A DNA stretch of 63,112 nucleotides, counting the filler, from Intoshia linei (lineage: Eukaryota; Animalia; Orthonectida), in the NCBI GenBank assembly GCA_001642005.1. It is 6 parts of 6 records of this genome, joined end to end, with 100 filler letters (N's around TTAATTAATTAA, not from the genome) between each part and the next. Parts side by side here need not be neighbours in the genome. Positions count along the whole stretch, not along the records: positions 47,884 to 61,695 come from LWCA01000993.1; 5 more parts are not named here. One strand, written 5' to 3'. The first letter of the stretch is position 1; each line of letters begins with the position of its first letter. Positions 1 to 63,112 of this stretch are shown here, piece by piece. A program made the position numbers and the translations under genes. The notes below the pieces were generated by a model. The model worked only from the letters and a program-made list of their open reading frames with translations, was not told where the DNA came from and ran no database searches.

Positions 1-1450
1 CGTTTTAATTTCATACACACGTGTGATAAAAGCGAGAAAAAAATTGAAGAAGAAACAGAAAATGTACAAACCTAACTTAACTACTATGAGCAAGGATGAT
101 ATTCACAAGATGAATAACCCATGGCCATAAGTTGATAAAAGATTGATTAGATCTACGTTCGAAACTGTCAGTGGAAAAGTTCAGCTGAAATTGATTTCAT
201 GGAAGCCGAGCTAAGGAAGAGTTTTCCGATCAATACTATTATACTAAATAAAATCGCTGTACCTCATATGACCGTGTCATTAGAGCACAAGTTAATGGGA
301 CCAGGGCCAGTCAGTAATTTAGTTACACCAAGAACTCCAAGAAAAAGTAAATTTATCTTAAAGAAAAATGATGATAAAGTGCAAAATCTGCAACAAAACG
401 TTCCAAAATCAGGCGGCTATGATGCAACAAATCCGTGCTCTAAATCAAGAAAAACGACAGCTCCTACGATGAGGCCCCAATTAGGATAACAATGATCAAG
501 AAAAGAACCAAATAACATTAGAATTGATATTTGTTTCTAAAATATTTACACATGTCTGAAGTAATTGCTGAGTATATATCAAACTCGAAAAAAGTAGTAA
601 TTAACTTATTATATTATTTTGTTATAAATGCATATTCGAAAATCAATTAATACTTTGATAAATTAATAATTAATGGATACAATTTGAATTATTAGATATG
701 ACAATTAGTTAAAAATCAAAATAAATAATTTTTAAAATTTAACAAAAAAGTTACATTTTCTAAAGTTAATTATACTGGCTTAAACTGAACCAGATTATTG
801 CTGGCACTGGTACCAACATCAAGCTGGAGCCACCCCTGGTTTTAATCTATTAAAATTACCTCCGAACGTGTATTCCGTGAGTGCAATGAACCATTAAATT
901 AAAATTAATAAATATCAATAGCAAATTTTGTATCAGTATCTCAATTTGCGAATAATATAATCTGAAAATAAAACAAATAGATAACAAAGTTCACTTTAAT
1001 GTAAAATAATTTCATCAAGACAACAAATTGTGATGAATCATCACAATGATACGATGATACATTGTATCAGATACAATTACACAGTATGAATTAAATGATA
1101 ATTAAACTTTATTGGAAAATAAATTACAATTACCATTTTAAATTATATTGATCATATCAATAAAAATACATAAAAATATAAAATACTAATAGACTAAAAA
1201 TATCTTGAAAATAAACACAGTAACGTTACTTTATAAAACATGGAAACTAAATAGTTTGAGAATAATTTAAATGTTGATTCAGGAACTATAGAAGTTATTG
1301 GATTTGTTCTCATTTAATGATATTTCGTTTTAGGTATTGATATTTCGTTGACGCAGCTTTTTTATTTTAATATATACTATTATTTCAAATTGATAAACTT
1401 GGTGATATCAGCTTGACTAACTAATCTAATTGGAATCAGTTAATATTGAT

Positions 1451-3676
1451 ATGAATAGTGGTAATGATTTGAATAGAATATATACTGAGGAAGAATTGAA
1501 TATTAGCAGGTAATTGAGAATTAAATGTATTTATTTTCTTGTAAATTAGAGCTCTAGAATTGAGTCTCGGAAATGATGAATCTACTTCTTACAATTTCTT
1601 GAGAGAAGAAGTTGTTGACCCACACAAAAGGATTCGTCAAAACAATGAACCAGTCGGTATTAAAAATATTGGCAATACGTGTTGGTTCAGTTGCATCATG
1701 CAAGTAATATTTCGAGTTAATCTTTAACTTTAAAAAAATTCGTTTAATTGTATTGTTTTTTAATAATTGTGTTATTAATAGTGTCTCTTTAATCACAGTA
1801 GTTTTCGAAATTTTATTTTGCTTTTACAATTTAATGACTCAAGTTTGCATCAGGTTTGTTTTTTTCGTACACGTAATTTTATTGGTGTTAATTTATATAT
1901 TTGATATTATTTAGTCGTCATATTTGGTGAAATTACAACAATTTTTCAGTGTTTTAATTGGAGCTGATCAGGGTTATATTGATCCATCTGATATGATTGA
2001 CTTGATTAAAATGATGAATCTAAATATAAAAGTTGGCACCGAAAATTCATTTCAACAGGTTGATTTAATTATTTTAAGCTTCATGTCATTATTTATCCTT
2101 CTTAATTTGTATAGTGTTTTATTCAAGTTTAGGATGCAATAGAATTTTTTAATTTTCAATTACAATGGATCGAATCAAATCTAGAAGTGTTTGATAGTAG
2201 GTATTGCTATAATTCAAACATTGCATTGTCTAAAGTTTAAATTGAATCATTTTTTAATACTGTTTTGAGAGTTAAAATAAAGTGGTGGTTACTTCTTTAA
2301 GGTTTTGTAGAGGACTTGAAAATGAAAATTTCTTTTTAATTTGTTATATTTCCGCTTTTTTACTTTCTTCACATTTTATTCGATTTAATTTTTTATAATT
2401 TAGCACATCCATGGAATTAAGAAAAATTTTTTATGGAAAAATTGCGGGTAATTACTAATTAATACAATGTATCATAGCTAGTTTATTGGTTTTGTACCAC
2501 GTACAAAAAAGCTAGTGTCGAGGAAAAAGTTTTTATACATATTGTTAAAATCACATGAATTCATGAAGAATTCAAATTGTAATTTGTTTTTGATTGTGAA
2601 TATGTAAATTTATGAGCATCTTTGTTTTTTTGCACCAGTTGACAAACGCTGCCTTAGATTCAAGGGTAGACCATAAACTAGTTGCATATTTCAATCAATA
2701 CTCGCTTCTTCCGTGTTTTTAAAATTTAGAAACGGACAATATAATTGATTTTTCTGTGATTTCTGTAGATGTTGAAATTAGTAACACATTAAACAATCAT
2801 CTTGATAGTTTATTGAGTGTGTCTAAATTTTATGGCATCAATCAGGTACATTTCTATTCTATTCAATTAAATAATAACTAGAATCAATTTCTATTTGAAA
2901 CATTACCTGAATGCTTAATATTTTCTTTGCCACATTTAAAATTTGATAAAGACACTGGTACTTCATATAAAATGAATTCAAATTTCCAGATTCAACAGGA
3001 ACTAAATCTTTCCAGGTATGTTTGTAAAACGCGACAGATTCCAAATTATATTTTAATTATATAGGCCATTTTTGTTACAAATATTTTTTTAATACTTCCC
3101 AACATTTCATTACATGTTACCATATTAGACCATCTCAGAGTTTAATCGGTTTTAATATTTTTAAGCAGAGAAAGTTTTGACTTATGCAATTTTTTTAATT
3201 AATTAATTGTAAATAAATTTTAGATATACAGACACCATCAATTCATCGATACCAGTAATGCAACTATTTTAATTAATCACTGTAAATTAAGGTTATCTAC
3301 CAATTATTTTCGATAATAGTTCATGAAGGTAATTCCATGACTGGTCACTACATTTCCTTCAATAAAAGTTGTATTAATAATTTATGGTATAAAATGAACG
3401 ATACAGTCATGAATCAGGTTAATTTTGAGGATGTAATTAAATTTGTTGATGTTTCCAACCAAAATGAAAGTGAAAACACTGAAAAAATTAGTAAAACCCT
3501 ATGCTGTTTATTCTATAAACCGCTACAATTCGATGGTAATCCTTTAAATGAATAAAATTATAAAATTAATTATAGAAATTCCGATAAATTCAATTGAATT
3601 ACTAAATTACAAACTAAAAGAACATGTAGCAAATCACAATTCCATATTTTATAACGAACTGGAAAACAAATATTAA
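1451..3676 (+). CDS. USP25: USP25/USP28-family ubiquitin C-terminal hydrolase (peptidase C19), about 11 exons, ~390 aa
   Basis: Spliced reading gives a UIM-like EEELNISRALELSL, then DPHKRIRQNNEPVGIKNIGNTCWFSCIMQ (Cys box, cf. USP25 PVGLKNVGNTCWFSAVIQ), QQDAIEFFNFQLQWIE (cf. QQDVSEFTHKLLDWLE), His box IVHEGNSMTGHY..WYKMND and tail KEHVANHNSIFYNELE*. Introns are GT-AG. USP25 and USP28 cannot be told apart. Confidence 0.85.
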
Positions 3677-3805
3677 ATATATTGTACACGAAATGTAAAT
3701 ACACAAAATGTAGAAACATAACTAGCTAAATTTTATTTAATAATAATAAATAATTTAAGCAATACGAATAAATTAGTTGATTAAGTGCGTCGATAGGTCT
3801 TCAAA

Positions 3806-6800
3806 TTATGTAGATTCATCGATAACTTTTTTTTCCTTTTTGTTAACTTGTAGGTTAAAAGAATTTGCAGCGTAATTATCACCAAATCGTGGAGTAAATC
3901 TATCACCATCTGTGAAATCGCATTCAAATTTAATCTTTTTATTGTAATTTCCATTCAAATATATTTTTAGATATGTATATTGTGTCTTGTATCCTTTGTC
4001 TTTTCCGACATATACATACTCTGATGGGAAATCCACCTCATTCGCAATCTGGTTTATATCGGTGGGTTCAGGGCAGAATTTAAAAGTTGGAGGTGTATCA
4101 AATTTAGACTAATTAATAAATATAACATAATTTTAGAGTTTTAAAGTTTGCAATAAATAAAATGCAAATGGGTATAACGGTTTACTAAGTGTGGTTTTAA
4201 TGAGAAAAAATCTATGTATTCTCAAAACTGTTTAATTTGCAATCATTTAACTGATAAAATTTCACGTTTTATAAATTTCATGATTATATTGACACCACCC
4301 TGTATTGATATCACCAAGGCTCGACATTTATAGCAATTGATGTTAAAAATGTAATTGAAAAAAAAATTTACCAAGTTTATCAGCGTATTTGCACCGTGAT
4401 ATAATTATAATTATATCATTTGTTTTTAAATAAAAATGGAATAAGGAAGAAGCAAAAGATTCCAAAACGTTAAGAGTTCTAGATAAGTCATTCTTAATAT
4501 GTCCCATGTAGATGTTTTGGGGTCCATGAGCGAATTTTGCTTTTAAAAAAAAATTTTGATTGATTATACGAAACCAGCAAACTCAAAATAAATTTCTCAT
4601 ATTTACATGAACTAACATAATAGGTACGTACATATATTTAATATGTAACCTTAAAATCATAGATAGTATCTATTAGATATTATCAAATAGACTTGAATAC
4701 ATAAGGAACTAAATACATTAGTATATATTATTAGTTTGACTGTTATGTACTACGTACAAACAGCACCTAGTTCTGCCGAGGGCACATTTTTATTATACCA
4801 AAAAAATAAATTCATGTTGAAAATCTAACTTAAAAATCCGCTATTCACTATTATCAATCCTTTAAAAGAATGGTTCCCAAATTTGTTTCAGGTGGAACCA
4901 TCATATCACATTACTTTTTACTTTGAAGTGAATTATTCCATCTTAATTTTTTGTTTGTTAACGTTTGCGTAAAGAATTTTAAAAACAATTGTTATCCCAT
5001 TTTTTTAATTTATTAGACGAATGTGTGTATAATATTAAAAATAAAGTAAAAACAGTCCAATCCTAAAAATTGTCATAAATAGCATAAATTCCAAAAAAAT
5101 AAAATTAGTCCAATACTAAAAATTGTCATAAAGGTGTGAGTTTTGGAAATTGAAATTTATATTATTATATGTATAAATTGTCATAAATAGCATAAATTCC
5201 AGAAAAAATAAAATTATAACAACCTATTTTGTCATTTTCAATGTGATGACATATATTCATTACCAATTTAATAAATACCTAAAAATATTAATTATGTATC
5301 AATAATTAACCGAATCTTCACTTTCAGTCGAATTCTACCAATATTGCAAAGGATTGTAATAAATAAAAAAATGATATTAACAACGTTGTTTTAGTTTTGT
5401 TGTTTAGTTTCAATTTAAATTTTATTCAAAATATTTTGAAAATGAGAATTTGAAATTTAAAAATTGAGTAGCAATGAATTAAAATTGCAAAAGAATGAAT
5501 TATATAGATTTTCACCCATATTTCTTTATTGGAAATGTGTAGATGTTCACTGCAAATTTTTTTTTGAAATTGTAAGATCAATATTTACATTTTCAATTTT
5601 TATTTTAATCGAAATATTTGAAAAATTATTTTTCATCGGGAATGCGTAGATTTCTCGGGTTGAACTATTGTATTTATATTAACTGGAATAAGCTCTATCA
5701 GAATGATCATTTTTTTTAATTTTCGGACCATTAATTATTTCACATTTTTTGAGATCATATTAATGATTTCTTGAATTCTGACTAATAACCAATTAACATT
5801 GTTTAAATTTTATTCAATGCATAATATGAATTCCAAAAAATATTGATCTGGAAACAAATTTAAAAAAATGAACTGTATAACTAAACATAAAGAACAATAT
5901 TATAAAGTCGGTACCACATTTAAAAGCTCAAACGCCAATTGAATTTCTATGTATAAGATTCTTTGAAAGTAATTAATTTACATTTTAATCCTTAAGTTTT
6001 TATTCCTAATTAGTTTTTTTACGTGTAGTAATATAATAATTATAACATTTAAGTTGTACTTGATATATCCAACGAGTTAACGTGGAAGAAAAATATTTAT
6101 TATCATGTTAAAGTGAAACTTGTTTAAATTTTTTTCATAAGTCAAAATTTTATAGGATTTAAAACATTAGAAGGCGATGAAAAATTAGTCTTTTATGCTT
6201 AAAAAATAAAAAAACTTATATTTCAATTTAAAATATTTTTAGAAAAATTGACGCTAATTTGTAACCTTTTATGTTGTAAAAATCTTTATAAAATAAAGTG
6301 ACCCGAAAAATACGTACTATCACTTTTAGTTTATTTGGAATAAATTTTTATTCGTCATCATAGATAAGTAGATTTGGCTTTACATTTAACACCAAATAAA
6401 CTAAAATTGATAGTACGTATTTTTTCTGGCCACTTTATTTTATTATTTATGATAAATCTTAATAATCATTTAAAATGCAATTATGTAATTGTATCATAAA
6501 AATTTACTGGTCCAGGTATACTCGGTGAAAATAATTTCCATAATGAAATGTATGATATAATAAAATAATATAATAATAATGATATAATCAACACCAAAAT
6601 AAAATTTTTCTTATTTTTTCTTATTATATTTATTTAATTTATTAAGAAGTATTAATTTTGGTGGTTTCATGATGTTACATAACCGTTTTATATCATATCT
6701 TTTATTTACATATTATTATAAATCAATAAAGTCCTTTTTAAATTTAAAATTTTCTCAAAACCGTCAATTCACCTTATTTGCATGCTTACATATTGCACTG

Positions 6801-7504
6801 ATATAAAAAATACCTTCATGGTACAATTAATTCTCGACTTATTGGATGGTTTGAAAAAGAAAACCTAAAATAAAGTAAATTTAAAAAATTACATCTATAA
6901 CCTTGTTCAATTTAAGTATAATGAGGGGTGTTCCAGTGTTGTAACCGAATTTTTCTTCATGAAGATGTTGACAATCTTTATGATAATGATTAGCTTTATC
7001 TAAATAATTAATAACCCCATAAACGTAACTAAACCAGTATCAATAAGAAAATCATTGATGGCTACAATATAAGGTAGTTTTTTAGCATCGCCATTATCGT
7101 AATCTTCTTCATTGTATTCAATAAAATTTCTAACACCATTGGGTAATCGAGTAAGACCTAAGAATTACATTTTAGTATAAATATATATAAATGAAAAAAT
7201 AGTGTACCTGGAACGTTTTGTAATGGAGATTGACTTCCAGTGATAAAAGGTTCTTTATCATCAATATATTGTAATAATCCGTAAAGTAAAATGGACCAAA
7301 AGATTGCTAGACAGGAATAAAATACCAAGTAAAAACTTCCAATTTTTACTAAAATTTATATTTAAAAAATTACTCTTAAAACTTACGCCAGCTTAAGCCA
7401 CCACGTCCCAATACTGTCTTCTTTTTAGAGTTGTATAAAAACTTTCCAAAATTACCAAAGGTGGTACGTACAGAGTTTAATTTTGCAGATAAAGAAAACG
7501 CCAT
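3806..7504 (-). CDS. ATP1B: Na+/K+-ATPase beta subunit
   Basis: Exons give MAFS..FGKFLYNSKKKTVLGRGGLSW|LKIGSFYLVFYSCLAIFWS (transmembrane helix), FGYNTGTPLIILKLNK|VFFFKP..INCTMK. A ~2.7 kb phase-0 intron (about 4108-6814) leads to the last exon DFPSEYVYVGK..YKTQY..KIKFECDF..SFNLQVNK (ORF 3806..4036). Confidence 0.88.
6291..6440. mobile_element. ~150-bp fold-back element (MITE-like) in the ATP1B intron
   Basis: ~48-bp inverted repeat AAATAAAGTG(A/G)CC.GAAAAA.TACGTACTATCA.TTTTAGTTTATTTGG at 6291-6338 and 6392-6440. Confidence 0.7.
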
Positions 7505-8183
7505 ATTAATTTGAGCTCACAGAAATGTGTATATTGTTGACTAACTTGTTTAATTCAATACAACAGCTGTATTTTACAAGGTCAAGATATATGTTACTAT
7601 AGATTGTATATTTTATTAGTTTTTTAGCTTATTTTTAATATTATCTATAATTATACTTCGATTTTACACATTGATATACTTTATATTAATTTTGATAAAC
7701 ATTGGAAATTACAATATTAAAAAATGAAGGTTAAGTAACGTCAACTCAAATAAAATGTAATTTAAGAAAAGTTGCAGAGTAATTTCTATGCAAGTTTGTA
7801 TATTTGTTTTATTATGTATTATCATTATTTAGCCCTCATGTACACGATAATATAAAATATAATTTACCTTAATTTTAATGGAATCAGTTGGTCTAGTAAA
7901 CAAAATTTTAATATTTATTGATAGTTAAAAGTCAATAGCATAATATTTCAAAATCATGAAATGCATTCAATATATTAAGGTTAATCGATCAAAAATAAAT
8001 ATCTTGGGTTGTTATAGAATGATAATTCTATTAATTTTATGAAAATTTTATCAGACTGATTACTCTTCGATCCAATTTTTTCAATATAAAGTTACAACAT
8101 TGATCTGATCAAGAATTTTTATTTTTACATAAAAATAAAATTAATAATTATAATAAATATTAATTATATTTTATTATCAAAAA

Positions 8184-8283
8184 NNNNNNNNNNNNNNNNN
8201 NNNNNNNNNNNNNNNNNNNNNNNNNNNTTAATTAATTAANNNNNNNNNNNNNNNNNNNNNNNNNNNNNNNNNNNNNNNNNNNN
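8184..8283. other. Artificial contig spacer (identical spacers at 15395-15494, 43520-43619, 47784-47883, 61696-61795)
   Basis: 44 N + TTAATTAATTAA (stop codons in all six frames) + 44 N, repeated identically five times. Confidence 0.97.
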
Positions 8284-10995
8284 GGTCATTAAATTCATAA
8301 AATATTGTATAATAAAATTAAATTCAAATTGATAAAAAAAAATTTGTTTTAATTACATTTTTCTTCAACCCCACTCGAATAAGCATTTTTGGAATATAAT
8401 ATTCCAGATTATTAATTTTTTCACCAAAATTAACAGGATGCGCCCCGTTCGTCTTAGATTCTTAAATACGTGTGACACTCTAATAACCATATATTAGCAG
8501 ATTATTGATTACATAATTTAAATTTCACATACATTTCAAAATATAAATAAGTAAGTTACTTATTTAAGTAAGTAATCCCTTACCTATATTAAATTGAATG
8601 TCTGTGTGTGTCACCATTTATTTAAAAAATTGACAGTCGTAGAATTTAAAATACTGAATTTTTAATACATTTTTCCCAGAGCGTGTTTATATTTATTTTT
8701 CAGTTTCAGAATTTGAATCCTTCAGGGTTTAAAACTCAATTTTCCTTCTGTTTCTTATTTAAATCAGCCCTAAATTTTAATAAAACATACATTCTGGGAC
8801 GCTTTTTAAAATTATTAATATTTGTCATAAATCTTAGCATTAGAAACCCACACCTTAATGGTCAAAACGACAAATTACCCTATGTTTTAAAAATGAAATA
8901 TACCCTAAAATTTTATAAAACATAAATTCAATATATTCAATCAGTCAAACCTGGTCAATATGAACAGCTGTGTACCAGTTTTCGACTCCGTTCAAATTAG
9001 AAACTAATATGAACAAGGTTATGGTGTTATGATAATCTAGGGGGAAATTCTTTATTTAAAATATATGTTAAAATTTAATATGAGTTAATAATTTACTGAT
9101 ATACAATTAAAATATAATTACATTTTGTATTACATTGAATTAACTAAATTCTTGGTTTGTATGTAATGAAATCAGTCATTTTTATTTTCTTTTACTTTTT
9201 TCATGTTATATGATCAATTATTTGTCAGATGTCTTCCATTTTGTGTGGTAAATTGTTGTTTTAAAAATTTTTTTAAGTTTCATTGCATGTTATATTATAT
9301 ACGTCAAAACTTGTCAATATAGGGTTTTTCGATTTTCCTATTATGAGTGGTTTCAATTTTTCCTTGATTGTACTTAAGATGGTACTATTTATATTTATTT
9401 GTGAATGAGGTCCCATTCACTAGAATTTTTTATAAAACTATATTTAATTAATATTTAAAATAATTAATTATTGTTTTAGTAAAAAGTATAGGAAGGAAGT
9501 TACAAGGTCATACGACTAAAAGAATGAATGGGTAAGATTTATTTTAATTTTTCGTCTAGCTTTAAAAATAGTGAAATTTTTTTACTGAAACAGAAAGAAA
9601 TGAAAAAACTCTGCAAAAAGAGATTCAAAATTTAAAGATTGATTCAAAGATTGGTCGCTCTGAGACTCAAGAAAAAAATTAAAAATGGGATTCAAAAAAA
9701 TAAATATATAATAGAGTACTCGAAAGGGAAACCCGATATGGACACATGGAACAAATTTAATGGATTCAAAGTCAAATTTCACGGCGATCCTACTTCAAAC
9801 TTTGTGGTTACTTCAATGTCCATAAACGGATTGTTAAATTGTATAAATTAAACTCATTAATAAATACTATATAATTGACATAATGATGGTTAAATGTGTA
9901 TGTATGTGTTATACTTAGGCCCTATGATATATACAAATTAATTTTTTTATACATTATTTATGTTAATTAGCATACAATTCCAAGAATGAAGATACCAGTA
10001 TTATGCTCCTTAATTGGCTAAATAAAATTTTATAATATTTATTATACATCATTTTTTATTTACAAAAGTATAAAAGTCAATGAAGTCATTTTTTTTGTAA
10101 AATATACAAGTTATTTTTTAAATTTTGGTAATTTGAATTAAATATTTTCAAAATATAATGTACAATAATGATTCAGCAAATTTGACAAACTTTTAAATCT
10201 GATCAGTTAGCCTTAACATAGAAAGTGTATATATCTATAGTGTATATCTATACCGTATAGATAGAAAATCTAGAAAAACGGCACACATTTATAATTACGT
10301 ACTTATGAAATATTTATCAACAAAATATCACACTTCAGACTTGAGACTGTTAATTAACTTGTTAATTAACATTTAGATATGAATATTATTAAAAGTAATA
10401 AAGGGAAATCAAAAATGTGTTATGGTGGATATATTGATATGCAATTTCGATAAAATCTTAACAAATTTTGAGTGAGGATTACATTCAAGGTGGAAAAACT
10501 ATAAGTGGATTTCTACGCGGAATTGCTTATAACATAAGATTTTGTCTGTAATTTACTAATAAATGATAACATAATTTGCAGATCTTTTATAATACACTCA
10601 TTCCGTAAATTTTATCTCAAGTTCTACTTGTGATCATACCAATACAATTCTATTTTCATTGATATGTAATTATAAATATTCAAGTTGTGCCGTTTGTACC
10701 ATAAATTTTTAAAATCTACTACATTTAAGAAATAAATAATAATAACCAATTAATTATTTAAATCACTTTAAATTATAATTTTATATCCAATGCAAAGTTA
10801 AAATATTATAAATCAAGTATACATTATAAACTCAGTGAATGTCAAAATAAAATATGAAAATTAATTGTTATTTTGAAAATATGGGTACGTAAATAAGTCA
10901 CTATGTTTTTACTCAAATCTAGTTGATTAGATATTAATTATATTCAACAATACAATCTTGATATTGTCCTAAAACGCATTCATAGAAATTTGAAA

Positions 10996-13749
10996 ATGGT
11001 ATCTCAAGTTATAACATCTATTGCATGTGCAATAAATGTAGATGATTATTCTGGAAAAAATCAGTGTATAAAAATTTTAGAAACTGACTCAAAAATTACC
11101 GTCAGTCATAATGGAGTGGTATTAATATCGATTATATTTTTTACGTTCTACTTTGTAGAACTCGGATTTTTCCTTCGAAAACCAATTTGATGTACCTAAT
11201 AACAATGTAATACATTATATTTGTTATATACTATTTAAAATAGGTAAAATATTACAACAGTTTTCATTGTAACGTGGATCAATTTGTAGAAGGGTACAAT
11301 GTATCCATTATCAGTAATGGTAGGCTAAATATAAACAAAATAAAAACCCTTTATGGTATTCCCAAGTGCAAAGGTCTAGCCAATGATCTCGTTAATGATT
11401 TGTTTTATAAACTGGAGCAAAAAAAAAATGATGGAATAGAATCCATTGTTACGATAAATTTCATTGACGTAATTAATAATTGGTAAAAATTACAATAATA
11501 TGTTAGATATTGGATGGTGATTCAATTTATGATTTGATAAACCCAAAAGATAATAAAATCGAATTAAAAAATGAAGAAAATTATGGAATGTAAATTAAGT
11601 TTATATAAATAATGAATTTAAAATGTTAGTTATGCGGATCATTCAACTACGTTGGTTGCAAAATCAGCAGACGAATTGATGGAATACATAGTAAATGGCA
11701 GTTTGTTACACATTTCGAATTTTCCAATTTCGTTATTTTTAAATAATTACAAATATTTTAAATTTATTAGACTGGGAACTATTCTGTCAATTTCACTTGA
11801 AACAAAATGCAAAGAAGAAAAAAATATTACCACCAGATCAAATATGTATATTATCAATATTAATGGTATTAAATTTCAAAATTATATAAATTTATTATAA
11901 AGATTATGAAACTGAAACATTGAGTTCCACTGGTAAAGATAATATCAAATGTATGAACCAAATTTTGAAAAATATGTCAAAGTCCAATTTACCTTTTCAA
12001 TCTAGTTCTATGGGAATTTATTTGAAGGTAAATATTTAATATTTAATATTTAGTGTATTACATTTTAGTATATTTTAACAAATCATATCATAGTTATGGC
12101 TCCAATTGTGATTAATGATAGTAATTATTTGTCAATACATTTTGATGTAGATTTAGATAAATATGCTTCTTCTAATATAACCACATTACAAACATCAAAA
12201 GCAGCTGAAGGCTACAAGTGTAATATTAAGATGATCAAGGTTTCATTCTTAATAAAATATGTAATAATTTTAGTTTGATCTCTTCCAATTAACTAAAAAT
12301 ACAAAAACGATATTAAACGAAAGAGCAAAACATTCTTTACAATGTTTTTCAAATAAAATAGAATTGGATACCAGCCAAGAGACATTAAATAAATTTGAAA
12401 AGTTACGAGATAATCTTTTATTATATAAACACATGTATTGGGGTAAAAAAGAATTTATTACGCTAATGTCCCTTGAAGAAAGAAACGCTAATTTGGCTTC
12501 AAAAGTTTAATTTATATATCTTTATGATAATTATTATAATATTAGGGGATATTTAAAAATATGACATTGGAAATGTCTTTTCCAAATAAAGACTATGAAA
12601 CTGAATTTGTAAAATTGAACCAAGAAAAGAAAAAACTGGCTATCGACATGGCTGAATTACACAATAAATTAATAAAAAATCGAAAATTATTGGAAGCAGC
12701 AGTGGAGAATTTGAGAAATACTGGTAAATTAAATTGTTTATGAAAACTAAATATACATGTAGATGGAAAAATTTCAAAGGTGAATGATTCAGTTGTAGGA
12801 AACATTAAGAAGAAGAAAACCGAAATAGATATTGACACAAATCAATTAAAACAATACAGGATTTCATTAACAGAAATTCATTTAAAACTGGAAAATATAA
12901 AAAACGTTTATTTTTATTAAATAAGCAAGTTACATGTATTAAAATATTAAATTTAGAATGTGGATTATACATCACTATTTCAAGAAAATGGTAAATTGAG
13001 AGATATTTTACAAGTAACGTTTTTTAATTAATAAATTTTATACAAAAAAATTTAATACATGTGTTTTTAAACGTTTAGAGTGAAAATTTATCTAAATTGG
13101 AAAAGGAAAATTTGGAAAAATTAGAAGAAGAAGTCGAAAATTTAAAATTAGATATTGAGCAATCAAAAGCAGAATTAAAGGTGCATTTATTAAGAATTTT
13201 AATAACAAATTTAGACAAAAATAGAAGGAGGAAAAGTATTTACAAATCAAGAAATAATGGATCTTCACAATGAACTATTTGAATTAAGAAAAAAGGAAAT
13301 TATTGATACTCATCAAGTTATTTGAAAGAATATTCAATTAAAATTCATTTATTAGATTAATAATTTGGAAACTGAAAAAAATATTATTAAAGAAGCATTA
13401 CAAAACTTGCAAAATGATAACAACAATCAAATTATTAATAATAGAAATCATTATTTTAATGTATGTATATGTTAATTATTTTAAAATTTAATTACAATTA
13501 GACTTTTCGAAAATTTCGTAGACAAATTACCAGTTTGTTTGATTCTTTAAACCAGAGAAATAAAGTAATGCTAAATCAAGTCGTAAATGATGCTGTTCAA
13601 TTGTCTAATCGAAACGATATTATTACCAATAAGAATAAGAATTTGCAAAAAAGTTTACCAAATTAAAATTTGTTCATTAAATCCAACCTTTAGAAATTTC
13701 TGAATTAAAAGATAAATTGTCTCTTTTGGAAGGAGAAAGTCATACATAG
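10996..13749 (+). CDS. Kinesin-fold protein with degenerate motor domain and C-terminal coiled coil, multi-exon
   Basis: Spliced exons follow kinesin motor order: FSFENQFD, FVEGYNVSIISNG..LYG..GLANDLVNDLF, VTINFIDI..IYDLINP, VAKSADELMEYIVNG, ILSISLE..SNMYIIN, LPFQSSSMGIYLK, NITTLQTSKAA. A long K/E/L-rich heptad region follows, ending EGESHT*. Confidence 0.75.
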
Positions 13750-14172
13750 ATAAATAATTATTTTTTCAATTAATAAAAAGTATATTTTTTATCTCAAATT
13801 GATATAAAACAATAAAATCTACAAAATTTTAAAAAAAAATTTCCATTAAAAATCCTATAAAATCTTGGTCCCAAAAGTATCTTGAAACTCTTTAACATTT
13901 GGATAAATTAACTTACCTTAAAACCCCAACCAAAATTATCTTCAAAATCTTTAAAATTTCGTGGAAAAATCAATAACATGATAAATTATTAAAATCGATG
14001 ATTTTGTAGTTCTAACAATACATCACTCAAATGAATGTCGCTCAACTTAAAATTCACCGTAATTTTACTTTTTCTAATTTCATCACACTAAAATGGTGTG
14101 TTAACACTTTATTATAATTTATATAGCAATTTTTAACATTATAAAACAGTGTACATTTATTTACATTTTCTG

Positions 14173-14870
14173 TTAATTGGTCTTTCTTTTGATATATTCT
14201 GTAAAATCTGGACATTTAATTAACTTAACAAGTAGTTTTGAAAGAACTAATAATGCAATGTCATTTGTATTTCCCATAAAAGCTTTTATATTTATTAAAT
14301 TGTATGGCTACCATAAATATTATTTTGATAATTTAAGATATACCTGCAAAAGGCCACATAGACGGGTATCGTCTACTAAGATGGTTTTTTTTAAATTAAG
14401 ATTTAGTTTTGATAAATCTTTAATGGGTATTGCTCCATTTGCACAATAATCGCAATCGCTACGAGAAAAAATGGCCTGGAATATAACACCTTCTGGATCA
14501 ATCTTTTCAGCTAATGAATGTACGTAATTCTCTCTTCCATGAGAAAACAATACAATATTGTACAATTTGGACATTTCTTGCAAGAATTCATCCAAATATG
14601 GTCTATAAGTTATCAATATTCCATTTAATTTTTTTTTTGTATACAATAATGTTTTATCCATGTCCAATACTAGGGTAGGTTTAGCGTTTTTTTTATTAGC
14701 AAGTCTAGATTTTAATTAATTTATGAATTTTAAATTTGTTTACCTTCCGAGTCTTATTTTCCTCAGATCGTATCCTATGAATTTAAATAAATAAATCCAT
14801 ATATATTTAACGTTGAAAATTTTTGATAGTTTTTGTACTACACGTATAATCAGCATTATTTTCTGGAAAC
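14173..14870 (-). CDS. FCP/SCP (NIF/CTD small phosphatase-like) HAD phosphatase; 5' end uncertain
   Basis: KPTLVLDMDKTLL (DxDxT), YRPYLDEFL..YNIVLFS..YV...IDP..F..IFSRSDC, IKDLSKL..LKKTILVDD, final exon QPYNLINIKAFMGNTNDIALL..KTN*. Confidence 0.82.
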
Positions 14871-15942
14871 TTTTATGAATGTTTATTTAAAATTATGATA
14901 ATTATGTAAATAAATGTTTCTAAATAAACCATTCAACAAAATGATTACGTTCTAATTCAAAACAACAATTATACGTGACGTAGCTGCTATGGTATATTTC
15001 AAGCCGAGATTAGGATTTAATAACTAGAATTTTTATTTTCATTAATCTTAATATTGTAACAACCGGAAATAATCTTCAACTTATAAAATAAGCAAAGAAT
15101 ATAATTTATAAATAATTTTTTTTTAAATATAATTAGGGTAAGCCACTTTAACGAAAGTCTAATTTTGCTACTTTTTATTTGAAAAATTTAATTTTTTATC
15201 ATAATTTAAATTACACAATCATTGCATACACACAGCAAAAGAAAAATAATTTTTTGGACATTTTTTTTGTTTTAGAGCAGTGAACGGCAATCTATGACCA
15301 CCTGGTCAAATCCTAATTGAAAATTATATTAAGCTACAATATATCTATTTATCTCTTCTAAATCTATAATATTGTAATATAATCTAGTTTATATNNNNNN
15401 NNNNNNNNNNNNNNNNNNNNNNNNNNNNNNNNNNNNNNTTAATTAATTAANNNNNNNNNNNNNNNNNNNNNNNNNNNNNNNNNNNNNNNNNNNNACAGGG
15501 GTTTTTGACCCTTAAGATGTGAAATTGGGAGGTTGAAATTTATCTTATATACGTCCCGGAAAAAACTGTAATTGAAATGTAGTTTTTAAAAAATTTTAAG
15601 AGTGCTAGTTATTTCAATAAAGTAGGACACACACAAACAAAAATCGCGTCGCATTTTATATAAATTAGGATACTTTAAAATACATAATTGTTGTTTTGTA
15701 TATAATATATTAACTTTTCATCTAAATCGCTAACCGCTTTGTCAGTATAACTATATTGAATTTTGAACTAAATATAAAATTAAAAATGTAAATTTAAGAG
15801 AAATTTACAAATGAACAAACACTATCTACAAAATGAAAGAGATTATCCCTGTATTTTGATTTATCAGACATAAATTATACAATATATTTGAATTTACAAG
15901 TATTAAAAAACTTTATTAGTGTCTATACAAAAGGTAAATATT

Positions 15943-18260
15943 CTAATCTGAATCCTGGTTATTTTCCAAAATTCTACAATCAGTTTTAGCACTAGTTGTC
16001 CATTTAAAATAAGATTTTCGAAATTTTTTAATAAAAGAATCAATTTCTTGAGTAGTTTGACCAATGGCAGCAGCAACAGTAACGTAGCTATAAGGATAAT
16101 TGTTACAATGAGACCCATAACCCAGAAAAAAGGTGTTTTCAATTTTTTTGGTGGATTTTTTATCTATTACTCTAAAATTAAAATAAAAAGATTTTCATTT
16201 ATATAAAACCTTACTCCCGTTACATTACAATTATATAAGTATCCACCAAGCTCCGTAACATTTTTAGATGTATTCTTAGTAGTAATGGTCATAGCCATTG
16301 AAATAGAATTGTGTGGGATTTCTAAGAGTTTTTCTCCAAAATCTTGGGCAACATTTTGAATAGCTTGATGAAGATATGTATACATTTGTTTTCTATTTTT
16401 TAACAATTCCAAATATTTTTGAACCCCCATTTCCAACAATGTGATACATAAATGAATAGAAGGAGTATTTGAAGCACGCCCTAAATAAATATTATACAAT
16501 ATTTTGTACGAGTAACCAACATATGCTGAAGATATTTCATTTACCAGTTTTTTTGAAAACCCAGCAATAATTGAACCACCAACAGGAATCATTAAATTCT
16601 TGTCGCAACTTTGCACGAAGACATCAATTCGACCTGTTCTATTACCCTGTATAAATTATAGTTAAGTTTTTTTTATTTACCGTCTCAATTAAATGACAAC
16701 ATTTACTACTCTGCAAACCGTAAGCGTTATTTACCATGTGGAAAAGTTCATATTCTTGGCAAATTTTAGCAATCGTGTCAATCCTAAAAAATTACTAATT
16801 GTTATAAAGTATGTACCTATCGTGTGCCCTCGGAGAAAAACAACTAGTGGTGCTTATTATACATAATATGTTATCTTTTCCAAGATTCTCCTGTCAATTA
16901 TAAAATATAAATAATAGAAATGTTACAATCTCGTGCTTTATTTGTGGTATATTTGTTCTCAATTCATCGTCCACTAATTCGTTCTCAATGATAATTGGAA
17001 TTAAACCTAAAGTGGTGTTACCTTTGATAAAAGTGCTTAGTTAATTCATTAAAATTTGGAATAATACAAGTAACCACATATTAAGAATAGATAGGGTTAA
17101 TAGTGATTTCATAAGATTTGAAATAATTTTTATTACTAAAGAAATGTATCTGGATTTAGGTAGGATACCTAAGGGTAGGTAAGGAATAGGAACCACACTA
17201 AATAAGTTACCTGTAACTAATTATCAGAATGAGTATCGTCATCAAGCATTATACGTTACCAATTTTCCTAAGGACATTTTAAAGCAAAAATAATTATCAA
17301 CTGGGTTATCACTATATGCCACCGGAATGAATGCGGGCACGGAATTAATTTATTAATCTCTTTTAATTATGGATAATTGATTTATTATCATTAAAAATAA
17401 TTAACCATTAACGGAACGTTTATACCCCAAAGGATAAAGATGAACATATGTACAATTAAATATTTTTATAAATATTAACAAGATTAATGACCTAACATCT
17501 GACCATTATAAAAAATTAAAACATTTTTTGCTATCCTGTTATTTTTTGTATATTTTACTCTATTTATCAGAATAAAACATAATAAATACGAGCGACACCA
17601 ACAATAATTATTGTTTAATTATAATCATTTCATTTATTACCTGCATTTACTATACATTTAAAACAAGATTTTTGGTCTATTCTGGACCAAATACAATATT
17701 TTGCATGAGTTTTCATTTTTTTAAAGGAAAGCAAAACAAGCATCATTGACATACCCGTCGCCATTGGACACACAAAGCAAGTTTTGCAGGATTTTATTCC
17801 TAATTAAATATGAATAATATTAACCATATAACTTACCTGACAAACGAATTAAATTCAAAATTAATTTATTGCATAATTTTGATAGTACAGAAGATCCCAG
17901 AGCTTTAGGTTGTATTGCTGTAAGATCACCAGATCTGCCCATTCCATGTGCAAACCCATAACTAACATTTTCTATCAAACTTGAATACACCCTACCTTCT
18001 CGTTCTCCCAATCCAGGTCCATCAATGTTGTTGCATTCAAACAAACTTAATAAATACAGAAAATAATTAATTTGAATTTTTGACCAACCCTTTTCCGGGA
18101 TTTTACCCTTAAAATAATTTACATAATTATATAAGATATTTAGTACAGTTTCCAATAAAATCTTTAAATCTTTTTTTATTTTTTGGTTTTGGTCTACAAA
18201 TCTATTTTTATAAGCACTAGGAAGGTATTGGGATAAACTATTCAATATGTCATTGTCCAT
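15943..18260 (-). CDS. SEPSECS: O-phosphoseryl-tRNA(Sec) selenium transferase
   Basis: GLGEREGRV..GFAHGMGRSGDLTAIQPKALGSS, PMATGMS, IWSRIDQKSCFK, STTSCFSPRAHD, HMVNNAYGLQS, PLP-lysine motif VQSCDKNLMIPVGG, GSHCNNYPYSYVTVAAAIG. Confidence 0.96.
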
Positions 18261-18331
18261 TCTTCATTTTTGTAATTCAATAAAAATATATTTAAATCAT
18301 CTCTATGGTATATTATATAATATAACGCGCA

Positions 18332-20012
18332 ATGGAAGACATTGCCATTTTAAAGGTTGAAGAGAATTTTAATATAGCCATTCAAAACTTGAATAATAAT
18401 ATGAATTTATACAACAAAATAGAAGATAATGAAGCTATCAAAAATGGTAATATTTTACTCAGTTGATATATTAACTTTGTCATGTTCTGTTTATACATTT
18501 AGATTTTAAAAATATTTTAAATACTACAAGAACGCAGGAAAATCTACTAATCTTATCACAAAGTAGACAAAAAAGTGCAAAGGATCTTATAGGATCTATA
18601 AAAAATACTATGGAAAAACACAATAATTTTAATGGACAATTGAATCAGATAAAGGAAAATGAAGAAAAGACAGTTAAATATGAAAAAAGAATAGCGTATG
18701 TTTAATAATTTTTTCAAGATTAAGATAATTGATTATCTTGTGCAGAGCCGAACCGATTAAACTCGAGGTCTCCCGAAAAGGAAAAATAGGCCCTAAAAAG
18801 AATTAGCAAACGATTCGTAGTCATATTGACTCTAATCACATCGCCAAGAGTCTAACTTGACAATTTAAATTTATCATGCAAAATAGTTATGCTGTTCACA
18901 ATGTCAATAATATATTTTTTTAATTGCTCAATTTTGAAAACTGAGTTCCTATTTTACAATAATTTAATTAAACCCCAAGAGGTATCTAACTACGGTAGGT
19001 TCGGTTTTAATCTTGTGTATCGGTTACGAACACGCATCGATCATATATTAATTTAGTACATTATTTTACAACTTTAACAATTTGATAAAATTTTTAAATG
19101 CATTCCAATGTGATTAGAAATTCTAATTTGGAATTTACCGTAAACAAACCTTTTAAATAATACAGAGTACAATGAAAAATTTTTGACATATTACCGATGT
19201 TTATTTTATTTAACTGTTAAATGACAAGTCTCAAAAATAATATAAATTATCCATACAAACTACATGTATTGACAACTCACTAAAATGTTGTTAATTAATT
19301 CCATATTAAATTTTATTGTTTGATGCAATTCACTAAATATTTATACGTGAAATCTGTATATTTCTGGTTACAAAGTATTGGAAATAAAATTTTACATCCA
19401 TTATCTGAAAAAATCGGATTGAACACGGGATGATTTTTCAGGATTGATATTAATGAACAAACTATATTTACTTTCCACCTCTAAATTTTGCTTTGTATTT
19501 TTTAAAAATTAATGACTATTGTCTTTTCTCGATTATAAGCAGACCCCTGAAATACAAATTTTCAGTGAAAATTTTAACTAAATAAAATTTGAATATAAGC
19601 AGTTTCTGCTTGTATTCGAAAGAAGCAACTTTAAACAAAAAATAGACAACATATTAATTTATTTCTAAAAAAATAACTTCCTTCAGACAATAGAATGTCT
19701 AATTTATAAGTTTATACTAATTAGAAAAAAACTTAGTGTATTTTTTCTATTTTTCAAGGTCTGCTTGTTTTTGATTATAAGCATTTTTTTTTCTACTCTC
19801 GAATATTAGAAGACTTCTTATAATCGAAAAAAGACAGTAGTCATTGTTAATTAAACAAATTTAGAGGAGAATACGAACTTTACAAAATGATATTCAACGC
19901 GATTATTAATGATGATTATGTAACTATACATCATAAAACCAAAGAATTAAAAATTAATAAAGATATGTCTCCCCACGAATTTTGGAATAATGTTAAGGAA
20001 TTGTATGAATAA
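18332..20012 (+). CDS. 151-aa coiled-coil protein, possible SPC24-like kinetochore subunit
   Basis: Three phase-compatible exons (18332-18446, 18503-18695, 19865-20012). N-terminal coiled coil, then ELYKMIFNAII..TIHHKTKELKINKDMSPHEFWNNV, reminiscent of the SPC24 C-terminal RWD half. The gene is fairly likely; its identity is weak. Confidence 0.5.
19511..19845. mobile_element. MITE with ~29-bp terminal inverted repeats (Tc2/pogo-like), intronic
   Basis: AATGACTATTGTCTTTTCTCGATTATAAG at 19511 vs CTTATAATCGAAAAAAGACAGTAGTCATT ending 19845; internal ATAAGC sub-repeats. Confidence 0.7.
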
Positions 20013-20036
20013 ATCATTTATTTATGTTAAATTATA

Positions 20037-22697
20037 TTAATCGTCTACAAGGAATAGTCTTTTTATTTGTTGAGGTATTTGCGGTTTTGTTTTCGGATAA
20101 CCTTCCTTTGACAACAAATTATCAATTTTGTTTATTTTTGTCATTATTTCAAACATTGAATGTGACCATTTATCCAATATCTACAATTAATATTAATTTA
20201 ATATATATAGAGGTGGTTCCCGATTCAAATAGTGTATGAACCCCATTTCAAAATATTTTGGACCCCAAATGAAATTAATAAAAAAAATTTGATAAAGTCG
20301 TGTTTTTCAAAAAAATATTGGAAAAAGTAGATTTTCCATTAAGTGTTAGTAAAATTTGGTTTTTATTTTGGATTTCTTGTTAAGAAGTTGTTGATCATTA
20401 GATTTAGTAAAAAGAGTTGATAAAATTTACAAAAAAATATCGGAAAAGTCGATCTTCCCTGAGGCTTTGAAATTGTAAATTTTATTAATGGTGGGATAAA
20501 AATGGGGTTTTTGAAATATGTAGCGGTCGTCTAGGTTTTGGGATAAATTCTCAAAATTTGGAAACTAATAAATATTAAAAATTCTTCTATAAAAATAAAT
20601 AAAAGTTGATAAAAATTTTTTTTATTTTGTATTTGAATCTCACGGATCCCAATTCGAAATCAGATAATATAAATGTAATAATAATTGCCTGTGTTTCGTT
20701 AGTTTTTTTTCTAAAATCTACAAAGCCTATTACTCGGTTTATTTTAGCAACTAAAACTCCATTTGTGACTAGATTTGCTATTGCAGATTCAGCCTCCTAA
20801 AAAAATATACGGATGAATAATTTTATTAAACGTCAATATCAATTTTAAGTAATTTTTCCATCTTTGAAAACCGAATTCTGTTGTAATACATAGCTATAAC
20901 ACGAATATCCTATAATATAATGTATAAAATGTATTTTTTCATACATGGTCAATAACTCTGCATCTAAAATTCATCAAACAATCTATTCCAAGCTGTTTGT
21001 CATTTACAAATAGAGGGAAAACTTCGAATTCTTTTAAAATTTGATCCTTTACAACTTCCCATTTGATCAATTTTGAACCAATAAACATATTAACTAATTC
21101 TCTAAAATTTTTAAATTACAATTTAATAATTAATATTAACATAAGAGTACATTAAACATTATAATAAAAATTTACTAATTTAAAGATAAGGGTAAATAGT
21201 TGTATATGTGGTCTATTTTTGAAATTAATAATAATCGATTAATACATCTTACGAGGTCCAAGCGCTTAAGACTATGGCTTTTGTAAAAATTGAAAATTAT
21301 TAGCATTTCTATATTTTTCAACATAATACATAATTTTAACACATTTTAAATTTAACATATATGAATTCAAAGAATTATAGGGTCGTGTTAAAGTGATACA
21401 AACCTAGCTTTTAATTGAAAATAAAAACTTTTTAAAAAGCTTAAATCAAAATTGGTCGTCGATTTCATCTAATAATTATTAGGTATCTCGATTTATACTA
21501 ACTGTACATTTATTATTATTTCATTATTTTATTCATCATCTAAGGTCGATAAAGTAAAAAAATAATGAATATAATTATGATGTACAAAGTAACCATCACC
21601 CTAAAAAATTGTTACTTGTAAATAGAAATATCATCCAAAGGTTTGTCATTCCTAATTTGATTTAGTAAAATATTGTATTCTTCGTTGTAATCGGATAACA
21701 ATATAAAAATTACGATTGCTTTAATAATCTGCATAAATTTATAAATAATTAAAAATAAAAAATACATGAATTCTGTCGGATTCGCTGTCGACAATTTTTT
21801 TTGTATTATACAGTTCTATAAAATTTTTGCAAACATCAATGTACTTTTTATCATGCAAACATATGGTATTCAACTGAGTGTAATAACGAATTTTTTCATC
21901 CTAAATTGATTCCCATAAATTAAATAATTGTATTAGTCTATACATCAGTGTCTGGTTTTTCAAAGTATTTACAATTAATTTTTTTACTGATAATTTGTGT
22001 CCGAACATAATCTTTTTGTAAGAGAGATAGTCTCATTTGCTCCAAAATAATGGCAACCTTTTCAGAAATTTCCATTGATCCATAAGTTTCCACCTGCATG
22101 TCCAATATAATTTCTGTTGCCTCTGATAAATTGTTTTCGTTTTCACAAATTTTTGACAATTTTACACCTAATCGAGCCCTCTCTACTTCAACGTAGATTT
22201 TACCCTGTGATATTTTTCGGATGCATTGAAGTAATTCGATTGAAATTTTAGGATCAACAGATTCTAATTCGTCAACTAATATTATGGTAGCGTTCACCAT
22301 TTTTTTTATAGACTAATAAAATAAAATTATGTAAAAATACACTTACTTCTCTCATTTGACCGTATTTTTTACTCAGCACAACAAGAGAGGTCATAAGTTT
22401 TTCCCATTTCTTGTATTCTTTGCAGAGATCAATTATAGTTAATATCACTTTACTGTTTGATGCAATGTCACCACCCTATTACAAATTATTTTAGTATGTT
22501 ATTTTGAAACCGTTCGGCATTGTTTTTCCAAAATAAAAAGCATTTCCATCGCGTCATCAAACTTGTTCTCCTATGGAATATTTAAACAAATAAAGTGATT
22601 AACTTACTTTTGCTAATTCAATAGCCTTTGGTATTCTTGTATCAACTTCATCCGTTTGTAATTTAATTTCTGATAAAAGTCTTATTTCTTCATACAT
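20037..22697 (-). CDS. PSMD12: 26S proteasome lid subunit RPN5/PSMD12
   Basis: LEKQCRT|GGD, GKIYVEVERARL, MQVETYGSMEISEKV..ILEQMRL..DYVRTQIISKKIN, RVIDH|DIRVIAMYYNRI, VAKINRVIGFVDF, ILDKWS. Confidence 0.96.
20210..20665. repeat. Dispersed non-autonomous element (copy at about 58350-58918; fragments at 30990-31060, 43620-43800, 56150-56420)
   Basis: Shared blocks ATTAATGGTGGGATAAAA..GGTCGTCTAG..TTGAATCTCAC.GA.CCCA and repeated TTGGTAAAA/TTTTACCAA units. The 58.9-kb copy ends in a hAT-like TTGGGAATCACTG. Confidence 0.7.
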
Positions 22698-23569
22698 TTT
22701 AAAATATATATGACAATAAGAGGAATAACGCGACAATAACCTTTATTATCAATCTAATGTATTTATTTTTATGTTCATTTTAATTTTCTAATCAAAAATT
22801 TTGTATACATTTTGAGTCAAAATGTAATGCAATTTGCAATAAGTTAGATCCGAATCTACCAAACTCGAAGCCATAAAAAAAACTTCGCAAACATATATAA
22901 ACAAAATGGTAGTGTCATATAGGGAAAAATCTCCTCTTTCAAATATTTTATTTGAAAACACAATTTTACCAAATCTTATGAGAAAAAATCATTTATTTAT
23001 CCATAAATGTTATATGTATTTTTTGGGGTCCAAAAAAATAAATATTTTAAAAAAAAGGTCAGTACTAATGTTTTCAACTTTCCTTTATTACTTTATGTAA
23101 AATAGTTTAAAATATTGATCTGTTTATCTATTTGTTCCAGTTTATTTAAGAAAGTAAGGGGAGTCGAGTTTTACAAATTCCATATTCTTATAACAATTTT
23201 TCCAGAATAAAGTTTTATCGCAAATTTCAATTTCAGAAATTGAGTCCTTCAAAGTTAAAATCCCAATTGTCCTTTGTTTTTAAATTCAAACCCGTATTAG
23301 AATTATAAAAATTACACATTCTAATAAAAAGTTTTAAATTCATCAATATTATGATAATTTTAAAATTCAAAATCTTATATCTTCACGGCCAAAATCCCAA
23401 ATTACCTTTTTTTTGTAAAAATTAAGAAAGTCTTATAATTGTATTCAACATAACTTCTAGGATGGTTTTTAAATTCATAAACATTATCATAAATAATAAC
23501 TTCAAAAAAGTTAATTTTCAGTCAAAAACCCAGATTACCTTTTTTTAAATGTTTAAATTAAAAGGTAAT

Positions 23570-23745
23570 GTGATATGACGGTTTCACGTGAAACAAATTC
23601 AGGAACCACTCATTTAAAGGTTGATAATAGTGAATAGTAGCATTTTTAGGATAGACTTTATTATTGAATTTATTATTTTGGTAGAACAAAAGTGTGCCCT
23701 CGGCAGAGCTAGATGCTGTTTGTACGTAATACATAAGTCAACTAT
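23570..23745. repeat. Dispersed composite repeat with core TGTGCCCTCGGCAGAGCTAG.TGCTGTTTGTACGTA.TACATAA (inverted copy ~4735-4915; partial copies ~31330-31395, 34075-34120, 48370-48430)
   Basis: Direct visual alignment of five copies across three contigs. Confidence 0.75.
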
Positions 23746-24169
23746 AGTTTATAAATATAATAAATAATTATAAATTGTAATGCATTATTTTAATTCCCCC
23801 CGGTAGAGTTGCACATTATATAATTTCATTTTTTGGGGAATTAAAAATTTTTAGGTACAAAAAATAAAATTTATAGGTCAAAAACAAACTTTCTCGGGTG
23901 ATATATGACAGAGGTAATAAAATGGTAATTTTATTCAACCGTCGATAAATGGAATTATTATCTAAAAGGAGTAATCATGCAGTATTTTAAGTTTTATCAA
24001 GATGAAATTTACATGTCACCAATTTTTGGATTCAAAAAGTATTTCCACTTGCGATTAAGCTTCAAATTTTGTATTTTATTTTGATAAACGAAATGCCCAG
24101 AATTCAAAAAATGTGTTTTATGAATTTTTATTTACATGATTTATGATTAATTCCAATAAAATAAAATAT

Positions 24170-27035
24170 TTAGTTTTTGTCTTCCGTTGTATCATTTTTA
24201 TGGTAATTTGTAAAATAATTATACTGCTCCTTCATGTATTCTTGAAGCATTTTATCATTCATACTTTGTAAAAATAAATGTTGACTTTGGTAGTATTGTA
24301 TATATTTTTCAAAATTCAAAGCATTTGGATGATTTTGATTAGGAGAAATTTCACAATTGGATTGATTCCACATCTGTTTGTATGCAGTTAACATTTGTGG
24401 GTTTTTATTATGTTGATCTGATGTATAACTAGTACTGGGTTGGTTGAAAGATTGCGTTCGCAGTAAGTTGGTTCGATCTTTTGATAAAACTAAAAATTAT
24501 AAATAATATACATATATAAAATGTTTAAATACCTCTCCGCCTGGGTTGAGGAGCCAAAGGTAAATTGTGTTTTGTGTGTAAATGAATTCTTTGCAAACAA
24601 ACATTTTTGAACGTGTCGGAACAAAATTTACATTTAGGGGCAGGTAGTCTTTCTTGTATATGCTTTTTTAAGCTGGTTTTTTTACTAAACCCTCTTTTGC
24701 AAATGTCGCAATTAAATGGATAGTTTCCTGTATGAATATACATGTGGCACCTTAAATCACCCGGTGTAGGAAAAGAACGATCACAATCTGCACATTCATG
24801 TGGTTTTTTCTAAATTGATTGATTAGAAATTAATTTAAAAACAATATATTACCGAAATGTGAGTCATTTTATGGTAGTATAAATTTGAACTAGCAGTGAA
24901 AGATTTAGAACAGTAATTACAAATGTGTGGTTTCTCTCCAGTATGTATACGAGCATGGGTATTTAAAGCACTCGAAGTAGAAAATGCTTTATTGCAGGTG
25001 GAGCAAACGTGGGGTTTTTCACCAGTATGAATACGGACATGTCTATTCAATAAAGAAGGTCTGTCAAACTTTTTGAAACAATACTCGCAAGTTAAGAGTT
25101 TTTTTTCTCTTTTAATTATTATTTTTCGTTTTTTTATTTCCGAATTTGATGTATAATTATCAATTTCTAATAATGGTTGTAAGATGGGTTGTGTTATTTT
25201 GATCGGTGTATGACTAGGTGTTATTTTCATTGAAAGGTTTAAAGGAGACTTTTGTTCATTTTTCATTAATATATCGCACATGAAATGACCTTTTGATTTT
25301 TTAAAATTTGACGGAGAAAAAAATTTTCCTATGCCCGAGTCGTTTAAATTGAGGTTTGGTTTAATATTTGAGTCTTCGTCAAAAGGTCTACTAGATTGAC
25401 TGCTTTCACTCGATTTTGCTAAATTTCCAGATTCTCCAGATCCAACTAAGCCGGAATCTTCCAAATCTAAATATTTCATTATTGAAATAAATGAATGATG
25501 CGATACATAATTATTATAATATATCGTCATCTTAAATAAATTAATCTTTTTGAAGTTTTTAATAAGTTAATCAAAGAAGCAATTCATTATTAAAAACATA
25601 ATTGTATAAACATGTAATGGATTCCAAAAATATAAAAGAAACTATTTTAAACGTTGAAACCGACATCAATAGAAATTGAAATAATTACCATATTTCATTT
25701 TCACAATGCTTTTATCATTCATCATTTTTTTCACATTATCATATTCATCCATATTTATAATTATTTCTTTGTTTTCATCTAAAAGAAATTATAGAATTAG
25801 CAATTATAATTAATATATAAACATAAATCCCCGCAAGGCATAATATAAAATTACCAATGCTTTTAATCGCTTCGAAAGCAATATCGAACGTTTTGGTAGA
25901 AATTATGTTCAAACGCACGTTTGCTTTTGATTTGTTATTGGTCCATTTCGCAAAACATGTCCAGCTGTTTCTTTGATTTTCACTAATATGCCCGTGAACA
26001 CTGCTTAACAATCTCATGTTGGTTAAAATCTAAATTGACCAAATAACCAATATATTTGAATATATGTGACATCAATAATGATTAATTACTTATTTGTAAA
26101 TTGTGAAACAATTGACACATAATTTACAACAAGCATTTATGTGCGTGATTTTATTCTCAAAGACGAGTAAATTGATTGATTAGCTAACTTTAAAACTGAT
26201 AAATTTCAAGTTAAAATTTAGCTTAAATGGACAAGTGTAAATTATCCCACACAATTAATTTAAAAATTACATAAATGTATAAGATTACAAAATTTATTCC
26301 TGTCATCAAAGTAGACTAAAGATGAAACGTGCAACATGTTCAAATTTTAATATTAAAATGGACAGAATGATTCTCGGCAATAAATCAAATTTTTTGCAAT
26401 TTGTCTTAATTTTACAAATTACCGTGAAAGTTTATCATTCTAATTGAAGCCACAGATTAGACAAGGCATAATTCGATATATCACGTGTTAAACTTTAACT
26501 TTACCCAAATTTATCGAAATTATAGAATAAAAATAATATTTTTAAATGCCCTCATCGGTACGATATTATCTCATATTGAAATGTCAAATTTCACTTTGCA
26601 TTTTTGCAATAACGGACAATAAAAATATTGATTTCTGAAATGTGATTGTATCAGTTCTCATAAAAGTGACTTAACATGAATTTGAGTTTGGCAATCGGGT
26701 TACTCACAATACCGCACATCATGGAAATGTGATTGATTGACATTTATTAACCGTACAAATTATCCCATCATGAGGATATGTATTTAAGGGACATTTATTA
26801 CCTCTTTCAGTTTATTATGGGTGTCGCTTTCGCAGTTGAGAGGGTGCTGGAATGTGATCAATTTAGAATATGGAGAATTGAAAGGATGGAACATTGTATT
26901 TGCAGGCACGAATTTATTGGTGCGTACGGCTAATCCTGGATAAAGGTTGAGTTCTGAAAGTGGCGTATCTGTTTGTTGTTTTACTACATCCAAGTAAATT
27001 GGTATATCCACATTAAAGGTAGAAATTTCACTCAT
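24170..27035 (-). CDS. PRDM-like transcription factor: degenerate PR/SET domain plus six C2H2 zinc fingers, 6 exons
   Basis: PR/SET-like pieces GLAVRTNKFVPANTMFHPF, NSWTCFAKW..ANV, IAFEAIKSI|DENKEIII. Fingers CEYC..HVRIHTGEKP, CSTC..HTGEKP, CNYC..HKMTH, CADC..HMYIHTG, CDIC..H (second His missing), CKFC..HLHTKH. Exon phases are compatible through to a Q/N-rich tail. Confidence 0.85.
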
Positions 27036-29922
27036 TGTTTTTGTAAATCAACTGGTGTATATTAATATTTGTGTAGAGTGTGATGTGATTCTTGTTTACG
27101 TTATTTATAGTTTTAAAAGTTGATTTTATACAATTTTCTGATAATCATAGATTTTTGAATTTTTAACAAATTAGAAATACATTATGAGAAAAGTAAATTT
27201 GGAGCAATATAAATCTACACAATTTTATTGGTTGCACTAGTGTAATTGAAATGTCTATTATGTTTTAAATGTTATATCAGTATGTACTCAATTATAGCAC
27301 TACCGCTTTGCACATGACGATATATTTATATATTGTTCCACTAACACATGTTCTCATTTCAAGTCAATTTTTACATTCATTGGCTAGTTTGAGCCTCCCA
27401 TTGTCAGTACTGACCTTACACTATTGTTATTATAAATCTGTCAGATGTATTTAGTCATCATGAAAAGTCAATAAACAATTAAATTAAATTTCGCAATGCT
27501 ATCGGCCAGGAATTTTATTTTATATCACGAATTAATAATTTCATTTTTTAATTCAAATTCCGTTCAATTTCCCACGTTATTTTCTATTTTAGCCATATTT
27601 CATGTATACTCTTCATGATCAATATAATTTAGAATGGTTATTTTTAATTCCTGGGAACAAATTAGTGAAATTTGATGAACCATTAAAATAACCAGATATA
27701 CTCAAAACTTTTCAAGTGCTTTTTAAACTTTTAATTCTTAAAATTCATACAGAATAAACACATCTAATGTTTGACACGCATGTAGTTCAAGGTCAATTTG
27801 CTCTCTAATTGGTGTCACTTTATAATTTTTGCACTTGGAATTAAAACTGATTGTTATAAATAAAATAATAACGATAAATGTTGTCTCGATGAACTATGAC
27901 GCTAATCCCTTTATTAAAATCATTTTATTTCTATACTAAACTTAAGATCTAGATTCTAGAATCTAGAACATTTTTTTATTTGATGGTGGCAGTTAAATTA
28001 AAATTTTTTTCAAGTTTAAATAGATCAATTCATTTTCACAACAGGTCATTTTACATGTTCCGACGCTAAACATACAAACATGACTTTCGACTAGATTGTT
28101 TCTCTTTTTTTAAGCACAGTGCTGTTTTTTCAACAAGTTTTAATTACAACAATTAAAAGAACATACAATAATGACCACTTTGTTTGACTTCCCAGTGAGA
28201 AAAAGTTAAAACTCTGCAATACAAATGTATAATTATTTCATACACTGACTGTTGCATATTTTAATGTACTTTTAATCCAAAATTAAACAAAACTTTTAAA
28301 ATCAAACTTGTAATTATCTAATTTTATCAGAAAATCTGTGTTACGAGCATAAGTAGATCTACGTCTCATTGATATCGCTTCTTTTAACTAGTAATGGCTA
28401 AAATGCCGATAGCTATAAAATCATATGCGTGTAAGATCAATTTCAAACTTTACCAAGTACGTTTCATTTACAGAAATATTTACTTTGAGGTTTACGTCAG
28501 ATTTACAGTAAATTTCACTTTTAATTATAAACGTAAAGTGTACTTATAAAGTTCAAATAGAGCCATCAGGTACGTTCAAATATATTTGTTTCAATAGTTT
28601 CCATTTGACTTTAAATTTTAAACTGAATCTTCTGACAGATAAATTGTGATATGATACAGATAGCCCCTGACAAATACGACATAAAATAATATTACGTCAA
28701 CTATGAAGCATAATGATGATGTAATAATAATACAATTATAACATAATTACAATTGACGGGTGGTTGACGCGTAAACATAAAATAAAAGTGAATACATCCA
28801 TTTGCTCATTTATACACAATTGAGTAGTTGATAATTTATTTCTATTCATTTTGAACCCTAAAGCTATATTATTATCATTTATCTCGCTCTAATTACATCG
28901 GATGCACAACGAAACACGAGATTCTCTAAAGATTTAACATTTTATCACTTTCTGAAATGTAAATAGATTCATTATTGTGGAATTATCTTATTTATTGTTA
29001 CAATTTAACCTCCCATATAAAGATGCGGATATATGAAATAAACAGATAAATTACAAAGCTATTTGTTGCAATATAATATTGGGTAATTTATAAAATATAA
29101 TAATACCCAGTACAATAGATATTTTAATTTTTAAATAAATAAAAAAGTTTATTTTTAACTATCTCATAATTATCAATTTTATAGGTACAAATTGGGGTTA
29201 ATAATATTACCTTTTCATAGTTGGTACATAAATTATATACTTATAAAATGTCTTTTGTTGAAATCATAATAGCAATTAAATACATAAAATAATTTTTGTT
29301 GTCACACGCTGATTTTTTATAAATGATACATGTATAATAAAATTTATAAGCGTAACTGATACAGCTGCAATTTCTAAAAATAAAATTACTAATTCATCGA
29401 TAATAAAAAACAAACAAATTACCCCAATATACATTTTTTGTCTTGTTTTATCAACATCATTTTGCATTTTTTATAATTATTCAGTGTAATAATTCATAAA
29501 TAATAATAAATTAATTAAATTACTGTAGCATCATCTTTTTCGATGACTCATAGATAATTGACATAATGCCATACTTCCACAACATTTTGATTTATAATTG
29601 TGAGTTAACGAATAAAGATTCTAAAATAAAATTGAATGCTCAAAAAAATATACAAATGTAAACAATACAAGTTTATAATATTTTTTGGGAATACAATTAT
29701 TTCTTTTAAAAAAAATTTAAGAAATCATATATTTTGAAGATTTTTTAGTACAGTGGTTACAAACTTTTTTAACAATGCACCCATATTAATTCATTATAAT
29801 TTATGAACATTTCAGCATATTTTACAATCACAGATTTAGTTGTAATTTTATGTTCTGATTTTATGGGTCGCCAAAGAGGTTAAGATGGACCTTGGTGGTT
29901 TTAAAAAACGTTGTATTTCATG

Positions 29923-30284
29923 CAGCGCTGTGGAAAAGGGCTAGGGCCATATGACTCTGGCCTACAATCATGATGAGCCTACTATTTAATGTAATAGGTA
30001 ATTTTAGAAAATTTCATAAGTATATGTATGTCAAAATTATGACGACCAATCGGATTTTCAACGGTTATAGAACATTTTATACTACGATAATTATGGTATA
30101 CTTTTATTTTCCAATATTACCTATTAATACTATGGGTGTGGTAAAATTTGAAATTTGTTAGCATTTCTATATACTCCAGCTACTGCCGATAAAATAACAT
30201 GCATAGTGTTAATAAATTAAAAAAATAGATCCCTCATGATTGTAGACTATGGCCATAAGACCCTAGACCCTCTCCACGGTCCTG
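29923..30284. mobile_element. hAT-type MITE, CAGGACCGTGGA family (second copy 46122-46384; fragment ~39415-39455)
   Basis: Termini CAGCGCTGTGGA / TCCACGGTCCTG, subterminal CCCTCATGATTGTAG.C..GG.CAT, decayed 8-bp TSD ATTTCATG/AGTCCATG. Confidence 0.65.
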
Positions 30285-31084
30285 AGTCCATGCGTGAAAA
30301 ATTTTGGAAATCCCTTCCCATACCAAATATGAGAAGGTTGTACTAATTTTTCATAAATTTAAACCTAATTTTCTCATCGTCTAGGTTCGGACTTACGAAA
30401 TTATAGATAGGGAAACTTTGCAAAAATAATTTAGTTAAAAAAATGATCCGGTAAGATTTAACTCAGTGGTTTAAAATCTTTTGCGTTTAGAACCTCACAA
30501 TTTAAAATTCACAAAAATTTAATAAAAATACAATTTAAAATTATCAATTTCTAGGACTGTTGCAAAGATGGATCAACAGTTTGATTTTAATTTTTGTATA
30601 TTTTTATTATCTAGTTGAGAATTTCAAAATAGATCAGCGTTTCACAACCCCTGTTGTGTTATCTTATATTGTTTACCATTGTATTGAAATTATCTCCTAG
30701 TAAATAACTAAGCAAGTCCAAATTTTGTCTAGAAATGTAATGAAAAATTTAGTTCAGGGTTTCATTAAGAAAAGTTAGTGCTTCTAGATGGCTAGGACTT
30801 CGAAGAGGTTGGTTACCCCTAATTTACTTGACAAATTTTAATTAATTGATTATTATTAAAATTTTGCCCATGAGTGAAATCCCTAACACTAATACGTTTC
30901 CATTTCAAAATGTTTATTTTTTTGAACCCCAAAATTAACATGAAATAAAAAACATTTTTAAAAATTAAAGATTTTTCTCATAATTTGGTAATATCTTTTT
31001 TCAAAAAAATATTGGAAAAAAAAGATTTTTCCTTAAGGGTTGGTATTTTTCAAAAGTATGTCAACAAACTTATTTTTTTGCCGT

Positions 31085-31318
31085 CAAATGAGTGCACCTA
31101 AGTTAAAAATGCATTGCAACGTGGAAGAAAGTGAAAGTACTGTTAGAAGCAGACTACATGATAATAAAATTAAAAGTTATTCAGTTACAAGAAAACCCAG
31201 ACTATCAGCACTGAATATTTCAAAGAGATTGGAATTCAGTAGTAATCACATTGGATATAACATGAATTCATGGAAAAATGTTTTTAAAATAAAATTAAGT
31301 GGGAATGATTTCCTTTAA
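31085..31318 (+). pseudogene. Tc1/mariner transposase fragment
   Basis: SESTVRSRLH..RKPRLSALNISKRLEFSSNH..WKNV, the Tc1 second HTH and linker region. Confidence 0.7.
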
Positions 31319-32779
31319 ATTAAAATTAATGTGAAATGACGGGTTCATGGTGAAACAAATTTAGGAACTACTGCTTTAAAGGATTGATAATTATTAATAT
31401 GTCTATTATAATCGACAAATATTACTATCAGACTACTATCAGTGATCAGTGGTCACCATTACCAATAATTCTGATGGTGAAAAATGTTTTGTGATCTTTA
31501 AAAAAAATATGCAAAAGTGATCAGTGATCACTGAGCACCCTAATATACATATATACCAACGTATAATAAAATTAATCAATCTATTTGATGTAACTAGTGG
31601 CATGAGGCCAGAATGATAAAAATGTTTAGAAAACAGTAAAATGATTTGTAGTTTTGACTATTTTATACATATATATTTTGTATTTTTTAAAATTAATTTA
31701 CTATTTCATATTTATTCGAAACAAATTCGGTATACAGAAATTATTTTTTAAATTTTATGTGTAATCTGCTTATATGGATATTTATTATGAAACGCTTCTA
31801 TACATAATTGTAATATAACTGATTTCAATCAATTAAATATAATAATTGATTGCACATCAAACCGTGAAAATAAATTTTCCATGAAAATTTATTCACAAAT
31901 TCAATACAGAAATTACAAAATGACAAACAGTTAAGTCATTTTTTAAAATTTTTATGTGACCACTTTAAGAACAATTACATGAAAAAATATATCGCTCTGT
32001 AGGATAATAACAAAATTTTTCGTCTTTCTCAGCATGGTGTTCAATTGTCACATTTAACGTTTATTATTAATATTAATATTATGTAAATTATTAAATAGGA
32101 TCAATTTCACAAGAAGATACATCATAATTAAAAATATATATTATTAATTATACGGTACACTGTAGGGCGTACAGTCATTATACACTAGTAAGATGAAACT
32201 TAAAAAATATAAATAAAAGCTAACTAAAATACATTAATTTTTTTAAATTAACTATTTATTTGTTTATTAAAAATTGTTGCACGTAAGATTAAAATATTGT
32301 TAACCCTTACGAGACTTTTTCATAAATATACGAAATTTTTTTTTGTAAATTTAAGTTGAGCAAGTATAATATAAAAATGTAGGCTGTAAAATTATAGTTT
32401 TCATATACAACATGTATCCTAACCTTAATAATCTTAAACATATATTAAAATAATCAGCTAATTTTTAAGATTCTAACGATATACATATTTTTATAATTAA
32501 AAATCTAAAAATGGTGATATTTTAATTAGTAATTTTATTATTCTATTAAATTTTTACCCACAAAAAACATAGTGACATGTTTTACATGTCAAATATAATT
32601 TTTATTACATATTTCAATTAATTAAACTTTAATTAAATTTAATAATTGCATTCTCACGAAATATTTAAACAAGATTTAAACCCAGAATTATAATAAATAG
32701 ACATGATTCGACCGATTACAATAAATTCTGTTTCATATGAGGAATATATCTAACTAGAACCAGTAAATTAATCTGTCAA

Positions 32780-33905
32780 ACTGATGCCTTTTGTAATACA
32801 TTTGGTATTTTATATGAAAAGTTGATTTAAAAACAAAATATGAATTAAAAAATTAGTTTTTTCTACGGATCATTGAAATCGTCGAGATGAATTTTTAAAA
32901 TTTTATGAAAAAAACGATGATGCTGTTAATTATATTAATATTGTGGGTCTCATGAAAAAACTATTCAATTCATCAACCATAAGTCCGAATTGTTATTGAA
33001 TGCATCACAAAAATAAATATCTACCCTTAATCCTGAACAAAAAAGATGCATTGGAAAATATTATTTTATTTTTTTTGATAACGAATGATAAAAACAATCA
33101 CATGGATTTAATCGAAGAGTTATTGATAGAATACCAAGAAATGAATTGCCTTTATAGCATAAAAATGCATTACCTAGAATGTCATTTGGATTTCTTTGCA
33201 CTAAACTGCGGTATGTGGTCAGACAAAAAGGGTAAACAATTTCATCAAACTATGATATTATATGAAAGACGTTTTGGAAGATGTAGATCAGTGGTTCCTA
33301 AAGTGGGCGATATCGCCCCCTTGGGGGCGATTTTCAGCTGAGACGATTGGGGGTGATTATAAAAACATATATATAAATTTTTTTTAATATATTTCAGTAT
33401 TGTAAAATTAATGCGGTACTAAATTTAAAATATCGTTCTATGTCAATATTCATTGATTGTTTTATTATAACATTTTAATTATTAATTACACTTATTTACA
33501 ACACATTTTATATTGAAACATTATAAAATTTTATTATAAAATAAATTATATATTCTATGTACAAGTTGTTTTATATTTTTTTTGTACTTTATTTATTTAT
33601 AGACAATACAGTTTTGTTCAAACAATTTTTAAAGTACAAAAACATATATAAAAACATTGTATACCCAAAAAACTTGTTTGCAAACATTTTTTGCTTGTAA
33701 GGGAATATTTTTATAGATAGTTTGGATCCAATGATATAAAAAGTGACAGTAACAAATATATATACGACGTAGTCAAAAATTTTTTTAGGGGTGCGTTGAG
33801 AAAATATATTGCTAAAAATGGGGGAGTTAGGAAAAATGAGTTTGGGAACCCCTGATGTAGCTCATTAAATATAATTTGTGATTTTGTTTGGTGGTGTTCT
33901 TTAAA
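32780..33905 (+). pseudogene. Decayed DNA-transposon transposase of the SDEHGERFHQ type (probably Chapaev3-like), interrupted by a MITE
   Basis: YSIKMHYLECHLDFFALNCGMWSDKKGKQFHQTMILYERRFGR. After removing 33289-33854 and one TSD copy the frame continues CSSLNIICDFVWW (cf. MLADYCW). The family name is from memory. Confidence 0.65.
33289..33854. mobile_element. hAT-type MITE
   Basis: TIRs CAGTGGTTCCTAAAGT / AGTTTGGGAACCCCTG; 8-bp TSD ATGTAGAT / ATGTAGCT. Confidence 0.85.
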
Positions 33906-34613
33906 AAATAAATTTAAAATTCATCTAATTATTACTTTCTTTATTATATATTTTTAATTGATACTTTCTTATATCTTAATTTTTGAAATTTATGTCTATC
34001 ACTTACATGCTTGATATTTAACAAGATTCGTCTATACTATAGATTTTCAACGTGAATTTATTTTTTGAGTATAATAAGAATGTTCTTTCGGCAGAGCTAG
34101 GTCATGTTTGTAAGTAGTATTTCTTTTCTCATTGATACTACGGCCGCACAAAATTTACTTCAACATTGAGAAAGTTTACTCTGGACCTAAATTTTAGGTC
34201 TAATAAAATAGTTTTTTTTAAATTTATAAAACACTAGACGGTATAAACTTAAATAATGAACTATTGTGTTACAGTCGGACCTCGGTTTGGGGCACCTTTT
34301 TTTGCAAACTGTCCCAAAAACCGCTTTTAATGAATCTTTTAAGTTATTCCAATATATTATGTTTTTGTTGGTATAACTTTCCAACCCGATTTAAAATTTT
34401 GAATAAAAAAAATTCTGACAAACACTGTAATAAGCTCAGATTTATTATGGCATTGTTATTATTTCAAAATCTTAAAAATTTTTATAAAGTAAATGAACCC
34501 TGAAATGATATTGATTAATATTTTAGCAATTATATATTGCATGAATGCCAGAAAAAATAAAATTGTAAATTGCAGTATTTTCTTTTATCATAGATTATGA
34601 ATGTGTTCAGTAT

Positions 34614-34845
34614 TTGGTTTCGATAAGTAAAAAATATTTTACAAACAAGACAAGATGTAAAAAACAAGGAATGAGAACCGATAATTCAAGAAAGATATAT
34701 ACCACACTGAAAAGTATTAAACCTATCAGCTGTGATTCAGACAGGGTATTTTCATCTATCGGTAGCATAATTACGACAGGTCGATCAAGAATATCTGCAG
34801 ATGTCATGAATGCATTGATATTCTTAAAATACTATTTTAAGAAGA
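34614..34845 (+). pseudogene. hAT transposase C-terminal dimerisation-domain remnant
   Basis: LKSIKPISCDSDRVFSSIGSIITTGRSRISADVMNALIFLK matches the hATC pattern (P.TS..SER.FS..G......R.RL). Confidence 0.8.
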
Positions 34846-35676
34846 AAATTTACATAAGTTTATATGTAAATAAATTATAGTAATTATAAATTTCAATATT
34901 CACCGATAACAATTTATTGCGTAAATTGTCAACACTATATATCACAATTTGTCGGTTATTGAAATAAGGGCCCTTAATAAATAAACATAATTTATTCACT
35001 TGAAAATAAAAATTCTATGCAGCGATGAAGTATGTTATAATAAATGTTTGTATAATAATTTTGTATTCGACCTACGACTATAATTATATTTAGAAAACTA
35101 TTTATAGAAATCATAAATGTAAAACACGTCATTCATAAAGACCCACATCCAAAAGTATTGAAGGCATTGTAATTTTGATTCTTTATCTAAATTAAAAAAA
35201 TGTCACAATTTTAACAAAATTCAAAATACTGGTAAATTCGAAGTAATCAGTAAATTAAGAAAAATAAAATAGTGATAAAAAAACTAAATTTAAATTTATG
35301 GTTGTTTACCCGATTTTTTCCAAAAAATAAAAATCTTGATGAAGCACCAAATTAGTTTCAATTACGAAATATAATACTGCTCTAATCGAAATTAGCAGAA
35401 ACTCAAATGCATTGTAATGGCTTCAAACAGCGAAAATAAAAATTGTTTAAATTTAAAAGAATTTTACAATACAAAAAGTGTACGTTAGAATAGGAATCTC
35501 CACATGTCCATTAAGGGAAGTTTATAATTAAAAGTTTTGTAGAATTAATAAGTGAATCCCACATCTTTAAACCAAAAAATAGATGATTGTTAAGAAGAAT
35601 ATACATAAGTTGGAAAACTACTTAAATTAAATTTTAATAAATATCTAAACTCAGTAATAGAAATAATTTTGAGAAT

Positions 35677-36857
<1,181 letters not shown>

Positions 36858-37105
36858 TTAAATTTGAAAATAGAAAAAAAATTGTTTGTGCAAAACTCAA
36901 ATGACAAAATGATAATGAACAATGAAAACAGCTACTATCGTTCATGATTTATATTTTGTCATAGTTATAGTTGAGACAGAGCGACTGAGTGATGCGTATC
37001 TATGTTACATATCTCTTATTGAATAGCACAACAGGCAATTGTGTTGATATTTTTGCATTCATAGCATTCTAGCAGACATAATAATTTTCAATCGTCAATA
37101 TATTT

Positions 37106-37115
37106 CCTTATAAGG
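37106..37115. promoter_or_regulatory. CArG box (SRF site) upstream of actin
   Basis: CCTTATAAGG is an exact CC(A/T)6GG inside the palindrome TTCCTTATAAGGAA, ~260 bp upstream of the actin ATG. Confidence 0.65.
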
Positions 37116-37966
37116 AACAAACTTGAGTTACTGTCATTTGTATGGGAGTATCAATAGAATTTATCAACTTAATTATAGTGATTTACAGTTGTGGTGAATC
37201 ACCATTACGTTGGGAATGTTTATTGTTTCCAATTAAAATTTAATGAAAGTTTGTTTCAACTTTAATTAATATTTGGATAAATAGTAATCAATATAAATCA
37301 TTAATGCTTTTCAACTATGATCGATTTATTATATTATTCAGAAAAAAGTATTTATGCATGAGTGATTTTAACAATTAAATTATTTTATAAAATTGTACAT
37401 TATTAATTTCAAATATTAGCAGTAATTATCAAGATTTATGAAAAATCGCACCTTCAATTTTTGTAACAACAAATGCATTAATTCATATCGAGAGAATTTC
37501 ATAATCATTCAATATAAAATTTATAAATGGTGCAAAATTATAGGCTAACTAAATTTCATTGAATAAAATCGTCCATAAAATGGACTCTGCGTGAGCATTA
37601 AAGAGTTAAAAAAAAATTTTGTGTTTTTTATGTTGTTAGATATGTAATGTAAATAATGATATTAAAATTATTTTTGTTGGTTAATTATTTCAGAATTCAG
37701 TCCAATATAATTAATAAATGCAAATTAATTGTACGTTTTTCTTACATTTATAAAGATTTTATTTTATTTTCTTAATCTGGAATTTTTAATAATAAACAAA
37801 TATATCTTTCATTTTCTAATGATAATCCTCAATTCACCCAGTGTCAAAAACATTTAACGAAATTGTTAAAATTGGATAACGTGTGGGCTTGAATAACATT
37901 AATGTCAACAATGTTGAGGAATGAATCAATTCATATTCGAACGAATTTAATCATGATGATCTTATC

Positions 37967-38533
37967 CAGGGTGCACAACCTTTCCACCAATTCAGCCACA
38001 ATGCTACTTTTCTCATTGATACTACGGCCGCACAAAATTTACTTCAACATTGAGAAAGTTTACTCTGGACCTAAATTTTAGGTCTAATAAAATAGTTTTT
38101 TTTAAATTTTAATTTTAATGAGCCAGTTTTAATTAATAATTTTCAACATCATATTTGTCATTTAACTGAATCGGAATAAATAGCAATAGTAGGATTAATG
38201 CAGTGCGTCTCATGGGGGTGACTGGTCACCCCAAGGTGTGAATACGAAAATTTAGATGATTGTAGCCTAATCTACAATTTTCAACATATTTCATTAAATC
38301 ATCCCATTTAATATAATCTTATGATAAAAAAATATATCAGTGACTGCCTTGATTTTGTGTGCCCTTCGCTAACATTTGAGAAACTGGGGCAAAGTCAAGA
38401 ATGTAACTTTTTGATTAAAATATTTTAAATAGACCTTGAATAAAATCTCATTTTAACTTTTCAATTTGAAGTAAAATGATATATTGCATTATGGTCAAAT
38501 TTATTGCCCACGGCCGCACATTGTGCACCCCTG
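37967..38533. mobile_element. hAT-type MITE with a nested fragment of a second MITE family (~38200-38390)
   Basis: TIRs CAGGGTGCACAA / TTGTGCACCCCTG; perfect 8-bp TSD ATCTTATC. Confidence 0.88.
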
Positions 38534-38774
38534 ATCTTATCGAATTATCAGAACAAAACGAGCTCTATCAATAGGAAGATAAAGAACAAAATTAATTAAA
38601 AAATAAAAATTTTCATGAATTATTTTTACAATTTGAGTTATTAAAGGAAAAATTGTATGTAACAATTTGTATTAAAAAATGATATGCTATAGAAATATAT
38701 CTGAAGATATAGATAAGAAACAAATAAAAATCCAGTTATTTTTCAAAAGTATAAAATCAACTTAAAAAATCACT

Positions 38775-38837
38775 TTCCTCGATTAACGCGGTTGAAATTT
38801 TGGTTTTATAAATCGCGTTAATCGAGGAATACCTGTA
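38775..38837. mobile_element. Tigger/pogo-like MITE terminus with hairpin
   Basis: Perfect 16-bp inverted repeat TTCCTCGATTAACGCG / CGCGTTAATCGAGGAA followed by TACCTG-TA. Confidence 0.55.
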
Positions 38838-39841
38838 TTCCTCTAGATAAATTGACAATTTGATCAAATTCATTATAAGAATTGAGTTATTTGTAAAATT
38901 CAAGAAGATCAAGATGTTCCCTGATATGTTTTCAAAGATTCTCCACTATGTAGCTCATAGAGTTCTAACTGGTGCTTCCGTATAATTAGATAAAAATAGA
39001 TCACTACACAATTAAGTTTCTATCTTTATGAAGTCAGAAAATCTCGTTGTAAATTTTTCTAACAAAATTTAGCATAATTTCAAAGTTAACAGTAAAATTT
39101 TCTTGCATTTTAGATAAAATCTGAAAATGTATAATTTCATCATCTTTCAAATGTATTATTAATAGTTCTAATTTCTTAGTAAAATTTGTTATGCGCTCAA
39201 ATATTGAGAAACATAATCGGTCTTTTAACTTTTTTTAACTATTAACTAATATAATAATATAAAAAAATAGAATTTGACAGTGGACCGCATGAAAATATTA
39301 AGTGGGCAGCAGTGCGGCTCATAGGTTGGACATCCTTGGAAGAAAACATTTTATTATACGATAATTTTAGTATACATAAGAAATTTTCCAACATTACCTA
39401 TTAAATTAAAAAAATAGGCCCTCATGATTGTAAATCCGGGCCATATGGCCCTCTACTTTATAATAATTTTAATACTCAATTTTCAAATCCCCCTGGATTT
39501 TATTTTATTGAATATACTAGAACCGTTTCTCTTTAATAAAAATATATCATGTGTAAATTTTCAAAAACGGGACCTGTGAAATTTTTTGATATAAAAAAGT
39601 GGCTCATGAGATAAAAAAGGTTACCGAACCCTGGTCTATGCGTACACATATAATAAAGGTTAAAAACAAGATGGACTAGTTACTAAAATGAGATCATATT
39701 CTTAAAAATGTTAATCTGTTCTTATTGTAGTTAGCAGACATAAATTCTAACAAATTTTACAAGTGTTGATTTACCATTTATGGTGTTAAAACAAATTGCA
39801 GAATGTAACCATCTAACAAAATACAGTTATGTTTATTTTAA

Positions 39842-40737
39842 ATGAATAAGTTTTATGGAGAAGTTATAATTGGTCCACCAGGATCAGGAAAATCAACGTA
39901 TTGTAATGGAAGAAAGCAATTTTTGTTATGCTTTGGTGTAAGAGCAATTATAATAAACTTAGATCCTGGAAATGAAAATTTACCATACGATTGCGACATC
40001 AACATATCAAAATTGATAAAAATGAAAGAATTAATGGAAAATGACGACTTAGGTCCAAATGGAACTATTGTTAAAGCTTATGAATACATAAGTAAGAATT
40101 ACATGTGGGTTATAGACAATATATTACCTTTTATGAACGAAAAAGTTTACTTTTTATTTGATTTACCCGGACAAATCGAATTAGTAACGCATTATGATTA
40201 TACTCACAATATATTTGATCATCTAACCAAAAATCTAAACATTCATCTTTGTGTTGTAAATTTGATAGAATGTACTTGTGCTTGTGACTCAACTAGATTT
40301 ATTCAATCTTGTATAACCTCTTTGATTTGTATGCTACGTTTGAGTCTACCGCAAGTAAACGTTATGAGTAAATCAGATCTATTGCTCAAAATATCTCATA
40401 AATTAAGTTTTAAAATTGATTACTACACGGATGTTTTGAACATGTCTTACCTAATCGACGAAATTCAGGTATATTCATCAAATACATAAAATACAACCAC
40501 TAAACCTAGTCAAGAAACACAAAATTTAAAAAACTCAACAAAGGTATTTGTGCAGTAATAGAAAATTCTAGTTTGGTTTCCTTTATGCTTTTGGATGTTG
40601 AGGTAAAATCTTTAGGCTTAATAACCGTATTTTAGAATAAAGAACTAATGCTCAAATTGGGACTTGAAATAGCAAAAGCAATTGGAAATTATACGCTGTA
40701 CAACCATGATGTTAGAAATCTTGTACATACAATTTAG
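39842..40737 (+). CDS. GPN2: GPN-loop GTPase 2, 3 exons
   Basis: IIGPPGSGKSTYC, INLDPGNENLPY, LGPNG, YFLFDLPGQIEL, LPQVNVMSKSDL, IDYYTDVLNMSYL, KFKKLNKGICAVIENSSLVSF. Confidence 0.93.
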
Positions 40738-40785
40738 TAAATTGTAATTAAATTGTGTAAACATAAATACATAAAGAAACAGGAT

Positions 40786-41657
<872 letters not shown>

Positions 41658-41976
41658 TTATTAAAATCACAAAAAGACAAATTCATAATAAACAAAATAA
41701 ACTTGTAATCATATCAGTAGATACGTGATATTAACTGAATAGCATCTCTTTAAAAGTTTTGCAAGCTAAAAGATATCTTGTCGTTGAATAATTTATATTA
41801 TTAATGATTACCATTTATAACTCGTACGTACTATTCAAATGTTGAGTTCTAATATGATATATTTTAATTATAAATTATAGTTCAGAAATGTTAAAAAAAT
41901 ATTCATATATATTTTTTTAAAATTTCTATAAATACTATTCAAAGTAAATATAATATCACTACCACAACGGTAAAAT

Positions 41977-42190
41977 ATGTTTCAAAAATGGAATTCACTG
42001 AATAAAATCACGAAAACCTGTTTGTCAAATATTTCAATTTATACACGTACAGGAGATGGAGGTATTAATCATCGGTTCATTTAGACATAGTTTTAGGTCA
42101 GTCTGGTCTTTATTCTAAAAAGCGTTTATATAAGGATAACAAGATATTTGAGTTGATTGGGACTGTTGACGAACTAAATTCTTTTGTTGG
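41977..42190 (+). CDS. MMAB: Cob(I)alamin adenosyltransferase, 5' two exons only (rest not found before contig end)
   Basis: Transit-peptide-like N-terminus, then IYTRTGDG|GQSGLYSKKRLYKDNKIFELIGTVDELNSFVG, the PduO/MMAB signature. Confidence 0.9.
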
Positions 42191-42294
42191 GTATTCAATT
42201 GATTCATTTAAATTATAAAACAAGGGTAATAACATTTTGAATAAAATCTCGCTATATCAAAATATGTAATACCGTAAATCAGAAACATGAGTAG

Positions 42295-42666
42295 TAGGGA
42301 ATGATATTCGATTAATCGAAAACCCGGTTAATCGTTTACAATAATCGGAATATATTTCGAATAATCGGATTTTCAAAAATTTATATATGAATACTAAAAT
42401 GCTTTTTTGACCGTGAAATCATCACTTATTCGGATTGATTGATTGATTTGGATTTTTTGTGTGTGTTAACAGGATACAACTGTACCACCTGTAATTTTTT
42501 TTAATTCTAGGGCTGTTTTCATTAAAAAAAGAAGGGTAATTTGTGGTTTTGGCCCTTGAAGATATTGAAGATCTTAAAAATTTTAAATTCCGATTAATCG
42601 GATAATCGTTGTTCAAATAACTGGAATTATTCGATAACTGGTTTTTCGAATAATCAGGACTCTATA
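42295..42666. repeat. MITE-like composite with repeated TAATCG motifs at both ends; interior has an inverted copy at ~61280-61470
   Basis: GATTAATCG/GAATAATCG arrays at 42309-42370 and 42590-42660. GTGTTAACAGGATACAACTGTACCAC is the reverse complement of the sequence at about 61368-61393. Confidence 0.6.
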
Positions 42667-43996
42667 ACGAAGTAGGCTCCATTTTTTTTCAATAAAAAGT
42701 GCAATGTAGCTGCATAAATTGTTAATCGCTTGTAATGTATAGCTTAATATTATTTTTGTTAACATAATCATCATAATAGTCTTCACAAAACAGTAGTTTC
42801 AAGTATTCCTTTAATTTTAATATGGGGCTTCCCAAATATGTATATTATGGAGTCAATTTTTTTGTTTTTTTCTTAGGTGTGTAGTTTTAAATAGAATTAA
42901 AATGCTTTTTTTGCATTGAATATGCTGCGGACTATGAAACTGAAAATATTTTTCAGGAACCCTCTGAATTGTTTTATAGCTGTTATAATAAAGTAATCTA
43001 TTACGATTGTCGCGGGCTTCGCTGATTATAACTGCAAATTTCATGGCGTGTTGTTTTTCTAGTAATACTCTAATTCCCTGATTAATTAATACATTAATTG
43101 ATTTTTTAGTTGACTACATAGGGTTCGTATGGTAGTTTTGGAAGACGATAATATTATTCACCATAGAAGAAATAGCATATTACCGGAGAATAAACAATAT
43201 TACAGGAGAATATTTAATTTAGATAATGAATATTACATAAAAATATAGCATATTACCATTTTCCGTTAAAGTTAAACATCTAAATTCGGTATTTTTTATA
43301 TAATTCAAATTACGAAGAAAATATATATATAAAAATATTTATTTACAAAGATTTACTGAATTATAAACGCTTGTTTGGTCTTTTTAGGTCTACCACGTTT
43401 TTTTTCTGACCCAATAAAATTGATTTTGCCTCTTCGTCTTCGGTAGTCAAATTTAGTAAAAGGAGATCGCTACAATATGGAGGCAATTAAATTTTTTCAT
43501 GTAGTATTGACATGTACATNNNNNNNNNNNNNNNNNNNNNNNNNNNNNNNNNNNNNNNNNNNNTTAATTAATTAANNNNNNNNNNNNNNNNNNNNNNNNN
43601 NNNNNNNNNNNNNNNNNNNCAACCATTTTTACTAAAAATAAAAATTTACCAACCCTTTAGGGAAAATTCCTGTCTTACGAAACCTTAAGGTAAAATTGGA
43701 ATTTTCATTTAAGGTTTGTGAAAATGAATTTTTCAGTTTAAAGTTGGCAAAAGTGGATTTAAATTTGTTAGTAAAAATTGTTGGATTTAAGTAAAAATGA
43801 ATAGATTTTATTAAAAATGATTGGATTTAAGAATATTTTCATATAAATTATCTGCCCACGGGTCGTATAATTGACACCTCTGATATATACGATTATTATA
43901 TTTTCCTAAATATATAATGAGATACTTTACAATCTTAAAAAACAAATTAATGTTTATAAATTGATGATTGCGCACGACAAATTTACAGTAAATCAC

Positions 43997-44856
43997 CTCA
44001 TATTGTTGAATCGGTAAATTCAATTCATTCGCATAATTTTTCAAAAAAGTTACAGCCTCGTCTATTTTAAAAACATAATTAAATTGATTATAAAATATTC
44101 AAGTATTAAGTATTTAAATACACATTATATTTCACTTTATCAAAATAATATCAAAAAAAAGTTTCATTTTGTTGCACTGCGTAATAATAATACTATTTCT
44201 AGGATTTTATTAATTTTTAAAAAAAAAGCAAAACCGGGGGTTTTAGCTATAATATTTTGAAATTTATCATAATATAGATGATTTTAAAACTTTATCAAAT
44301 TTTGTATTTTTTATAATTCTAGGACTGATTTGATTATTAAAAAAAATAATTATGGTTTTGACCTTGAAGGACTCAATTTCTGAATATAAAATTTGCGATA
44401 CAACGGCACCTCGAAAACTGTTATAGAAATATGGAATTTTTAAAACGCGACTCCTCTTATTTTCAAAAAAAAACTTTTTATTTTTTTTACTTTTATTTTA
44501 CTGTACTTACTTTTTTGTATAAACTGGAATAGACAAATAAATAAATAAACAGTAATTAACACTGCTATTCACAAATTCAAGTTGACGGACCACTACTATT
44601 CCGCAAAAAAAAATTATAAATTTAATATTGAACTAAGCAGCAAAAAGTTATTTAGTAATAATATATTTGTAACCTTTCTTAAAAATTAGATTATAAACAA
44701 ACTAACCGTTTGATATGTTAAATTAGTTTTTAATTTTAGTCAATTAATAAAATATCAAAACATGCCATATTTTGGGTTAGGTTGAACAGTTTCAATTTTT
44801 AAATATTGTGCCAATTTTTCAATAGAGTGATCATAATCAAATGCTTTGACTGACAT
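43997..44856 (-). CDS. ACY1: Aminoacylase-1 (M20 family), first two exons; rest not found before contig end
   Basis: MSVKAFDYDHSIEKLAQYLKIETVQPNPKY|DEAVTFLKNYANELNLPIQQYE vs human [23 protein letters not shown]..A..LGL. Requires a GC donor at 44765. Confidence 0.85.
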
Positions 44857-45706
44857 TTAATAAAACCAATACAGTACAAACAATATATTTCAGTTTGTTT
44901 CTTGATGTTGCTATAACCTTAATCGTGTACAGAAATTTCACCATAATTCATCTAAAATATTTTATACGGGAACAATGATATATATTCACTATTTTTGTAA
45001 AGCCAGGCTTATCAACATTCTATATTTATACATCATATTTTACATTATAATATAAAAAAACTTTTAATATTTTTGAATTTAATACAGATTTAATTTAATC
45101 GTTGATCAGCGCAGTTAAATATCTGCGATTTATGAAAAATAAATAATATAGTTTTATATTTTTTAACATTTAATTTGATATTGAATGCACCTAGAAAATA
45201 TTTTTTTAGGGACGAACAACGTTCTATTACCATCGATTTATGTGTGTATCGGATTGCCGAAGAATAAATAATTATTAAAAATGATAAATATCATTAAACC
45301 TATAAGTTTGTGAATGATGTTTAATGGAATAAAGTAATTTTTGGTTAATAACCTCCAACAATTATTTCGAAACATATAAAACGGTTTTACTAAAATCACA
45401 AGATACATTTTTTTGGAATACACAATATACACATTAACATTATTTTTCATGAAATAGTTGCAAAAATCGTTAAACCATTGTATGAAAATTATGGTTAGAT
45501 TCGTCTTCAATATTTACATTATAAAATTTATTTCACAATTTTTAAGAATTAATTAATTTAAAATCCTAAAGACTTGAGCTAAATTAACTTTTTAAACTGT
45601 ATAAATGAATAATAAACTTCACTTTTCCACTATTTTCAATAACAACGCAGAAAATTTAATTATTTAGCAAGAATTCTTAAATTATATACTTTTGTTTACA
45701 CTTATT

Positions 45707-47372
45707 ATGGCACAGGAACGAGAAGAAATGCAAAAGGTAATTTTTATAAATATATCCAGTGAATATTTAATATCATAATTATGGTTATATAAAATAATAT
45801 TCAACATATACTAATAACGGTTTCACATTTTTCCGTTTTATTTATTTTGCTTGTTTTTTTAATTTTAAAATCACTTCAAATGTATATAAAAAACATTTAA
45901 AAAAAATTATTGATCATCAAATGGTATACTAGAGTATTTAGTTTAAAATCTAAACTTTTAGTTATCCCAGTGCACAACAGAAACACTATTTAAAAGTTTT
46001 CATAATAGTTTATTCCTAAATTTTTTGCCAACATGTATTTTACCATTTAAATTTAACAGCTTACCAAATTGTTTGGTAAACGTACGTCCTAGGTAGATAT
46101 ATATACTGTTTGTAGGCAGTGCAGGACCGTGGATAGCCAGCAGTAGGCCCGGTCAGATGGAATTTTTAGGCCCCATATAAAAAAATTTTTTTAAAAAGGA
46201 CATTTATACATTACTTAATCGATTATTCATTATATAAAAATTAAAAATAGCCATTGGAAGTCGCATTGGTTTTCGAAATTTTGGTACACTTAAGACAGTT
46301 TCGAACATTCCATATTAATAAATTTAAAAAGCAAGCCCCTCATGATTGTAGGCCCGGGTCATATGGCCCCTGTCCTCGGTCTTGAGACCATGCAAAACAG
46401 AAAAATTGATTGATAATATTCAGAAATTATTTCTATAAATTGTGTAATATATTTTTAGATTATCAATTTACAAAGACTTACGTCTTTTAAAAACCGAGGT
46501 AATATCGAATGGCGAATCAAAAATATAGAAAAATTGGAAAAAATATTGACGGATAATTTTTTGGAATTGGTTGAAAATTTTCACGAATTGAAAAAAGTAT
46601 GCATACTATTTTATCTAAAATGGAAGACAGTAGCTCTCAACCTTTTCAAGTGTGTCATCCATGAAATCTAACCCCCCACAACATTACCACTTTGAAATAC
46701 TCAAATTGAGAACCACTGATCAAAAGTTATTTCTGCTAACTGTAAAAATGTTGAAGTATTTTTTATATTTTAGTGTAAATTTGAAGTCAACATTGAAACG
46801 GAACTATCAATAATTGATATACATGACGGTTTAGCTAATCTGAAAAAATGGACTAATAAAAAATATGTATTTAATTATAAATGTTAATTGAATGTAGATA
46901 TTAGTTATCTAAGGCGTTTGCAAACACGCTGGATTCTGTTTATATACTTCCTGAACCATTAGGATGCTGTTTGGTCATTACTCCATGGAATTATCCAATT
47001 TATATTGTCTTTAGGAACGTTATTGAACATTTTTTAGCTGGTAATGATATATTATTTTAATTTTTTATTATTATGTATAGGAAATTGTGTTATTTTAAAA
47101 TTGTCTGAGCAAATACCTATTATGAGTGCATATATGAAGAAACTTATTGAAAATGAATTTGACAGTGTACTGACTATTTATATATCTGAGTATAATATTT
47201 TTTAATAGAGCGTTATTAAAGTATACTGTGGGGAAGTCAAACAATCTGAAATGCTCACTAGTTTGAATTTTGATCACATTTCATTTACAGGCTCATCACA
47301 AGTTGGTAAATTGGTTTACCAAAAAGCTGCTGAAAATTTAACTCCTGTTTTATTAGAACTGGGTGGCAAGAA
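45707..47372 (+). CDS. ALDH3: Aldehyde dehydrogenase family 3, 5' part (3' part beyond contig end)
   Basis: IEWRIKNIEKL, LANLKKWT, YILPEPLGCCLVITPWNYP, AGNCVILKLSE, FDHISFTGSSQVGKLVYQKAAENLTPVLLELGGK. Confidence 0.92.
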
Positions 47373-47883
47373 GTTTGCTTTATTTCTAATTAATATTAAT
47401 AATTTATTATTACATTATTTTATTATTTGTGCCTTATTAATTATTTTTATGTACTGAAATTAAACTAGCCAAGGCCCCTAGAGCAGTGGTTCCCAAAAAT
47501 ATATATTGTCGACCCCCCTAACAGTATAAAAATATTTTTAGAGAAGTGAAATTAGTTAAAATAATGAATGTGTTTATTATATTATTATAACAGCGATTAA
47601 AAAAATGTTATCTTTTAATATTACAGGTTTTATTTTCGTTATAAATCATAATTTAATATAGTTGACCCCCTAGTTACTAGGTCCTTGTATTTAAACAATT
47701 GTAAATTTATGATTGTTCTTTTTTGTTTCTATACATGTTATTGTCGCATAAGGGTTAATAACTTTTAAATTTATTATAATTCANNNNNNNNNNNNNNNNN
47801 NNNNNNNNNNNNNNNNNNNNNNNNNNNTTAATTAATTAANNNNNNNNNNNNNNNNNNNNNNNNNNNNNNNNNNNNNNNNNNNN

Positions 47884-48272
47884 AGAGACATCTTTGATGC
47901 AATAATGAAAATGATCTCAAAAGCAAATCTTAACAAACGTAAATTTGTTGGGCTTACTATGGACAGTGTTCTATCTATGATAGGCTCAAAAAAGGAATTG
48001 TAAATTTAATGCAAGAATATTTAAAAAATGGAGATATTTCAATTTCTCTAAAAAACTTTCATTGTATAATCCATTAAGAAGCATTATGTGGAAAATCGAT
48101 GAAACTTAACGATATAATGACATTTGTCATAAAAACGTAAATTTTATTTTGTATAATAAAAATTTAAAATAAATATATTCAAACCAAAAATTCTTAAAAT
48201 TTATTTGTCCGGCCCACCCATCTATTATATATAACAATCCGGCCCGCTATCACAGAAAATTGCCCATCCCTG
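47884..48272 (+). mobile_element. Right end of a decayed hAT (SPIN/Charlie/GTF2IRD2-like) transposon
   Basis: DIFDAI..GLTMDSVLSMIG..FHCIIH*EALCGK with a stop and a frameshift; terminus CGGCCCGC..TTGCCCATCCCTG. Confidence 0.8.
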
Positions 48273-48549
48273 TTTTATAGCTACAGAACAAATTACAAAG
48301 TACAACTATGTTATTAATTAATAACTTATTATGATTGTTATATTTATTACAATGCATTGCAATGTTGGTAAAGGTTCTCGGCAGAGCTAGGATGCTGTTT
48401 GTACAAAGTACATAACAATCAAGCTACTATAATTATATAAATAAGTAAAGATTTATTAAAATATAAAATACATAATTTCTTTTCCATGGATAAGTTGAAT
48501 TAAAATTAAAATTTATTTTGTATTTATTTTTTAAATTTTTCAAATTATT

Positions 48550-50964
48550 ATGTCGGGAAACCTTATCCGAAGATGCACTCATGCTGGCTCCTGGTACACA
48601 GATAATGGTATGTTATTATAAATATTACGCAATTGTACAGTGAACAATGATGCAAATGTACTATTATATAAAATTTTTAACGACATTATGCATATATTAT
48701 ATTAGGGGTTCTCAAACTTATTTGGTCTACCGCCCCTTTTTTAATAATATATTTTTTTAACGCCCTTTGAAAAAATTTTCGACTAGATTGTATAATATTT
48801 ATTTCAAAATTTTAAAATTTTAAAATTTGTTTTTAATTAAACTGATTATGAGATATTTCCGAAGTCGATTTTAATATTAAAAAAAAATTGATATATTTAT
48901 TAATGTTCACTGTTTATCTCAGTGAATCCCAAACTTGCGATAAAACTCTCCCTTTACAACCAAAAAATTCATCAACGCCCCATTCTATATTATATTATTA
49001 TATACTATCTACTAGTACTATATCTTATTTTTTAATATAATAACAAATATCTCGGGTCCCGACATTGAGATAATCTAAGAATATACATGTATACATTGTA
49101 AATCACAATTTGTCATCACAAAAAAACTGCACGAGACATAATGAATTTCATTGAGAAATTTTTTTTAAAGTTGACTAGTAATATAATTGTACTAACCTTT
49201 CCAAGATACAATGCGTAGGTTTTCCGCGGGTTAAAAAAGTCGAATAGCACGATTTGCAATAAATTACTTTGTAAATAAATTTTCCCAAGAATGTAGTCAA
49301 AATCTTCAGAAAATGTTAACAATTAACTTTTTTTTAATAATTTCTAATAAATAAATGCGTAAATAGTATATTATCTTATATTAATGATTTTATAAAGTAA
49401 AATAAGTTGCGTGATGAATTTTATATCTACAAATGATACAATGATCTTTTAAAATTTGGTGTAAGTGATGTAATAATTTTTGCATCATAAAAACATTATA
49501 AAAAATAAAAAAGCTAGGAAAGAGCAGTCAAAATAGTAAAAATCCATAATGTACCGTATAAAATTAAATGGTATTCACTATTCATGCATGCTACATGTAC
49601 TAAGAATGATACTTTAAAAGTGTAAATTAAAAAAAGTTTAAAATGGGATACTCCTGATAATACATGACGTGTAGCTGTAAATTTGGAACAAGAAGTTAAA
49701 GACTACATGTTAAAAGCAAAGAAAGATCCTGTATCAAATTTCGAAGGAAAAGAAAATGTTATGGCTTTCATTACTCCGTATTTTTTATTTAAATATCAAG
49801 TTTCAAATTATTTTGGTTTTTGGTTAAAGTGACATTATGCGTTGATTATAATCAATTATTTGAGACTCAAATTGAGTAAAAGTTTTTGATGCGAAAATGA
49901 ATAATATATTAACCGATATACAAATTATTTGAAATTGATGTGTATATTGTGCATGTCATGTATCGAATTGAATAAAATATTTTAGACATGCCGGTTTAAT
50001 GTACAGTGGACCTACTGCTGGTTACTCCTATAATTGTATTGATGTCTACAAAAAGTTTTACCTTGTAACTTTTATTTTTATTAAATTGCTTAGAAGAAAG
50101 ATTTTTATTTTGGGACCACTTCATGAGGGAGGATCTAAGGAATTGTACCTATCTAAAGCGACTCATTGGGAGACTCCTATCGGAAATTTAGCTGTTGACA
50201 TAAAAAGTACATGTAATATAAAATACTGTAATATTTTTTATTTTAAGTCTACGCTGAATTGGAATCAACAGGAAAATTTCATAGGCTAGGTCTGAAATCT
50301 GACGAAAACGAACATAGTTTAGAACTACAAACTCCATTTCTTGCTACACTTTTTAAAGAGTTTCCAAATTTTATAATAATGTTAAAATTTGTTTAGTCGT
50401 ATTGATGTCACAATAATTCCCATTATAATTTCTTGCATTTCTGCGTCAAACTTGGAAATTTTTGGTGAAATATTTAAAAAATATATGGCGGATGAATCGT
50501 GTATATTTGCTATTTCGTCCGACTTTTGTCATTGGGGTAATTAAGTTAATAATTTTCTGAATTATATTTATTATTAGGCGAACGATTTGGGTATCAGTTT
50601 TATGATAATTCTCAAGGACAAATATTTAAATCTATTGAGAATATGGATATGATGGTGATCAAGTTATATTTTCTAGTTAATTTCATAAATATAGGGAATG
50701 AATATTATTAAAACGTTGAACCCAGATGCGTTCATTAAATACTTGGAAGACTCAAAAAATACAATATGTGGTAGAGAAGCTATTACTCTCATGATGAAGG
50801 TTAGACAATTTCTTTTCTTTTAATTTTCTTAGATAATTAGTATTCTCAACATTGATAATTCTTGGAAAATTCATTTTCTAAAATATCAACAGTCGTCGCA
50901 AGTTACTAATTTTGATGATTCCTCCGTGAGCTATATTAGTGCAGTTGTAGTAAATGATGATTAA
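48550..50964 (+). CDS. MEMO1: Protein MEMO1
   Basis: RRCTHAGSWYT, ITP|HAGLMYSGPTAG, IFILGPLH, ETPIGNL, DENEHSLELQTPF, ISSDFCHWG|ERF, NTICGR, YQQSSQV..DSSVSY. Confidence 0.95.
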
Positions 50965-52621
50965 TTTTGTTATGAAATTAATAAACTATTCTAATGAATA
51001 TTTTATAAATTAGCTTGGTTCCAACACATGGAGTCACCACTGGTGTATGAAAAAAATTTGATTAAGCAGTTTGACAGGTCACATCTGTAAAAACTTATCT
51101 ACCATCCTCTTTATAAAAACTAATGCAATATCAACAAAAAGTACTATGCTTTTCAGAATTGTTATCTGATAGCAACGTTGTTAAGTACTTTTCGGCTCAA
51201 TTTACACCATTTTTATGTGATTGTTATTTATATCAATAATTACCATCTTATGACATTGACATCGATAAACTGGTTCCTTTCATGAAAATATTCTTTACGG
51301 AAAAGGTAATCAAATTTATACCATTAAAAGTACATCATGTATATGTTAATGTTTATTAATATAAGATTATTGATGTTGTTAGTATATAAATAAATTTTCT
51401 ATTGATTGGTTAACCAGTCCATGAATTTTTGCAAAACACCAATAATTAGTGGTAATGGTATTTCCTTCATATCTTTTGTTTCGATTCCTTTAAATTTCGA
51501 GCCTAAGCAATTAGAGTATTTGTCCAAATTAGATTCTGATAAATCTTAATAAAAATATTATTAGTATTATCAATACTGCAAAGTGTAAAATTTGTAAAAT
51601 TAGTGTGGGTCTAAATAACCTTGTACGGCGTACATTGTACAATGTGCATTGGGTGTCACACTTATCTGAGAAACAAGGGTGCTTATTACTCAATGTCTTC
51701 AGTTTTACGTTATAAATATAAATACACATGTGCTACAAAATAAAATTCCTTAAAATCTAATGTGGTCTATGGAGAAACCATTTTAATTGTATCATACCAG
51801 GTACCAGAATTTCAGCCAGCCCTGAAAATGTATGTCGCTCAATTTAATGTTCACCCTGATTATATTCTATTATGATTCTATGTGTATCTATGGTTTTTGC
51901 CTTTTTGATGATGATATCCATATTTAGTTAAATATATTAACTTTTTTAATTTTACCCTAACTCACTTTTGAGGTTTTGGCCAGTGTTCATTATGATGAGT
52001 AATATATTAAAGACAGCTTATATACAGGGTGTTCAACTACCCATAACAGCCAAAATAAAAAAGCGAGCATTTAATTGGAAAAAATAAACATACAGTGAAA
52101 CATGGTCCAGTGAAAAAGAGCCTTACATCTATAGAAACGGATTTTAAAAAATATTTCACAAATAAAGATAAATTTATAATTTTCTTTAATATTTTCGTAT
52201 CAAATAATTAAAATCTTTTCTTCATGATCAATATTTGAATTTGAGGGTTCTTATTTTGAGATGATAATTATATTACATATTTGAATATATTGAGTGATAA
52301 GTTCCAAAAAATTTGACACCCTAATGCACATTGTGCATGTTGACGTGCATACTCACGATATAGAGGAATTAATTAAGATTTATTTATATATTACTGTTAT
52401 GTTTACTTACATGTTAATATGATAATTTGTGGACCTGAATTTTCTTAATTATCTTTGCCCAGTGTGATTGAAGGTATGAAAATTTAAGGTTCGTTGATTA
52501 TCAAATTTATAAAATTAAAATCAATACATTTCAGAAAAATCAGATCACCATATTAAATGATGATGGGATGTAGAAGATGAATTGGGTGTTATTTACCGAG
52601 TAAATTTATCATTTAACATAC

Positions 52622-55600
52622 CTATATCTATATGGGCTTGCAAAGAAAATGTGTATTTAGTGACACCTTCAGGGTAGTACACTTTATTAATTTCCACATC
52701 TTCCATACTGACCATATCATTAACAACATTTTCATTTATCTGTTCTGCAATTGCCAAAGGATTGTCTTCTAAATAAATACCCAATCGATCTTCATATTCA
52801 ACAAATACGCATTCTTGGTTCAAATCAGATATAAGAAACTAAAAATTTTGGTTACATTAAAGTTATTAATTCTTAAGCTCTATTGCAGTGTTTCCGACCT
52901 TTTTTGAACAGTCATCTTCACTTTAACCCCATTCTGTAAAAATTGAGACAATCGCCTCATCAATTTTTTTTTATTTAGGTACATTGGATGAATAAGCGAA
53001 TTACACACAAAATTCAATATGACATGCCATAAAATTATAAATACCGTGTTAAGATAATTCGATAATACAATGTACATCAATATTTTTCAATCGATACACT
53101 CAAGTGGCAATCAACATCTACATAAGTCCAGCAGAAAAATTATGAAGTGGGGTATGGCGCAACCCGTGTGTTTGTTAGTACCATCATTTTGGAGGGTGAA
53201 TATTAATGATTTTAAAATGAAAGGCATTTACGTGCAAAATTGCTTTTTCTAATAAAAAAAGTGGTCACACTACCGTAGCATATATATTTTTTTCAAGTAT
53301 GTTTAAAAATATATGTCAAGTATACCTCATTAAAACCAACTGATGTAGGTTGTATATTCCATACATGTATCAATAAGTAGGATACTATAACGTGATTTAC
53401 AATACTTGGTCTCCATAGTAATAATTTGATTGGATTTGTATTAATCAAATACATGGAAAATGAAAAAAGAATTCCTGAAGAGTTGATACATTTTGAAAAC
53501 GCTACAGCACATTTTTCTCTAACAGCAATTTGGTTAGATTTTAAAAGATCAAATCCGTTTGTATAATATTTTGCTTATTATTATCAATTAATAATGAATA
53601 ATTAATTAAATTGTACCTGACTCAAATGCTTCATATAAGTTATCTATTGCAGGGCAATTGTACAAGCTGGTTTCAGTATCTTCTAAAAGTAAATTTTATT
53701 GTTTCCTCCAAAATTATTGTATATAATCAATTAATTACCTGTGCAAATATAACCTTGCACTGAAAAAACACAAGGATATCCCATACCATCAGACGTGTAT
53801 TCTTGACCGATAACAAGATCGGATTCGTACACATTTTGGATAATTACATTTTTAATGTTGTAATCATATTGATGTGTAACTGCTGGCGAGTCATCGTTAA
53901 TATATATACCTATACGGTCGTTCACTTTGCATTCTACACATTGTTGTTTTATATCTTCCAATCCAATCTATTTAAATTTAAAATCCATAAAATAAAATTT
54001 TAAATTTCAATTAAATTACATTCACTAGTCCGGTTTGTGGGGGGATTATATCCCAAATGTGAATGAGATTATATGTTTCAATTTGACCATTATAATATTT
54101 GGGTCGGAACAGTAAAACCTTCAATGGATCCGTATTTAAAAAGTAGAAGGTAAAGGCAAACAAACGACCTTTTCTCTGAATGTCTTGAGCAAATATGAAC
54201 GCGGAAATATTCCAGTTTACAGATTCATGTTTTGAAAGAGGTTTATATCCGACTTGTTCGAATCTACCAGCATTTTCTAAATAATTTTTTTTTAAAAATA
54301 TTTATATTTTATACTTACCACTTTTTTCCTTTTGTTTTGGTATAGTAATGTCAATGGGGCAATCTGATGTTTGGTCAATTTTTCCTTCTCGGATAACTAC
54401 AATTGAATTAAAATTTTAGATCATTTTATTATTTACAATTCCTTAACATTTCTAAATTTCTCATACACTGCTAGAAAAAAGTTTGGGATATTCATAAAAT
54501 ATTATATAAATAGTTGTTAAAATCATTTAAATATATTTATTTTTTTTATAAATGGTGTATAAAATAAAGTAATGTAAAATAAAAAAGTGTCCCAAAATTT
54601 TGATTAATTATAAATTAAAGCTTAATTAGACAGGTAATTATTTAATTTTTTTTATTTTTCTTTTATAGTGAATCATTTTTAACAGTATGTAGATGATAAT
54701 GAAAAACGAAAAATCACGCAATTAGTTTTGGCGAATCAAAACGTGTCTGAAATTGCTAGGATTATCAATAGAAGTAGGCATGCCATAAATAATTTCATAA
54801 GAGGTGTGGACACAACTGGTAAATGCAGAATTGGACGTCTAATGTGTTTAAATGAACGATAAATTAAGACAATACGACGTAAGGCTTCAAATTTCACCTT
54901 GTCTTCGGATGTCATACGTAGAGAACTGAACCTTTCCTGCTTACTTCGCACTATTCTAAACGTAATAAATAGTGCTTCAAACCTAACTCGACAAAAATTG
55001 AAATGTACCCCACATTTAACTGCAGGTCACAAAAACATGAGATTGCTTTTTGGTAAAAATAACATGGCCACAGATTGGAGCCGTATTTTTTATTCAGCTG
55101 AAAAAAGATTCAACTTGGATGGCCCAGATGGTTTAGCATATTATTGGCGAGACAAAAATTTACCTCCATTGTCGAGAATACGACGACAATGTAAAGGTGG
55201 CGGTGTAATGGTATGGGGCTGCATTTGGTAAAAATAGCAGATCAGAGATATGCTTCATAGAAGGGACAATGAATTGTGTAAAATACACAAAAGTGTTATA
55301 AGACTATTTATTAAATTGCAGGGATTATTTTGATGGGTTCCAACAAGACAATGCTTCAGTACACGTATCTAAATATACAAAAGAGTGGTTATCAAACAAA
55401 GGAATACATTTATTAAAATGGCCTGCTTGTAACCCTGACCTCAATCCAATCGAAAATTTATGGGGAATTTTTTCAAGAGATATATACTCACACAATAAAC
55501 AATATTCATCATTAAAAGATATCAAATTATCCATTATAGCAGCATGGGGTAATATTACACAAGATGTAATTAATAACCTCATTAATTCGATGCCAAATCG

Positions 55601-58600
55601 AATTTTTGAAGTTATTAAAAAAAACGGATGTTGTACCCATTATTAAAACATATAATCATTTCATTATCATTAATATTAAGCTATTTTAACTCAATTGTTC
55701 TCGACTTTTTTAGAATAGAATTGTTAAAGGAGATTTTCGTTAAATTTGATTAATTAAGCATAGGTTTTAATTAAAATTTTTTTTATGTTATTAAATTAAG
55801 CAATACATTAGTTGTGAATACAATATTATTTCGAAATGGCAAATTTCGATTATTTTAAGGTTTTAGAATACTTTCTGTAAATGTCCCAAACTTTTTTCTA
55901 GTAGTGTACCAGTTTCACAAATTAGACTATTAGAGCATCCAGAGCCGAATCTACCATCCTCGAGTCCCCAGTCACTTCTCCATGGTCATGCAGGGGTTTG
56001 GACTTAATTTAAATTTGACATATAATAGTTACGGCAATGCTTCTCATGGGGGTGACTGGTCACCCCAAGAGTTGAATATTTTCATGAGGGGGTGAATACT
56101 AAAATTTTAGATGATTGGGGTGAATGATAAATTTTTAAACTATTTTATTTAATTTAGTCAAATATGTGAAAAAACCCCTATATCAGATCCCAAAATAAAA
56201 AAACTCAATTTTACCAACCATTAAGAAAATAATCCCCTTTTACCAACATTTTTTTGAAAAATCCAATTTTAGCAAACTTTTAGATAAAAAAATCGTCTAT
56301 CTGATCTCAAAAGAAAAAACCTAATTTTACCAACCCTTAATGAAATAATTCCCTTTTACCAATATTTTTTTGAAAAATCCAATTTTATCAAAATTTTATA
56401 TCGAAAATCTCTTTATTTGATTCCAAAAGGATTTAGCCATGTCAATTATCTTTTGGACATCTTTTTAACATACAAAATGTCTCAATATTGAAAAACGTGG
56501 CGATTTGCGTTTAAAGCTTACCAACTTATCTATTAACTTCCACAAAATCACTGAATTAAACCAATGTCACCCTTCACATTAAATTTTTATATTTACATAA
56601 ATTTGTATTTGATTAAATTTCACATAGATTTTTGTTATGTATACTCAAATTCAGTACATTTTATAAGTACAAATTGTGTATTTCTACACAATTATGACAT
56701 GTTATAATAATTGTTTTATTGGGGGTGAATAGAACAAAAATATGTGTCACAGGGGGTGAATGTTCAAAAAAGTTTGAGAAGCACTGAGTTACGGTATTCA
56801 AAAATGTATTTTTTGAAATGCGAAATGGATAATAAAAAATGCCCCATGATACAAAATTCCATCCATCTCCCAAATATTGGATCAGGTACGATAGGTTGGC
56901 TCTGATAGCATATCACAATTTCATTTGGAATGCATTGTGTTTTTAATGCTGAAAATAACAATCTGACAAACATTTGCTAATTAATGAATTAAATTTTGAG
57001 ATGCTCTAATATTCTTTAATTTAATGAACTGCTGGTGAAATAATGTAATAGAAATAAATTTTGATGAATCAAAAAAAATTTTTAACAAATAAATATCGTT
57101 ATATATATAATTACGTTTATCAGAGTATGCTTTCATTGAAAATATACAAGGATATCCAACTCCATCTGTTGTATATTCATTTCCAACAATTAAATCGTTT
57201 TCATCGATATTTTGTATAATTGAATTTCCAACATTATAGTCATATTGGTGAGCAATAGATGGAGTATTATCGTCAATAAAAATGCCCAACCGGTCGTTTG
57301 GTTTTATTGAAATACATCGTGAATTTTCTTGTAAATGTATCTATATCATATTAAATGCATATGAATATTTTTAAATGCATACGTCAACTAATCCCAAATT
57401 TGGTGGTGTTATTGTCCAAATGTGAATCAATTTGTATGATAATATTTCAAAATTTTCATATGTTGGGCGCCACAAGAGTACTTTTACTGGGTCCATTTTA
57501 ATAAAGTAAAATGTAAACCCAAAGATTCTGCCGTAAGACATGAAACCATCTTCAAAAATAAATGAAGAAACATTCCACTTGACTGGCTCGTCGAATGATA
57601 TTAAATTGTATCCAACTTCTTCACCAGTATTTTCTTCTATATACATTATTAATATAATAAATTATGAATTGCGTGTTTACCTTTTTCAATCTCTTTTGGA
57701 TTTTTATTTTCATCAGAACAATTTGAATATTCATCCAAGTTTTCAAATTCTAAGTTTTATTGTAAATTGTAGTCATATCCATGAAACAAGTAAATTTATT
57801 ATTTAAAAAACCCCAATTTATTTTGACGTAAACCCAAGGATACATTATAAAAAGGTTTCACTTCTTTCTTATTATAAAAATAATAATGGAGATTTTCATT
57901 TATTCAAAAATGTTGATTCGCAACGGTTATAAAAAAATTTACCTTTGTTAATGTGTATTTTCAAAGAAAATATGCAATTATATTGTAAACCATCTGTATT
58001 ATAATCTCTATTAATTTCAAGTTCTTCACTATCTAATGGAATTATATTATTTCGAATGGCGTCATTATATTGATGTGCAATTGATGGAGAATCGTCGTCT
58101 ATCAGTATACCAATTTGGTCACCTTTTCTGACCATAAAACATTGTTGATTTATAGCAGATATCATAATCTAAATATTTAAATGTTAATAAAATAAATATA
58201 ATGTAGTTTCATTAATAATGTACTCTTCTATTTATAAAACTTATAACAAAAACGTCTCACCCCACACTAATCTTTTTCAAAATGATTTTCTGATTTCAGA
58301 ATTTTAAGGTGGCCCTTTATAGTATTAAACGGCAAAAACAAAAATAAATGATACAACTTTTAATAACTTTTTTATTTTGGGCTTTAGATTAGGAAGTTGT
58401 TGCTCCTAAGATTTAGTAAAATAGGATTCTTCAAAATAATGTTGGAAAAATAGGATATTTCCCTTAAGCGTTGGTAATATTGGAGTTTTATTTTAGGGTT
58501 GGAATAAGAGGTTTTTCTCATAGGATTTGGTAAAATCGTGTTTTAAAAAAAATATTGGAAAAAGCGTATTTTTTATTTATAGGTTGGTAAAATTGGATTT

Positions 58601-60190
58601 TTTATTTGGCGGTTTGATTAAGTGGATTTTTATCATAAGGTTTCGTAAAATCGGATTATTAAAAAAAATATCGCTAAAAGTCAATTTTTCCCTAGGACTT
58701 GAAATGGTATTTTTTATTAATGGTGGGATAAAAGTGGGATTTTTGAAATAATAATGTAGAGGTCGTCTAGATTTTATGATAATCAACATCTAGAAACTCT
58801 TTAATAATATTAAAAATCTTCTATAAAAACAAAAAAAAGTTGATTAGAATTTTTCTATATTTTATTTGAATCTCACTGACCCCAGGCATATAATTTTGGA
58901 CCCAATTGGGAATCACTGTTTTAATGTATACATTATTTATAAAAAATCCTAGTTAACGGAATGAGATTTTTTTCAGGACCAATTATTCCATTACGATGAA
59001 TTAGCCTGTATTACAATTTTTAATTAATCAAACGAAAAATTACATGTAGAGAATAACAAATTACACGAATTTGATAAATTTGTTATTATGATTAGTAAAA
59101 ATATTCTCTTACGTGTGATTTCCCCAAATTCTCTGGATTGATGGTCCACTTTTGAACTAATTTGTAAGAATAAATTGTACTGTACGCATAGTTTGGTCTC
59201 AAAAGGCATAAAGTAACGGGATCTTTACTAACAAAGTACATTGAAAATCCATACAAATAACCGAAGGATTCGATAGGATCGACAAATAGGAAAATGGACA
59301 ATTGCCAAGGAGAATATTCATCAATGGAAACTAAATCGTACCCGATAGTTTCGTATTTTTCTTCTAAAATAGGAACGTTTAATTAATTTATAAATTTGTA
59401 TTATTAAAAGTATTTAAATGTACCTGTTGAATAAAGGAGAGGTACACCACTATTTATTGGACACTTTGAATAATTATCAATTTTCGTATAACCAAAGTCT
59501 AACGAAATAAACGTAAATGTAATTAATTCAACTTGACATACCTTGATCCATGTAAAACCTAATAGAAAACACACAAGGGTATTTAATACCATCAGTAGAG
59601 TAGGCTTTATTTATAATTAAGTCATTTTGATAAACATTTTGAATAATTCTATTTTTAACTCTATAATCGTACTGATGCGCTACAGCTGGACTCTGATCTT
59701 TCAAATATAATCCGATTTTATCACCAGGTCTAGCAATTTCACAAATTTGACTAATATCTTGTACCATAACCTATATTGTAATAAATCAACATGTTTGTTT
59801 TTAATAATACATCTTCACGTCCTAAATTATTAGGATATATCAACCACGTGTATACAAGTGTAAATGTTTCCGGAATGTTCGAGGTGTAATCGGGTCTCAT
59901 TAAGATTAATTTAATTGGATTGAGGTTGATAAAGAAAAATGAGAAACCATAAATTCGCCCAAATGATTTAACATCATCAATCAAAAATATTGATGTGTTC
60001 CACTTGACAGGTTCATTTAATGCTATAGGATTGGATCCTAAAATGTCTCGTTTTTTGAAGGCTAAATTAAAAATTTTTAGTTAATAGTTATAAATCTGAT
60101 GAATTGTTCACAAATGAGGGCGAGACCTATTGGGTCAATGATAATTTTTCGAAAAAAGTTCATAATAAGAAAGAAAAATTTTGTAATCAT
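52622..60190 (-). CDS. Large, probably extracellular protein with five tandem ~155-aa repeats of an unassigned domain; both ends uncertain
   Basis: Five units, each an exon A (G(Y/F)..W..S.F..GRI(Y/F)GF.FYF...P.K.LLWRP..Y.LIH.W.I.P..G) and an exon B (C....D(R/K/Q)IGI......P.(I/V)AHQY..Y.TDG..YPC.FS). Units 1-4 are each followed by a short Cys-containing linker exon. Splice phases are identical between units. Confidence 0.85.
54466..55906 (+). mobile_element. Full-length but inactivated Tc1/Tc3-type transposon (1441 bp) in an intron
   Basis: TIRs CACTGCTAGAAAAAAGTTTGGGATAT / ATGTCCCAAACTTTTTTCTAGTAGTG with TA TSD. Transposase has YSAEKRFNLDGPDG, GGGVMVWGC, QQDNASVH..PDLNPIENLW (34 residues between D and E). 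It contains stops and frameshifts, and the first catalytic D is replaced by A. Confidence 0.95.
56035..56786. mobile_element. hAT-type MITE
   Basis: TIRs CAATGCTTCTCA / TGAGAAGCACTG; perfect 8-bp TSD AGTTACGG; internal GGGGTGA repeats; 5' end shared with ~38200. Confidence 0.88.
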
Positions 60191-61479
60191 CAAAAGTGTA
60201 AATTGAATTACACATTATTTAAGATTATCCAATTTTATTAATACAATGTACTTGCTACAAAAATTAATTTTCTTCAACGCTTTGGAAATATCCATTTTAT
60301 CTTGGTCTCATTTAAGTTTTGGGATATTTGTTTGATTACACTATAATACTATACTATCTGTATAGTTTGTTTTAGAAAAATTGCAAATTTAGTAAATTTT
60401 GACGAGATAATGCATTCTTATCTACTTTCGACGAATAAAATTCTATTTACCACCAATTAAATGTAAAATTAAATTTTATTAAACAATAGTGGAAACCTAA
60501 TTATAATAAATTTTGAAAAAAAACCCCTATATGAAATTTCAAGTTCAATACTACTAAAATGGTATGAAAATGGCAATCAATTCATTCAAAATAATTCATT
60601 TTATGAGCCTAGACTCTATAACATATAGATCACAAACCCACTCAATGAATCTTGAAAATCACTCAATTATAATTACATAAATGTATATTGGATTATAGAC
60701 CTACATGATACGTCATTCTCCACCTCTTACACGGCAAAATTTTTTTTATAATGATCAGTATCTTCTTACATTTTCAATATACAATGTATAAGCTAACCAC
60801 TGAACATTACACATTGACAGCAAAGATGAACGGAATTAGTATAAATATAAAAAATCCCCTATAGACAGCAAATTATTTATAATTTTTCAATTTTTAACTC
60901 GGGTCCATGCCCGTCCGTCAGTATTTAAAAAAAGTTTGCATACCTGTACGCGTTACAGAGCTCTATATCCTTACTTATATGAAAAGCTTTGTCTCTATGT
61001 GTTATCGTTTATTTCAATAACTACCAATTTTAGAATTTTATAAAGTCCACTTTTTACACCTTACCTGTCAAAAACCCCATTTTTTTTTTTTTTTTTTNNN
61101 NNNNNNNNNNNNNNNNNNNNNNNACCCCTTACCTGTCAAAAACCCCATTTTTTTTTTTTTTTTTTGAAAATCAAACCAGTTCGAAAATTTCAATTAATAT
61201 ATCCTCTGAAACATATTTTAAAATAATATATTATCATTATATTATCACATATATTATTAATATAATTATCATAAATTGAAATTTAAAAAAAAATATCTTC
61301 AGTGCCAAAACCCCAAGTTACCTTTTTTTTTGATGAAAATAGCCATAGAATTTAAAAAAATTTACATGTGGTACAGTTGTATCCTGTTAACACAAAAAAT
61401 TTCAATATGAATCAGTGACGCCTTCATTGTCCAAAAAGCATTTATTTATTCATATATTTTTTTCGAAATATTTTATTAA

Positions 61480-61590
61480 AACAATGTGAAATAATTAAAG
61501 GTCCGAAAATTAAAAAAAAAAATTATTCTGATAGAGCTTATTCCAGTTGATATAAATACAAAATTTCAACCCAGAAATCTACGCATTCAT
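61480..61590. repeat. Dispersed repeat, inverted copy of ~5635-5750
   Basis: GGTCCGAAAATTAAAA..TCTGATAGAGCTTATTCCAGTT..AATCTACGCATTC is the reverse complement of 5640-5730. Confidence 0.75.
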
Positions 61591-62532
61591 TAAAAGCGTT
61601 TCTGTGTAAATTAGCAAACTGGAAAAGGCGTATAAATTTATATAATTATGCAATGTTTCATAAATTATCAACTGTGTTAGATACTAGAAACGAAANNNNN
61701 NNNNNNNNNNNNNNNNNNNNNNNNNNNNNNNNNNNNNNNTTAATTAATTAANNNNNNNNNNNNNNNNNNNNNNNNNNNNNNNNNNNNNNNNNNNNCAATA
61801 ATGTATAATAGTTTTTCAATTAGTAAATAAAACAATAATAATTATATACATTCTTCTATAATTTTTTTTTTCTTTTTCTATCATTTTTCTTGACTTCATC
61901 GTTATTCTTTGTCTTTTTAGCACAATTGGAACAATGTTCAGTTGTATTGGTCATATTTATATCAATTGATTGATTCATTTAATTAATTTCAATTTAAACT
62001 TATTGGCGTTACAGAATTTTTTTGATTTTATCAATTATCTCAGCTTATTTTTTAATTAAAATTAATTTTTTATATGTATATGATAAGAAATTATTTTATT
62101 AACGTAACAAATCGAAATTGGTCTATTTTTATTTTATACAAAACTAGATATGTCGATTTATATTTATATTTAATATTCTGTAAAAATAAATTTTTATCTA
62201 ACATACATCAAAGCGTTTATATATAGTGTTTAAATATAATTTTTTTGGCAGGTATTTTATACCTATTGTACAATATAGGATTTATGATCAACATTAAACC
62301 AAAAAAATAAATCTAATTTATCATTTTAATTTTTGATATTTAGTGTAGAGAATGGGTTAATTATGTAATTTCACTCATTTAGAAAATTAATTAATTATTT
62401 TATTAGTGTAATCTAAAAAAATTAAAAATAGCTCTGTGCACCCCAAAAATATATTATGCACCCCCTTTTAAGAACCACTGCTCTACCGGCTCTAGTTCAT
62501 TACAGTTTTAATTATTTATAGTTCTTTTAGAA

Positions 62533-62967
62533 CAGGGATGGGCAACATACGGCCCGCGAGGTGTTTAGATCCGACCCGAAATAATTTTTATTATAAAAAT
62601 TATTTTTTAATTTAAAATTCTAAATTGTACATTATAATTAAAATTAACATTAAGAGATTTAAAATTTACATAGTAACATATTTTGTCATCTTAAATAAGC
62701 AAGACAATAAAAAAGAGAAAAGTGGACTCTGAATGTAGAATTTTCCAAAAATTATGGGAATTAGAATATTATTTTATGGAGCACTACAACAAACCTGTTT
62801 GTGTAATTTACCAAGAAAATGTTGCTGTTAATAAAGTGAATAACATTAAGCTACATTATGAAAACAAACATAAATCGACATTTCAGAGAATTCATGGAAA
62901 TTTGAGATTAGACGAATTCAATAAATTAAAAAATGGTTTAAAAAGACAGGCTATTCTATTATCGAAT
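62533..62967 (+). mobile_element. Left end of a hAT (SPIN/GTF2IRD2-like) transposon with transposase N-terminus, interrupted near 62967 by another hAT-like TIR
   Basis: TIR CAGGGATGGGCAAC..CGGCCCGCG. Reading frame KKRKVDSECRIFQKLWELEYYF..KPVCVIYQENVAV.K.NNIKLHYENKH (degenerate BED finger), then TAGGGTTGCCAAC. Confidence 0.85.
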
Positions 62968-63112
62968 AGGGTTGCCAACTGCATTATTATTCCCCTGAGA
63001 CTTTGGATTGTTAAATTTAACTCAGGGTTAAGTGATATTTCTCAGGGTAATTTAATTTTTTCAATCAAAATCATCAGATCAGACATATTTTATTTATATT
63101 GGATGAATAAGC

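What the first reader, a model, noticed from the sequence alone, without database searches (positions are those of the whole stretch)
52622..60190. Exon-shuffled protein of five tandem copies of an unassigned ~155-aa domain
Seen: the scattered ORFs at 52.6-60 kb splice into one gene with five units (about 60061-59542, 59364-57943, 57636-57115, 54276-53739, 53573-52622). Each unit is exon A + phase-0 intron + exon B + phase-1 intron. Units 1-4 are followed by a ~25-aa linker exon with one Cys (YSKCP, YSNCS, TSDCP, LYNCP). Conserved motifs are W..S.F, GR(I/L)(Y/F)GF.FYF, LLWRP, L(I/V)H.W.I.P, C....DRIGI, P.(V/I)AHQY and Y.(T/S)DG..YPC.FS; unit 5 is the most degenerate and lacks the His and the second Cys. 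Established: symmetric phase-1 modules are the hallmark of shuffled extracellular domains in animals. Inference: a beta-rich secreted or surface module, possibly a multivalent binder (lectin, adhesion or cuticle role), held by linker disulfides. I cannot match it to a named family. This is the best candidate for an undescribed system here.
Basis: partly seen in the sequence, partly recalled or inferred. Interest (0 to 1): 0.8.

Follow-up and report, generated by a model that had tools for sequence, protein, structure and literature searches.

The report
Nine-headed secreted protein of orthonectid parasite
This spliced gene of the tiny parasitic worm Intoshia linei carries five copies of an unnamed protein module in the window and very likely four more upstream; relatives carry the same module as the single head of small membrane collagens, so the parasite likely turned that head into a secreted, many-handed binding protein whose target (probably sugars) is untested.

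Summary
All 13 predicted introns are spliced in one contig in each of three runs. That contig continues about 2.3 kb upstream into sequence matching a second Intoshia linei gene model with a signal peptide and four more units. The product is very likely one secreted protein of about 1,700 aa with nine units, split by the assembly. The unit matches no Pfam family or solved structure by sequence, but it is not an orphan. It is the N-terminal head of unnamed type I membrane short collagens of annelids and of Intoshia itself, with the same intron positions. The 'linker' exon is part of the domain: its Cys is co-conserved with a core Cys. The predicted fold is a galactose-binding-like jelly roll (best Z 9.7, 9.6, 8.4: phage cement, phage tail tip, Cwp84 lectin-like domain). 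Best reading: an extracellular multivalent binder in which tandem repeats replace collagen trimerisation; the ligand is untested. The scan had not noted this elsewhere.

The parts
59811..60061 (-). Exon A of window unit 1 (unit 5 of 9); its acceptor receives the upstream four-unit half, which lies outside the window
59542..59770 (-). Exon B, window unit 1
59424..59498 (-). Exon C (Cys-bearing 'linker'), window unit 1
59113..59363 (-). Exon A, window unit 2
57943..58168 (-). Exon B, window unit 2
57681..57749 (-). Exon C, window unit 2
57383..57636 (-). Exon A, window unit 3
57115..57340 (-). Exon B, window unit 3
54319..54396 (-). Exon C, window unit 3, reached across a 2,718-nt intron that is spliced in all three runs
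54020..54276 (-). Exon A, window unit 4
53739..53967 (-). Exon B, window unit 4
53617..53682 (-). Exon C, window unit 4
53326..53573 (-). Exon A, window unit 5 (unit 9 of 9, most diverged); donor at 53326 seen spliced, whereas the public model ends this exon early
52622..52838 (-). Exon B, window unit 5
51399..51544 (-). The junction itself is not among the listed joints
   Evidence: public model; contig ends at 52622 and 51517-51522 fit this donor and acceptor, and the bin has high depth in two runs; translation; hydrophobic moment

Best explanation
The window holds the spliced 3' part of an Intoshia linei gene that very likely encodes one secreted protein of about 1,700 aa with nine tandem copies of a predicted jelly-roll domain, and this protein likely works as a multivalent binder of extracellular ligands, most probably glycans. 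SHOWN: five units spliced into one transcript contig; homology of the unit to the head of type I membrane short collagens; shared intron positions; the nine units form one clade. STRONGLY INFERRED: the upstream half is gene model A3Q56_07254 (signal peptide plus four units), so the public models 07254 and 06038 are one gene. INFERRED: each unit (exons A+B+C, about 178 aa) folds on its own and is closed by one disulfide from the core Cys to the exon-C Cys; units hang on flexible tethers; there is no collagen and no membrane anchor, so the protein is released into the extracellular space. In the collagen relatives three heads would be held together at the cell surface by the triple helix. Here the three-exon phase-1 module was duplicated in tandem, so avidity would come from nine heads on one chain. 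The residues fixed only in the nine units (HQY, Trp71, Glu14, Tyr138) would form the retained binding surface. The likely site of action is the animal's surface coat (cuticle or the plasmodium-host interface).
For: Splicing: one contig per run (records 11, 13, 16) joins all 13 introns in X2, X3, X4; the DNA run X1 shows none. 5' half: the same contigs run 2,216, 2,301 and 2,274 nt beyond 60063. A loose end translates to residues 481-490 of P0004 and to no other of the 37 stored proteins. Contig lengths to 52622 (4,894, 4,979, 4,952) bracket the 4,957 nt expected for P0004 plus the window exons, and bin depth leaves no room for a second contig. P0004 starts with a hydrophobic N-terminal segment (helix 2-17). 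Homology: a profile of only the five window A exons finds 28 proteins at E<=1e-3 among 1.84 billion, 26 of them outside the two tandem models; 7 of those 26 carry Pfam Collagen. A profile of 19 non-Intoshia heads scores all nine units at E<=2e-12. 19 of 20 full-length single-head relatives have 6 or more Gly-X-Y triplets and 19 of 20 a transmembrane-like segment; P0003 and P0004 have neither. Two Cys columns are present in 9 of 9 units and 20 of 25 other domains, and the same five domains lack both. Fold: pLDDT 84, all beta; Z 8.4-9.7 to jelly rolls, with many CBM, F-lectin and discoidin domains at Z about 5. The four-unit model has four folded domains and low-confidence joints, pTM 0.49.
Against: No ligand evidence. 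The two best structural matches are phage structural proteins (capsid cement, tail tip), and the third, the Cwp84 'lectin-like' domain, is only a putative sugar binder according to its authors (PMC4089489, passages). Foldseek found no PDB match at E<=1e-3, and Z 8-10 is only a little above the usual background of 7-8. The F-type and C-type lectin motifs are absent from all 34 domains. The letters right at the P0004-window junction were not displayed, so the join rests on lengths, depths and one 10-residue match. The three spliced runs are one study, are not on record as RNA, and give no stage or tissue. The sample of collagen-linked relatives is biased: one search was seeded with a collagen-bearing protein and limited to 283-902 aa, and the Atlas shows 28 unnamed clusters whose three listed representatives are only 173-206 aa.
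Confidence: 0.5

Rival explanations
1. A structural building block of the cuticle or extracellular coat: the units pack with each other into a lattice or fibre, cross-linked through the extra, Intoshia-only Cys (YPC, units 1-8), with no specific ligand.
For: The top two structural matches are self-assembling phage structural proteins (Z 9.7, 9.6), and BFVD hits are tail, neck and collagen-fibre proteins. A third Cys replaces Tyr in 8 of 9 units and in 0 of 25 other domains. Orthonectids have an annelid-type microvillar cuticle (PMC12249979, passages).
Against: The extra Cys lies in a strand in register with an invariant Phe, so it may be buried (inference). Units are only 25-49% identical, low for a uniform lattice subunit.
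Confidence: 0.25
2. A multivalent protein-binding decoy or adhesion bridge: the heads bind the protein partner of the ancestral membrane collagen, in the worm itself or in the host.
For: Same head as a cell-surface receptor-like collagen with a conserved cytoplasmic motif. Many jelly rolls in the match list bind proteins (PHR, SUN, neuropilin, IFT25). A related head occurs seven times in a nemertean membrane collagen (P0005).
Against: The units have replaced many residues fixed in the collagen heads, so the ancestral surface may not be kept. No partner is known.
Confidence: 0.15
3. Three single-chain pseudo-trimers: nine units fold as three C1q-like compact heads that copy the trimer made by the collagen relatives.
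For: Nine is three times three, and the ancestral head sits on a trimer-forming collagen.
Against: No period of three in identities or in the tree. The four-unit model shows low-confidence joints and pTM 0.49. C1q and TNF heads match poorly (Foldseek TMq 0.21-0.25).
Confidence: 0.07
4. Two separate paralogous genes (five units without a signal peptide, and four units), joined only by chimeric contig assembly.
For: Two public models on two contigs; the junction letters were not shown.
Against: The join falls exactly at a canonical phase-1 acceptor in all three runs, the units share too little DNA identity for a 31-mer chimera (60-72% in the best repeat family), the lengths fit, and P0004 is flagged partial and ends in a Cys segment.
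Confidence: 0.03

Closest known systems
Unnamed type I membrane short collagens (Intoshia A3Q56_04626 = P0012; Paralvinella LSH36_687g01025 = P0018; Tubulanus LOC141906210 = P0005)
   Same: Same head domain (E<=2e-12 from a profile without Intoshia rows), same two Cys in the single-head forms, same intron positions in several loci. P0005 also has tandem heads (seven).
   Different: They carry collagen, a membrane helix and a cytoplasmic tail; this protein has nine heads, no collagen, no membrane helix, and an extra Cys. They are database entries with no described function.
Cwp84 lectin-like domain (Pfam PF18560; PDB 4ci7)
   Same: Jelly-roll sandwich of similar size: Z 8.4, rmsd 3.4 A over 136 residues; best Foldseek row, E 1.3e-3; best named Atlas cluster, 0.87.
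   Different: 12-16% identity, no Pfam hit, bacterial, attached to a protease; sugar binding only putative.
Tandem F-type lectins and discoidin/CBM32 arrays
   Same: Secreted tandem jelly-roll domains that gain avidity by repetition (PMC5712786, passages); Z 5.1-5.7.
   Different: The fucose-binding motif is absent, there is no Pfam hit, and the structural match is at background level.
Phage jelly-roll structural domains (cyanophage A4 capsid chain 9jwb_Z; Bxb1 tail tip 9d93_Pa)
   Same: Best fold matches: Z 9.7 (rmsd 3.5, 144 aligned) and 9.6 (rmsd 3.7, 153 aligned).
   Different: 8-10% identity; viral structural context; a shared fold shows no function.

Membership tests
Unnamed spiralian collagen-head domain family | Significant full-length profile similarity | tested here: met
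   A profile of 19 non-Intoshia heads scores units 1-9 at E 3e-19 to 2e-12 for 1.8e9 sequences
Unnamed spiralian collagen-head domain family | Core Cys plus C-terminal CP Cys, G..RP and D.LG motifs | tested here: met
   9 of 9 units and 20 of 20 single collagen-type heads
Unnamed spiralian collagen-head domain family | Phase-0 internal intron and phase-1 intron after the last strand | tested here: met
   Phase-1 donor at the identical offset in 4 of 16 loci, shifted by 9 nt in 2, absent in 10; phase-0 acceptor before exon B in 9 of 16 plus L016
Membrane short collagens (the parent proteins) | Gly-X-Y triple-helix segment | tested here: not met
   Longest run 0 in P0003 and 2 in P0004
Membrane short collagens (the parent proteins) | Transmembrane helix | tested here: not met
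   Best 19-residue hydropathy 1.45 and 1.66 against 2.5-3.6 in 19 of 20 relatives
F-type lectins | Fucose motif H-x24-R-x-D-x4-R/K (PMC5712786) | tested here: not met
   0 of 34 domains with spacing 24-28
F-type lectins / discoidin / CBM32 | Galactose-binding-like jelly-roll fold | tested here: inconclusive
   Z 5.1-5.7, below the usual best-hit background of 7-8
Lectin_like PF18560 (Cwp84) | Pfam profile match | tested here: not met
   No hit for P0003, P0004 or 11 domain rows
Lectin_like PF18560 (Cwp84) | Same fold | tested here: met
   Z 8.4, rmsd 3.4, 136 aligned, on a predicted model
C1q/TNF heads | Trimer-forming head C-terminal to collagen | tested here: inconclusive
   Head is N-terminal to the collagen in relatives; weak Foldseek rows only; trimer prediction could not be run
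Any lectin | Demonstrated sugar binding | not testable with these tools
   Needs a glycan array

The most novel reading that the evidence does not exclude
The unit is the first-described member of an unrecognised animal lectin-like domain family reaching from sponges to annelids, and the orthonectid has rebuilt a membrane collagen's trimeric head into a secreted nine-valent single-chain binder that coats its parasitic plasmodium and grips or masks host glycans.
Probability: 0.2. Interest if true: 0.75.

Novelty: new variant of a known kind. Interest (0 to 1): 0.5.

Why it matters
Orthonectids are extremely simplified parasitic relatives of annelids, so a gene that gained nine diverged domains is a good candidate for something the lineage needs at its surface. 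The work also exposes an animal extracellular domain, and a family of membrane short collagens, with no Pfam entry, and gives a compact 178-aa unit that can be expressed and assayed. It corrects the annotation: two 'hypothetical' models are very likely one secreted protein. Interest is moderate because tandem jelly-roll arrays are a familiar design and no ligand or life stage is known.

Tried and rejected
Pfam scans of P0003, P0004, single exons and 11 domain rows: nothing near a cut-off. PDB sequence searches with three profiles: best E 0.21, 0.23 and 1.3. Foldseek on PDB: none at E<=1e-3. C1q, TNF and collagen NC domains are not among the 50 listed VIA rows; this does not exclude them. A hydrophobic-ended frame at 51532-51729 (minus) looked like a membrane or GPI end, but it lies in the last intron with low depth in X2 and X4 and has no Pfam hit; rejected as the main end, not excluded as a minor form. 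A 3x3 or 4+4+1 duplication pattern is not resolved by identities or trees. No run was listed as an RNA holder; the spliced joints, not the record, mark X2-X4 as transcript-derived. The head-trimer prediction was not run because the queue was full, so trimer formation is open. No whole genome is held, so the DNA of the upstream half was not seen. Literature searches (open-licence PMC and bioRxiv only) found no description of this gene or domain, and the locus-tag prefix occurs in no main text; subscription papers and supplements were not searched. Earlier scan findings: none on this sequence or genome; the word search returned bacterial collagen-like proteins only.
Full report
Observation. The region is AT-rich eukaryotic DNA (22-31% GC) among housekeeping genes. 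Joining 14 minus-strand exons at GT-AG sites gives 892 codons without a stop; A|B introns are phase 0 and all others phase 1; 10 of the 13 introns are 40-60 nt or 193 nt, and three are 487, 944 and 2,718 nt. The five units are 29-52% identical, and no further unit lies in the window. The window's translation is identical to the public model A3Q56_06038 of Intoshia linei, an orthonectid (P0003).

Transcript evidence. Seven runs hold the stretch; none is on record as RNA. Four were laid on 51300-60500. In X2, X3 and X4 (one study) a single contig joins all 13 introns at the predicted sites, including the 2,718-nt one; the DNA run X1 shows none of these joints. The donor at 53326 is used, so the public model loses about 20 residues of unit 5. 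At the 3' end the main contigs of X2 and X4 stop at 52622, and unspliced contigs (low depth in X2 and X4) stop at 51517-51522, as expected if a spliced path enters at 51544. The last bin has high depth in X2 and X4. This supports the last exon 51544-51399 of the public model, which adds a fifth Cys segment and a tail with an amphipathic, not transmembrane, end; the joint itself is not among the listed rows.

The gene is larger. The same contigs continue 2,216, 2,301 and 2,274 nt beyond 60063 with sequence that is not in the laid stretch but has short pieces resembling units 3 and 4. The homology search had returned a second model, A3Q56_07254 (P0004, 761 aa, 'partial', on another contig) with a hydrophobic N-terminal segment and four units, ending in a Cys segment. 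A loose end seen in all three runs translates to P0004 residues 481-490 and to none of the other stored proteins. P0004 plus the window exons predict 4,957 nt up to 52622; the contigs give 4,894, 4,952 and 4,979, and the depth of the bin that holds the loose end is fully explained by the main contig. I conclude that the two models are very likely one gene of about 1,700 codons with a signal peptide and nine units.

What the unit is. No Pfam or PDB sequence match was found. A profile of the five A exons alone, run over 1.84 billion cluster representatives, gave 28 hits at E<=1e-3: the two Intoshia models and 26 others. Many of the 26 are short single-exon fragments; seven carry Pfam Collagen, among them proteins named from Paralvinella (annelid), Tubulanus (nemertean) and Intoshia itself (A3Q56_04626). 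A search seeded with one of these heads gave 17 hits, 15 with Collagen. Their plan is signal peptide, head, Gly-X-Y stalk, membrane helix, cytoplasmic tail with a shared motif. Of 20 full-length single-head relatives (fragments, P0005, P0009, P0024 and P0052 left out), 19 have six or more triplets and 19 a membrane-like segment; the Intoshia tandem halves have neither. A profile of 19 non-Intoshia heads scores all nine units at E<=2e-12. This sample leans towards collagen-linked forms. The ESM Atlas lists 28 unnamed clusters near the unit; the best three score 0.93-0.94, are 173-206 aa and are eukaryotic, with sponges or annelids commonest among the few members with a record. P0024 has two heads and no collagen. 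So the domain is a wider animal module.

Module borders and cysteines. This points to one intradomain disulfide and makes the linker exon the third exon of the module. The YPC Cys is in units 1-8 and in none of the 25 others, where Tyr is usual. In 16 loci from metagenome contigs the phase-1 donor after the last strand lies at the identical offset in 4, is shifted by three codons in 2 and is absent in 10; a phase-0 acceptor precedes exon B in 9 and in L016. The internal introns are therefore old. The nine units form one clade (100/99; 34 rows). With the five P0005 and P0024 rows removed, they lie on one side with the Intoshia collagen head (97/90), although long branches may cause that. Identities of 25-49% and no periodicity indicate an old stepwise expansion.

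Fold. The AlphaFold model of one unit has pLDDT 84, pTM 0.84 and is all beta. The best matches among 48,161 chains are a cyanophage A4 capsid chain (Z 9.7, rmsd 3.5, 144 aligned), a Bxb1 tail-tip domain (9.6, 3.7, 153) and the Cwp84 lectin-like domain (8.4, 3.4, 136), followed by esterase-associated domains (about 7.5) and CBM, F-lectin, PHR, SUN and discoidin domains near 5. Foldseek ranks Cwp84 first at E 1.3e-3; viral-library hits at E<=1e-3 number seven and include tail, neck and collagen-fibre proteins. The Cwp84 paper calls its domain only putatively carbohydrate-binding (PMC4089489, passages). The F-type motif (PMC5712786, passages) is absent from all 34 domains. A model of the four upstream units shows four folded domains with low-confidence joints and pTM 0.49; the alignment was shallow (16 rows, mostly on one unit), so fixed packing is neither shown nor excluded.

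How it most likely works. The protein would be secreted, each unit closed by a disulfide, and the units strung on short flexible tethers. The ancestral protein would show three heads on a membrane-anchored triple helix (established behaviour of Gly-X-Y chains; not tested here). Duplication of the symmetric three-exon module and loss of stalk and anchor would give nine heads on a soluble chain, which suits avid binding to a repetitive surface. Residues fixed only in the nine units (Glu14, Trp71, His113-Gln114-Tyr115, Asn121, Tyr138) suggest a retained, lineage-specific site; His, Gln, Trp and Tyr are typical of sugar sites, but that is recalled knowledge and their positions on the model were not examined. 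Orthonectids have a plasmodium inside host tissue and short-lived adults with an annelid-type microvillar cuticle (PMC12249979, passages; PMC6543705, passages); either surface could be the site. I put about 0.9 on the anatomy and 0.5 on the whole reading, against a structural lattice (0.25), a protein-binding decoy (0.15), pseudo-trimers (0.07) and two genes (0.03).

Novelty. Searches of the held library (listings and abstract starts only, except for the passages cited) found no description of the gene, the domain or the membrane collagens. I recall, without a call, a subscription-journal RNA-seq study of Intoshia stage-specific secreted proteins whose tables might list these models; it could not be checked. 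The design, a tandem jelly-roll array, is familiar; the domain family, its collagen parents and this nine-unit derivative appear undescribed. Verdict: new variant of a known kind, interest 0.5.

Noticed in passing
window 54464-55908: Broken Tc1/Tc3-type transposon in the 2,718-nt intron, opposite strand: 47-nt inverted ends (79% complementary), Tc3 HTH and DDE_3 remnants in different frames; many diverged copies in the runs.
   Followed up: partly
window 56155-56430 and 58440-58780: Two intronic arrays with a 29-nt (116-nt) period, inverted relative to each other and multi-copy in the runs; probably a dispersed repeat family.
   Followed up: no
P0012 (A3Q56_04626) and P0014, P0018, P0027, P0029, P0038-P0051: An apparently unnamed family of type I membrane short collagens with this head and a conserved cytoplasmic motif (W/D-x-x-x-[LM]-[KR] followed by E..YS..T); some genomes seem to hold several paralogues on one contig (same longest-contig lengths).
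   Followed up: partly
P0005 (Tubulanus LOC141906210): Independent tandem expansion: seven heads, the four best-scoring without Cys, then collagen, EGF repeats and a membrane helix.
   Followed up: partly
window 51545-52621: The last intron is retained in contigs of all three spliced runs and holds a minus-strand frame (51532-51729) with a hydrophobic end; a minor membrane-anchored isoform is not excluded.
   Followed up: partly
window 49972-50964 (+): MEMO1-like gene (Pfam Memo) converging on the 3' end of this gene.
   Followed up: no
window 61098-61797: Assembly gaps (N runs) and a duplicated 42-nt end just upstream of the gene; the missing 5' half may belong in or beyond them.
   Followed up: no
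P0004 unit 1 and window unit 5: Only the first and last of the nine units share an extra Cys in the same column of exon A; unexplained.
   Followed up: no
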